Shown here: positions 1-64,000 of the stretch, piece after piece
Position numbering within the stretch: the first letter of the stretch is position 1
Layout: every line of letters starts with the position of its first letter
Origin: TPA_inf: Saccharomyces
Taxonomy: Eukaryota
Reading direction: 5' to 3'
Length of the DNA: 64,000 bases
NCBI GenBank assembly: GCA_000146045.2
Contig: BK006934.2
Span: forward strand, 224,001 to 288,000
The notes under the pieces: model-generated
What the model saw: only the letters and a program-made list of their open reading frames with translations
The model's database searches: none
Told to the model about the DNA's origin: nothing
Program-made: the position numbers and the translations under genes

Positions 1-29
1 TATATGTTCTGGCTGATATCCGCGCATTT

Positions 30-1169
30 TCAGTCCTTTCTCCAGTCACCATTGATACTTCTCGACCTGTTCAATGCTAATCTCATAGTGGCCAATTCTC
101 CGATAGTTTTATTAACCTTGCAGCAGTTTGGGTCTAGATTTAAGTTATCAGCCAATTTGACGACATAGCCATTGATATACTCAATTTCAATGTCTCTTAA
201 GAACAAAGTGTCTTGTCTCATTGAACTACTGTTCCTAGAATTGATGTCACAGCCAATTCTAGTGACTTCGGAGACCATGTTATCGGTTGTCAGTACTGCA
301 TTGACATCCATTTCTGGGTATTCTTCATTACCGCTGTATTTTTCGTGGTATTGAAACAATGGCCTATAAGCAACTCTCAATATTTGTAAACACTCGTCAA
401 TAATAGATGTGAAAACTGGACCGCAACTGGCCTTCATCTCACCATTGACACAATCTAGAATAGCCGTAACTGGATTCATGCATGCATTAACCAAAAATTT
501 AAATAATTGACCAAAGAGCATTTCTTGATAAGTGGAATGTTCTATTCCAAATTCCTTGGCAAATTTTGGTTCTGTTAATAATTTTACTAATGAGTTATTG
601 GCTGCATCGTCCTCGACTACGGATTTTTTTTGAATCATTTCTTCCTCAGTCCAAGGCAATTTGGCAATTTTCATACCAGCCCACCCAGCATGATTGAAAA
701 CTCCTGCTTTATCCTGATAAACGCCATGAGAAATGACACCCTGAAATAAATGTGGTCTGTTTTTTGAATCTGTAAAGATTTCTTCTCTCAATAGTTCTAA
801 AACGCCCAGTCCATTCTGAATCAAAATTAAGTTTGTATTTTTATTAATATAAGGCAAATAAGGAGCTAGTGCTTCTTTGGTTTGGTAAGTCTTTGTAGTG
901 ACGACTAAGTTGTCAATAGGTTTTTTAGAGAAAGTTTCAGGGCATTCGCATTTCTCCACTGGATAAGAAAATATTGGCGAGCCTTCCAAATAAAGTTTGC
1001 GAATCGAAATGTTGTTCCCATTTGTCTTCTGAAATTGTGCAAGTCTTTCTTGTGATCTAAATAAGGGCACAACTAGGGCATTGGTAAATCTTAAAAGGTC
1101 AACTGCCAAAACGGTACCCATGGCACCCAACCCAAGAATATGAATAGTACTTCTGTGTGGTGCAGTCAT
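30..1169 (-). CDS. PAN5: 2-dehydropantoate 2-reductase (ketopantoate reductase family), 379 aa
   Basis: Full ORF with the N-terminal Rossmann motif GLGAMG. Length and position before SSZ1 match YHR063C. Confidence 0.8.
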   Translation of the reverse strand: MTAPHRSTIHILGLGAMGTVLAVDLLRFTNALVVPLFRSQERLAQFQKTNGNNISIRKLYLEGSPIFSYPVEKCECPETFSKKPIDNLVVTTKTYQTKEALAPYLPYINKNTNLILIQNGLGVLELLREEIFTDSKNRPHLFQGVISHGVYQDKAGVFNHAGWAGMKIAKLPWTEEEMIQKKSVVEDDAANNSLVKLLTEPKFAKEFGIEHSTYQEMLFGQLFKFLVNACMNPVTAILDCVNGEMKASCGPVFTSIIDECLQILRVAYRPLFQYHEKYSGNEEYPEMDVNAVLTTDNMVSEVTRIGCDINSRNSSSMRQDTLFLRDIEIEYINGYVVKLADNLNLDPNCCKVNKTIGELATMRLALNRSRSINGDWRKD

Positions 1170-1524
1170 ATTGTACAGACTTTATCGTATACGTATATTA
1201 TCGATTTCTCCTATCGATCGTAACATACAAAGGTGAGTATAAAGTATCTTGTTTTTTTAATATATTTGTATTAAGCTGAATGGCACGATAAGCCTTTCTC
1301 GAGAAACCGTTAGCGGCCGCCAATCTATAAAAAAAAGAAATCGGAAACATGAAATATGAATTTGAATAGAACGTGACTCAACAGAAAGTCACAAACCTAA
1401 CCATAATAACCTTGCTATAGCATTTTTTGACTTAATTTTATATGTTCTTTTTTCAAGGGCTGTATAGTTCCATCATGTATGTATTTTTCTATATACGTAT
1501 ACATACCGTTTTTCTTAGAGCGCT

Positions 1525-3141
1525 CTATAATTCACCCTTTACAGCATTACCAGTTTTCAAATCTCTAGCGGTGACTCTTAAAGCACCGTCTTTGTTAATG
1601 TTAAAGATAATTTCAACACCGTTAGCGTTTTTAATTCCCAATTCCATCAACTTGGTACCCAAAGTGTATAGTTTTTCTCTGACGACTTCAGGTTCATCGT
1701 CGGACCATTCACTTTCATCGTCCTCTTCAGCATTTTCTTCTTTTGGAATTGGCTCCAAAGTCTTTTCCTCGATGTGATGGTCACCTTCGTAAACACCAAT
1801 CAAGAAATCACCCTTGGCTTGTTTCAAAGTCAATTTCTTTTGTACAGGGAACGAAGTTTCAGCCAACAATACTGGGTGGAATTCGCCCTTAGCACCAATC
1901 AAACCAATAGGCTTCTTTAAATGTGGAGTATTGACGATAACTGGTTGTAAAGCTTCAGCCAATTCGTCAGCATCGTAATCGCTAATCAATCTTGCTTGTA
2001 ATGCGGCACCGGATGCAGCTAATTCGTTTGGATTGTTAGAAGCGTTCTTGTTCTGTGGACCAAGAATTTCGACTGATTCTGGTAAAGTGTATTCCAAGTT
2101 AGTGGTTAATTTTGGAGTAAATGATACACCACCAGTCAAAAGAACAGCATCGATGTCCAATGGGTCTAATTCAGCCTTGGCAATGACAGAATCAACGAAA
2201 GAGGAAAATTGGGCGAAGACCTTGTTAGCTACCAATTCGTACCTCATTCTGTTGATAGAAGCGTGATAGTCGAAACCATCAGCTAAGGAATCGATGGAAA
2301 TAGTGGCAGAAGTTGCGTTGGACAAAGTCTTCTTGGTAATTGAAGAGTTAGCCTTTAACTTGGCCAAGGATCTAGCGTTCTTTCTTGGATTGGCTTGATA
2401 CTTCTTTTGGAACTCACTAGCAAAATATTCGACTAATTCAGTATCCAAATTGTCACCACCTAAGCTGAGGTCATGAGCAGTGGCCAAAATAGTGAAAATA
2501 CCGTTACGAACGGCAATGACAGCAGCGTCAGATCTAATACCACCGAAGTCAGCAACAACAACGTTAACATCTTTTTCAAATGGGAATTGTTCAGCGTGGG
2601 CTAATAAAGCAGCAGAAGGTTCATTGATGAATTGAACAATTTGCAGACCAATTTTGGCGGCAGAAGCCTTTAGTGCAGTCTTTTGTTCTTCACTGAAGTT
2701 TGTTGGAACTGTCAATACAGCTTCCTTTACGGCAGAACCGATGTAATCTTCCGCGGCTAACTTTAATCTGTTTAAATGTCTGGAGACCACTTCATCTACA
2801 GTAAGTTTTTCTTCCTTACCTTCGCCTCTTGAAATAACAAATCCAACTTTGCCATCAACTTCGACAGCTGGGGCACCGTTAGCGCACTTGCTGACATCAC
2901 ACTTGTCAAATGGCAAACCAATGAAGTCACGGAAGTTAATGATAGTATTCTTAGGATTTCTGATTAATTGTTGCAAAGCTTGACCACCGTGGTATTCATC
3001 TTCACCGACATAGGATAAAGCGGATGGAATGGCACGCTCACCATCTGGGTTGGCAATGACATCAACATCGTTCTTTGGGTTGATGTAGGCAATAGAAGAA
3101 GAGGTGTTACCAAAGGTGATACCAATCACTGGAGAGGACAT
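1525..3141 (-). CDS. SSZ1: Ribosome-associated atypical Hsp70 (RAC subunit), 538 aa
   Basis: Hsp70 ATPase-domain motifs (IGITFGNT..., DLGG-like). The ORF track extends 34 codons further upstream. I trimmed to the recognised N-terminus MSSPVIGITFG, whose ATG lies at 3141-3139 on the minus strand. Confidence 0.88.
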   Translation of the reverse strand: MSSPVIGITFGNTSSSIAYINPKNDVDVIANPDGERAIPSALSYVGEDEYHGGQALQQLIRNPKNTIINFRDFIGLPFDKCDVSKCANGAPAVEVDGKVGFVISRGEGKEEKLTVDEVVSRHLNRLKLAAEDYIGSAVKEAVLTVPTNFSEEQKTALKASAAKIGLQIVQFINEPSAALLAHAEQFPFEKDVNVVVADFGGIRSDAAVIAVRNGIFTILATAHDLSLGGDNLDTELVEYFASEFQKKYQANPRKNARSLAKLKANSSITKKTLSNATSATISIDSLADGFDYHASINRMRYELVANKVFAQFSSFVDSVIAKAELDPLDIDAVLLTGGVSFTPKLTTNLEYTLPESVEILGPQNKNASNNPNELAASGAALQARLISDYDADELAEALQPVIVNTPHLKKPIGLIGAKGEFHPVLLAETSFPVQKKLTLKQAKGDFLIGVYEGDHHIEEKTLEPIPKEENAEEDDESEWSDDEPEVVREKLYTLGTKLMELGIKNANGVEIIFNINKDGALRVTARDLKTGNAVKGEL

Positions 3142-3531
3142 CTTATTTGTAATTTTAACTGTGATTGTGGTAGTAGAGATCTCAATATATTTATGTAATC
3201 TTAAAACCTCTTGTATAGGCGAGCTGACTACCATGTACTTCATATATTATCCGACCTCATCATCTCTTGGAAAAAATTTCACCATCACATTCGACGAAGA
3301 AAAAGAGCTAAAATATGAATACTTCGTAAATAGTTACTTATTTTGCACATCTTTTACCGCTCCCATTACGCGGAATGAGTTATGAATGGCTCGAGAAACA
3401 AATAGGAAACGAATAAGAAATGATAGGCAATTTTATGTGATATTGATAGATGTATATATGAACATATAGATAAATATTTCTAAGTTAAATTGAACTTTTG
3501 GGCGTTAAAAGGTAAACCATGCTTACAAAGC

Positions 3532-5037
3532 CTACCTTTCTCCCATGTCCATATTCTCTCTTGTCATCATTCTTCCTCTTCTTCCCTTACCTCTGGCAAT
3601 CTTCTCCTTGTTTCTTCTGTTCATTTCCATTACAACTTCCCCATTAGCCTTATCGACGGAATCTCTTAGGGTCAATATAATGTTCTTGTCCACACTTTCC
3701 TTCGGTAGTTTTTTACCTAAAACTTCTTCAATTCTTAAGATCAATTCCAGATCGTATTGTGATACTAGTGAGATAGATTTTCCTGATCTACCAGCTCTTG
3801 CGGTTCTTCCCACACGATGAATGTAGGACTTGGAATCCACAGGAATATCGTAGTTTACAACTATGTCCACTGATGGAATATCCAACCCTCTCGCAGCGAC
3901 ATCTGTAGCCACGAGAATAGACCTCTTACCTGCCTTGAAAAGATCCAAAGATCCCATTCTCTGGTTTTGATTCAAATCACCATGTAGCGCAGTGGCACTA
4001 AACTCGAGCAAATTACATAATCCTGACAACCTTTCCGCGTTGGCCTTGGTTCTTGTAAAAATGATCATCGTCTTTCCAATAAATTCATTTAATAAATAAA
4101 TTAGGTATGTGTTCTTAAGACCACCTGGAACGACCATCAGTGTTTGCACTAATGTATCTACGGTTTGGTATTTGTTTGACACGGCACATTTCACAGGATT
4201 TGTCAAACTTGCTCTTTGTAATTTATCAATTTTGGAAGTCATAGTAGCGGAAAAAAGATAAGTGGTTCTTTCTTGGGTTGGGATGATCTTTAAAATTCTA
4301 TCAAGAACAGGTCCAAATTCCATGTCTAATAATCTATCAGCTTCATCCATAACCAAGAATTTCAGTTTCCTCAGTGAAAACCCTTTGGTATTCTCTAAAT
4401 GGTCCATTAATCTACCAGGTGTAGCAATGATAATATGTGGCTTTCTCATCAGGTCTCTGGCCTGGTCCATCATATTCATACCACCCACAATACATGTCGA
4501 TCTCACGCCCATTAAGGATCCTAATGAGTCAAATGTTTCTTTGATCTGTTGTGCTAATTCTCTTGTTGGAGCTAGAATGCACGCATAGTATGGTTCCTGA
4601 TCATGCCATAACCGATTCAAAATGGGAATAGCAAATGCAGCAGTTTTACCAGAACCTGTTTGCGCAAGTCCAATTATATCGTGACCTTCTAACGCGGGAG
4701 GAATTGCCTTAGATTGAATGGGAGTGGGTTTGGAATAATTTAAGTTCTTACAAGCTTGAATTAATTCGGGGACCAGATTCAGTTCGCTAAAGGATTCAAA
4801 AGATTCATCTTCATTAGTATTTTCATTTTGGGTTGATACTGTGGATTTGCTTTTTGATTTCAAAACCTTTTTCTTTTCAGCAGTAGCATCTTCTTCAGAA
4901 TCGGACTCTGAACCACCTTCCTTTTCTGCTTCTATAAGCTTCTTTTGATTTTCCAAAGCTTTTGCTCTAATCTTTTCTGCTAAAGAAGTTAATTCATCGT
5001 TAGCCTTCTTTTCCTTTCTCTTAACAATTTTGGACAT
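3532..5037 (-). CDS. RRP3: DEAD-box ATP-dependent RNA helicase for pre-rRNA processing, 501 aa
   Basis: Q motif, GSGKT (motif I), DEAD, SAT and HRVGRTAR motifs are present. The ORF track has 42 extra upstream codons. I trimmed to [14 protein letters not shown] at 5037-5035 (reads cat on the plus strand). Confidence 0.88.
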
Positions 5038-5185
5038 TTTTATAGCTGATTCAGTGAAGTACTTAACAGAATCTTGGTATATATTGCTTCTAAGATATGT
5101 CACAATTCTGTGTATACCATGTACAATTGCTAAATGCTCATTGATTAATTTTAAATTTTTCATTTTTATCGCCTTAGACGAAATT

Positions 5186-5245
5186 GAAATTTTTCACTGA
5201 AAAAAAAAAAAAAAAAAAAGTAGACGAAGAAGCTCATCTCATCGC
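5186..5245. promoter_or_regulatory. Divergent ribosome-biogenesis promoter with an RRPE-like element, an A20 tract and a PAC element
   Basis: gaaatttttc at 5186-5195 is the reverse complement of AAAAATTT. A20 runs 5200-5219. ctcatcgc at 5238-5245 is the reverse complement of GCGATGAG. All lie between the divergently transcribed RRP3 and SSF1. Confidence 0.5.
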
Positions 5246-5334
5246 GATATTAGTTCGATATCTGGGTTTGAGTGAGTAGTATGTTTAATAATAAAAGAGT
5301 ATAATCCAGATATAGCAGACAATAAAATTTCAAG

Positions 5335-6696
5335 ATGGCCAAGAGAAGACAAAAGAAAAGAACACATGCACAGCTTACACCTGAGCAGGAACAAGGTATA
5401 CCTAAGTCAATGGTAATCAGAGTGGGTCAAACTTCTTTGGCCAACCATTCTCTGAACCAATTAGTAAAGGACTTCCGCCAAATCATGCAACCACATACGG
5501 CTATAAAATTGAAAGAGCGCAAGTCCAATAAACTGAAGGATTTCGTTGTTATGTGTGGCCCATTAGGTGTTACGCATCTTTTTATGTTCACTCAATCTGA
5601 AAAAACAGGAAATGTCTCCCTAAAGATAGCTAGAACTCCGCAAGGTCCTACTGTTACTTTTCAAGTATTGGACTATTCTCTGGGTAGAGATATCAAAAAA
5701 TTTTTGAAGAGACCTAAATCGTTGAATAATGATGATGTATTAAATCCTCCATTGCTAGTGCTAAACGGGTTTTCCACATCCAAAAGATCTGGTGAAGACG
5801 ACCAGGATGTAAACGTGGAGAAGGTCATTGTTTCTATGTTTCAGAATATTTTCCCACCTCTGAATCCTGCGAGAACTTCTTTGAATTCTATCAAACGTGT
5901 ATTTATGATCAATAAAGACAGGGAAACAGGGGAAATTTCTATGCGCCACTATTTTATTGACATTCGAGAAGTAGAGATCTCTAGAAACCTAAAAAGGCTT
6001 TATAAAGCCAAAAATAATCTAAGTAAAACAGTGCCGAATTTGCATCGAAAAGAAGATATTTCTTCTTTGATATTAGATCACGACTTAGGCGCCTATACAT
6101 CAGAATCTGAAATTGAAGATGACGCTATCGTGAGAGTAGTTGATAATCAGGACGTGAAGGCAAAGCATTCTCAAAGTTTGAAGTCCCAAAGAACACCGGT
6201 CGAAAAGAAGGATAATAAAGAGCGTGAAAAAGAAACAGAAGAAGAAGATGTGGAAATGGAGGAACCTAAGCCTTCAGAAAACTTGCAACCAACCCCACGT
6301 AAGAAAGCTATCAAACTAACTGAATTAGGACCAAGATTAACTTTAAAACTGGTCAAGATAGAAGAAGGTATTTGTTCAGGTAAAGTGTTACATCATGAAT
6401 TTGTTCAAAAATCAAGCGAAGAAATCAAAGCTTTAGAAAAGAGACACGCTGCAAAAATGAGGCTGAAGGAACAAAGAAAGAAGGAACAAGAAGAAAACAT
6501 TGCTAAAAAGAAGGCTGTTAAAGACGCTAAAAAGCAACGTAAATTGGAAAGAAGAAAAGCTAGAGCAGCAGAAGGAGGTGAAGGTCAAGGAAAAGATGAT
6601 GCGATGAGCGATGATGAGTCTTCATCAAGTGACAGCGAACATTATGGTAGCGTACCAGAGGATCTAGATAGTGACTTATTTAGTGAGGTCGAATAA
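5335..6696 (+). CDS. SSF1: Brix-domain 60S ribosome biogenesis factor, 453 aa
   Basis: Full ORF with a Brix-domain core and a lysine/glutamate-rich acidic C-terminus. Position after RRP3 matches YHR066W. Confidence 0.88.
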   Translation: MAKRRQKKRTHAQLTPEQEQGIPKSMVIRVGQTSLANHSLNQLVKDFRQIMQPHTAIKLKERKSNKLKDFVVMCGPLGVTHLFMFTQSEKTGNVSLKIARTPQGPTVTFQVLDYSLGRDIKKFLKRPKSLNNDDVLNPPLLVLNGFSTSKRSGEDDQDVNVEKVIVSMFQNIFPPLNPARTSLNSIKRVFMINKDRETGEISMRHYFIDIREVEISRNLKRLYKAKNNLSKTVPNLHRKEDISSLILDHDLGAYTSESEIEDDAIVRVVDNQDVKAKHSQSLKSQRTPVEKKDNKEREKETEEEDVEMEEPKPSENLQPTPRKKAIKLTELGPRLTLKLVKIEEGICSGKVLHHEFVQKSSEEIKALEKRHAAKMRLKEQRKKEQEENIAKKKAVKDAKKQRKLERRKARAAEGGEGQGKDDAMSDDESSSSDSEHYGSVPEDLDSDLFSEVE

Positions 6697-6969
6697 ATTG
6701 TTCTCCGGTACCAAGAAAATTTTAGTTAAGCCTGGCTATCCACCAACGCACGTATACTTCTTCACTTTAGATAAATTGCATACTTGATACATATAAACTC
6801 TTTGTCTTTTAAATCATAGCCCAAAGGAAACGTAGATCTCAGAAGGCATGTGAAAAAAAATTCGATCTTACCTTTTTTACGCCATTTTAAGCTACTGTTT
6901 CGATACATGAGCGTGGCTGGTACATTGAAGGTGGGCAATCGTCCACTTATCTAAAGACAGCTTATCAGC

Positions 6970-7812
6970 ATGAAATCCAAAACGTGGATTTTCAGGGATG
7001 TCTTATCTAGTCACCGAACCAAAGCGTTTGATAGTTTACTTTGTAGGAGACTCCCTGTATCAAAGGCAACGAAGCATCTTCAACTGGGAGAACATTTCCT
7101 GTTCTTCCCACCATCATTCGAAAAATTGGATAGAGATGGTTATTTTAACTATCAAAATCCTGCAAGTTTGCTAGGAAACCCTGATTTACGCTACCGTAGA
7201 AGGATTTGGGGACAAGGAGAGCTTGTTCAGTATTTACCAGTCACCTTAGACCAGGAGTATACATGCCACGAATCAATCAAATACGTAAAAAAAATACGAG
7301 ATGAACATGTTGTCTGTATTGAAAGAACCCTTTTACAAGAAAGGCCCGAAAATGTGTCGAGTCCAATGGACATTTGCTTATTCGAGAGAAGGGTATTAAT
7401 GTACACCAATTCACCCGCAAACAAGACTGCAGTCAAGATGCCCGTAGGAGAGGAGAACTATAAGATCTTAAAAAATTTTACTGTTACTGATATGGATATT
7501 GTAGCTTATGGTCAGATGTCTTTGAATCCGCACCGAATTCATTGGGACAAAGAGTACAGTCGCTATGTTGAAGGCTACGACGATATTATCATGCAAGGAC
7601 CCTTCTCGGTCCAATTACTACAGAAATGCATCCAACCTTTTCTCGAACAACCAATCAGACAGTTGCGATACCGCAATTTGAATTATATATATCCAAACAC
7701 TACTTTGAGCATATGTCAGTCTTTAAGCTCTTCGAGCGGAATGTACACATTTCAAATTAGGGACCTCCAGAAAGCCAACTTAGTCTACATGAAAGCTGAT
7801 GTTTTCTGTTGA
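6970..7812 (+). CDS. HTD2: Mitochondrial 3-hydroxyacyl-thioester dehydratase (hotdog fold), 280 aa
   Basis: 280-aa ORF. Position between SSF1 and DYS1 matches YHR067W. Confidence 0.7.
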   Translation: MKSKTWIFRDVLSSHRTKAFDSLLCRRLPVSKATKHLQLGEHFLFFPPSFEKLDRDGYFNYQNPASLLGNPDLRYRRRIWGQGELVQYLPVTLDQEYTCHESIKYVKKIRDEHVVCIERTLLQERPENVSSPMDICLFERRVLMYTNSPANKTAVKMPVGEENYKILKNFTVTDMDIVAYGQMSLNPHRIHWDKEYSRYVEGYDDIIMQGPFSVQLLQKCIQPFLEQPIRQLRYRNLNYIYPNTTLSICQSLSSSSGMYTFQIRDLQKANLVYMKADVFC

Positions 7813-8132
7813 CTACCAGTAATTGTCTCTCTGCAGATAATCACTACCTGTGTGTTTCTTGTCTCTTGAAATAATACTAGTAGCTGCTGAACAGTGGAAG
7901 GTCACGAACGAGATTACCATAATATCTCGCCATCACCAGGTTGACGGTAAACGCATTACGGGAAGAACTGAAAAAAAGGTGGGAAAAAAAAATAAAAAGT
8001 AAAGTGAAAAATTAAATGTAATGTATATTTCCATTTTGACGCAAAGTACTTCCCTCTATCAGTTTTGTATCTAACTGCAGAGTAAAGTCGTGTTTTGCTT
8101 AGTTAACTTATATACAAGTCAAAGCAAAAAAG

Positions 8133-9296
8133 ATGTCCGATATCAACGAAAAACTCCCAGAGTTACTACAAGACGCTGTCTTGAAAGCATCTGTTCCTAT
8201 TCCAGATGACTTCGTTAAGGTTCAAGGTATTGATTACTCAAAGCCTGAAGCCACTAATATGAGAGCAACTGATTTAATTGAAGCTATGAAGACCATGGGT
8301 TTCCAAGCTAGTTCTGTTGGTACTGCCTGTGAGATTATTGATAGTATGAGATCATGGAGAGGTAAGCATATTGACGAATTGGATGACCATGAAAAGAAAG
8401 GTTGCTTCGATGAGGAAGGGTACCAAAAGACTACTATCTTCATGGGTTATACTTCTAACTTGATCAGTTCCGGTGTACGTGAAACTTTACGTTATTTGGT
8501 GCAACACAAAATGGTTGATGCTGTCGTTACTTCTGCTGGTGGTGTGGAAGAAGATTTGATCAAATGTCTTGCTCCAACTTACTTGGGTGAATTTGCTTTG
8601 AAAGGTAAATCTTTGCGTGACCAAGGTATGAATCGTATTGGTAACTTGCTTGTTCCAAATGATAACTACTGTAAGTTTGAAGAATGGATTGTCCCAATTT
8701 TGGATAAGATGTTGGAAGAACAAGATGAATACGTAAAGAAACATGGCGCTGACTGTTTAGAGGCTAACCAAGACGTGGATTCACCAATCTGGACCCCATC
8801 TAAGATGATAGATCGTTTTGGTAAGGAAATCAACGACGAATCCTCCGTATTGTACTGGGCCCACAAGAATAAAATTCCAATCTTTTGTCCATCTTTGACT
8901 GATGGTTCAATCGGTGACATGTTGTTTTTCCATACTTTTAAAGCATCTCCAAAACAACTAAGAGTTGACATTGTAGGAGATATCCGCAAAATCAATTCAA
9001 TGTCCATGGCCGCTTACAGAGCCGGTATGATCATCTTGGGTGGTGGTTTGATCAAGCACCACATTGCCAATGCTTGTTTGATGAGAAATGGTGCTGATTA
9101 TGCCGTTTACATTAACACTGGTCAAGAATACGATGGTTCTGATGCAGGTGCAAGACCTGACGAAGCTGTGTCTTGGGGTAAGATCAAGGCTGAAGCCAAA
9201 TCCGTCAAACTTTTTGCTGATGTCACCACTGTTCTTCCATTGATTGTTGCTGCTACCTTTGCCAGTGGTAAACCAATCAAAAAAGTTAAGAATTGA
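8133..9296 (+). CDS. DYS1: Deoxyhypusine synthase, 387 aa
   Basis: Highly conserved DHS family sequence ([30 protein letters not shown]). Confidence 0.9.
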
Positions 9297-9578
9297 TGAG
9301 AGAATTTTGAGATGAAAAAAAAAAAAATGAATCTGTACTATTTCTTTTTTTAGTGCAAAAGTTTTGTTTTAATATAGAGATAAATAAAAAAATGAACATA
9401 TTACTATAATATCAACAAAATATGATGTAATGTCTGCAATAAAGATGAGTCAATTGCATTTCTATACGTACTAATCGTGTGTACATAGCCATGACATTAT
9501 GTAAGTTTATACACATAAATTGCGTTGGAGTCTGCTGTGTAGTTTATAAATGTGTAAACAGCGGCTTTTGTATTCCTA

Positions 9579-10658
9579 TTAGTTGCCGTTACCTCTCATT
9601 TTTTCGGCGGTAAGAATGTCACTGCCTATGGATTCCATTACATTTTTCTCAATCAGTTCACCTACGTTTGAATAAACCATACTAGCTTCGTAAGCACTTA
9701 CTATACGTTGTTGAGTAATGCCTATTTCACAGAACGCTAACGCTTTGATCACGTTCGCATACCGGCAAATTGCTTGTCGTATGTTGTTCGATATGGAAGG
9801 ATCGTTTTCATCCGAATATATTTGCCATGAAGACTCTTCTTCCAGTCTTGTTATGGAGGGATTTAATGATACCGCACCAGTGGGTCCAGTTGATTTAATT
9901 GAGGAACTGTTATTTGCAGACGGCGTATCCCTCGCTAAGTCCATCTGAGATGTTTTCCTTAACCATATGTAACCATTGACTCCGAGAACTACGGTTATGT
10001 TGCCGGGCAAATTATGAGTATGGTTCTTGGCTCTCACTATTAATGAACTCGGGACTTGGCAAAACATCCCGTTTCTTAACTTCCCGTACTTTAGAGACCT
10101 TGTATGTAAAGAGGCACTACCATCTTGAAATAATGATTGAACTTCTGCATTCAGGAGGTCACCTTCCTTAAGGAAGCTTCTCATTTGTAGTTCATCACTT
10201 TCAGATTTTCTTCTTAGAATACCACCCGGTAAATTCACAGAGCCCAACATAAGTACTGCATGTTGCTTACCGCCAATGTCTACTTTCCATCTCTTGTTAC
10301 CCACTTCAGCAATTCTCCCTACGACGTGATCACCAGTTTCTGGGGCATAACGACCTTTCAATGGAATTACCGATAGCAGCCTATTGACACGGGATACAGT
10401 ACCAGCAACAGAGGAATACGTCATATTATCAAGAAAATACGTACCGTGACCTCTCATCCAGATAGGGTCATCAGTGACCAGCTCACCTGGCGTCACAATT
10501 TGAGAATCAGACTCACTTTTAGAAGCTGAGTTAACATCGTGCATGTAGATATCTTCTTCATCATTTTCATCATCTGATATCCCTGTGTTGTTATAGGACA
10601 GGTTAGATGAATTTTGGAAGGCACCGTTCCGCTTGGTAATTGTGATAACTTCGGACAT
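9579..10658 (-). CDS. RRP4: Exosome cap subunit with S1 and KH domains, 359 aa
   Basis: Full ORF. Length and position match YHR069C. Confidence 0.85.
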   Translation of the reverse strand: MSEVITITKRNGAFQNSSNLSYNNTGISDDENDEEDIYMHDVNSASKSESDSQIVTPGELVTDDPIWMRGHGTYFLDNMTYSSVAGTVSRVNRLLSVIPLKGRYAPETGDHVVGRIAEVGNKRWKVDIGGKQHAVLMLGSVNLPGGILRRKSESDELQMRSFLKEGDLLNAEVQSLFQDGSASLHTRSLKYGKLRNGMFCQVPSSLIVRAKNHTHNLPGNITVVLGVNGYIWLRKTSQMDLARDTPSANNSSSIKSTGPTGAVSLNPSITRLEEESSWQIYSDENDPSISNNIRQAICRYANVIKALAFCEIGITQQRIVSAYEASMVYSNVGELIEKNVMESIGSDILTAEKMRGNGN

Positions 10659-10771
10659 ATCTGTTTACGCTTGTGTGACTACGCAAAGATTTAGAATGCA
10701 AGCAGTACTTAAGGAAGGATATTTTTCTTCTACTTTTGTTTTAGTTTTCTTAATTTTTTTTTTTTTTTCAC

Positions 10772-10779
10772 CTCATCGC
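10772..10779. promoter_or_regulatory. PAC element in the RRP4/TRM5 divergent promoter
   Basis: ctcatcgc is the reverse complement of GCGATGAG. It sits beside a T18 tract at 10754-10769. Confidence 0.4.
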
Positions 10780-10880
10780 TCAATCCATACTGAGGAAGAA
10801 AAAGAAAAAAAAAGATTCACTGAGGATATTTGAACAAACCAGTTTAAACCATAAGTAAAGGTAAGGATATTTTTCATTGC

Positions 10881-12380
10881 ATGAAAATCGCACTGCCAGT
10901 ATTCCAAAAATTTAATAGATTGATCAGTTCGTGCAAGATGTCAGGAGTGTTCCCATACAACCCACCCGTGAATCGCCAAATGCGAGAATTGGATAGGTCA
11001 TTTTTCATCACCAAGATACCAATGTGTGCAGTCAAGTTCCCCGAACCCAAAAATATCAGTGTGTTTTCTAAAAACTTCAAAAATTGCATCTTGAGGGTGC
11101 CCCGTATCCCGCACGTTGTTAAGTTAAACTCATCCAAGCCAAAGGACGAACTGACAAGTGTACAGAACAAGAAACTAAAGACTGCAGATGGCAATAATAC
11201 CCCAGTCACGAAAGGTGTGCTGCTACACGAATCCATCCACAGCGTGGAGGATGCGTATGGAAAATTGCCTGAGGACGCCTTGGCGTTTCTTAAGGAAAAC
11301 AGTGCGGAAATTGTACCACACGAATACGTGCTCGATTATGATTTCTGGAAAGCTGAGGAGATTCTTCGAGCCGTGCTGCCCGAGCAATTCCTGGAAGAGG
11401 TTCCAACGGGTTTTACAATCACAGGCCACATTGCCCACTTGAACTTGCGCACCGAGTTCAAACCATTCGACTCGCTCATCGGACAAGTCATCCTTGACAA
11501 GAACAACAAAATCGAATGTGTCGTGGACAAAGTCAGCTCCATTGCCACACAGTTCAGGACTTTTCCTATGAAAGTCATTGCTGGGAAAAGCGATAGTCTA
11601 GTGGTAGAGCAGAAGGAATCCAACTGCACTTTCAAATTCGACTTTAGCAAGGTGTACTGGAACTCCCGATTGCACACAGAGCATGAAAGACTCGTCAAAC
11701 AGTACTTCCAGCCTGGCCAAGTAGTCTGTGATGTTTTCGCCGGCGTGGGGCCCTTTGCTGTACCTGCGGGCAAGAAGGATGTCATCGTTTTGGCTAACGA
11801 CTTGAATCCTGAGAGTTACAAATACTTGAAGGAGAACATCGCATTGAACAAAGTGGCCAAGACCGTCAAATCCTTCAACATGGATGGCGCTGACTTCATC
11901 CGCCAGTCGCCACAGTTATTACAACAGTGGATTCAAGATGAAGAGGGCGGCAAGATCACGATCCCTCTGCCTTTGAAGAAACGACACAGATCCCAGCAAC
12001 ACAATGACCAACAACCGCCACAACCACGCACCAAAGAGCTGATCATTCCGTCACATATTAGCCACTATGTCATGAATCTACCAGACAGCGCCATTTCTTT
12101 CTTAGGAAACTTCCGTGGCATCTTTGCAGCACACACTAAAGGCGCCACTGATACCATCCAAATGCCATGGGTGCACGTGCACTGTTTTGAGAAGTACCCG
12201 CCTGGCGACCAAGTCACTGAGGACGAGTTGCATGCACGCGTTCATGCCCGTATTATTGCCGCGCTCAAGGTCACTGCAGACGATCTTCCGTTGAATGCCG
12301 TTTCGTTGCATTTGGTGCGCAAAGTTGCACCCACCAAACCGATGTATTGCGCGAGTTTCCAACTTCCAGCTAACGTATGA
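10881..12380 (+). CDS. TRM5: tRNA (m1G37) methyltransferase, 499 aa
   Basis: Full ORF with a class I SAM-methyltransferase core (VCDVFAGVGPFAVPA, NDLNPESY). Confidence 0.85.
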   Translation: MKIALPVFQKFNRLISSCKMSGVFPYNPPVNRQMRELDRSFFITKIPMCAVKFPEPKNISVFSKNFKNCILRVPRIPHVVKLNSSKPKDELTSVQNKKLKTADGNNTPVTKGVLLHESIHSVEDAYGKLPEDALAFLKENSAEIVPHEYVLDYDFWKAEEILRAVLPEQFLEEVPTGFTITGHIAHLNLRTEFKPFDSLIGQVILDKNNKIECVVDKVSSIATQFRTFPMKVIAGKSDSLVVEQKESNCTFKFDFSKVYWNSRLHTEHERLVKQYFQPGQVVCDVFAGVGPFAVPAGKKDVIVLANDLNPESYKYLKENIALNKVAKTVKSFNMDGADFIRQSPQLLQQWIQDEEGGKITIPLPLKKRHRSQQHNDQQPPQPRTKELIIPSHISHYVMNLPDSAISFLGNFRGIFAAHTKGATDTIQMPWVHVHCFEKYPPGDQVTEDELHARVHARIIAALKVTADDLPLNAVSLHLVRKVAPTKPMYCASFQLPANV

Positions 12381-12952
12381 AGCGATCTGCTCTTGCAGTT
12401 TGCCGTGGGAGGAAAAAGGCAAAAAGGCGACCATTAGAAAAAGAAACGAGATGACTAACACCTTTATCTTCGAGAAGGCGCGGGGCTGACAGGGCACTGC
12501 GCGATGCGTCATACTACTTGAATACAACACAACCCGTCTTCTGTTATATAAAGAAGAAGAATAAATTAGGAAGTAGGGGGAAAAGGCTTATAGTGTAAAA
12601 GTATTTTAGTTTGTTGTTGTAATTTCGTCTTTTCTCTCACTACCGTAACAACGTGGTAGTTGGCAGAATATATATATTCTTGGCAACCTAGTTGTTACTC
12701 AAATAGAAGAAAAAGCAAGTTTCTCCCTATTTATTTGGTTCTCCCTATTCACTCGCATTTAGCATTGGCATACTTTTTTATATTTTTTTCGTTTTGTTTT
12801 TGGTTTTCCTAGGTTCGATATAGTTATAACAATGCACTCTTCCGTCTTCTAAGTTTTCCTTTTATTAAGGATGCGCGCAATAGAAGACACAGGCAATAAT
12901 AGAATTTATTAGGGTATTATTGTAAGGATAGGCATTACAAAGATAAAATAAG

Positions 12953-12957
<5 letters not shown>

Positions 12958-12987
<30 letters not shown>
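12958..12987. promoter_or_regulatory. 30-nt uninterrupted poly(dA:dT) tract ending about 16 bp upstream of the PCL5 ATG
   Basis: Direct read of an A30 run, followed by gaaaaataaaaataaat and then the ATG. Confidence 0.6.
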
Positions 12988-12988
<1 letters not shown>

Positions 12989-13003
12989 AAAATAAAAATA
13001 AAT

Positions 13004-13693
13004 ATGGATGGAAATCATAGGTTTACTCCAGATTCCAAAGAATTTAATACTGTTGTAAAAAGTAAAGAGTCTTCCACTGGCAGAAATCCGTATCAGACTC
13101 CGCCCTTAGAGCACAACGGTACTCATCATCAGACAAATTACAGCAGAAAGAAAACAAATCTAGCAATTATCATATCGAATTTCTTGTCCGAGATCAGTCG
13201 GCCTCTTTCAAATGGCAAAATCAATAATTCTACCCACAACATTTTAAAATTTCTAAATGAAGTGCTTAAGAGATCGAAGTGCAGTAAAGAAAACGCTGTG
13301 TTAGCCACTTTCTACTTTCAAAAGATTCACCAATCCAGAGGTGTCCGGGATGAGTCCTCATTGCCTGAATTCTCGCACTGTTCCCGCAGAATTTTTCTCT
13401 GCTGTCTTATTCTATCGCACAAATTTTTGAACGACAACACTTACTCGATGAAAAATTGGCAAATTATAAGTGGGCTCCATGCAAAGGATCTATCTCTAAT
13501 GGAAAGATGGTGTCTGGGTAAGCTGAATTATGAGCTGGCCATTCCATATGACGAGTTTTTGCTATGGGAAACGAACACTTTAATGAAAGCGAAATTGCGC
13601 GTCGGAACTCCCGCCAACGCTCCGGTGAAGAGACCCAGAGAATCAGACAATGATTATGATGCAAATTCTTGGAAACAGATTAAATCTTGTTAA
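13004..13693 (+). CDS. PCL5: Pho85 cyclin (Pcl1,2-like), 229 aa
   Basis: Full ORF with a cyclin-box region. Position matches YHR071W. Confidence 0.8.
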   Translation: MDGNHRFTPDSKEFNTVVKSKESSTGRNPYQTPPLEHNGTHHQTNYSRKKTNLAIIISNFLSEISRPLSNGKINNSTHNILKFLNEVLKRSKCSKENAVLATFYFQKIHQSRGVRDESSLPEFSHCSRRIFLCCLILSHKFLNDNTYSMKNWQIISGLHAKDLSLMERWCLGKLNYELAIPYDEFLLWETNTLMKAKLRVGTPANAPVKRPRESDNDYDANSWKQIKSC

Positions 13694-13847
13694 TTTCGAA
13701 AATGTTATATATCTTTCATTCATCAATAAATTAACTTTTTTTTTTTTTTTTCCTTGCTGAGCTTTTGATCTATTCAGCTATGTGCCCTGTCATGTTAGGA
13801 AATACAAATATTTTTTAAAAAAAAAAAATAGTGTGTGTTTACAAAAA

Positions 13848-13939
13848 TGCGAATTCTGTGGATCGAACACAGGACCTCCAGATAACTTGACCGAAGTTTT
13901 TTCTTCAGTCTGGCGCTCTCCCAACTGAGCTAAATCCGC
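13848..13939 (-). tRNA. tF(GAA): tRNA-Phe(GAA) gene with a 19-nt intron
   Basis: The minus strand reads GCGGATTTAGCTCAGTTGGGAGAGCGCCAGACTGAAGA, then a 19-nt intron (aaaaaacttcggtcaagtta), then TCTGGAGGTCCTGTGTTCGATCCACAGAATTCGCA. This is identical to canonical yeast tRNA-Phe, with anticodon GAA. Confidence 0.93.
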
Positions 13940-13949
13940 TTACTATTTG

Positions 13950-14203
13950 TTGAAATTCTGATGTTAAAAAGATAACTCATTTGAGTGTTTATTGGCGTCA
14001 AGATTGAGATAAGTCACCAAACCCAATGAAAGCTGAAATGCAAGGTTTGATAATATAATAGGATAATGAACGACAGTATGTAAAGATAAAAGGGAGATAA
14101 TACCCCTTGAGGAGAATGTCTTCTATATTATATACACCTAAAATATTATAGCTTTTATTATGACAGAATTTTAAGAATTATCTAAATACCCATTCATCTT
14201 TCA
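13950..14203 (+). mobile_element. Degenerate, 5'-truncated Ty1/Ty2 delta-like solo LTR abutting the 5' side of tRNA-Phe
   Basis: Recognisable but diverged matches to delta: gaaagctgaaatgcaaggtttgataatataataggat versus GGAAGCTGAAACGCAAGGATTGATAATGTAATAGGAT. ccttgaggagaatgtcttctatat versus CCTCGAGGAGAACTTCTAGTATAT. The terminal ...attatctaaatacccattcatctttca versus ...ATTATCTCAACATTCACCCATTTCTCA. Boundaries are approximate. Confidence 0.5.
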
Positions 14204-15097
14204 TTAGATGTCACTGTACCTGCTATCGAATGAAAAAAAATACAGTAGAGCGGGTATAACAGTAATGCAAGGAAAGGTGAAAGAATCACATATATAACGG
14301 CAAATTACTGGGATTGCTGTTGTATGGTGCACAGTTGGTTTGTTTTAACGGTATGCGTTTTGTATACCTCTATTATGTAGTGCAAGAAAATCTGCTGCTA
14401 TTCGTGATTACTGTTACAACCTAACGGTTTAAATGAAACCTGGTTCTGAAGGGTCATTTTATAACTTCAAGTTCCCTTAGCCTTTCGATTCATTTTGATT
14501 ATGCCATTTCTAGACCGTGTTATAGGCGCTGGCGTTTAATTTGGTGTAGCTTGGTTTAGTCAAGAGTTGTATTAGTGTTCCTCGATAAAGTCGATGTTTC
14601 CGGATATTGTGTTAAAATTTCAAGTATGCTACTAATGGGGTAAAGTTGCATGATTAGCAGAGACATATGGCTTGTTATGGTTCGGCTTCCTCATTTTTCA
14701 TGCTTAGTTTTTGTCCATCTCATTGTACATTTCTGAATCCTAATGCATGACTCCCTAACATTACTATTAAATTCTCAATAGTGAAGAATAAGCAAAATGG
14801 GAACCATGATAATTTCTAGCTTTCTCTCCACCCCTATTTTAATTTGCAATCATATATAGTACTTTCAATAGCATCTTTTCTAGATTTGATATCTGCGGAA
14901 ACTTTTCGTTTATAATCGTTTAGGTGAAAAGTTTTTATATCGGTTATTTACAGATATACATTTTCTCAAAAAAAAAAAAATATAATACATGCCCTCAGCT
15001 TTTAATAAAGCCATTGAGCACAAGCCTCTCCAGTAATGTACTGCTGTGCCCAATAACCTTACCAATAATCGTCGCCCACAAAGAAAGTACAAAACAG

Positions 15098-17293
15098 ATG
15101 ACAGAATTTTATTCTGACACAATCGGTCTACCAAAGACAGATCCACGTCTTTGGAGACTGAGAACTGATGAGCTAGGCCGAGAAAGCTGGGAATATTTAA
15201 CCCCTCAGCAAGCCGCAAACGACCCACCATCCACTTTCACGCAGTGGCTTCTTCAAGATCCCAAATTTCCTCAACCTCATCCAGAAAGAAATAAGCATTC
15301 ACCAGATTTTTCAGCCTTCGATGCGTGTCATAATGGTGCATCTTTTTTCAAACTGCTTCAAGAGCCTGACTCAGGTATTTTTCCGTGTCAATATAAAGGA
15401 CCCATGTTCATGACAATCGGTTACGTAGCCGTAAACTATATCGCCGGTATTGAAATTCCTGAGCATGAGAGAATAGAATTAATTAGATACATCGTCAATA
15501 CAGCACATCCGGTTGATGGTGGCTGGGGTCTACATTCTGTTGACAAATCCACCGTGTTTGGTACAGTATTGAACTATGTAATCTTACGTTTATTGGGTCT
15601 ACCCAAGGACCACCCGGTTTGCGCCAAGGCAAGAAGCACATTGTTAAGGTTAGGCGGTGCTATTGGATCCCCTCACTGGGGAAAAATTTGGCTAAGTGCA
15701 CTAAACTTGTATAAATGGGAAGGTGTGAACCCTGCCCCTCCTGAAACTTGGTTACTTCCATATTCACTGCCCATGCATCCGGGGAGATGGTGGGTTCATA
15801 CTAGAGGTGTTTACATTCCGGTCAGTTACCTGTCATTGGTCAAATTTTCTTGCCCAATGACTCCTCTTCTTGAAGAACTGAGGAATGAAATTTACACTAA
15901 ACCGTTTGACAAGATTAACTTCTCCAAGAACAGGAATACCGTATGTGGAGTAGACCTATATTACCCCCATTCTACTACTTTGAATATTGCGAACAGCCTT
16001 GTAGTATTTTACGAAAAATACCTAAGAAACCGGTTCATTTACTCTCTATCCAAGAAGAAGGTTTATGATCTAATCAAAACGGAGTTACAGAATACTGATT
16101 CCTTGTGTATAGCACCTGTTAACCAGGCGTTTTGCGCACTTGTCACTCTTATTGAAGAAGGGGTAGACTCGGAAGCGTTCCAGCGTCTCCAATATAGGTT
16201 CAAGGATGCATTGTTCCATGGTCCACAGGGTATGACCATTATGGGAACAAATGGTGTGCAAACCTGGGATTGTGCGTTTGCCATTCAATACTTTTTCGTC
16301 GCAGGCCTCGCAGAAAGACCTGAATTCTATAACACAATTGTCTCTGCCTATAAATTCTTGTGTCATGCTCAATTTGACACCGAGTGCGTTCCAGGTAGTT
16401 ATAGGGATAAGAGAAAGGGGGCTTGGGGCTTCTCAACAAAAACACAGGGCTATACAGTGGCAGATTGCACTGCAGAAGCAATTAAAGCCATCATCATGGT
16501 GAAAAACTCTCCCGTCTTTAGTGAAGTACACCATATGATTAGCAGTGAACGTTTATTTGAAGGCATTGATGTGTTATTGAACCTACAAAACATCGGATCT
16601 TTTGAATATGGTTCCTTTGCAACCTATGAAAAAATCAAGGCCCCACTAGCAATGGAAACCTTGAATCCTGCTGAAGTTTTTGGTAACATAATGGTAGAAT
16701 ACCCATACGTGGAATGTACTGATTCATCCGTTCTGGGGTTGACATATTTTCACAAGTACTTCGACTATAGGAAAGAGGAAATACGTACACGCATCAGAAT
16801 CGCCATCGAATTCATAAAAAAATCTCAATTACCAGATGGAAGTTGGTATGGAAGCTGGGGTATTTGTTTTACATATGCCGGTATGTTTGCATTGGAGGCA
16901 TTACACACCGTGGGGGAGACCTATGAGAATTCCTCAACGGTAAGAAAAGGTTGCGACTTCTTGGTCAGTAAACAGATGAAGGATGGCGGTTGGGGGGAAT
17001 CAATGAAGTCCAGTGAATTACATAGTTATGTGGATAGTGAAAAATCGCTAGTCGTTCAAACCGCATGGGCGCTAATTGCACTTCTTTTCGCTGAATATCC
17101 TAATAAAGAAGTCATCGACCGCGGTATTGACCTTTTAAAAAATAGACAAGAAGAATCCGGGGAATGGAAATTTGAAAGTGTAGAAGGTGTTTTCAACCAC
17201 TCTTGTGCAATTGAATACCCAAGTTATCGATTCTTATTCCCTATTAAGGCATTAGGTATGTACAGCAGGGCATATGAAACACATACGCTTTAA
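15098..17293 (+). CDS. ERG7: Lanosterol synthase (2,3-oxidosqualene cyclase), 731 aa
   Basis: Repeated QW motifs, the DCTAE active-site motif and the N-terminus MTEFYSDTIG. The ORF track extends 58 codons further upstream to 14924. I trimmed to the ATG at 15098. Confidence 0.9.
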   Translation: MTEFYSDTIGLPKTDPRLWRLRTDELGRESWEYLTPQQAANDPPSTFTQWLLQDPKFPQPHPERNKHSPDFSAFDACHNGASFFKLLQEPDSGIFPCQYKGPMFMTIGYVAVNYIAGIEIPEHERIELIRYIVNTAHPVDGGWGLHSVDKSTVFGTVLNYVILRLLGLPKDHPVCAKARSTLLRLGGAIGSPHWGKIWLSALNLYKWEGVNPAPPETWLLPYSLPMHPGRWWVHTRGVYIPVSYLSLVKFSCPMTPLLEELRNEIYTKPFDKINFSKNRNTVCGVDLYYPHSTTLNIANSLVVFYEKYLRNRFIYSLSKKKVYDLIKTELQNTDSLCIAPVNQAFCALVTLIEEGVDSEAFQRLQYRFKDALFHGPQGMTIMGTNGVQTWDCAFAIQYFFVAGLAERPEFYNTIVSAYKFLCHAQFDTECVPGSYRDKRKGAWGFSTKTQGYTVADCTAEAIKAIIMVKNSPVFSEVHHMISSERLFEGIDVLLNLQNIGSFEYGSFATYEKIKAPLAMETLNPAEVFGNIMVEYPYVECTDSSVLGLTYFHKYFDYRKEEIRTRIRIAIEFIKKSQLPDGSWYGSWGICFTYAGMFALEALHTVGETYENSSTVRKGCDFLVSKQMKDGGWGESMKSSELHSYVDSEKSLVVQTAWALIALLFAEYPNKEVIDRGIDLLKNRQEESGEWKFESVEGVFNHSCAIEYPSYRFLFPIKALGMYSRAYETHTL

Positions 17294-17645
17294 GTTTTAT
17301 TTATAAGTGTTGTTAGAGGCTGCAACAATTAGAAACTAGTGCAAAACTAGTATATTTATTTGTATATGTAGTAGTAAAATAATAGGTGAAAAATTAACAT
17401 GTGTTTGAAATTCCAGCTAACTATTGGTTATGGTGATTACACGCTAAGTGTAGAGTTCTTTCAAATATACCATTTATCCTTTAGCACGGCTTCACTATTT
17501 TTTTCGTCTTTTTTCAACTAAGCGGAAGGAGAAAAAAATTTCAAGTTATGCTCATCACTCTTTTATTACATTATGGTAGCTATAAAGTGGCTTATGTTAG
17601 TGAGTTGACGGAAAAGAGAAATACTTTCAATAGACCAATACATAA

Positions 17646-17840
<195 letters not shown>

Positions 17841-18581
17841 ATTTGGGTAGTTTAAGGGAATATTGTATAGTACGTGATTCTGGCTAGTATGAAAATGCAG
17901 TGAATTTTCTTGTTTCATTTTCAATTTTCTAGACCTACATAAATTTGATAAGTTTTTAGGTGATAAATACTAATTATAATTGATCGATTATATGTTTTAA
18001 TCTCGAAGGAGCAGTGGCCGTTTTCTTATCCAGAACCAGTTCTTTTAAGACTCGCCAGTTTCTTTTTAGCTGTAATAAGGAAAAATAGATTGATATTAGT
18101 TACAGTTGTGCTTCACGTTGTTAAAACGTACAAGAAAAGTCTTTAACTGTAGCAACCAAAAAAGGTACTTGATGTCGATATTAAGCCGCATCTCTAGATC
18201 TAAAGGCTCCACTCTACTGCTCCACTTTACTGCTCCAAAGAGTCGGCTTACAGATAGGCTACCGCTACATTAATAACTGTGCTGGAAAACCTTGTTTCCG
18301 GGAGCACAAAATTGTAATGACATATTTATTTTGGTTGTATCAAGCGTTTCCAACTGTTGATTCAACCAAAAAGCCTCATAGCTTTTAATACGGATATTGC
18401 TTAGGGTAGGGCGAAAAAAATAACCAAATCTTTGGAAAAAGCAGTTTGACACCATACAACCAGCAACGACATGGTTTTTTAGTGAACCTGTTGGGGGGAG
18501 AGTATAACTCGTGAAAGTTTCGACGTCCTATTTGCTGGAGAGTAGTAAAACGAGCTTGAATAGCAGCCTGCGAATCGAATT

Positions 18582-21572
18582 ATGGAAACAATTGATATAC
18601 AAAATCGATCATTTGTTGTTCGTTGGGTAAAATGTGGCCGTGGCGATGTAATCAATTATCAGATCAAGCCATTGAAGAAATCTATTGAAGTCGGCATATA
18701 CAAAAAGTTGAAATCCAGTGTAGATGACCATGCTTCCGCAGTTCACATTGCACCTGACACTAAAACATTGCTAGACTATACTACGAAATCTCTATTACAT
18801 AAGGGAAGTTCGAGTAATATTGAGGAGCATCACAGGCGTTCCTCACAGCACTCTCATAGTTCGAGCAATGGATCGGATAATAAGAGGAAAGAGAGATCAT
18901 ATTCTTCACTGTCCATTAGCGGCATACAGCAGCAATCCCAGGAAATACCCCTACGTGAAAAACTCTCTGCGTCAGGATTCACTTTGGTCAAGAGGGTCGG
19001 CAACGTTTCCGGTAACACTATGGTCCAAGGTGATCTTGAAGTGAAAGATACAGACTACTATTATGCATTTATACTGGACAACTCGTCTTCCAAGAATGCA
19101 AAAAAGAAAATTCTTTTTAACGCAAGTGTGATAAACGGCGATAATCAATCGATGATAAGCACAAGATCCACCCCTCCCGCAAGGCCTACAGCTTTAAGCA
19201 GAACATCTACTCAACAGGATATGTTATTTAGAGTAGGACAAGGTCGTTACTTGCAAGGCTACCTGCTGAAAAAAAGGAGAAAGAGACTACAAGGTTTTAA
19301 GAAAAGGTTTTTCACCTTGGACTTTCGATATGGAACCCTATCGTACTATTTAAACGACCATAATCAAACTTGTAGGGGTGAAATTGTCATAAGCTTGTCA
19401 TCTGTTAGTGCCAATAAGAAGGACAAAATAATCATAATTGATTCTGGTATGGAAGTTTGGGTCTTGAAGGCTACAACTAAGGAAAATTGGCAGTCGTGGG
19501 TCGATGCGTTACAAACTTGTTTTGACGATCAGTTCGAAGATAAGGACACGTCCACTTTGGAAGAAAATCCCGACATTCTTGACGATGACAAGGAAGTAAT
19601 TAATAAAAGCTCACCTCAAGACCACGACCACCTCACGCCCACGGCTACGACCAAAAGTGCACTATCACATAGACAGCATACTCAGAAAGACATGGATGAC
19701 ATATATGTCCCATTGCCCAGCGAATCTTACGCTACTTTCTCCATGAATCTACGTTTGATTCAACAACGACTGGAGCAGTGTAAAAAAGACTCGTTATCTT
19801 ATAAACCAACTACTTTACATCAAAGATCGGAGGGGCTAAATGGAACACATTCGTCATCTTCCGTCTTTACCAATAATAGAGTGTCTTCATTCAATCATTC
19901 TTCTTCTGGTATGACGTCATCTGATTCTTTAGCCTCTGAAGAGGTTCCTTCCAACAAAACATATATTGAGCATGCTTTATATAACCAATTGGCAGATCTT
20001 GAAGTATTTGTTAGCCGGTTCGTTACACAGGGAGAGGTTTTATTCAAGGACCACCAGATCCTGTGCAAGAAAGCAAAAGACACGAGAGTTTCTTTAACTT
20101 CATATCTTAGCGAGAATGATGAATTTTTTGATGCAGAAGAGGAAATCAGTCGGGGAGTCATTATATTACCTGACACAGAAGATGATATTAATAATATAGT
20201 CGAGGAAACTCCCCTTCTTGGTAAAAGTGACCAAAATGAGTTCACAAAAGAGGTCCAATTGTCGGGATCCGAACAGATAGCTTCATCAAGTGTGGAGAGC
20301 TATACAACTAACGATGAAAATCATAGCCGTAAACACCTCAAAAATCGTCACAAAAATCGTCGCCGTGGCCACCCTCATCATCAAAAAACCAAAAGCGCCC
20401 AATCCTCAACAGAAACATTTACAAGTAAGGATTTGTTTGCTCTTTCCTATCCAAAGAGTGTTACACGCCGTAATGACATACCTGAAGCTGCAGCTTCTCC
20501 GCCAAGCCTATTATCTTTTTTGAGAAAGAATGTAGGCAAAGATCTGAGCTCTATTGCCATGCCAGTAACCTCAAATGAGCCTATTTCTATTTTGCAGTTG
20601 ATATCAGAAACATTTGAGTATGCTCCACTTTTAACGAAGGCTACCCAACGTCCTGATCCTATAACCTTTGTTTCTGCATTTGCTATTTCCTTTCTTTCCA
20701 TATATAGGGATAAAACAAGAACGCTAAGAAAGCCTTTTAATCCTTTACTGGCTGAAACATTTGAACTTATACGAGAAGATATGGGGTTTAGGCTTATATC
20801 GGAAAAGGTCTCACATCGTCCTCCAGTATTTGCCTTCTTTGCAGAGCATCTCGACTGGGAGTGTAGTTACACTGTAACGCCATCGCAAAAGTTTTGGGGT
20901 AAGTCTATTGAATTGAATAACGAAGGTATACTGAGATTGAAGTTTAAGACAACTGGAGAACTATTTGAATGGACGCAACCAACAACTATTTTAAAAAATT
21001 TGATAGCGGGTGAGAGATATATGGAGCCTGTCAACGAATTCGAAGTACATTCTTCGAAGGGAGACAAATCACACATCCTGTTCGATAAGGCAGGTATGTT
21101 TAGTGGAAGATCTGAAGGATTTAAGGTTTCGATAATCCCACCACCTTCGAGCAATCGCAAGAAGGAAACTCTAGCTGGTAAATGGACACAGAGTTTAGCT
21201 AATGAAACTACACATGAAACTATATGGGAAGTAGGTGATTTAGTTAGCAATCCGAAGAAGAAATATGGCTTTACTAAATTCACCGCAAATTTGAATGAGA
21301 TAACTGAAATTGAAAAGGGCAATTTACCACCTACGGACTCAAGATTAAGACCAGATATTAGAGCTTACGAGGAGGGAAATGTTGATAAGGCGGAAGAGTG
21401 GAAGCTGAAATTGGAACAACTTCAACGTGAAAGACGTAATAAAGGGCAAGATGTGGAGCCTAAATATTTCGAAAAAGTATCTAAGAATGAATGGAAATAC
21501 ATAACTGGACCGAAGAGTTATTGGGAAAGAAGAAAGAAGCATGATTGGTCTGATATTTCTCAACTCTGGTGA
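18582..21572 (+). CDS. OSH3: Oxysterol-binding protein homolog with a PH domain and OSBP-related domain, 996 aa
   Basis: Full ORF. The OSBP fingerprint region (EQVSHHPP-like: [13 protein letters not shown]) lies in the C-terminal third. Confidence 0.88.
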
Positions 21573-22192
21573 ATGCCTTGATGACATCAAGTGAACTTTT
21601 TTCCCCCCTTTGTACTCTATTTATTTTCCATCTTTAATGATCATCCACACAAATTACTTGTATATGCGTTCATGTATAGTATACTATATACAACATGAAG
21701 GACTTTATAAATTCTTGATCAATCTTTCACACTAATTTTATATTAACAGTTCTACACTATTTTTGTTTGCTTGACTGTAAAAACATTCTATTTTATGATT
21801 AGTTGCAAAACTTGAAAAAAACAATAGAATTTCATCACATAATTGAAAGATAATGAACTCTTTCAGTCAGTTAGATCCATGTTTTTTGAAGAAAAGTTTA
21901 CGAACACAGGATCTTACAAAAGGTGCCTAAATTTGGAATTGAAAGTCTATTGCTATCAAAACTTGTCAAAGATAACATAGCTTGGAACATCTTATCCTTT
22001 ATATGTCCTGCTAAGTCATATCAAGAGGCCCCAATAGTTTCGTCGAAAAAGATAAAGAGGAATATGGAAGGGAAATATAAGATTATCAACTGGTTACCTC
22101 AAAATAGACTATATGCTCACATCATCAATTGATATTGCTTGTAAAAATACCCCCAAATACCCTGGCATTCTTTTTTTGACTCCCTGCCAGTA

Positions 22193-24337
22193 ATGTCACA
22201 TCTTATCACTTTAGCTACATGCAACTTGAATCAATGGGCCCTAGATTTTGAAGGTAATAGAGACCGTATCCTACAGTCCATTAAGATTGCCAAAGAGAGG
22301 GGTGCCAGGTTACGTGTCGGCCCAGAACTGGAAATAACTGGCTACGGATGTTTAGATCATTTTTTAGAAAATGACGTTTGCCTTCATTCATGGGAAATGT
22401 ATGCTCAAATCATTAAGAATAAAGAAACCCATGGATTAATACTTGACATTGGTATGCCCGTTCTACACAAGAATGTTCGTTATAATTGTCGTTTGTTATC
22501 CTTGGATGGTGAGATATTGTTCATAAGACCTAAGATTTGGTTAGCTAATGATGGTAACTATAGGGAAATGAGATTTTTCACACCTTGGATGAAACCTGGC
22601 GTGGTGGAGGACTTTATCCTTCCACCTGAGATTCAGAAAGTTACCGGCCAGAGACTTGTGCCATTTGGGGACGCTGTGATAAATTCATTGGATACATGCA
22701 TTGGTACAGAAACTTGTGAAGAATTGTTTACACCTCAATCCCCCCACATCGCCATGTCTTTAGATGGTGTGGAAATCATGACAAACTCATCTGGTTCTCA
22801 TCATGAACTGCGTAAGTTAAATAAAAGGTTAGACCTAATTTTAAATGCCACTAAACGTTGTGGTGGTGTTTACTTGTATGCAAATCAAAGAGGTTGTGAT
22901 GGTGACAGATTATATTATGATGGCTGTGCACTAATTGCCATCAATGGTACAATTGTAGCCCAAGGTTCACAATTTTCGCTAGATGATGTGGAAGTAGTTA
23001 CTGCTACTGTGGACCTAGAAGAGGTGAGGAGTTATCGTGCAGCTGTCATGTCTCGTGGCCTACAAGCCTCCTTGGCAGAAATAAAGTTCAAGCGTATTGA
23101 TATTCCTGTAGAATTGGCTTTAATGACCTCCAGATTTGATCCTACAGTGTGTCCAACAAAAGTCCGCGAGCCTTTCTATCACTCTCCTGAGGAAGAAATT
23201 GCACTGGGACCTGCTTGCTGGATGTGGGATTATTTAAGACGTTGTAACGGAACAGGGTTTTTCCTTCCCTTATCTGGGGGCATTGACTCTTGTGCAACTG
23301 CAATGATTGTCCACTCTATGTGCCGTTTAGTGACCGACGCTGCTCAAAATGGAAATGAGCAAGTTATCAAAGACGTTCGTAAGATAACACGTAGCGGCGA
23401 TGATTGGATTCCAGACAGTCCACAGGATCTAGCCTCAAAAATATTTCACTCCTGTTTCATGGGTACGGAAAATTCATCCAAGGAGACAAGAAACAGAGCA
23501 AAGGACCTTTCCAATGCAATTGGATCTTACCACGTGGATTTAAAGATGGACTCATTGGTATCCAGTGTGGTGTCCTTATTCGAAGTAGCCACTGGCAAAA
23601 AACCAATATACAAAATATTTGGGGGATCTCAAATCGAGAACTTGGCTTTACAAAACATCCAGGCGCGTCTAAGAATGGTTCTTTCTTATCTTTTTGCGCA
23701 ACTGTTGCCGTGGGTTCGTGGTATCCCAAACTCGGGTGGATTGTTAGTACTTGGTAGCGCAAATGTTGATGAGTGCTTACGTGGGTATCTAACAAAATAT
23801 GACTGCTCCTCCGCAGATATCAACCCTATTGGGGGTATTTCAAAAACTGACTTGAAAAGATTCATTGCCTACGCATCAAAACAATATAACATGCCAATCT
23901 TGAATGACTTTTTAAACGCTACACCAACTGCAGAATTAGAACCTATGACTAAAGATTACGTTCAATCGGATGAGATAGATATGGGGATGACGTATGAAGA
24001 ATTGGGCGTGTTTGGTTACCTAAGAAAGGTTGAAAAATGTGGTCCTTATTCTATGTTCTTAAAACTTCTTCATCAATGGTCCCCAAAGTTAACACCTCGT
24101 CAAATATCTGAAAAGGTGAAAAGATTTTTCTTCTTCTATGCCATCAACAGACACAAGCAAACTGTTTTAACTCCTAGTTATCATGCTGAACAGTATTCAC
24201 CAGAAGACAACAGATTTGACTTACGTCCTTTCTTAATCAACCCAAGATTTCCATGGGCTTCAAGAAAAATTGATGAAGTTGTCGAGCAGTGTGAAGCACA
24301 TAAAGGCTCAACGCTTGACATTATGTCTATTGATTAG
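22193..24337 (+). CDS. QNS1: Glutamine-dependent NAD+ synthetase, 714 aa
   Basis: N-terminal nitrilase/CN-hydrolase domain plus a C-terminal NAD synthetase domain with the PP-loop SGGIDS. Confidence 0.9.
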   Translation: MSHLITLATCNLNQWALDFEGNRDRILQSIKIAKERGARLRVGPELEITGYGCLDHFLENDVCLHSWEMYAQIIKNKETHGLILDIGMPVLHKNVRYNCRLLSLDGEILFIRPKIWLANDGNYREMRFFTPWMKPGVVEDFILPPEIQKVTGQRLVPFGDAVINSLDTCIGTETCEELFTPQSPHIAMSLDGVEIMTNSSGSHHELRKLNKRLDLILNATKRCGGVYLYANQRGCDGDRLYYDGCALIAINGTIVAQGSQFSLDDVEVVTATVDLEEVRSYRAAVMSRGLQASLAEIKFKRIDIPVELALMTSRFDPTVCPTKVREPFYHSPEEEIALGPACWMWDYLRRCNGTGFFLPLSGGIDSCATAMIVHSMCRLVTDAAQNGNEQVIKDVRKITRSGDDWIPDSPQDLASKIFHSCFMGTENSSKETRNRAKDLSNAIGSYHVDLKMDSLVSSVVSLFEVATGKKPIYKIFGGSQIENLALQNIQARLRMVLSYLFAQLLPWVRGIPNSGGLLVLGSANVDECLRGYLTKYDCSSADINPIGGISKTDLKRFIAYASKQYNMPILNDFLNATPTAELEPMTKDYVQSDEIDMGMTYEELGVFGYLRKVEKCGPYSMFLKLLHQWSPKLTPRQISEKVKRFFFFYAINRHKQTVLTPSYHAEQYSPEDNRFDLRPFLINPRFPWASRKIDEVVEQCEAHKGSTLDIMSID

Positions 24338-24438
24338 CACAGAAGAAGTGCTCACAGCAAAATAAGACTTTTCCACGAGTTCATATATTCTGTTATTTAT
24401 TCTATCATAAATAAAGATATAAAAGTGATATTTAACCC

Positions 24439-25641
24439 TTATGTATTTTGCACGGTTTTGTGTTGACCCCAATTAGTCTTGATTACTACATTCCTAGAAT
24501 CGTTCCGCTTCCAGAAATCAATTAAAGTGATTGCTGTTTTTATAGGCGAATCTTCTTGAATGAAATGCCCGGAATCTTGGAAAACTACCAACTGATATTT
24601 ACCTTGCATTTGCCCCACAATTAATTCTTTATCGAGATTTTCGTTTCCCGCCAATATTAATAATTTACTAACAGGTAAGCCAACAAAGGAGTGCGACAGA
24701 TCGGTAAACCATGTGTCCCAGAAAGGGCTAAAGGTCTTAAGGTTTGTTATCCTGACAACTTTCCCTGACTTGAGCGGAGCAAATAAAGCTGGTATAGCAA
24801 TTTCGGCGCTTGACCTCAATCTCGATAACGCGTGTTGAACGTGCCAATCGACAGCGTCATTAATTGATTCAAATACATTGGGTGTATTCTGCAAAAAATG
24901 TTCAACTTTATTTAAGGCCATAATGGCAGCCTCTTCTACAATATCTAACATAGTAATACCAAGAATTTTCTTTTGTAGTTCTGTTGATAATTTAGGGTAC
25001 GCAAAAGTACATATACTTCCACCAAGGGAATGACCAATTAGTATAACAGATACCTTCTGAAGTGGCTCTTGGCTTATTTTAGACTTAAACCAATAATTTA
25101 GCAGGCTTACAAAATCTTTGATAAAAGAGTCCCTGTCAAAGCATATAGGCGCATCAGCCTTCTTAAACTTTGTTTCTGCATGCCCCCTAGCATCAAATGC
25201 AAAGCATCCGCATCTTCCTTCTAGTTTAGTATTTAATTCCTTGGCCAAGTTTGCAAATGATAAACCTGAGGAGCCCGCCCCATGGTGGAAAATAAAGATG
25301 GGAATTGAAGTGGTATTTGATAACAATGAAGTAGGTAATGTATAGTATGTATTTACGTCCAGATCTCTATCAGGAAGACTTACCAACTCCTTATTATCAA
25401 AAAAATCACTCCAAGTGGGTAAACTACTCTTTTCCTTACTTGAAATTCTATCAGTAGTACTACCGGTTTTGCCCGTATATTTTCTGTTCCTATTTGATTG
25501 TCCATTAAATGATGGCAGGGAACCTAATGCATCACCATCGTTTTCATCATCCTCGTATGCTTCTTGGAATGTCGCATCTAGAACATTCTTGGCTCTCTCA
25601 AACTGGGATAAAGCAATTTTTCTTCTCAAATCGTCAGACAT
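24439..25641 (-). CDS. PPE1: Protein phosphatase 2A methylesterase (alpha/beta hydrolase), 400 aa
   Basis: Full ORF with a GHSLGG nucleophile-elbow motif. Position matches YHR075C. Confidence 0.82.
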   Translation of the reverse strand: MSDDLRRKIALSQFERAKNVLDATFQEAYEDDENDGDALGSLPSFNGQSNRNRKYTGKTGSTTDRISSKEKSSLPTWSDFFDNKELVSLPDRDLDVNTYYTLPTSLLSNTTSIPIFIFHHGAGSSGLSFANLAKELNTKLEGRCGCFAFDARGHAETKFKKADAPICFDRDSFIKDFVSLLNYWFKSKISQEPLQKVSVILIGHSLGGSICTFAYPKLSTELQKKILGITMLDIVEEAAIMALNKVEHFLQNTPNVFESINDAVDWHVQHALSRLRSSAEIAIPALFAPLKSGKVVRITNLKTFSPFWDTWFTDLSHSFVGLPVSKLLILAGNENLDKELIVGQMQGKYQLVVFQDSGHFIQEDSPIKTAITLIDFWKRNDSRNVVIKTNWGQHKTVQNT

Positions 25642-27100
25642 TGAAAATTTGAAAATGTCCTACCGTTACTACCAGTTTGTTGCCGTATTTTTGACTCTTT
25701 GTTGAGCATTAGTTGATCATTACCGCTGCAGTCAGTTAATGATATCCCTAAATAGGCATATTGTACAATTTCAAATATATTACCCGAATTACAAGAACAA
25801 TAGGGTCTTCTACAATATTACTATGAACAATTCATAGGGGAACATAGTCCACTTCAATGTCGGTGCCAACGATTCTATTTGTTGTAAGTATATATGCTGT
25901 TTCCCGGCAATACTTTATATTGGGGGAATTTTCTGGAGGTTTAAGGGCATATTACTACGTCAAGGCTGGGATTGACCTTCTGGTATATATTACGTTGCGC
26001 AGGACATTCCTTATACTTGAGCCTTTGTAAAAACTTCTTCGTTCTCCTGACCAACCGTTCAATTATGTTGTGAATTTTTTGATCCGAGTTTGAAACATCC
26101 AAATTCACAAACAAACCGTTGTCATCCTGAGTTGGCGTCGGCCATTGAGCTTCCTCTATGTGTTTTAAATCTTTCATTTTAAGAAATCTAAGTAAGGAAA
26201 TTGTTTCTCCACATGTGTACCGTATAAAGTTCTTGTTATGAATTAGAAGGATTATCACAAAAGCCCTCCATCAAATCTGATAATTTCATTACCCAAAGAC
26301 TGTAATACCTTGGGTGTAAAGATCGTATTTTTTGATGTCTTCGTGATATTTTGCAGATCTTTCCATTTTATAAATTTCTGCAAATATCGTGCATCAGCTC
26401 ATCTTGGAATTGGCACAATCTGCGTAATTTTTTTCTTGGTTCTCTTCTCCTTTTGATTTTAAGAGCGCTTTCTATTCAGTAGCAGATTTTCAGTAAATAA
26501 AGCCATCTTTCTCAAGTAAACTCATGATCATGCAGTTGTTCAAAATTACACCAATAACGATGTTATCTTTAAAACTTTCCCCAGAAAGAAGATGGCACTT
26601 TTGCACTAAATACTTCAAACTATTTAACTTTGAAGCAGGACATATTGCCGGTTATTTGACCATGCTGGCGCCGTTGACATTCATGTAAGCAGTATTAGCT
26701 TTTAAACTGCCATTAACGCACCTATACGATTGCGGCGGTGCGAAAACAGTAACTAGCACTCTTACGGCTCATTGTTTCCTCTATCCAAAGTTGCCTATAT
26801 CACAATAAAATTAGAAATTAATCATTTTAATAAGCTTGCTGCCATTCAGTGACTCGCAATCTACGTTTTAAACGTAATTTAAAAATCCACTTCCACCTAC
26901 ATATTTTGCAACAGTCGTACGACAGAAACTGAGGCTCTATAAAATGAGATGTGCTAATTGTTCTTTCTTGGCTGGTTTCAGCTACATCTTTCTGTAATCA
27001 ATCTACAAATTTACACGCGAGCTTCATTTTGACAGTAAACAAATGTAAAAGACACATGCAATAAAAGCGGTCCAGAAAACAAACGACAAAGCCACCAAAA

Positions 27101-28225
27101 ATGTTTGCAAACGTTGGATTTAGAACTTTGAGGGTCTCGAGAGGTCCCCTTTATGGTATGTTTATTGTTTTATTCATTGGTGTGCTAATTGCTAAATTTG
27201 CGGGACAAATGCTAATCGACTCAGAGACTAACTTTTCTCATATCATAGGATCCTGCAGTCAAATCATCAGCTTTTCCAAGAGGACTTTTTACTCAAGTGC
27301 CAAGAGTGGGTATCAATCGAACAACAGTCATGGTGATGCGTATAGTTCAGGTAGCCAATCAGGCCCGTTCACCTATAAAACCGCGGTAGCTTTCCAACCA
27401 AAAGACAGAGACGATCTGATATACCAAAAACTAAAGGATTCTATTAGATCACCTACAGGAGAAGACAACTATTTTGTTACATCAAACAACGTTCACGATA
27501 TTTTTGCCGGTGTCGCAGACGGTGTTGGAGGATGGGCTGAGCATGGGTATGACTCCAGCGCCATCTCAAGAGAATTGTGTAAAAAAATGGACGAAATAAG
27601 CACTGCTTTAGCAGAAAATTCATCCAAAGAAACGCTTTTAACGCCAAAGAAAATTATTGGTGCTGCATACGCAAAAATTAGGGATGAGAAAGTAGTGAAG
27701 GTTGGTGGGACAACAGCCATTGTGGCTCACTTCCCATCTAATGGAAAATTGGAAGTTGCCAACTTGGGTGATTCTTGGTGTGGAGTCTTCAGAGATTCTA
27801 AACTTGTATTCCAGACAAAGTTTCAAACTGTTGGATTTAATGCTCCTTACCAATTGTCAATCATTCCAGAAGAAATGTTGAAAGAGGCCGAAAGAAGGGG
27901 TAGCAAGTATATTTTAAACACCCCCAGAGACGCTGATGAATATAGCTTCCAATTGAAAAAAAAGGATATTATTATATTGGCTACCGATGGTGTAACCGAT
28001 AATATTGCCACAGATGATATTGAGCTTTTTCTGAAGGATAACGCTGCGAGAACAAACGATGAGTTACAGCTATTATCCCAGAAGTTTGTGGACAATGTTG
28101 TCAGTTTAAGCAAGGACCCCAATTACCCCAGTGTTTTTGCGCAAGAGATTTCTAAGCTAACTGGCAAAAACTACAGCGGTGGTAAAGAAGACGATATAAC
28201 TGTTGTTGTCGTGAGAGTTGACTAA
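27101..28225 (+). CDS. PTC7: PP2C-type protein phosphatase. The unspliced ORF is 374 aa. It contains an in-frame 93-nt intron at about 27156..27248, and the spliced product is 343 aa.
   Basis: The GTATGT 5' splice site begins at 27156 and cuts the GGT codon (G|GTATGT). A branch-like gagACTAACttt follows, then a 3' catag. The intron is open in frame, so the ORF track reads straight through it. PP2C motifs (DGVGGW, ATDGVTDN) lie downstream. Confidence 0.82.
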   Translation: MFANVGFRTLRVSRGPLYGMFIVLFIGVLIAKFAGQMLIDSETNFSHIIGSCSQIISFSKRTFYSSAKSGYQSNNSHGDAYSSGSQSGPFTYKTAVAFQPKDRDDLIYQKLKDSIRSPTGEDNYFVTSNNVHDIFAGVADGVGGWAEHGYDSSAISRELCKKMDEISTALAENSSKETLLTPKKIIGAAYAKIRDEKVVKVGGTTAIVAHFPSNGKLEVANLGDSWCGVFRDSKLVFQTKFQTVGFNAPYQLSIIPEEMLKEAERRGSKYILNTPRDADEYSFQLKKKDIIILATDGVTDNIATDDIELFLKDNAARTNDELQLLSQKFVDNVVSLSKDPNYPSVFAQEISKLTGKNYSGGKEDDITVVVVRVD

Positions 28226-28373
28226 CACTCCGCTCTTTAATCTCCTGGAAAGCAGTGTAAATAAAAATACAGCGTCATAAACGGTACTATATAAACACGT
28301 AGCCATTTAATAGAGCCAAACATAAGTGGGCATATATAGTAAAAATTTAAAGAACTATATTCGCAAAAGAATC

Positions 28374-31300
28374 TCAGTCGAAAGAACGTTTTAAAACAAT
28401 CTTTTTAATCTTGTTTCGCTCGGTTTTTAGTTTCTCTTCTTCTTCAAGGACATCAGAGACAAATTTCACATCCGTTGGTAATTGTAAAATTCTTGATTGT
28501 GTCTTCTTACCGCTTTTAGTCAAGAACGTAAATGCAATCTTCTTTGGCTTGGATAACTCTTCGTAGGTCTCCTTGCTTGAAGAAGGTTCTTCACTCTTTT
28601 TTAATAATAAAGGTTTTTGAACGCTGACTGGCTTCGAAATTACTGGAATTTTACTGGCAACAACCTTTTCGCTTTTCCTTGCGTCTATGGATTCTTGCAT
28701 CATTTTCTGAAATTGCCTTTCCAATTCTTCTTCCGCTTTCCTTTCTTCCTCATCCTTTAGTTTTCTCTCGTACTCTTCATACATTCGTTTCATTTCAATA
28801 TCTCTGTCTGCGTCAAGATCACCACCATACTCCAAATCAGAGTCGCTGTCTTCTTCTTCTTCATCATCATCATCCTCATCATCATCATCTTCATCATCAT
28901 CCTCATCGCCTTCTTCTCCATCATCATCATCATCGTCATCGTCATCGTCATCATCCTCGTCATCGTCCTCATCGTCTTCATCTTCACTTTCGTCTTGCTT
29001 TGCCTGATGTTTTCCTGGCGCTGACTCTGTGTTCGGTGTACTTATCTCCGCGTCTTCATCTTCTCCTAGTAAATCGACACCATCGTCGTTTTCATCATCT
29101 TCATCCTCATCATCTTCGGTGATTGACTCGATAGGAACAGCACTCTCCTTACCGTTGTGAATGCTTGCAGAAGATCCCTTCACTCTGTCGTCTTTACTTT
29201 TTATTGCGTTTAATGATTTCAGTAAACTTTCCAACCTTGAGGCACTTTCTACCAAATTTTCTGACCTTTCAAATTTAGTGTTTCCGAAAATATTCTCATA
29301 TTTTTTAAATGTGCTTGAAACTCTGAATTCTGTTTCCTTGGGTAAAGGTTGTTCTTTAATAAAAGTATAATACTCGAAAAACCTCAGCAAAAGTTTGCAT
29401 TTCTTAGTAAAAGCTGCAGGGGTCCTGTTGATATTTAACAGAATTGTAGTGACTAGTTGAATCCTGAAATAATTATCCGGTGGATCTGAGTAGTTTAAAT
29501 AAAATGGATTGGGTTGATTGTTGATATGACCAAACCGAATAATGTGGTAGATAGTATCTAACAAAACATCGGATTTTATCATTTCAAAGTTGAATATTTC
29601 AGTTAAGTATCTGACATTTGATATTCTATGCATGTTTTGTCCATAATCGTTAATTTCTAAGCCTCGCTCAATGTTTTCCAGTACTTGGTCTATACATCTG
29701 ATGACGAAATCGCGGCGGTAACTGTATAGACCGCCTAGAACTTTTGTTAATAAGGGAATATTTTGATAGCTAATCTTATGTGGTTTTGAAAACAGAGAAA
29801 ACAGCACTTTCTGAATAGCTACATCGTCCCAGTGAGCTTTCCGAACCAACTTGACAATGTGTTTGAAGTCTAGGCTACTTAGTTCACTTCTAATTAATAT
29901 GCGATAAAACTGTTGTTCAGGCGTTATTGTTTTTACCGTAACATTTAATGATTTTACAGAAGGGGGATAAAGTAAAGTAATTATGTTTTCTAAGGCGCTT
30001 TTCATGTTCATGTTCAATTGCCTATCATTTTTTTTATCCTTGATTAGTTGGACCATTTTTTCCATTAATTCCTTATATTCTGGCTTATTTAGCAGAAATT
30101 TCCCTGAGTGCTCCAACAAAACCGTCAAAATTTCTACGTTATTTGGAACTTGCATATACATGATTAATGTTCTAATCTTATGAAAAATCATAAACGATGG
30201 TATTAATTGAAATTTAATCATTTCACTGAAGAAGATGATGTTTTTAACGTTAATCTTATTAGAATGTAATTGACTCCTGAAGCCATTGTCTAGGTAGTTA
30301 ATAAACTCAGAAACAATTTCCGGCATATATTTGCTATTTGTTGCAATAAATCTGGAATACACTGGCAGTTTGCTCCAATCTTGTGTTTCCATGAAAAATT
30401 TCAATATTCGATTTCTTGTGGCTTTGTTGTCCAAATATGATGACCAATATCTATTTGAAAGGTCATCGATTATATCTTTACAATCTGCCATTTCCAAATC
30501 CGTAAAGAATAGATTGATATTTTTTGAGTTAACGTTTGAATCTTTTTCTGTTTTAGAAGATTGTGATTCTTCTACTGTTTTTGAGATATCTGGTAAGATT
30601 TCATAAAATTTCCTTGTATCTTCATTTTCCCATAATCGTTGGTTGGGTGGCAATATCTGATTCGTGATCATTGGAGAAGCTGTTTCTTTCAGATCATCAT
30701 TAGAGGCACCTTCAAGCTCCGGAATTTCTAACTTAAAAAATTCTCCCAAAGTAATTGCAGATGTCTTGAACCTAATGAATATTGGAAGTAACTTGTCGTA
30801 CTCCTCTACGTACTCATCTCTCAATTTTCCCGTTCTTATTTGGCATTTCTGATGTTCTCTTTGCAGTTTATTGACCTTCTTATGCAGTTCTGTGGCCCTC
30901 GCAAAAGTGGCGTCTATAAAATTCTTAAACAGAGACTGTAACGCACCTTTTAACTTCGAGTCATATATTAAATCATCCCAAGAATTATCATCGTCGCGAA
31001 ACAAAGGTGCAAATTTCTTAATAAATGCGGTCGCAATAGTGGTAGTAAAGCCCAATTTGAACTTATAATTAAGAATCTCTCTGAGAATACTGAATAACAA
31101 CGGATCCTTTCGCCCAGTTTTCTTCTGTAGGAAGTTTGGAATAGCATCTTTCGACTCAATATCATCCAATGTTCTAAAAACTCCAACTAAATAAAGCTCG
31201 GTAAATACCCGAAGATTACCTTTAACTCTGGTTATCCTTTGAAGCTCATCTCTTTCGGATTCAATGTCAACAGAGGGGTTCTCAAAAGCTTGTAAAAAAG

Positions 31301-31756
31301 CTCCTAAAAGCGGACTAGTAAATCGGCCATTGAACCTTTGATGAAGTCCACTTATGATCTCAACAGCGGCAATTACGTCATCATTTTTATTCAAAACATT
31401 TAGCAGACATTCTGTTACCGTCACTATTATCTCTGATAGGTACTTTTCCAAGGACGCCTCACTTAAATCTTTCAATAATGAAGATTCTGAACCTTTCACA
31501 AAACCCTTCTTTAGTTTTTTTATAAAGCCAGTGTTTCTCTTTATACTGGAATCCAGTTTTTTACTTTTCAGGGGAAAGACTTCTTCGCCATTCCAAGCTC
31601 GGGTGTTCAAATCATGCAATTCTTTTTTCCGTCCATCCTGTTGATACATAATTGTTACCGTAGTTTACAACGATCAATAAAAGAAGTTAGTATAAAACCT
31701 TAGAAGTACTGAAAGGCCGATCTGGCCACAGTAAGATAAATCAAACATACGTCCAT
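28374..31756 (-). CDS. NMD2: Nonsense-mediated decay factor Upf2. Minus-strand exon 1 is 31756..31751 (ATGGAC) and exon 2 is 31637..28374. The intron is 113 nt (31750..31638). The product is 1089 aa.
   Basis: The minus strand reads ATGGAC|GTATGTTTGATT ... TTTTATACTAACTTC ... TATCAACAG|GATGGACGGAAAAAAGAATTG. Exon 2 gives MDDGRKKELHDL. The ORF-track start MYQQ is an in-frame ATG inside the intron. MIF4G-like repeats and a long D/E tract are present. Confidence 0.85.
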
Positions 31757-32359
31757 AATTTCTGTCCAATGTATTATCAATGCAGATACAATATTAGATT
31801 ATTTAAGCATTTAAGTTGATTGTTACTGTTCATTGTAAAGTAATATGGGCCTCATTAGTTTCTCAAACCTGTATTCGAATGCAGTTTTTCAGTGACTGCC
31901 AAGAAAGTGAAAAAAAAAAAAAGAAGCAGGCTCCATCAATTCGTATCAAGTGATAATTATCACATAAATTATATAATTGTAAACCTATTAATAACCCTAA
32001 TATCATCCTCATGCCCTAAGAAATATTCAATATAACCCCCTAACAATATCATAATATCCCGTAGTGATCATAGAAACGCTATATGATGGTGCATAATTAA
32101 GATAAAGGTCATTCAGGCATGAAATAATGAACTTTAGTGAACGACTTAGTCATACAGAGTCTATTTTAGCTTAACCATTCGGTTTTATTTTACAGTCTAG
32201 ACTCAAACGAGTGAAAAATTGCGATATCTGCGATGACCGAGTCCTGAACAATAAAAATTGACCAGCAGGGAAAGAAAAGGAAAAGATCTCAACTCTGGCG
32301 GTTGCCTCCAGGACCTGCACTAGAAAGGACTATTGAGTGTAGACTAAGTGGTGGACGGG

Positions 32360-34018
32360 ATGGAGGCACTTATCGTATTTATAGTGCTTTCCGTATCCGG
32401 AGCATTTGCTTACAAATGCTCCTATGAAAGGCTCTGGTTTAAAGTAGGGTCTTTGTTTGACATTATATCAACTTCCTCGAAGAAAAATGTCATTCCGTTG
32501 GCAAGCAAAATGGAAGTTGGCTCGAATGAGGATGTGTCTAGTATGGGTAATTTCATAAATAAATTCTACACAGAGTATTCTTTACCCTCACATAAGGTAC
32601 TGCAATCACTGCGAGTCCTTTTTTCATTAGCAATGATGACGTATACAGTAACCATAGAGATTATTCTATGGCAGATTAAGGTTGCTGGAATGGACAAGGA
32701 AGTTACTTTCATAACGACTTGGGTGTGGCCTCTGACTGCAATCATGCTATCCTTCATACTAATTTTATTTCAGCCCTTTTTCATTATAATATCGTTACTG
32801 AATAAATTCTACAATGACAAGTTCGATATCGATAGGTTGATAATAGTGACATGCATAATCTTGTCCACACTTATTGCGCTGTTAAGTTACATAAATATTG
32901 GACCGTTCCAGTACACAAAAAATATTCTAACTAGATTGTCCATCGGAGGCGTCACAGTCATGGCTTCCCTATCTGGGTTAGCCACTGTTTCTAGTTTATA
33001 CTACAACTTTTTAGTCATCTGGCACAAGTTTCGTAATACACCAATGTCAGACCCCAGTTTTAGAAACATCAACAACAGCAACAATAACAGTAAATCTCTC
33101 TTATGGACAACAGACGCCTATATAGAGGAAAAAATCCAAGATTATGAACACAACATTGAACAAAATGTACAAATATTAAGAAGTTTAGAAGAAGAGGTCG
33201 GAGAAAACTCAACTTTTAAAGCAGAGTTGATGGAAAAAATCGCCTGGTATCAACTGGAGCTTGGGAAATTGGAAGCATTATTACAACAGTCCCCTCAGGT
33301 ACGCACTTTTAAGAAAGCTTTTGAAGTCGGGTTTATCATATACTGTCTTCATAAACTAATAATAACTTTCCTGAAAAGAATCCCCTATATCATATACCAC
33401 TCGCTCAAATATCCAGATGACTACGATTATGAAAATTTTAGTGAAAATGCAGCATCCGATCCTTTAGCCATTACGATAGCAAATATTTTGGATTTTTCGT
33501 TTTTCAGGTTCAATTACCAGCACGATCTCGATTCGTTAACAAAACAGATATCGTTATTTTTGTCAATTTCTCTCTTTCTTTGCTGTCTTTCTGCTGTCAA
33601 TACCACCATCTCCTACGTTGTGACCCTTTTGCCCATAAAGTTCCAGATTCTTGCACTTTTCGCCATGCAGAATGATGACACTGCTAATGTACTTCCAGAG
33701 TACACCAATAACTCTTCCTATAAGGGAAAAAAGAGAAACTATTCTCAGGAACAAAAAGGAATATCTTTGATAAAAAATCTGGTGGTGTCAGAGTTGACTG
33801 GCGTCTACGTTTTGGCTACAACGCTAATGGTTAGGTCCCATCTCCCTTTTGAAGTATCACAAAGATTAAAGGAGCTATTGGGTGGAAAGTTTACCGTCCC
33901 AAACATTGTCATAGATTCTTGGTTTGATGAAGTCTACGCTTTTGCATGTGTGTTTACCTTTATTTGCATAAGAATTGCAGAACGAAAGCTTTCCACCAAA
34001 AAAGTCAGTGTTGAATAA
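32360..34018 (+). CDS. Uncharacterised multi-pass membrane protein, Golgi pH regulator / GPR89-like family, 552 aa
   Basis: Multiple long hydrophobic segments flank a central coiled-coil-like hydrophilic loop. Position matches YHR078W. I trimmed the start to MEALIVFIV, 4 codons inside the ORF-track start. Confidence 0.7.
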   Translation: MEALIVFIVLSVSGAFAYKCSYERLWFKVGSLFDIISTSSKKNVIPLASKMEVGSNEDVSSMGNFINKFYTEYSLPSHKVLQSLRVLFSLAMMTYTVTIEIILWQIKVAGMDKEVTFITTWVWPLTAIMLSFILILFQPFFIIISLLNKFYNDKFDIDRLIIVTCIILSTLIALLSYINIGPFQYTKNILTRLSIGGVTVMASLSGLATVSSLYYNFLVIWHKFRNTPMSDPSFRNINNSNNNSKSLLWTTDAYIEEKIQDYEHNIEQNVQILRSLEEEVGENSTFKAELMEKIAWYQLELGKLEALLQQSPQVRTFKKAFEVGFIIYCLHKLIITFLKRIPYIIYHSLKYPDDYDYENFSENAASDPLAITIANILDFSFFRFNYQHDLDSLTKQISLFLSISLFLCCLSAVNTTISYVVTLLPIKFQILALFAMQNDDTANVLPEYTNNSSYKGKKRNYSQEQKGISLIKNLVVSELTGVYVLATTLMVRSHLPFEVSQRLKELLGGKFTVPNIVIDSWFDEVYAFACVFTFICIRIAERKLSTKKVSVE

Positions 34019-34243
34019 CTGGAGTAGTATGTCGATGTTCGATGTTTATGAGATATGTATTTATAAAATTAAATGTCTGTCGGGTAGTTTATGTAGGGAT
34101 GAGAAAAGTAGTATAGGTTCATGAAGAAGTACAACTTTTTTTCATTTATGCAAGGGCGTAAAAATTATGGATGGTTACTACTAATGATCAAAGTAACATT
34201 AATGCAATAATCAACCAAGAAGAAGCAGAGGGGCATGAACATG

Positions 34244-37200
34244 TTATGAATACAAAAATTCACGTAAAATTTGATCGTCACTTAAATTTTCCTTGACAAT
34301 CATATAAACACCTATTAATAGGTTTGGAAAACGCTTGGTGAAGTAATCGTAAAATCCATCGGGTACCGGCCCCATTAGTTCTGCTATATCTTCAGGTAAA
34401 TCCATAAAATGATGATATTTATTCCTAAGTGCTCTTAATAGATCCATTAACTTTGATGAATGGTATTTTCTGTACCTTTCAAGGTTGTCCATGAATGTTT
34501 TATCAAACTTGACAGTCCAATCTCCACTGGGTATTACAAAGTCAGAACCGGCGTCAAATTTCATTAACAGGGCACTTGGAGGGTCTCTGTTTTCAATTTC
34601 AAGCCTATCACTAACTTTTAAAAGGAACTCCAATTTTTTCGACTTTGGCCAAAACAACGGATGCCTTAGAACTTTCATAGCAGTAGGTCTTTTTAACGGA
34701 TCGTGATCAATCATTTGGGAGATCAGATCTGTAGCTTCTGCAATTAAGGATCTATCATGTAGACATTTCATTTCATCAAGACTGAATATTCCTCTTATGA
34801 TATTGCTTTCACGTGAATATTTATCTCCAAATGGATGCTTCCCTTTGGATAGGATATAATAGAATACACATCCCATAGAAAAAATATCAATAGATCTTGT
34901 TAGCCTCCTCTTGGTGAACGGATCATAAAAAGAATCAGATGAAACTACTGTATGCCTACTAGAAGAGTGTTCCGTTTCGACTTGGCACTGCAAATTGTTT
35001 GATTCTTCAAGCAGCTCTGGGGCCCTCCAACCACTTGTGCCAGAAGGGTTATTCAAATTTGTTCTAAATGAAGACTGACCAGAGTCTAGTTTTTTGCAAA
35101 GACCAAAGTCTGATATCAAAATTCGAAGATTTTCTGCTCCTGTTTGCTGATCGGCAGTAAACCTACTCGAAGTAGAAACGAGAATATTTTGAGGCTTTAA
35201 ATCTCGATGGATAATCTTTAAAGAATGTAAATGTGCTACCCCGGACGCTATTTGTCTCAATAACGAAATTGGATTATACTCTTTCTGTAATTTCAGGTTT
35301 TCATCTGATACATTCTTAGACTCCACCAAATCTTGAAGGTTCAAATTGCAGAGCTCTAAAGCAATATACAAAAATCTGTCTGTTGTTTCTGAACAGTAGT
35401 ATCGTATGACGTTAGGGTGATCATCGCTTTCAGTCAAAAGTTTTATTTCCATTAAAGCTATGTCACAAAAATCAATTAACATTCTCTTTACCGCAACAGG
35501 TCTTCCTTGAAAACTTCCCTGAAAAACTACTGTTCCTGATGAACCGTAACCTAAAATTTTTTCGGATACTACCAAATTTTTTAAAGATTGCTCAAAGTTT
35601 GGTATATTTGCAATGCGTGATTTTCGGCCCTTTTTGCCTCCTCTCGAACCTCTTTTCCTCTTCTTCTTTTCTGTGGTTAAATCTAGTGATTTTTCATCAT
35701 CTTCATCAGCATCATCGTTATCTTTTTCAGATTTTAGACTTCCATCGTTCACAGCACCTTCAAAAACAACTTGCTTCCCTGATTTCATATCGAATGGCTT
35801 GGTTACATTTTCCGATGAAGAGGGACAATTTAGCGATTTCGACTCAACTATGGGGATTTCCTTTTCAGGCATAAATCCAATTTTGGATAATAATACATAT
35901 AGTGGCGGCAAAATTTTGAATCTTTGTAGTATTGCACAAAAAATGAGAAATAACAACAGAAATACTCCAGTCTCTATAATTCGATATACTAGACTTCCAA
36001 ACTTCAGTAGCAAAGAATTTTGGTTCTTTTCATCTAATTCTCTCGATATTTGCTCGTGTATCTTTTTTCTATATGCCTCAAGGTCTTCTGGTGACATGTA
36101 TTCCTTTAGTGAATTCATCTCGTTATTCTGATGTAAATCGGTTGTATCAACGGACGAATCAATCATCAGAGGTGGATATTTGTGCGTAGTGTCCAAACTA
36201 TTCGTTTTTTCATAGTTTTCATAAAGGTGATCATATTCATTATTATATATCTGATGAACACCCATGATTGCGTTCTTGAATAAAGTCTCATCTTCAAAAA
36301 TTGAAGACACCCTCCAACGGTCACTGGAAGCGTATCTTGATATGGGAGCTGATTCGACTAAAGATGGAAAATTCTGACTAGATAATGCAAACCAGGAGAG
36401 GTTCGAAGTCTGATCCAAGTAAACTTTGTTACTCGATATACTTTCATGATCACCAGGATTAAAGGGATGCGGTACCAGTATATTTTCATTGGTGCGGAGA
36501 TCATTAAACACATCGAAAAGCCCAACAATAATTCCGGGGAATGTCGGAGAAACCCATCTAGCAATTCTAAAATCTAAATCGCTTGCTAGCAATGATTTAT
36601 CACGGAAAGGCGCTATGCACATGCCGTCCTTTGAAAATGTATTCTGAAGCGCTAGGGGAACATCTAAAACATTTTGCTGCCATGTAGAGTAAGTGACATT
36701 GTAGCTTGCTCCATCATAAGAGTGAATTCCCAGCTCAAAAATAGTTTTGCCTATTACAATCATATTTTCACATTCCTGAAGTTTTATCTTCTCCTCAGGT
36801 GAGCAATCCACACTCTGGCTCCCGAAATACCCGTTTTTTGAACCAGGTCCGAACGCTGATATAATTTCACCATTCAACATGTTTATAGTATACATTATAG
36901 TTCTCATCGATCCAGTGTAGACCTTTTCATCTTCAACAATTTTTCCAGAGTCATTAACCACAATATTTGTTTTCAAGTGCAGCGGGGAAGTTGATACAAG
37001 TTGTCGTATGGATAAAGGCAGTTTTTGTAACCCTTGATGGGCGTTAAAGTAGTAAATGTTCCCATCACCGAAAGGTTCTATAATCAACGTTTCATATGTT
37101 TCTAACCTCGAAGGTTCTTGTATTTCTATCAGAGGTTGAAAATTTTCTGGTTCGATTGACCATATGATATGACCATTTCTTCTATCTACAGCATGAAGTC

Positions 37201-37591
37201 CACCCTCAACGTCGGCTGCGATTAGTATATCTGATAAACTCAGTTCGTTCAAGGAACGATTCTCCAAATAGGGTACACTTATAGAATTGGCAGCCCTACG
37301 TCCTTTTTTGTTAGCACGTCGATTATCAGCAGTATTCAATAAGTTAGGAGTTGGATATGAGCTGAGTTTCATATTTGGTAAACCTTCAGTGGTTCTTGGA
37401 GCAGGAATGGGCGAGTTTATATTTTTATCCACACCATAGTTGAAATTGAGCTTTTTAGTGGAGGCAACTTCATCTTCCACTATCTGCCGCCTTGAGGTGC
37501 GAGACGACAATGGGATTGAGCATGAAATGATGGATGAAAACACACAAACGAGCAGTGTCAATACTAACATGTTTCTTCGAAGTAGACGCAT
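34244..37591 (-). CDS. IRE1: Unfolded-protein-response transmembrane Ser/Thr kinase and endoribonuclease, 1115 aa
   Basis: Signal peptide, luminal domain, a transmembrane segment, a kinase domain (HRDLKPQNIL, DFG) and a C-terminal KEN/RNase domain. Confidence 0.9.
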   Translation of the reverse strand: MRLLRRNMLVLTLLVCVFSSIISCSIPLSSRTSRRQIVEDEVASTKKLNFNYGVDKNINSPIPAPRTTEGLPNMKLSSYPTPNLLNTADNRRANKKGRRAANSISVPYLENRSLNELSLSDILIAADVEGGLHAVDRRNGHIIWSIEPENFQPLIEIQEPSRLETYETLIIEPFGDGNIYYFNAHQGLQKLPLSIRQLVSTSPLHLKTNIVVNDSGKIVEDEKVYTGSMRTIMYTINMLNGEIISAFGPGSKNGYFGSQSVDCSPEEKIKLQECENMIVIGKTIFELGIHSYDGASYNVTYSTWQQNVLDVPLALQNTFSKDGMCIAPFRDKSLLASDLDFRIARWVSPTFPGIIVGLFDVFNDLRTNENILVPHPFNPGDHESISSNKVYLDQTSNLSWFALSSQNFPSLVESAPISRYASSDRWRVSSIFEDETLFKNAIMGVHQIYNNEYDHLYENYEKTNSLDTTHKYPPLMIDSSVDTTDLHQNNEMNSLKEYMSPEDLEAYRKKIHEQISRELDEKNQNSLLLKFGSLVYRIIETGVFLLLFLIFCAILQRFKILPPLYVLLSKIGFMPEKEIPIVESKSLNCPSSSENVTKPFDMKSGKQVVFEGAVNDGSLKSEKDNDDADEDDEKSLDLTTEKKKRKRGSRGGKKGRKSRIANIPNFEQSLKNLVVSEKILGYGSSGTVVFQGSFQGRPVAVKRMLIDFCDIALMEIKLLTESDDHPNVIRYYCSETTDRFLYIALELCNLNLQDLVESKNVSDENLKLQKEYNPISLLRQIASGVAHLHSLKIIHRDLKPQNILVSTSSRFTADQQTGAENLRILISDFGLCKKLDSGQSSFRTNLNNPSGTSGWRAPELLEESNNLQCQVETEHSSSRHTVVSSDSFYDPFTKRRLTRSIDIFSMGCVFYYILSKGKHPFGDKYSRESNIIRGIFSLDEMKCLHDRSLIAEATDLISQMIDHDPLKRPTAMKVLRHPLFWPKSKKLEFLLKVSDRLEIENRDPPSALLMKFDAGSDFVIPSGDWTVKFDKTFMDNLERYRKYHSSKLMDLLRALRNKYHHFMDLPEDIAELMGPVPDGFYDYFTKRFPNLLIGVYMIVKENLSDDQILREFLYS

Positions 37592-38191
37592 TTTTCAAAG
37601 TGCTAAAATATTAATTCCTCAGATATGCTGTTTTTTTAATGTGTATGAAGGGTGATATGGAGAAAAGTGATAATGGACGTGGGGAAGAGGAAAACGATGC
37701 TTTGTGAATGAGAAAAAAAAGTTACTTAGCAGATTACCGATTATTAACAGTGCCAGTTATAGTGTAGATTTAATTGTGTAAAATTAATATTGTTATAGAC
37801 TTTTCACTGTTAGTTTATGTGAAGTTGGCTCATTGATCTCCTATGATATGTTTTTCGTTTATTTCTTGTTACTATGTGATTAATCTCTTTTTTTAAATTT
37901 TATTGTTGGAATAGTCGAAGGTATTGCCCGAAGAGGCTTACGCTCCGTCTTGATTTTCGGCAATAAAATAGCGAAAACCTATTATATAACAGAGGGTAAT
38001 AAAACCTCAAAACTACAACTATCAATATATTTCACACTACGCAGCTTAATTAGTAACTGTATAATAGCATTTAAGTTCATTACTTCTTTGTAATTTTATC
38101 TTTTTTTTTTTTTATATAGTTTTCAGCGCGCAGCAGAGTTTCATTGGAACGCTTCGCACGTTGGAAGAATAGAACTGTCCCTAAAAGCCCA

Positions 38192-38553
38192 TTAGTCCTT
38201 CATTGAATAACCGATCTCTTCAAAAACATCCTTAATTTTGCATTGCTTTTCATCAGCAATTATTTGGGCCAACCTTAAACCGGCATCTCTCAATTCGTTG
38301 TACTCCTTTAACTCTTTAATGTACGTCGAGGAAATTTTTTTTGGTGTCTCATCACTTTGACAAGTTCTGTTAATAACAGAAACTAAATATTTTTTGTTTG
38401 TTATACCGATTTTTGCCGACTGGAAAAAATAGCTACATACTTTTTCTTTTCTTTAGACAATTGCTCAAACATCTTTATCAGGTTGCCATTCATACTTTCG
38501 TATTCCTGTATCTGTTTTTGCTTTTTATTTAACTGTGTTTCCAAATAGTTCAT
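38192..38553 (-). CDS. SAE3: Meiotic recombination factor (Sae3/Swi5 family), 91 aa. Exon 1 is 38553..38441, the 86-nt intron is 38440..38355, and exon 2 is 38354..38192.
   Basis: The minus strand reads ATGAACTATTTGGAA...GAAAAGAAAAA|GTATGTAGC...tctgTTATTAACagaacttgtcaaAG|TGATGAGACACCA. The spliced frame gives ...SKEKKNDETPKKISSTYIKELKEYNELRDAGLRLAQIIADEKQCKIKDVFEEIGYSMKD*. The ORF track misses this gene because of the intron. Confidence 0.72.
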
Positions 38554-38800
38554 ACTTGCAAGTTGTCTTCTGTTTATGGCAAGGATAAGACCATTGCTTT
38601 TAATTTAAAATTATTCTTATACTCTGTCTTTGCATTTATGAAGCAGAAATAGAATAGCCGCCATTAGGCAGAACAATTCCGTCTGATGTGATAATGCAAA
38701 GTGTGCCTGTCATCTAACTTAAAAGGAATCAGGCCAACCGCTACAGGATATGTACTAGATACAATTACTAAATAATACAAACAGAATATATAAAATGCTA

Positions 38801-42850
<4,050 letters not shown>

Positions 42851-43537
42851 TCAACACTATCCATGGAGAGTAAGAACCACACACAGTAGCAATAATTTAA
42901 TATCAATGGCAATAGCAACGAAATTACAGTAGATACCGTGAGCCAGCAGAAACAGATTGATATTTCGTATTTCAAGAAGGCAGAATCATTCAACCACCTA
43001 CCGTCCCCCAGGAGGACAGATCCCAACGAGGGACCTTTGCGCCCAATTCTACTCCTGCAAGGGTTTCACTTAGAAATGCTTTTGCCAAGGTAAAGGACCC
43101 CTAAGACTAGAATGAACTACGCCGGTCCGTCCGGCCGTCATACTCCGTGGAAATTTACTTCTAAAAGGAGAAACAGCGATCTTTGCCGCATAAAGCCAGC
43201 CACTACTGGCGTGGAAAGATTTTTAGATTAGAAGACAATACAAAGCGGCAACGTCATAACCTTGGTATTTATTGGGCAAGCATTTTCATATCAGCGTACA
43301 TACACCAGCAATGGGAATGTAAAGAAGAGTCGTTACTAGCATATTTTCTATTCATGCGGGTACCCAACATGTCACGTTTCACGAATTCTCGTGCAGTTTT
43401 TCAGCGATGAGCTAAGGCAGATGGTTATGGACTGTGCCTTCTGTAGTCTGTGGAAGAAAAAACTGGTTAACAGCCTACAGTAGAAATCGATTAATATAAA
43501 CATATATCTAGCAACGTAACGGAGTATTAGATCAGTA

Positions 43538-44092
43538 ATGGAAGATATCGAAAAGATAAAACCATACGTTAGGAGTTTTTCAAAGGCGTTAGACGAGCTG
43601 AAACCAGAAATAGAGAAACTAACGTCGAAGTCACTGGATGAACAGCTGTTGCTATTATCTGATGAGAGGGCTAAATTAGAACTAATTAATCGTTACGCGT
43701 ATGTATTGAGTTCTCTGATGTTTGCTAATATGAAAGTCCTAGGCGTCAAAGATATGTCTCCTATACTCGGCGAACTGAAAAGAGTAAAATCATACATGGA
43801 TAAGGCTAAACAATACGATAATAGGATAACCAAATCCAACGAAAAATCGCAGGCAGAGCAAGAAAAAGCTAAGAATATCATTTCCAATGTTTTGGACGGT
43901 AATAAAAACCAATTCGAGCCCTCTATAAGCAGGAGCAACTTTCAAGGGAAGCATACGAAATTTGAAAACGATGAACTGGCAGAGAGTACAACGACTAAGA
44001 TTATTGACAGTACCGATCATATAAGGAAAGCAAGTAGTAAGAAAAGTAAAAGATTGGATAAAGTTGGAAAAAAGAAAGGAGGGAAGAAGTAG
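43538..44092 (+). CDS. LRP1: Nuclear exosome cofactor (Rrp47/C1D family), 184 aa
   Basis: Full ORF beginning MEDIEKIKPYVRSFSKALDEL, with a lysine-rich C-terminus. Confidence 0.82.
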   Translation: MEDIEKIKPYVRSFSKALDELKPEIEKLTSKSLDEQLLLLSDERAKLELINRYAYVLSSLMFANMKVLGVKDMSPILGELKRVKSYMDKAKQYDNRITKSNEKSQAEQEKAKNIISNVLDGNKNQFEPSISRSNFQGKHTKFENDELAESTTTKIIDSTDHIRKASSKKSKRLDKVGKKKGGKK

Positions 44093-44458
44093 AGGTCGAC
44101 GTATACTGGTACATGAGTGAAAAAATGATTAAAGGTGATGTGAGAGCACAAATGCAAAAATGCTTATAGGGTTTATATACTTTTATAATAACAATAAGAA
44201 CTCGTTGAAGTAACTAATATGTGTATATGCTATTCTTGTAGTTGGCAGTGAACACTTTTGTGTGAATTGACGTTATATAAGACTGTAGAAATATCTAAGA
44301 AAAGAGAGTTTTCATAAAACCCTTCAAGCTTAACTACCAAAAAGCATTCATACTTAGAAGTTGAAATGCACGATGATGCCAAATTGATGAAAAAAGCTAA
44401 AAATGCATTTCAGAAGGGAAGAAAATAATAAGCAACATAACAGAGGGAATAGGTGCGC

Positions 44459-47400
44459 TTAGTCTTGTTGCTGTAAAATTAACCAATTATTCTTGTATTG
44501 TTCTAACGATCCGACCATTTCATCCTGAATACTTGTCTTCCTGCCAGCTCCTAATTTTTTATCGTGAGTGGAGCCAGCGAAAGTTTGAGCATAAATTTCA
44601 TAAGGACCGAAAATTTGCCTTTCATCCGGGGAGGTTGACGAGGATTCGTTGTCACCACCTTCCATTTTGCCATGTGCCATCTTGTCACTTTCTCCTTCGT
44701 ATTCTTCGTCTTCGAAAATTATGGCGTCATTGTTAGAGTCTGCGAATACGTCTTCATTTTGCAACGCAATCGTAGTGCTTGAATGATTACGAGGTAATAA
44801 AGGTTTAGGGAAGCCAACGAAGGAGCTTTTAGCTCCTGGTGAAGAGGACAACTTCTCGAGTGCTTTATTCATATGCAGTGGGTTAGATTCATTAGCACTG
44901 GAACGCCTGGAATTGTAAGATCCACCAAAATTAACAGAATTATGCGAAACTGACAACGTGGCCTCGTTACTTGTCTTCATATTCATAGGAGGTACCTGTG
45001 TTCCCAAGTTGAAACTCTTCCTATGATGAGGTGGAACATAAACCCCATTTTTAAATTTTTGTTCCATACTGAGTCTACGCTCCTGCTCTAGCTCCTTAGA
45101 GTCAGATGAGTGTGAATATCGATTGCCAATATTACCTGTTAAAATTGGATCAATTGGTCCAGAAGATAAATTTAAATGTGCTTCAGATGATGCTGGTGAT
45201 TTTAGTAAATCTGGTAGTTCATTAGATTCATTATTGTTATTGTTGATATGCAATGATGTTGTCAAAGGAGGTGGAATATATTGTCTATGATATTGATTAG
45301 TGGTACTATTGGTGTCGATATGGTTGTTGTTGCCATTGTTATTGTGATTAGTGCTTGCGTGAACAAATACTTCATTATGGCTACCTACCGTTGTATGCGG
45401 TAAGTGATCATTTATAGATAAGTTGTCCATACCATTGACGAAATCATGATCACCTTCTTCAAGAGTGAATAAAACGTCGTCTGAATCGTGATCGCCCTCA
45501 GAATCCATACTATCCTGAGTGTAGTGTTCCTGGTATGAAGGCTTCCCACCTAAAACGGTAGAGATATCAGGAGCAGTTGATTGCGGAACTCTTAAAAACT
45601 GATTCGTTGGGCTTACGTGATGGTTCCTGGCATTTGGTGGAATATAAGCGCCTGGTGAATGTTGAACTGTAGTCGTAGAACCACGCCTTGCATAACCATT
45701 TATAGAACTATTGTTGTTATGATTATAGCTCATGTTGTACCTTGAAAGTGGTGACTTACCGGTATAACTGGAGGAACTTGGTCTTCTGTATTTGTTAAAG
45801 TTTTTGTTCCAACCCTTTATATAGCTATTACCATTGTTAAAATTATTATAATTACTTCCATGATTGTTATTGCTGTTGTTGTTATTATTGTTGTAATTAC
45901 GATTCTGTCTGTACTGTTTATTGTTGTTGTTGGAAAACCCCTCCATATACCTGTGCTGGACACTTGGAGGAGTGAAAAAATCTCTGGTGTTGAATTCATC
46001 CCTTGCTTTGTAATCGTGGAAAAAATTATTCATGTGTGTATTAGGCGTTGGTATGCCAAGAGGCTTCCTTGATTTTTTCAAAATTTTACTTTTCTTTCTA
46101 TCTTCGATATTGACTGGTTTGGAAAATTGATTATCAGTTCTTCCGTACTTATTGCGCTTCTTAAATTTGAACTTAGGAGCAGATTTAGCCCTTTCATGAG
46201 TAGATAGTGTTGTATTATAACCCTGGTTGAAAAATTTCTGTTGTTGTGTAGACGGTTTTTTAAAGAAGCCGCTTGCAACATTTTGATTTTGAGAGACATC
46301 TGACCGTTTCCTTTCATTCACATTATTGAAATTGAAATCCTTTTTAAATTCAGGCATATGTTGTTTGTTACTAGATGAAATAGGAGTAGGTAATGATACC
46401 GGTGCTGAAGATGGAGGAACAGGCTGAGGTGGCAAACCGTCAATCATAGTTTCTTCATATCCTTCATCCAAGTTATTATAGTATTCATCGTCTAATGTAT
46501 ACTCAGATAAGTTCTGTAGTTCAGTTCTCATCATTTTCAAGTCTCTATTAGCCGGATCGATGGTTAAACTATACCTTAATACTTGAAAGAAATCATAAGC
46601 CATTGTCGAAAATACATCAAACAACGCTTCTCTATTAGCAGCAAAATAACAGAATGACTTGTCGGATTGATTGGCAATACTAAAAGGATTCTTATGGAAA
46701 ACAATATTAAGAAACACAATTCCCATAGCCCATAAATCCACTTTGGCACAGTCATAAGGTTCCTTTCTTTCCTTGATATCCAAATTACTATCAAAAAGTT
46801 CAGGGGACATATATCTTTCACTACCGACATTTCTATCCATAGACGTCTTATCTGTAGTAGCCAATCCCCAATCTGTAAGCTTAATTGTCCAATCAATTCC
46901 AGAAATTAAAATGTTCTCAGGTTTTATATCACGATGATAAATGCCCTTGTTATGAACATATTCAATTGCATCCATGATTTGTGTGATAATATGAGTGATC
47001 GATTTGGTTTTCTTAGGCACAGCATCGGCTTTGATCGCCTCATATAGGTCACCGCCAGAGCAATATTCCATGATGATGTAAGAGTCGAAGAAATCTAATA
47101 GAGCAGCAATATTTTGGTGTCTACCAATTTTTGTTTGAATATCAACTTCATACATGGCTTCGAGACAAATGTTATTAGATAGTCTTGATTTAACTTTCGA
47201 AGAAATTAGGGACTTTTTGTGTTTGTAGAGATTGTGTTTCTTCTCTCTACTTGACCCGTTATTACTGGAGGCATTACCATTTTCATTTTCATGGCGATCC
47301 GTATCAACTTTCGTGTCTTCATCATCATCACAATCGCTACTATCACAATCATTTTCGTCGTCCTGAGGCCCATCGTACTGGCCGTCATCTTCTAATTTGA

Positions 47401-47548
47401 AAATGTATTTGACTGCAACCAATCTTTTCTCTCTAACATCTTTAGCCAATGATACATAACCATATGAACCTTCACTGATATCCTCTATTTTTTGATATCG
47501 ATTATTCAAAATACCTCCTTCTTTGTAAATCTCGTAATCTAAAGTCAT
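44459..47548 (-). CDS. KSP1: Ser/Thr protein kinase with a long N/Q/S-rich disordered C-terminal region, 1029 aa
   Basis: N-terminal kinase domain (HRDIKPENIL, DWG variant) with an acidic insert. Asn-rich tracts lie downstream. Confidence 0.88.
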   Translation of the reverse strand: MTLDYEIYKEGGILNNRYQKIEDISEGSYGYVSLAKDVREKRLVAVKYIFKLEDDGQYDGPQDDENDCDSSDCDDDEDTKVDTDRHENENGNASSNNGSSREKKHNLYKHKKSLISSKVKSRLSNNICLEAMYEVDIQTKIGRHQNIAALLDFFDSYIIMEYCSGGDLYEAIKADAVPKKTKSITHIITQIMDAIEYVHNKGIYHRDIKPENILISGIDWTIKLTDWGLATTDKTSMDRNVGSERYMSPELFDSNLDIKERKEPYDCAKVDLWAMGIVFLNIVFHKNPFSIANQSDKSFCYFAANREALFDVFSTMAYDFFQVLRYSLTIDPANRDLKMMRTELQNLSEYTLDDEYYNNLDEGYEETMIDGLPPQPVPPSSAPVSLPTPISSSNKQHMPEFKKDFNFNNVNERKRSDVSQNQNVASGFFKKPSTQQQKFFNQGYNTTLSTHERAKSAPKFKFKKRNKYGRTDNQFSKPVNIEDRKKSKILKKSRKPLGIPTPNTHMNNFFHDYKARDEFNTRDFFTPPSVQHRYMEGFSNNNNKQYRQNRNYNNNNNNSNNNHGSNYNNFNNGNSYIKGWNKNFNKYRRPSSSSYTGKSPLSRYNMSYNHNNNSSINGYARRGSTTTVQHSPGAYIPPNARNHHVSPTNQFLRVPQSTAPDISTVLGGKPSYQEHYTQDSMDSEGDHDSDDVLFTLEEGDHDFVNGMDNLSINDHLPHTTVGSHNEVFVHASTNHNNNGNNNHIDTNSTTNQYHRQYIPPPLTTSLHINNNNNESNELPDLLKSPASSEAHLNLSSGPIDPILTGNIGNRYSHSSDSKELEQERRLSMEQKFKNGVYVPPHHRKSFNLGTQVPPMNMKTSNEATLSVSHNSVNFGGSYNSRRSSANESNPLHMNKALEKLSSSPGAKSSFVGFPKPLLPRNHSSTTIALQNEDVFADSNNDAIIFEDEEYEGESDKMAHGKMEGGDNESSSTSPDERQIFGPYEIYAQTFAGSTHDKKLGAGRKTSIQDEMVGSLEQYKNNWLILQQQD

Positions 47549-48626
47549 CGAGTTTCAAAAAATTGTAAGAAAAAAATATTGCACTAACTTTACGTGTCTT
47601 TTTGTTTTGTATTTGAAATTTCTAAGTTTTTGGAAGTTTTTAATTTTTTTTTTCCTTTTTTATTTTAGGTTAAAGTATAGTGAAAGAATAGTAGGGTTAA
47701 CGGAGAGAAAGAATCCGGTAATATGCAGTCTATAAGGCCTATAAGATTTGATGGCGGGTATGAAGCAGGTTTTTTTTTTTTGGCTTTTTCTTCTAAGAAA
47801 AAATTTATAGAGAAAAGATGTCTTTAATTATAACCTATTCTTTTTTTTTTTGCCAGCTAATACCAGTAAGTTTTGTTTTTTTGCGACACTAGATTGGAAG
47901 AGTAGAATCAGAAAATGAACCTTCTGTAAGTATAAAGAAGTCTTTTTTCTCTTTGATACTACTGTATTCGTGGTGTCCCTTTTCAGAAAACTATAGCTTT
48001 GAGCCTGTATGCTATTTTTCTATTTCCTTCTTTGCAGTTCTTTTTTGAGCAGAGAACAATATCCGGGTCACGTGAAAGTTAGATAAGCATGCAAAGATAG
48101 CCAGAGAGATTTCGAAGTTGAATAAAACAAGGGAATGGGTCACTTGTTATATTCTTTACAGATTGAGAGTGCAGTAATATTCTGCGGACGCCAGTAAGTA
48201 CTGTTTGAGGTTGTATTTTTATAGTAGAGGACACTTGAGACTGTGTAAAATGCGCTCACCAAAAAAAAGGGTCTGTTTGCGATCAACAAACAAATAATAA
48301 GATAAGTTAGGGAAAAGAAAGGTGAACACTGTTGCGGAATGCGTGGACTGCTTGTGTAAAAATGCTAGTAATGAGGGAAGTGTGGACTTGATATGGCCTG
48401 TTGTGGAAGCCTGAGAGTTCTTTCACGTGCTGTGTTCGGCCCGCCTATATAGGGACAAATTGTTAAAAAGATAAATAAATATAATCTGCCTCGGAAGGGG
48501 TTGGGAACGCCCGGCAGTAGCGATGAGGGTAACGGGACGATATTTAGAAGTGAATGCTGAAATAAATGGTGTGAAGGCCTCTTGTATGTCGTCTCATATA
48601 GGGCTAAAACGAAGCCATCGTGCACA

Positions 48627-49616
48627 ATGGTAAGTTCATTCAGTGTTCCCATGCCAGTAAAACGGATATTTGACACATTTCCGTTACAAACATATGCTGC
48701 GCAGACTGACAAGGACGAGGCCGTTGCATTAGAAATACAGCGGAGGTCCTACACATTCACAGAACGCGGTGGTGGAAGCTCTGAGTTGACTGTGGAGGGG
48801 ACGTACAAGCTAGGTGTTTACAACGTTTTTTTGGAGGCAAATACAGGGGCGGCATTGGCCACAGATCCATGGTGTCTGTTTGTTCAGCTTGCGCTGTGTC
48901 AAAAGAATGGTCTAGTCTTACCCACGCACTCGCAGGAACAAACCCCATCGCATACCTGTAACCATGAAATGCTCGTTCTGTCCCGTCTTTCTAACCCCGA
49001 TGAGGCCCTACCTATTCTAGTTGAGGGTTACAAGAAGAGAATTATAAGATCCACCGTGGCAATCAGCGAAATTATGAGGTCTCGGATACTTGATGATGCT
49101 GAGCAGTTGATGTACTATACGTTGCTGGATACCGTGCTGTACGATTGTTGGATCACGCAAATAATTTTCTGTGCCTCAGATGCGCAATTCATGGAATTGT
49201 ACTCTTGCCAGAAGTTAAGTGGTTCGATAGTCACTCCATTGGACGTAGAAAACTCTTTATTACAGAAGTTGTCCGCAAAGAGTTTGAAGATATCCCTAAC
49301 AAAGCGGAACAAGTTCCAGTTCCGCCATCGAGAAATCGTCAAGAGTATGCAAGGAGTTTATCACAACCATCACAACTCCGTTAATCAAGAGCAGGTCTTG
49401 AACGTTTTGTTCGAGAATAGCAAGCAAGTTCTTTTAGGTTTAAAAGATATGTTGAAAAGCGACGGGCAACCCACTTACTTACATCTGAAAATTGCAAGTT
49501 ACATTCTTTGTATAACGAACGTTAAGGAACCCATAAAGCTAAAGACATTTGTTGAAAACGAATGTAAAGAATTGGTCCAGTTTGCACAAGACACCCTGAA
49601 GAACTTCGTTCAGTAA
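48627..49616 (+). CDS. SAM35: SAM complex subunit of the mitochondrial outer membrane, 329 aa
   Basis: Recognised N-terminus MVSSFSVPMPVKRIFDTFPLQTY. The ORF track starts 15 codons upstream. Confidence 0.78.
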   Translation: MVSSFSVPMPVKRIFDTFPLQTYAAQTDKDEAVALEIQRRSYTFTERGGGSSELTVEGTYKLGVYNVFLEANTGAALATDPWCLFVQLALCQKNGLVLPTHSQEQTPSHTCNHEMLVLSRLSNPDEALPILVEGYKKRIIRSTVAISEIMRSRILDDAEQLMYYTLLDTVLYDCWITQIIFCASDAQFMELYSCQKLSGSIVTPLDVENSLLQKLSAKSLKISLTKRNKFQFRHREIVKSMQGVYHNHHNSVNQEQVLNVLFENSKQVLLGLKDMLKSDGQPTYLHLKIASYILCITNVKEPIKLKTFVENECKELVQFAQDTLKNFVQ

Positions 49617-49699
49617 TCACTTTCAAGCTGTAGTATGTAAACGATATAGATGAAGTTTTCGTGTGTATAAATATATGAACTCTAGAGTGTTGCATAATT

Positions 49700-49787
49700 T
49701 GAAACACAGCATTTCTTTTCGGAGAGCTCGTTTCAAAATGAAACAAACGCCGTTGTCCGTTTTCGTCTCAATAGAAAAAGTGAAACA
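49700..49787. promoter_or_regulatory. Cluster of three pheromone response elements (TGAAACA) about 390-470 bp upstream of the STE12 ATG
   Basis: Exact TGAAACA heptamers at 49700-49706, 49739-49745 and 49781-49787, all on the plus strand. Confidence 0.5.
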
Positions 49788-50173
49788 GATAAAAATTGTT
49801 TTAAAAGAAACGAATTTGCAACATCTTAAGATATATCAAAACTAATACAAAACAGCCTAAAAAAGATTGAACAACTCTTCGCGGTCAGGTCTCGACACCA
49901 TAAATCGAAGTACTCGTACGCTAGTTTTCTCGCACATAGTACCACTACGTTCCTTTTACAATTAGATTACTTCTTTTTAGTTGACTTTTTTGAGACGTTC
50001 GTGCCATTCATAAAATAGGAAAAGATAACAGGTAAGCACTGAAGACTTGTTTTATAAGTGTCCCAAGCGAGACCTAGAGTGGATATTGATATTTCTCAAA
50101 CAAGACTCGTCGAAGAAAACACACTTTTATAGCGGAACCGCTTTCTTTATTTGAATTGTCTTGTTCACCAAGG

Positions 50174-52240
50174 ATGAAAGTCCAAATAACCAATAGTAGA
50201 ACAGAGGAAATCTTAAAAGTTCAAGCTAATAATGAAAACGATGAAGTCAGTAAAGCTACTCCGGGCGAAGTTGAAGAATCGCTAAGGTTAATCGGCGATC
50301 TAAAATTCTTTTTAGCCACAGCGCCGGTAAATTGGCAAGAAAACCAAATTATAAGGCGATACTATCTGAATAGTGGACAAGGCTTTGTCTCTTGTGTATT
50401 TTGGAACAATCTATACTATATTACAGGTACTGATATTGTCAAATGTTGTCTTTACAGAATGCAAAAGTTTGGGAGAGAAGTAGTTCAAAAGAAAAAATTT
50501 GAAGAGGGTATTTTTTCAGATTTAAGAAATCTCAAATGTGGTATAGATGCAACTTTAGAACAACCAAAGTCCGAATTTTTGTCGTTTCTATTCAGAAATA
50601 TGTGTCTGAAAACCCAAAAAAAGCAGAAAGTATTTTTTTGGTTCAGTGTAGCACATGATAAGTTGTTTGCGGATGCGTTGGAAAGAGATTTAAAAAGAGA
50701 AAGTTTGAATCAGCCTTCAACGACTAAGCCCGTTAATGAGCCCGCCTTATCTTTTTCATATGATTCCTCATCTGATAAGCCTCTCTACGATCAGTTACTT
50801 CAACATTTAGATTCTAGAAGACCATCTAGTACAACAAAATCAGATAATTCGCCTCCAAAATTAGAAAGCGAGAATTTTAAGGATAATGAGTTGGTAACAG
50901 TAACTAATCAGCCGCTTTTAGGCGTTGGCCTCATGGATGACGATGCGCCAGAATCCCCCTCTCAAATTAATGATTTTATTCCTCAGAAATTGATTATAGA
51001 ACCCAATACTCTCGAATTGAATGGTCTCACAGAAGAAACGCCTCATGACTTACCCAAGAATACCGCTAAGGGCAGAGACGAAGAAGATTTTCCTCTCGAC
51101 TATTTTCCTGTATCTGTTGAATACCCTACGGAGGAAAATGCGTTTGATCCGTTCCCTCCACAGGCTTTTACGCCAGCTGCCCCTTCCATGCCTATTTCCT
51201 ATGATAACGTGAATGAAAGGGATTCTATGCCCGTTAATTCTCTTCTTAATAGATACCCCTATCAGTTATCAGTGGCACCCACTTTCCCAGTGCCACCATC
51301 ATCATCGAGGCAACATTTTATGACAAATCGGGATTTTTATTCATCTAACAATAACAAGGAAAAATTGGTATCTCCTAGCGACCCTACCAGCTACATGAAG
51401 TATGACGAACCAGTTATGGATTTTGATGAATCTCGGCCAAATGAAAACTGTACAAATGCAAAATCTCACAACTCTGGCCAGCAAACTAAACAACACCAAT
51501 TATATTCTAACAACTTCCAGCAATCTTACCCAAACGGAATGGTTCCAGGATACTACCCAAAAATGCCGTATAATCCCATGGGGGGGGATCCTCTACTCGA
51601 TCAAGCCTTTTATGGCGCGGACGATTTTTTCTTTCCACCAGAAGGATGTGATAACAATATGCTGTATCCACAAACTGCAACTTCATGGAATGTTTTGCCC
51701 CCTCAAGCTATGCAACCAGCTCCAACCTATGTTGGGAGACCATACACACCGAATTATAGATCGACACCAGGTTCCGCGATGTTCCCATACATGCAAAGTT
51801 CAAATTCCATGCAGTGGAACACTGCTGTTTCACCTTATAGTTCGAGAGCACCATCTACAACTGCTAAAAACTATCCTCCTAGCACATTTTATTCTCAAAA
51901 TATAAATCAATACCCACGGCGAAGAACTGTGGGAATGAAGTCTTCACAAGGAAATGTTCCAACAGGTAATAAACAATCTGTGGGCAAGTCTGCAAAAATT
52001 TCAAAGCCTCTACATATTAAGACAAGTGCTTATCAGAAGCAATACAAAATCAACTTGGAAACGAAAGCCAGGCCAAGTGCTGGTGACGAAGATTCTGCTC
52101 ATCCTGATAAGAACAAAGAAATTTCGATGCCTACTCCGGATTCCAATACTTTGGTGGTCCAGTCAGAAGAAGGTGGAGCTCATTCACTTGAGGTAGATAC
52201 CAATCGAAGGTCCGATAAAAACCTTCCAGATGCAACCTGA
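50174..52240 (+). CDS. STE12: Pheromone/filamentation-pathway transcription factor with a STE-type DNA-binding domain, 688 aa
   Basis: N-terminus MKVQITNSRTEEILK. The STE homeodomain-like region is LKFFLATAPVNWQENQIIRRYYL. The ORF track begins 6 codons upstream. Confidence 0.9.
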   Translation: MKVQITNSRTEEILKVQANNENDEVSKATPGEVEESLRLIGDLKFFLATAPVNWQENQIIRRYYLNSGQGFVSCVFWNNLYYITGTDIVKCCLYRMQKFGREVVQKKKFEEGIFSDLRNLKCGIDATLEQPKSEFLSFLFRNMCLKTQKKQKVFFWFSVAHDKLFADALERDLKRESLNQPSTTKPVNEPALSFSYDSSSDKPLYDQLLQHLDSRRPSSTTKSDNSPPKLESENFKDNELVTVTNQPLLGVGLMDDDAPESPSQINDFIPQKLIIEPNTLELNGLTEETPHDLPKNTAKGRDEEDFPLDYFPVSVEYPTEENAFDPFPPQAFTPAAPSMPISYDNVNERDSMPVNSLLNRYPYQLSVAPTFPVPPSSSRQHFMTNRDFYSSNNNKEKLVSPSDPTSYMKYDEPVMDFDESRPNENCTNAKSHNSGQQTKQHQLYSNNFQQSYPNGMVPGYYPKMPYNPMGGDPLLDQAFYGADDFFFPPEGCDNNMLYPQTATSWNVLPPQAMQPAPTYVGRPYTPNYRSTPGSAMFPYMQSSNSMQWNTAVSPYSSRAPSTTAKNYPPSTFYSQNINQYPRRRTVGMKSSQGNVPTGNKQSVGKSAKISKPLHIKTSAYQKQYKINLETKARPSAGDEDSAHPDKNKEISMPTPDSNTLVVQSEEGGAHSLEVDTNRRSDKNLPDAT

Positions 52241-52763
52241 TATAATATAATTTTTGAATTTATGATACAAGAATTAAAAATGCGGGCCAGAATTTAATAT
52301 TAAACAATACTCAGAAGAAAACAACAAGGACAATCTGTTTTTATAAATAAAACAATCTTATACAAGACTAGAGCAAACAAAAAGCAAGAAAAAAAGGTAA
52401 TAAATGTAACAAATCTATTAACGTTAGAAAATAACAAAAAAAAAAAAAGAAAAAGATAATATAATATAATACCTTTATATATGTGATTTATCTAGCGTCA
52501 CAGTATGTAATATAAATATCAATGAGTTTCTTAACATGACCTCCAAAACTACATGATCGCTTAGTATTACAATATGTGTTTATCCACTATTTTGATACCA
52601 ACGTAGTATTGCCTTTTATTTTTCAGAATGGCAAAGGCCATCGGAAAATTTTTCCACCAGAAAAAGCGAGATTCCTAATTATAAGGTGAAGGCATCGATG
52701 TTCATAATAGTTAAAAGTTGTAATCAAAAAAGAAAAAGGTGCAGAGATAAACAAAGTTAATAA

Positions 52764-53768
52764 ATGACAAAATCAAGAAAGCAGAAGCAAAAAAAGCAGG
52801 ATTTTTTGAGAAAAAAGTTAAAAGTTGGTAAGCCAAAGGAAAAAGCAAGGAATGCTACCGATACATCTTTCGTTTCCAAGACTATTTCTATTAGAAATCA
52901 ACATTTAGACCAAAATCCACATGATTTAACAAAACGGCTAACGCTCTTAAAGCATCATAACATCAATGTGAGAAAGGAAACATTAACAACATTCCAAAAG
53001 TCAATACCGTCTATAATAAAATCTCGACTTATGACACCATTACTTACTCAAAGTATACCGTTGATTTGCGATGAATCGCAGCAAGTACGTCAGGGACTTA
53101 TTGATCTCGTAGATGAAATAGGTAGTCACGATGCGGAGATTTTAAAATTGCACTGCAACATTTTTGTCTTATACATTAACATGGCAATGACACATATTGT
53201 TACACAAATTCAAGCAGATTCTACTAAATTTCTCTCTCATCTGTTGAAGTATTGCGGAGATGAAGTGGTTAGGAAATCTTGGGTAAAACTTTTGAACGGT
53301 GTCTTTGGAGTGCTCGGTTGGGGACAGGTAGGGAAAAATGATAGCGCTAGCATAGTGCAAACGAAGAAGCGAAACGCCAAATATGTCACTATTCATCTCA
53401 ATGCTCTGTACACTCTTGTTGAATACGGATGTCAGGATGAACGCGCTAGAAGCGACGGAGACACGGCAGAGACTACAGAGGACAGCGGTACGCTACGAAA
53501 CCCATATTTAATCCCAGATTATCCGCAGCCGTTTGAGCACTTGAAACTATTTACCAGAGAATTGAAAGTTCAGGATGCTACCTCCAGTGGAGTAAATGCC
53601 ACACTACTGTCATTGGCAACACAGGATATCGATACTCGAAAAGCGGTATTTATCGAACAATTCCTGCCTATAGTACGTAAGAAAATCGAAGTAATTATCA
53701 AGGAAGGTGGTGAATGTGGTAAAAGTGCAAACAAGCTTAAAACGCTGCTTGCAAAAATCTTTGATTGA
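52764..53768 (+). CDS. IPI1: Rix1-complex pre-60S processing factor, 334 aa
   Basis: Full ORF. Position matches YHR085W. An RRPE-like aaaattttt lies upstream at 52645-52653. Confidence 0.78.
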   Translation: MTKSRKQKQKKQDFLRKKLKVGKPKEKARNATDTSFVSKTISIRNQHLDQNPHDLTKRLTLLKHHNINVRKETLTTFQKSIPSIIKSRLMTPLLTQSIPLICDESQQVRQGLIDLVDEIGSHDAEILKLHCNIFVLYINMAMTHIVTQIQADSTKFLSHLLKYCGDEVVRKSWVKLLNGVFGVLGWGQVGKNDSASIVQTKKRNAKYVTIHLNALYTLVEYGCQDERARSDGDTAETTEDSGTLRNPYLIPDYPQPFEHLKLFTRELKVQDATSSGVNATLLSLATQDIDTRKAVFIEQFLPIVRKKIEVIIKEGGECGKSANKLKTLLAKIFD

Positions 53769-54152
53769 CGTTTCATAAGAATACAATATATAATTGATAG
53801 ATTGTACTTTTTTTTTTGTTACCCTCAGGAGAGGCAGGGCGAAAAATGCAGAATCTTGGATTTTTTTTAAGTAGATCTAAGTTTGTTTATTTTTCAAATA
53901 CTATTGGCACAAAGGGAAGGGCTTTTCAGGGATTATTCAGATTCGAGTTGGTGGTGAAATTGTGTGTGCGTACATCCTTATATCAGAGCTTTCCTTTAGT
54001 GACAACATTTAAATCGACGTGACCTTATTCGGGTAGTCAAACACCGAACCATATTCTTTGCCCTTAGGTTACTTTCCCTTCATTTTATCAGCTTAGTCGA
54101 TTAAGTTCGTGTCTATATCCCGTCAAAAGTTCCTAATACATTGCGGGTACAA

Positions 54153-55724
54153 ATGTCCTATAAACAAACAACATATTATCCTAGCAGGGGTAATCTGGTA
54201 AGAAACGACTCATCTCCGTACACTAATACTATTTCCTCAGAAACCAACAATAGCAGTACAAGCGTATTGAGTCTTCAAGGCGCATCTAACGTGAGTTTAG
54301 GGACCACTGGTAACCAATTGTACATGGGCGACTTGGATCCTACATGGGATAAGAATACCGTTAGGCAAATTTGGGCATCTCTGGGAGAAGCGAATATTAA
54401 TGTCCGGATGATGTGGAATAATACGCTTAATAATGGGTCGAGATCATCAATGGGTCCAAAGAATAATCAAGGATATTGCTTTGTTGATTTTCCCTCATCT
54501 ACTCATGCAGCAAATGCACTTTTAAAGAATGGTATGCTTATACCCAATTTTCCAAATAAAAAATTGAAATTAAACTGGGCTACATCCTCATATTCAAACA
54601 GCAACAATTCTCTTAACAACGTGAAGAGTGGTAACAACTGTTCTATATTTGTTGGAGACTTAGCACCAAATGTTACAGAGTCTCAATTATTTGAACTTTT
54701 CATTAACAGATATGCTTCTACTTCTCATGCCAAAATTGTGCACGACCAGGTTACCGGGATGTCTAAGGGCTACGGTTTTGTAAAGTTTACCAATTCTGAT
54801 GAACAACAGTTAGCTCTGTCAGAAATGCAAGGCGTATTTTTAAATGGTAGAGCCATAAAAGTAGGACCCACATCTGGTCAGCAGCAGCATGTCAGCGGTA
54901 ACAACGATTACAACCGTAGTTCTTCGTCACTAAACAACGAAAATGTAGACTCGAGATTTCTTTCCAAGGGTCAATCATTTTTAAGCAATGGAAATAATAA
55001 CATGGGCTTTAAGAGAAACCATATGTCTCAATTCATTTATCCAGTCCAACAGCAGCCGTCTTTAAACCACTTCACTGATCCGAATAACACCACTGTGTTT
55101 ATCGGAGGATTGTCATCACTGGTGACTGAAGACGAATTACGTGCTTATTTCCAACCTTTTGGCACGATAGTCTATGTCAAAATTCCGGTAGGCAAATGTT
55201 GCGGGTTTGTCCAGTATGTTGATCGGCTATCGGCTGAGGCTGCCATTGCTGGGATGCAAGGGTTCCCCATTGCAAATTCAAGAGTTAGACTGTCTTGGGG
55301 CAGGTCTGCTAAGCAAACAGCGTTGCTTCAGCAAGCCATGTTAAGTAACTCTTTACAGGTTCAACAACAGCAACCAGGTTTACAGCAACCTAACTACGGA
55401 TACATTCCATCCAGTACGTGTGAAGCACCTGTTCTGCCAGATAATAATGTTTCATCCACGATGCTTCCTGGATGTCAAATTCTGAATTATTCTAATCCAT
55501 ACGCTAATGCGAATGGATTAGGCTCGAACAATTTCAGTTTCTACAGTAATAATAATGCTACAAATACGCAAGCTACTAGTTTACTGGCTGACACTAGCTC
55601 TATGGACCTCTCAGGCACGGGTGGCCAACAAGTTATCATGCAAGGAAGCGAAGCGGTTGTTAACAGCACTAATGCAATGTTAAACCGTTTGGAACAAGGC
55701 AGTAATGGTTTTATGTTTGCTTGA
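54153..55724 (+). CDS. NAM8: U1 snRNP RNA-binding protein with three RRMs, 523 aa
   Basis: N-terminus MSYKQTTYYPSRGNL. RNP1-like motifs (KGYGFVKF, CGFVQY). Q/N-rich C-terminus. Confidence 0.85.
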   Translation: MSYKQTTYYPSRGNLVRNDSSPYTNTISSETNNSSTSVLSLQGASNVSLGTTGNQLYMGDLDPTWDKNTVRQIWASLGEANINVRMMWNNTLNNGSRSSMGPKNNQGYCFVDFPSSTHAANALLKNGMLIPNFPNKKLKLNWATSSYSNSNNSLNNVKSGNNCSIFVGDLAPNVTESQLFELFINRYASTSHAKIVHDQVTGMSKGYGFVKFTNSDEQQLALSEMQGVFLNGRAIKVGPTSGQQQHVSGNNDYNRSSSSLNNENVDSRFLSKGQSFLSNGNNNMGFKRNHMSQFIYPVQQQPSLNHFTDPNNTTVFIGGLSSLVTEDELRAYFQPFGTIVYVKIPVGKCCGFVQYVDRLSAEAAIAGMQGFPIANSRVRLSWGRSAKQTALLQQAMLSNSLQVQQQQPGLQQPNYGYIPSSTCEAPVLPDNNVSSTMLPGCQILNYSNPYANANGLGSNNFSFYSNNNATNTQATSLLADTSSMDLSGTGGQQVIMQGSEAVVNSTNAMLNRLEQGSNGFMFA

Positions 55725-56336
55725 GCCACACGTGTATATAAAAATGTTTGTTTTCCTTTTGGCCCTTTTTCTTTCTTGGTATTTTCTTTACTTCAGTGTT
55801 AAATTGTATTTGGTCTTAGGCTGACGGTGATATAACAGCGCTTTATTTTCTTTTTTTCATTGCTTTTTATCGTTTTCAAGATTCCATGTCCTTTTATTAA
55901 GTCTTTTTTGTATCGTTATAGTTGCGTTTTTCCTTTTGATTTTCATTTCTTTCAAGGTTATTGTTATTCTTAATTCAATTCAAGATTGTACGCTTTTAAG
56001 CATGTTTATGATTTTCCTTTATTACTTCCATTTACCTTCTTTCCATCACTACTCATTACGGCCTGTCAATTCCTTTTTTGCGTCACCTTCATTTTTTCTT
56101 CTCTGTTCTTTTCTGTATTTGTCGAAAATTTTATATTGATGTATCTTAATTTTATTTTTAGTATTATTATACTGTAAATGTTTCTTACTGTGTCAAGATT
56201 TCCCGTTGCGCTATCTTCCAAGACTACGTAATGCGTTTGTCTCTCTATTCATGTTGTCTCTGTATAGGGGCACGGCGAATTCCTACTCCGTGTCTCTTCT
56301 CCTATATCTTTACACCAAATTTGGCCCATTTTCATT

Positions 56337-56624
56337 CCCCTTTACGTAGTAGCGGTTTTCGGCCTGCCGGTGCTACGCGTTTCTATAGCTAGTTTCGTTT
56401 TCTCACAAATAAATCCTAGCAGGAGGAAAAGAAAGCGCAGGTTGAAACTCCGTTCAGAAGAAGAAAGCCACTCTTTGAAAATACTGCCCACGCAATTGTC
56501 CCTTTCTGACAATAAGACCCCTTACTACTAGTAAATGTTTTTATTCTCTAAGCTTCTTTTCCTCTAACTTCGACGCTAGAGCAGGCACTACCCTGTTGGG
56601 CCGTACGTAACAACAACGACCCCT
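56337..56624. promoter_or_regulatory. Three STRE cores (CCCCT) upstream of RTC3
   Basis: CCCCT at 56337-56341, 56518-56522 and 56620-56624, all on the plus strand, 200-480 bp upstream of the RTC3 ATG. Confidence 0.4.
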
Positions 56625-56819
56625 TATTTAGTCGAAGGGATCGCCAGAAACAGGGAGCAAAAGATATTTAAGTGATGAGAATCAATTTCGATGATGATCA
56701 CAAGCCAATGTTCTTTAAACTCAATTCTTGACTAATAAAAAAGCAGCTATCAACAAATTCATACTTTGAACAAGCTGATAAAAATAAGAAAACCATCGCA
56801 TACACAAAATAAAATCAAC

Positions 56820-57155
56820 ATGTCTACTGTAACCAAATACTTTTACAAGGGTGAAAATACAGATTTGATTGTCTTCGCTGCATCCGAAGAGCTTGTAGAC
56901 GAATATTTGAAAAATCCATCAATTGGTAAGCTATCTGAAGTTGTCGAACTCTTCGAAGTTTTCACTCCTCAGGACGGTAGGGGTGCCGAGGGTGAGTTGG
57001 GCGCTGCCTCCAAGGCCCAAGTGGAAAATGAGTTCGGTAAGGGCAAGAAGATCGAAGAAGTTATCGATTTGATATTGAGAAATGGTAAGCCAAACTCTAC
57101 CACCTCTAGTCTCAAAACCAAAGGGGGTAACGCCGGAACCAAAGCCTACAATTGA
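56820..57155 (+). CDS. RTC3: Small SBDS-N-domain-like protein, 111 aa
   Basis: N-terminus [20 protein letters not shown]. The ORF track begins 18 codons upstream. Confidence 0.78.
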
Positions 57156-57381
57156 GTAGCTTTTCCTTCTGTCTGGACAGCCTGCATTGAAATATGCAAT
57201 AAGTTAAATTGGCGTGCTGCCCTGTCATAACGCATGCATTCTTCTTTTACAGTAGTAGAAAGAACAAAAAGGTGTATATTTCAATATACATATTTACGAT
57301 CTATATAACGTTGTATACATTTAATTCAGTGCATTTTTCATTTTCGCGTTCGTCACACATGATTATTTATACAAAGGAAAA

Positions 57382-57401
57382 GTAAAATTTTTAGCGATGA
57401 G
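57382..57401. promoter_or_regulatory. RRPE (aaaattttt) directly abutting PAC (GCGATGAG), about 95 bp upstream of RPF1
   Basis: The sequence reads gtaaaatttttaGCGATGAGatg. The PAC element is exact at 57394-57401. Confidence 0.55.
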
Positions 57402-57494
57402 ATGTAAAAAGAAATGCGATGCCATAAGCTATACTTTACGATTGAACACCTAAGGAAGAGGTAAAGCAGGCTTAATATATTGAAATACTAAAAA

Positions 57495-58382
57495 ATGGCT
57501 CTCGGTAATGAGATAAACATCACAAACAAGCTAAAGAGGCAAGAAATTTTTGCTGATATAAAACATGAAAAAAATAAAGAGCGCCATACCATGAGAAGAA
57601 AGAGAGCTAAGGAAGAGAGAGAGAATCCGGAGCTGCGGGAGCAGAGATTAAAAGAGAACGTAACACAGACGATAGAGAACACTAGAGTGTACGATGAGAC
57701 CATTAACAAGGAAGTGGAGGGAGATGAAGACGATTTGATGAGATACTTCAACAGCAATTCTAATGAGCCACCAAAGATCTTTCTGACCACAAATGTAAAC
57801 GCTAAGAAGAGCGCTTATGAATTTGCTAACATTTTAATCGAAATTTTACCAAACGTCACATTTGTGAAAAGAAAATTTGGCTACAAATTGAAGGAAATAT
57901 CTGATATTTGTATAAAAAGGAATTTCACTGACATCGTGATAATCAACGAGGACAAGAAAAAGGTTACTGGCCTAACATTCATACATCTGCCAGAGGGCCC
58001 AACTTTTTATTTTAAATTATCATCATTTGTTGAAGTGAAGAAAATTGTCGGTCATGGTAGACCAACTAGCCATATTCCAGAATTGATTCTAAATAATTTC
58101 CAGACCAGATTGGGTCAAACAGTAGGTAGGTTGTTTCAGTCCATTTTACCTCAGAATCCTGATATTGAAGGTCGACAAGTTATCACCCTACATAATCAAA
58201 GAGATTACATTTTCTTCAGAAGGCATCGGTATGTCTTCAAAGATAATGAAAGGGTTGGTTTGCAAGAACTGGGTCCACAATTTACCCTCAAGTTGAAAAG
58301 ATTGCAAAGGGGTATTAAGGAAGAAACTGAATGGGAGCATAAACCTGAGATGGACAAAGAAAAGAAAAAGTTTTATTTATAG
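57495..58382 (+). CDS. RPF1: Brix-domain 60S biogenesis factor, 295 aa
   Basis: Full ORF with a Brix domain. Position matches YHR088W. Confidence 0.85.
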   Translation: MALGNEINITNKLKRQEIFADIKHEKNKERHTMRRKRAKEERENPELREQRLKENVTQTIENTRVYDETINKEVEGDEDDLMRYFNSNSNEPPKIFLTTNVNAKKSAYEFANILIEILPNVTFVKRKFGYKLKEISDICIKRNFTDIVIINEDKKKVTGLTFIHLPEGPTFYFKLSSFVEVKKIVGHGRPTSHIPELILNNFQTRLGQTVGRLFQSILPQNPDIEGRQVITLHNQRDYIFFRRHRYVFKDNERVGLQELGPQFTLKLKRLQRGIKEETEWEHKPEMDKEKKKFYL

Positions 58383-58680
58383 TGTTCCATTCGTAAACTT
58401 TGTATGGATATAATATTAAGACAACCGTAAGAACCGTGGTCGTTTGTTTAACTACGGCGGCTTCTGGTATTACTGAATTTCTCTTTTTTTCATTTTAAAT
58501 CAATTTATTACAGGTAAATCAATCAAACAAATATATATATATATAGTATACAGAACAAACGGTAATTTCTTTTTTTTTTTTTCGACGTTAGACGTGCTTC
58601 GGCAGATATAGTAAGTTGGAAGAAATGAAGAATTGTGAAAGATAAAGGATGGTTTTTTTTTTTATTTTTTTCTAGCTAGA

Positions 58681-59298
58681 TTATCTTCTACCTCCTCTGA
58701 AACCACCACGAGATCCGCCACGAGATCCTCCTCTAAATGATCCGCCACGAGATCCACCTCTGAAAGAACTGCCACCACGGCCTCCTCTGAAAGAACTACC
58801 ACCACGGCCTCCTCTGAAACCTCCTCTGCTACCACCGCGACCCATTGAAGCACCACCACGGCCACCTGGGGCACCACTTCTCTTCTTCTTGTTTTTTGGT
58901 TTTGGTGGGCCTACCACCTTAGGCTTAGGTAAAAATCTTTCAATAGGCAATAGTTTGTCAGCGGCAATGTAGAATTTATCACCTTCTTTAAAACTGGTTG
59001 CTTGGACACCGTCACCACACTTGATAGTGAAAAATACTTCGTTTAATGGACCCAATATTTCGTCAACTTTACCGACTTGAGTCTTGTTTTCCAAATATAT
59101 TGGCGCATTGAAATATGGAATCTTAGTGTTGATAGAACGGCAAACAATATCACCCTCACATGGATGTAGAAAAGCTCCCATTTCTAGAACAGTGTCTGGT
59201 GGTCCTTGTTGAAATGATCTAGCACTGCCTGTACGTCCACCACGAAAGCCGCCACGGAAGCCGCCACGGCCACCTCTATTACCTCCTCTGAAACTCAT
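58681..59298 (-). CDS. GAR1: H/ACA snoRNP protein with N- and C-terminal Gly/Arg-rich (GAR/RGG) domains, 205 aa
   Basis: [21 protein letters not shown] at the N-terminus and [19 protein letters not shown] at the C-terminus. The conserved Gar1 core lies between them. Confidence 0.9.
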
Positions 59299-59416
59299 TA
59301 TTTTCTTTTGGTTAAAAATTATCCTCAGGTGATCTTTTGGTAGAAGAGAGCAATCAGATACTCTATCGAAAAGGTGCTCACGTTATAAGGCTAACAAATT
59401 AATTTTTTCTTCCTTT

Positions 59417-59490
59417 CCTCATCTCGAAAAATTTTTCACTACAAAAAATTCCGACGTCAAAGTTTGAAAAAAAGACCATCTGATCACGTG
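59417..59490. promoter_or_regulatory. GAR1 promoter with a PAC-like element, an RRPE and a CACGTG E-box
   Basis: cctcatctcg at 59417-59426. gaaaaattttt at 59426-59436. The palindrome gatCACGTGac has its core at 59485-59490. Confidence 0.45.
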
Positions 59491-59776
59491 ACACCTTTTT
59501 CCTGCTCATAAGTTTTAAAAACCGTATGACACATATGCTAATGAAATTAAAATATATAGTATATACCTGAATATGCAGGAATCATATCTTAGTTTGATTC
59601 ACAAGTATTTGAAAGTACATTCAAAAATGTCAATCGTATATGTCCTTGCTAGCTGATGTCTCGAAATTACTTCTCCTTTTCGAAAAGCACATTGTCAGAA
59701 TAGCAATCACCGTTTCTGGCTTATGGAATATTATTAGTGTAAATGAGGTCATTCAGTCTCAAAAAGGTATTTTTGT

Positions 59777-60625
59777 TCAGTTACGTTTTCTTTTCAGTTT
59801 GTTTTTTTCCATCTCAATTTTACATTCGGGACAGTACCATGTTCCTTTCGGAGGTTCTTTTAAATTTACACAATCATAATGAAACCATTCATATTTACAG
59901 TTGGGTCCATCACATGCAACCATTTCTCCAAACGAAACTCTTTGACAGAAGCAGTATAAAGTTTTGTCCTCTTCCTCGTTTTCAGGGGAACCGTTTTGGC
60001 CTTTACCATTTCTACTGTTTTTGAATTCTTTTGTTCTTGCAATCTTCTTTTCAATGCTTGGGCTCACTGGAGTAACAGACTTTTCTCTTGAAGAAACGTC
60101 AATTTCATTTTGCAGTTTAGATGTTCGACTAGTTTTTTTCTTTTTCAAAGTGGGTGGAACGGATCCTGAGCTTGATGCAGCTCTTCTCTTTTTCACGCTA
60201 CTGTTACTCACAACTGAACTTTCTCTAGAGGCTTCAGCAGCGCTATCCATGTCTCCATCTTCTTCCACGGGGGCTAGAACACCATCTTCCTCCAATAAAG
60301 CGATGTTTTTTTCCAACTTATTCAAGTGTCTAGCAATTAGAAACAAGGCAGTGTTCGCCAGAACGCATTTTTCTCTTTGCAAAGACTGACATTTCAAAAG
60401 TGATTCTTTTATTTCTTTGTCAAGCCCATCTTCCTGTGGATGTTTCGGTATTGAGCCTTGCTGTCTTATAAATTTGTGTATTTGTGATTCTTTTTGCTCG
60501 TATTTCTTTTTTTCTTCGATGAGCTTCAAATCATTTGAACCGATCTCCTCTAAGAGGTAACGAAATTCTGATGGGAGGTTGGACACATCTTGTATCGTTT
60601 GCTCTAAAACTAAACTTGGATCCAT
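59777..60625 (-). CDS. YNG2: NuA4 subunit of the ING family with a C-terminal PHD finger, 282 aa
   Basis: PHD finger CFCQRVSFGEMVACDGPNCKYEWFHYDCV...WYCPEC at the C-terminus. Confidence 0.85.
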   Translation of the reverse strand: MDPSLVLEQTIQDVSNLPSEFRYLLEEIGSNDLKLIEEKKKYEQKESQIHKFIRQQGSIPKHPQEDGLDKEIKESLLKCQSLQREKCVLANTALFLIARHLNKLEKNIALLEEDGVLAPVEEDGDMDSAAEASRESSVVSNSSVKKRRAASSSGSVPPTLKKKKTSRTSKLQNEIDVSSREKSVTPVSPSIEKKIARTKEFKNSRNGKGQNGSPENEEEDKTLYCFCQRVSFGEMVACDGPNCKYEWFHYDCVNLKEPPKGTWYCPECKIEMEKNKLKRKRN

Positions 60626-60838
60626 CTTCTATTGGTTATGTTGTCCAATATAAACTTGCATATCCTTCTTCTTTGTTTCTATTTCAACTAACGGTAGGTG
60701 GGTTATTCAAGAATCAATTAAAGGAAAATCGGAAAATATCACGTTGTACGTAACAATAAACTTTCTTCTATTTACATGTTTATAAATTGGTTAAACTTAA
60801 TCTAAATTAATCTAGCATTTGCTAGCTTATTCATATAA

Positions 60839-62770
60839 TTACATTCTATCAACCGGGACTAGTCCCAAAAGCGACATTGCATTGTGTAACACTTGTCTAC
60901 TTGCTGAATATACGGCGAGTCGCGGTATGGCAATATCTGCAGGTTTTCCGGAAACCCATATTTTTTTATAGCACGAGGAGACCTGATGGCAAACTTTGAA
61001 TAAATATGTTACAATCGTGGCCGGCTCTTGAGTTTCGAATGCTCGTCTAAGGACATCTGGATACTGCGCTAGCAACCTCACAAGCTCAACTAGTTGTGGT
61101 TCATTTAAATTTGAAAAATCTGCGTGTATTAGCATGTCCGTCGTAAAGTCGCTGGAGGTCCTTTCTAAAGATCTAAGTCTGGAATGTGTGTATTGTAAAT
61201 AGGGCCCTGTGTCACCTTCGAAAGACAACATTCTGTTCCAGTTGAATTCATAGTTATTGATACGCTTTGATTTCATATCTTGAATAATGATAGCAGATAC
61301 GCCAATTAAATCTGCAACACGCTGTGGATTATCTACCTGAGATATTTTCATTTTGTTATTTTCCATAATTTGCAGAGCTTTATCCCTTGCCTCGTCTAGT
61401 ATGGTATCTAAGAATACCACATTTCCTTTTCTGGTCGACATGCCCTGCACCATACCAAAATTTATATGCTGCAAGTCTTTTGCCCATTCAAAATTCATTT
61501 TTTTTAATATCATAAAAAACTGGGACATGTATAAATCTTGCTGTGAGGAAATCACGTACACCATTTTATCAAAATGTAGATTCTTTTTACGCTCTATGGC
61601 TGCCCCTACATCTCTTGTCAAGTACAAAGTTGTTCCGTCTGATTTTTGTACAACAACTCTGCCCAATCTTTTCGACCATTGGGTTAAATCGATGACAAGG
61701 GCACCGTCTATTTCTTTAACAAGATTGTTTTTGCGAAATATATCTAAGGCTTCATTCATAGATTCTTTAGACACTTGTGATTCACCGGAGAATATATCAA
61801 AATTAATGTTCAAACGTGAATAAGTTTGGATATAGTGGTGGATGGATAACGAGCGAAACCTATTCCATATCTTAATGGCATTCTCATCCCCATTTTCTAA
61901 GTTTTTGAAAAAACTACGGGCCTCACCGCTAATCCCACACTTAGAGTTTCCGTTTATCTCTTCCTTGGCAAGGTCCATGTTGATTTTAACGTAGACGTCG
62001 AATAAATGCTGAATTGGCTGCTTTTGTAACGTCTTTTCATCGCCGTATCTCTTAAAACCGACTGCTAACAAACCAAACTGTCTGCCCCAGTCTCCTAGGT
62101 AGTTCATACGTGTAACGGACCACCCCATTGCTTCATATAAGTTTGAAAGGAATCCACCTATTATAGTCGATCTTAAATGGCCTGCATGGAATGGTTTGGC
62201 AATATTTGGTGATGAAAATTCTACTACAACTTTTTTCTGATGACGAGATTTTTTCTGACCATATTTCCCCTTTTGAAGTAATATATTTGGTACCGTTGAT
62301 TGTATCAAATACCGCTGGTCCAGGAAGAACTGAAGAAATGGCCCTTTTGCACAAACCTTTCCAATACACCCATGCGTGCTTAGTTCAATGGCCCATCGGT
62401 TGGCAACGGCCACAGGGTCAGCCACTTTTATCTTTGGAAGAGGTAGCAGTAGATCACCTCTATCCATACTATTTGTCGACTCAAGCGCATTTAGTATTAG
62501 CGAGTGGTCTATTCCGGATATATCATGCAGTGCTTTTGAGATGTCTAGGCGTAGTACATCCAAAGGATAAATTGGGCCTTCGGGTTGGTCAGTATATTTT
62601 GTATTCAAGGTTTTTGAGCTGTATCTTTTCCGTCCAATATTAATTTCTAATTTACGAAATTGGTTGCTGAACTGGGTGTCGAACGAGGGCATGAAGCCAT
62701 AACGAGGGTAAGAAGAAAAGGGGTTCTTGCAGAGTAAACTGCGATTCTTCAGATAAACTATCCCGAACAT
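60839..62770 (-). CDS. MSR1: Mitochondrial arginyl-tRNA synthetase, 643 aa
   Basis: Class I aaRS HIGH-type motif (PNIAKPFHAGHLRS) and an ArgRS anticodon-binding C-terminus. Confidence 0.85.
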   Translation of the reverse strand: MFGIVYLKNRSLLCKNPFSSYPRYGFMPSFDTQFSNQFRKLEINIGRKRYSSKTLNTKYTDQPEGPIYPLDVLRLDISKALHDISGIDHSLILNALESTNSMDRGDLLLPLPKIKVADPVAVANRWAIELSTHGCIGKVCAKGPFLQFFLDQRYLIQSTVPNILLQKGKYGQKKSRHQKKVVVEFSSPNIAKPFHAGHLRSTIIGGFLSNLYEAMGWSVTRMNYLGDWGRQFGLLAVGFKRYGDEKTLQKQPIQHLFDVYVKINMDLAKEEINGNSKCGISGEARSFFKNLENGDENAIKIWNRFRSLSIHHYIQTYSRLNINFDIFSGESQVSKESMNEALDIFRKNNLVKEIDGALVIDLTQWSKRLGRVVVQKSDGTTLYLTRDVGAAIERKKNLHFDKMVYVISSQQDLYMSQFFMILKKMNFEWAKDLQHINFGMVQGMSTRKGNVVFLDTILDEARDKALQIMENNKMKISQVDNPQRVADLIGVSAIIIQDMKSKRINNYEFNWNRMLSFEGDTGPYLQYTHSRLRSLERTSSDFTTDMLIHADFSNLNEPQLVELVRLLAQYPDVLRRAFETQEPATIVTYLFKVCHQVSSCYKKIWVSGKPADIAIPRLAVYSASRQVLHNAMSLLGLVPVDRM

Positions 62771-63080
62771 ATTGACCCACTTTCAGGTAGGTCATTCAAA
62801 GCTTTTTGATTGACGGTAGATCAAAGTTGTGTTCTACGTATTTACGTCTTTTTTGTCGTATTTATTGATGACCTTTTGCCATCGTTAAGTGGAGAATTCG
62901 GCCTATTCCTAACCTCTTCCAGAACTATGAAACAAAAAACATAATTCAAAATTGTAGTTTGATAAAGTATTATCTATAAACTATTAAATCATAAATATAT
63001 ATTTCATAAAGCGTTAAAAATTGAAGATCAAATATTATTTTTATTCCTTGAAGGAAGTCTATATTATTTAATTAACTGAC

Positions 63081-64000
63081 CTACTTTTTTCCGAACATCT
63101 TCTTGTAAAATGGTTGATCATCATGCATTAGATCATCAGCGTTGTAGTCAGTACCTCTCTTGTTTGGTGGAACCCAAGAAGGTGATTTCCATGGCAAAAC
63201 ACCTTCTTCCCATAAGGTGTTAACTTCTTCTAAAGTCAAACCTTTAGTTTCTGGAACGAAGAAGAAGACGTAGAAGTAAGAAAAGACCAAACAGCCCATG
63301 AAAACATAACCGTAGTAGAAATCAATAGCACCTGAAATAAATGGAGTAAAGAAACCAATCAAGAAACCCCAGATCCAGTTACAAGCTTGAGCAATAGCCA
63401 TACACTTGGACTTAACTCTCAATGGGAAAGTTTCAGAGTTAACAACAAATGGAATTGGAGCCCAGGTAGTGGCAAAACAGAATAAGTAGAAACATGTGAA
63501 GACAATCATACAGTTACCAGCACCCTTAGAAGACCCGTTCTTCTTACCATTTGGCCACAATCTTGTAACACCAACAGAAGCGAAAACAACCATACAAGCT
63601 GTCATGGAAGCAGCACCCCATAATAAACATCTACGACGACCATATCTTTCGACTAAGAAAATACCAACAAAGGTGGAAGCAAAGTTGACAATACCCAAGA
63701 CAATAGAAGTTTCAAAAGAATCTTCCAAACCGACAGCAGTGAAAACGGTAGTACCGTAATAGAAGAAATAGTTATCACCTGTCAATTGTTGCAATGATTG
63801 AATCATAGCACCCATGATCAAACGTTGGAAAACCTTAGTCTTAGTGCTAAATATTTCACCCCAGGAGGCATTACCAGCTAATTTTTCAGCTTCAACTGTA
63901 GCTTGAACAACTTCGACTTCAGCCATAACAGCTGGATCGTCTGCGCTGACCTTATTTGAAAGAGCAATAGAACGCTTAGCTTCTTCAATTTTACCGACTT
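63081..64000 (-). CDS. HXT4: Hexose transporter (MFS sugar porter), C-terminal part only. The N-terminus lies beyond the window edge.
   Basis: Sugar-porter C-terminal helices and PETKG motif ([12 protein letters not shown]). The reading frame stays open to position 64000. Confidence 0.8.

Follow-up and report, generated by a model that had tools for sequence, protein, structure and literature searches.

This locus raises the question of whether an intron near the start of a yeast phosphatase gene is simply removed, or whether its retention supplies the cell with a second protein. The window, meaning the whole 64,000-nucleotide stretch of DNA that was analysed, carries this gene on its forward strand, and the answer favoured here, with a probability of about 97%, is that regulated retention of this intron lets one PTC7 gene make two proteins. 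The sequence contributes the anatomy of the intron, the identity of the products, the hydrophobicity of the retained segment, the conserved frame, phase and splice signals, and the coding-type selection. The literature contributes RNA-level retention, translation of both forms, their localisations, the dependence on carbon source and spliceosome, and the effects on CoQ6.

The gene is PTC7 (YHR076W), a PP2C/PPM phosphatase of the PTC7/PPTC7 subfamily. As the first-pass annotation had reported, a single continuous open reading frame for 374 amino acids occupies positions 27101-28225 (+). Joining the sequence across the junction 27155/27249 shortens the product to 343 amino acids, and an exact-sequence look-up shows this product to be letter-for-letter identical to 'type 2C protein phosphatase PTC7 [Saccharomyces cerevisiae S288C]'. 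Database entries from many S. cerevisiae strains also contain the 374-residue read-through product. The family assignment is supported by Pfam matches to PF07228 (51.2 bits, cut-off 25, E=2e-13) and PF00481 (32.1 bits, cut-off 20.3, E=1.2e-7), and the nearest solved structure in the PDB is the PP2C enzyme 6ae9, 'Probable protein phosphatase 2C 1' (E=1.4e-14). Protein identity to the PTC7 proteins of other Saccharomyces ranges from 83 to 91%, and published RT-PCR primers for PTC7 match the window exactly at 27104-27123 (+) and 27447-27466 (-).

PTC7 is flanked upstream by a PPE1-like alpha/beta hydrolase gene on the minus strand and downstream by an NMD2-like gene with MIF4G and Upf2 domains, giving the arrangement PPE1-PTC7-NMD2 at a locus that we take to lie at about 251.1 kb on chromosome VIII. 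NMD2 follows PTC7 in every relative with an identifiable neighbour, distant genera included, and PPE1 is seen before it only in the window and in the 91% relative described below. The elements of the gene are as follows.

27101..27155 (+), PTC7 exon 1, consisting of 18 codons and the first base of glycine codon 19; both isoforms match deposited Ptc7
27156..27248 (+), spliceosomal intron of 93 nt or 31 codons, phase 1, a multiple of three in length, without an in-frame stop
27156..27161 (+), consensus 5' splice site GTATGT, immediately preceded by G27155, which opens codon 19
27246..27248 (+), 3' splice site TAG, of the YAG type, invariant across six Saccharomyces
27158..27217 (+), hydrophobic, transmembrane-grade stretch MFIVLFIGVLIAKFAGQMLI, residues 20-39 of the 374-residue isoform
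27249..28225 (+), PTC7 exon 2 including the stop codon, encoding a basic linker rich in serine and threonine and then the PP2C/SpoIIE-type phosphatase domain
About 27461-28219 (+), PP2C/SpoIIE-type phosphatase domain (PF07228, PF00481), residues 121-373 of the 374-residue form

The intron had been described as a stop-free 93-nt segment that preserves the downstream frame and whose 5' splice site, G|GTATGT, cuts a glycine codon, and each of these statements holds. Its 31 codons contain no stop in the frame of the gene, compared with three and two stops in the other two frames, and they encode the peptide MFIVLFIGVLIAKFAGQMLIDSETNFSHII, precisely as it had been read. The interrupted codon specifies glycine in both forms, as GGT when the intron is retained and as G|GA after splicing. 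The intron ends had been given with a tolerance of one nucleotide, a doubt that is now resolved by the identity of the 343-residue product with S288C Ptc7p. Shifting both ends by one base would produce the same mRNA, because a G flanks both sides, and the ends are fixed at 27156 and 27248 by the GT-AG rule.

Absent from the first-pass annotation is the non-consensus branch site of this intron. A branch site of the form TACTAAC was sought at a distance of 10-60 nt from the 3' splice site, but the exact heptamer does not occur in the PTC7 intron. Three related heptamers are found instead.

27183..27189 (+), branch-site-like heptamer TGCTAAT, 60 nt from the 3' splice site, specific to S. cerevisiae
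27210..27216 (+), branch-site-like heptamer TGCTAAT, agreeing with the consensus at 5/7 bases, candidate branch A at 27215, 33 nt ahead of the 3' splice site
27226..27232 (+), branch-site-like heptamer GACTAAC, agreeing with the consensus at 6/7 bases, candidate branch A at 27231, 17 nt ahead of the 3' splice site

A CAG at 27222-27224 was considered as an alternative in-frame 3' splice site, which would define an intron of 69 nt, also a multiple of three. As the principal site it was rejected on two grounds: its distance from the conserved-position branch A at 27215 is only 9 nt and it lies upstream of GACTAAC, and the TAG ending at 27248 is the one used in the curated product and in the S. 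mikatae annotation. Minor use of this CAG may still occur.

Retention would give the protein a hydrophobic, transmembrane-grade segment. A hydropathy plot, one of the checks suggested alongside the original description, gives a best 19-residue Kyte-Doolittle mean of 2.29 for the unspliced form (residues 21-39), compared with a maximum of 0.56 for the spliced form. Taking as a membrane anchor a segment of about 19-20 residues with a mean of at least 1.6, the 374-residue form has one candidate, and the retained segment is the only transmembrane-grade hydrophobic stretch of the protein; the hydrophobic character claimed for the intron peptide is thus borne out. Peptides from MFIVLFIGVLIAK... would be specific to the 374-residue form. 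The basic N-terminus encoded by exon 1, MFANVGFRTLRVSRGPLY, is common to both isoforms, and a hydrophobic stretch placed just past such a short basic segment would be expected to act as a signal anchor.

Splicing removes the 31 codons and leaves an N-terminus, MFANVGFRTLRVSRGPLYGSCSQ, that had been likened to a mitochondrial presequence. The comparison is apt, as the N-terminus of the 343-residue product is basic and free of acidic residues, with 6 K/R, 0 D/E and 12 S/T among its first 47 residues, and by this crude composition test it has the make-up of a mitochondrial presequence. For the transmembrane segment as for the presequence, the assignment is based on plain hydropathy values and on counting charged residues rather than on dedicated predictors.

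The principal alternative holds that this is an ordinary constitutive intron, that its length and open frame are coincidental, and that the retained transcript is noise without a functional protein. A coincidence of this kind in one genome is not rare: shuffled versions of the 93-nt intron are stop-free in frame in 11-21% of cases, and multiplying by one third for a length divisible by three leaves about 4-7%. The 5' intron of the neighbouring NMD2-like gene, 3.4 kb away, serves as a control within the window.

31638-31750 (-), NMD2-like intron, ATGGAC|GTATGT...TACTAAC...CAG|GATGGACGG

This intron is 113 nt long, is not a multiple of three and meets an in-frame TAA after 18 codons, so the start given for this gene in the list of open reading frames is an internal ATG within the intron. 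The product of NMD2 itself takes part in nonsense-mediated decay, the pathway evaded by PTC7 pre-mRNA.

The coincidence was weighed against six Saccharomyces genomes, namely the window, S. mikatae, S. arboricola, S. eubayanus and two Logan assemblies, L001 (91% protein identity) and L002 (87%). In this alignment, which had also been suggested at the outset as a check on the intron frame, the intron measures 93 nt in every genome, with zero gaps and zero in-frame stops. Among 30 columns for each codon position, 10, 8 and 18 are variable at the first, second and third positions, respectively. The mean pairwise dN/dS is 0.28 for the intron, a noisy value over only 30 codons; the corresponding values are 0.13 in exon 1 and 0.05 in the catalytic domain. 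Judged by these patterns, the intron evolves like loosely constrained coding sequence, under purifying selection of the coding type. Its dS is 0.59, below the 0.9-1.4 seen in the exons, and part of the conservation therefore operates at the RNA level, through splice signals.

Beyond Saccharomyces, the introns differ in length, with 84 nt in Torulaspora globosa, 84 nt in Maudiozyma exigua, 72 nt in Nakaseomyces bracarensis and 60 nt in Kluyveromyces lactis, and all four are phase 1, multiples of three and stop-free, each encoding a hydrophobic stretch. The property thus holds in 10 genomes, six of Saccharomyces and four of other genera, and the encoded segment is still hydrophobic despite sequence divergence. 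T. blattae has kept both copies of the duplicated gene, one with a 103-nt intron that is not a multiple of three and is full of stops, the other intronless with an N-terminal hydrophobic segment, and it divides the two products between these two genes, as is also reported in PMC3597508 and PMC7491326. The literature adds comparable levels of precursor and mature mRNA and distinct phenotypes of the isoforms (PMC4227748, PMC11585973, PMC6506691). A stop-free intron of suitable length would not be significant on the basis of a single genome, and the cross-species data rule chance out. A coincidence without function is consequently very improbable and, on this comparative evidence, effectively refuted.

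Still less credible is the suggestion that there is no intron, with the 374-residue frame as the sole product and GTATGT...TAG as a chance match in coding sequence, since the continuity of the frame and the frequency with which automatic annotation of S. cerevisiae strains and relatives has deposited only the 374-residue form are outweighed by GTATGT, the heptamer at the TACTAAT position and TAG, none of which shifts within Saccharomyces even though synonymous codons would be available, by splice signals that recur in four distant genera with the first usable YAG 15-24 nt beyond the branch A, by the curated S288C protein being the 343-residue spliced form, and by published RNA-seq junction reads (PMC7491326) and RT-PCR of both forms (bioRxiv 10.64898/2026.08.09.743773).

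Two small departures were seen among these splice signals. The 5' splice site is GTATGT in five of the six Saccharomyces, and in S. arboricola it is GTACGT (L004:1556-1561), so that the first residue encoded by the intron is Thr in place of Met. In the K. lactis assembly GCA_007993695.1 (L007:1047-1106), the in-phase 5' splice site is GTATGG, with 60 nt to the first usable TAG, as opposed to the GTATGT stated for this species in PMC7491326.

Regulated retention in PTC7 can accordingly be laid out as a sequence of proposed steps. A consensus 5' splice site combined with a weak branch site would make splicing inefficient, so that a sizeable share of the pre-mRNA would be exported. The unspliced mRNA lacks a premature stop and escapes nonsense-mediated decay because the intron is a multiple of three and stop-free in phase. 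It would be translated into the 374-residue phosphatase, in which the helix of residues 20-39 would anchor the protein in a membrane and direct it to the nuclear envelope. Removal of the 31 codons would join the basic N-terminus to the basic, acid-free linker rich in serine and threonine, creating a mitochondrial presequence, and the 343-residue phosphatase would be imported into mitochondria. We infer that retention is due mainly to the weak branch site. Nothing read from the sequence speaks against this account. RNA structure was considered as a cause and rejected, as folding of 27136-27268 showed no unusual secondary structure relative to shuffled sequences (z = 0.05).

The original description had noted that the locus fits the alternative splicing described for PTC7, and the same mechanism is indeed presented in PMC7491326, PMC3597508, PMC4227748, PMC11585973, PMC6506691 and PMC4607428. 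The intron is reported to comprise 93 bases encoding 31 amino acids with a transmembrane segment (PMC4607428), and PMC7491326 applies the same criterion of a length divisible by three without an in-frame stop. According to PMC7491326, PMC3597508 and PMC6506691, the unspliced form is the nuclear-envelope isoform with a transmembrane helix and the spliced form is mitochondrial. Precursor and mature mRNA are similarly abundant, and the precursor contains no premature stop and is not a target of nonsense-mediated decay (PMC4227748). PTC7 transcripts compete with those of ribosomal proteins, splicing of PTC7 rises when the latter fall, and the two isoforms act in opposite directions on CoQ6 synthesis (PMC11585973). 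Through coenzyme Q synthesis, PTC7 connects how efficiently its intron is spliced with the change between fermentation and respiration.

Inefficient splicing has been attributed to a non-consensus branch site (PMC11585973, bioRxiv 10.64898/2026.08.09.743773, PMC6506691), labelled 'Nonconsensus BP' in PMC11585973 and PMC6506691 and given as UGCUAAU in bioRxiv 10.64898/2026.08.09.743773. The heptamer at 27210 is TACTAAT at the same position in the five other Saccharomyces. It is read in frame as (A)TG-CTA-AT(C), encoding M-L-I, and its TAA falls out of frame because the general reading is xTA-CTA-ATx, giving Leu-Leu-Ile, or Met-Leu-Ile in S. cerevisiae. The near-consensus GACTAAC at 27226, which differs from the UGCUAAU named in the literature, occurs only in S. 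cerevisiae among the six genomes; it is GGCTAAC in the 91% relative and absent in the others. GACTAAC is listed as a natural branch point in YCL002C and PBA1 (PMC2839277). At 27183, the relatives have TGCTTAT or TACTTAT, and S. cerevisiae has gained its heptamer through a synonymous change from CTT to CTA.

Counting heptamers of the form NRCTAAY, S. cerevisiae has three, the 91% relative two and the remaining four relatives one each (TACTAAT). At least three such heptamers arise in 0.03% of intron shuffles, a pattern noticed post hoc in a hydrophobic peptide whose Leu-Ile codon pairs (CTA-ATx) favour these heptamers. These observations raise the rather unlikely idea that the S. cerevisiae lineage re-tuned its isoform ratio by remodelling the branch-site region, with the ancestral TACTAAT degraded to TGCTAAT and two heptamers added; the branch point might then be, wholly or in part, the adenosine of GACTAAC, or the heptamers might be decoys competing for U2/BBP. 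If so, the extra heptamers of PTC7 would help to set the level of retention.

Within the same region, nine bases, GACTCAGAG (27218-27226), immediately 3' of the conserved branch-site position, are invariant in 6/6 Saccharomyces, three synonymous sites included, an observation that was also made post hoc. This block contains the CAG at 27222-27224 and may be under RNA-level constraint.

The feature is already known, including the localisation of the isoforms and the link to coenzyme Q, from Juneau 2009, Marshall 2013 (PMC3597508) and Hurtig 2020 (PMC7491326). The alternatively retained intron of S. cerevisiae PTC7 that PMC7491326, PMC3597508 and PMC4227748 credit to Juneau, Nislow & Davis 2009 (Genetics 183:185) belongs to this same locus, with nothing different from the gene in the window. 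Conservation of a stop-free intron divisible by three within Saccharomycetaceae, together with subfunctionalisation in T. blattae, has been reported (PMC3597508, PMC7491326), and PMC6726248 notes that the peptide encoded by the intron is conserved among sensu stricto yeasts. The comparative results presented here reproduce these published findings independently. PTC7 is the textbook case of intron retention in budding yeast that yields two functional proteins with different destinations. A reading of sequence alone recovered this unusual and experimentally validated feature with correct coordinates and mechanism, and no new biology is added.

The T. blattae pair PTC7a/PTC7b offers an anchor form, TBLA_0H01920 (Kyte-Doolittle 2.58), and a presequence-like form, TBLA_0A03190; S. 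cerevisiae relies on one gene and retention, whereas T. blattae has two genes, and its stop-containing intron of a length not divisible by three is not translatable. FES1, SRC1, MRM2 and SKI7/HBS1, yeast genes in which splicing alters protein targeting or the intron is in frame, resemble PTC7 in that one gene produces two proteins through a splicing choice (PMC7491326, PMC6726248). Among them, FES1 differs in using alternative 3' ends and SRC1 in using alternative 5' splice sites, and for MRM2, too, an intron that is coding, in frame and conserved has been reported (PMC6726248). PTC7 has been described as unique in yeast for a retained-intron pre-mRNA that carries no premature stop and is not a target of nonsense-mediated decay (PMC4227748).

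A related arrangement may exist in CTG-clade yeasts, which are reported to lack this intron. Some annotated PTC7 orthologues in this clade (P0101, P0108 and P0109, from C. tropicalis, Scheffersomyces and Spathaspora) have about 16-25 extra N-terminal residues with a hydrophobic segment when compared with P0087 and P0119. The segment crosses an internal Met that aligns with the C. subhashii start (MLVSILTKR versus MLLSVISKK). In these yeasts, alternative initiation might provide the same choice between anchor and presequence; the simpler possibility is that these gene models are over-extended.

Elsewhere in the window, a 92-nt tRNA at 13848-13939 (-) scores 56.7 bits with Rfam and is not reported by ARAGORN; its sequence, GCGGATTTAGCTCAGTTGGGAGAGCGCCAGACTGAAGA...TTCGCA, looks like that of an intron-containing tRNA-Phe(GAA).
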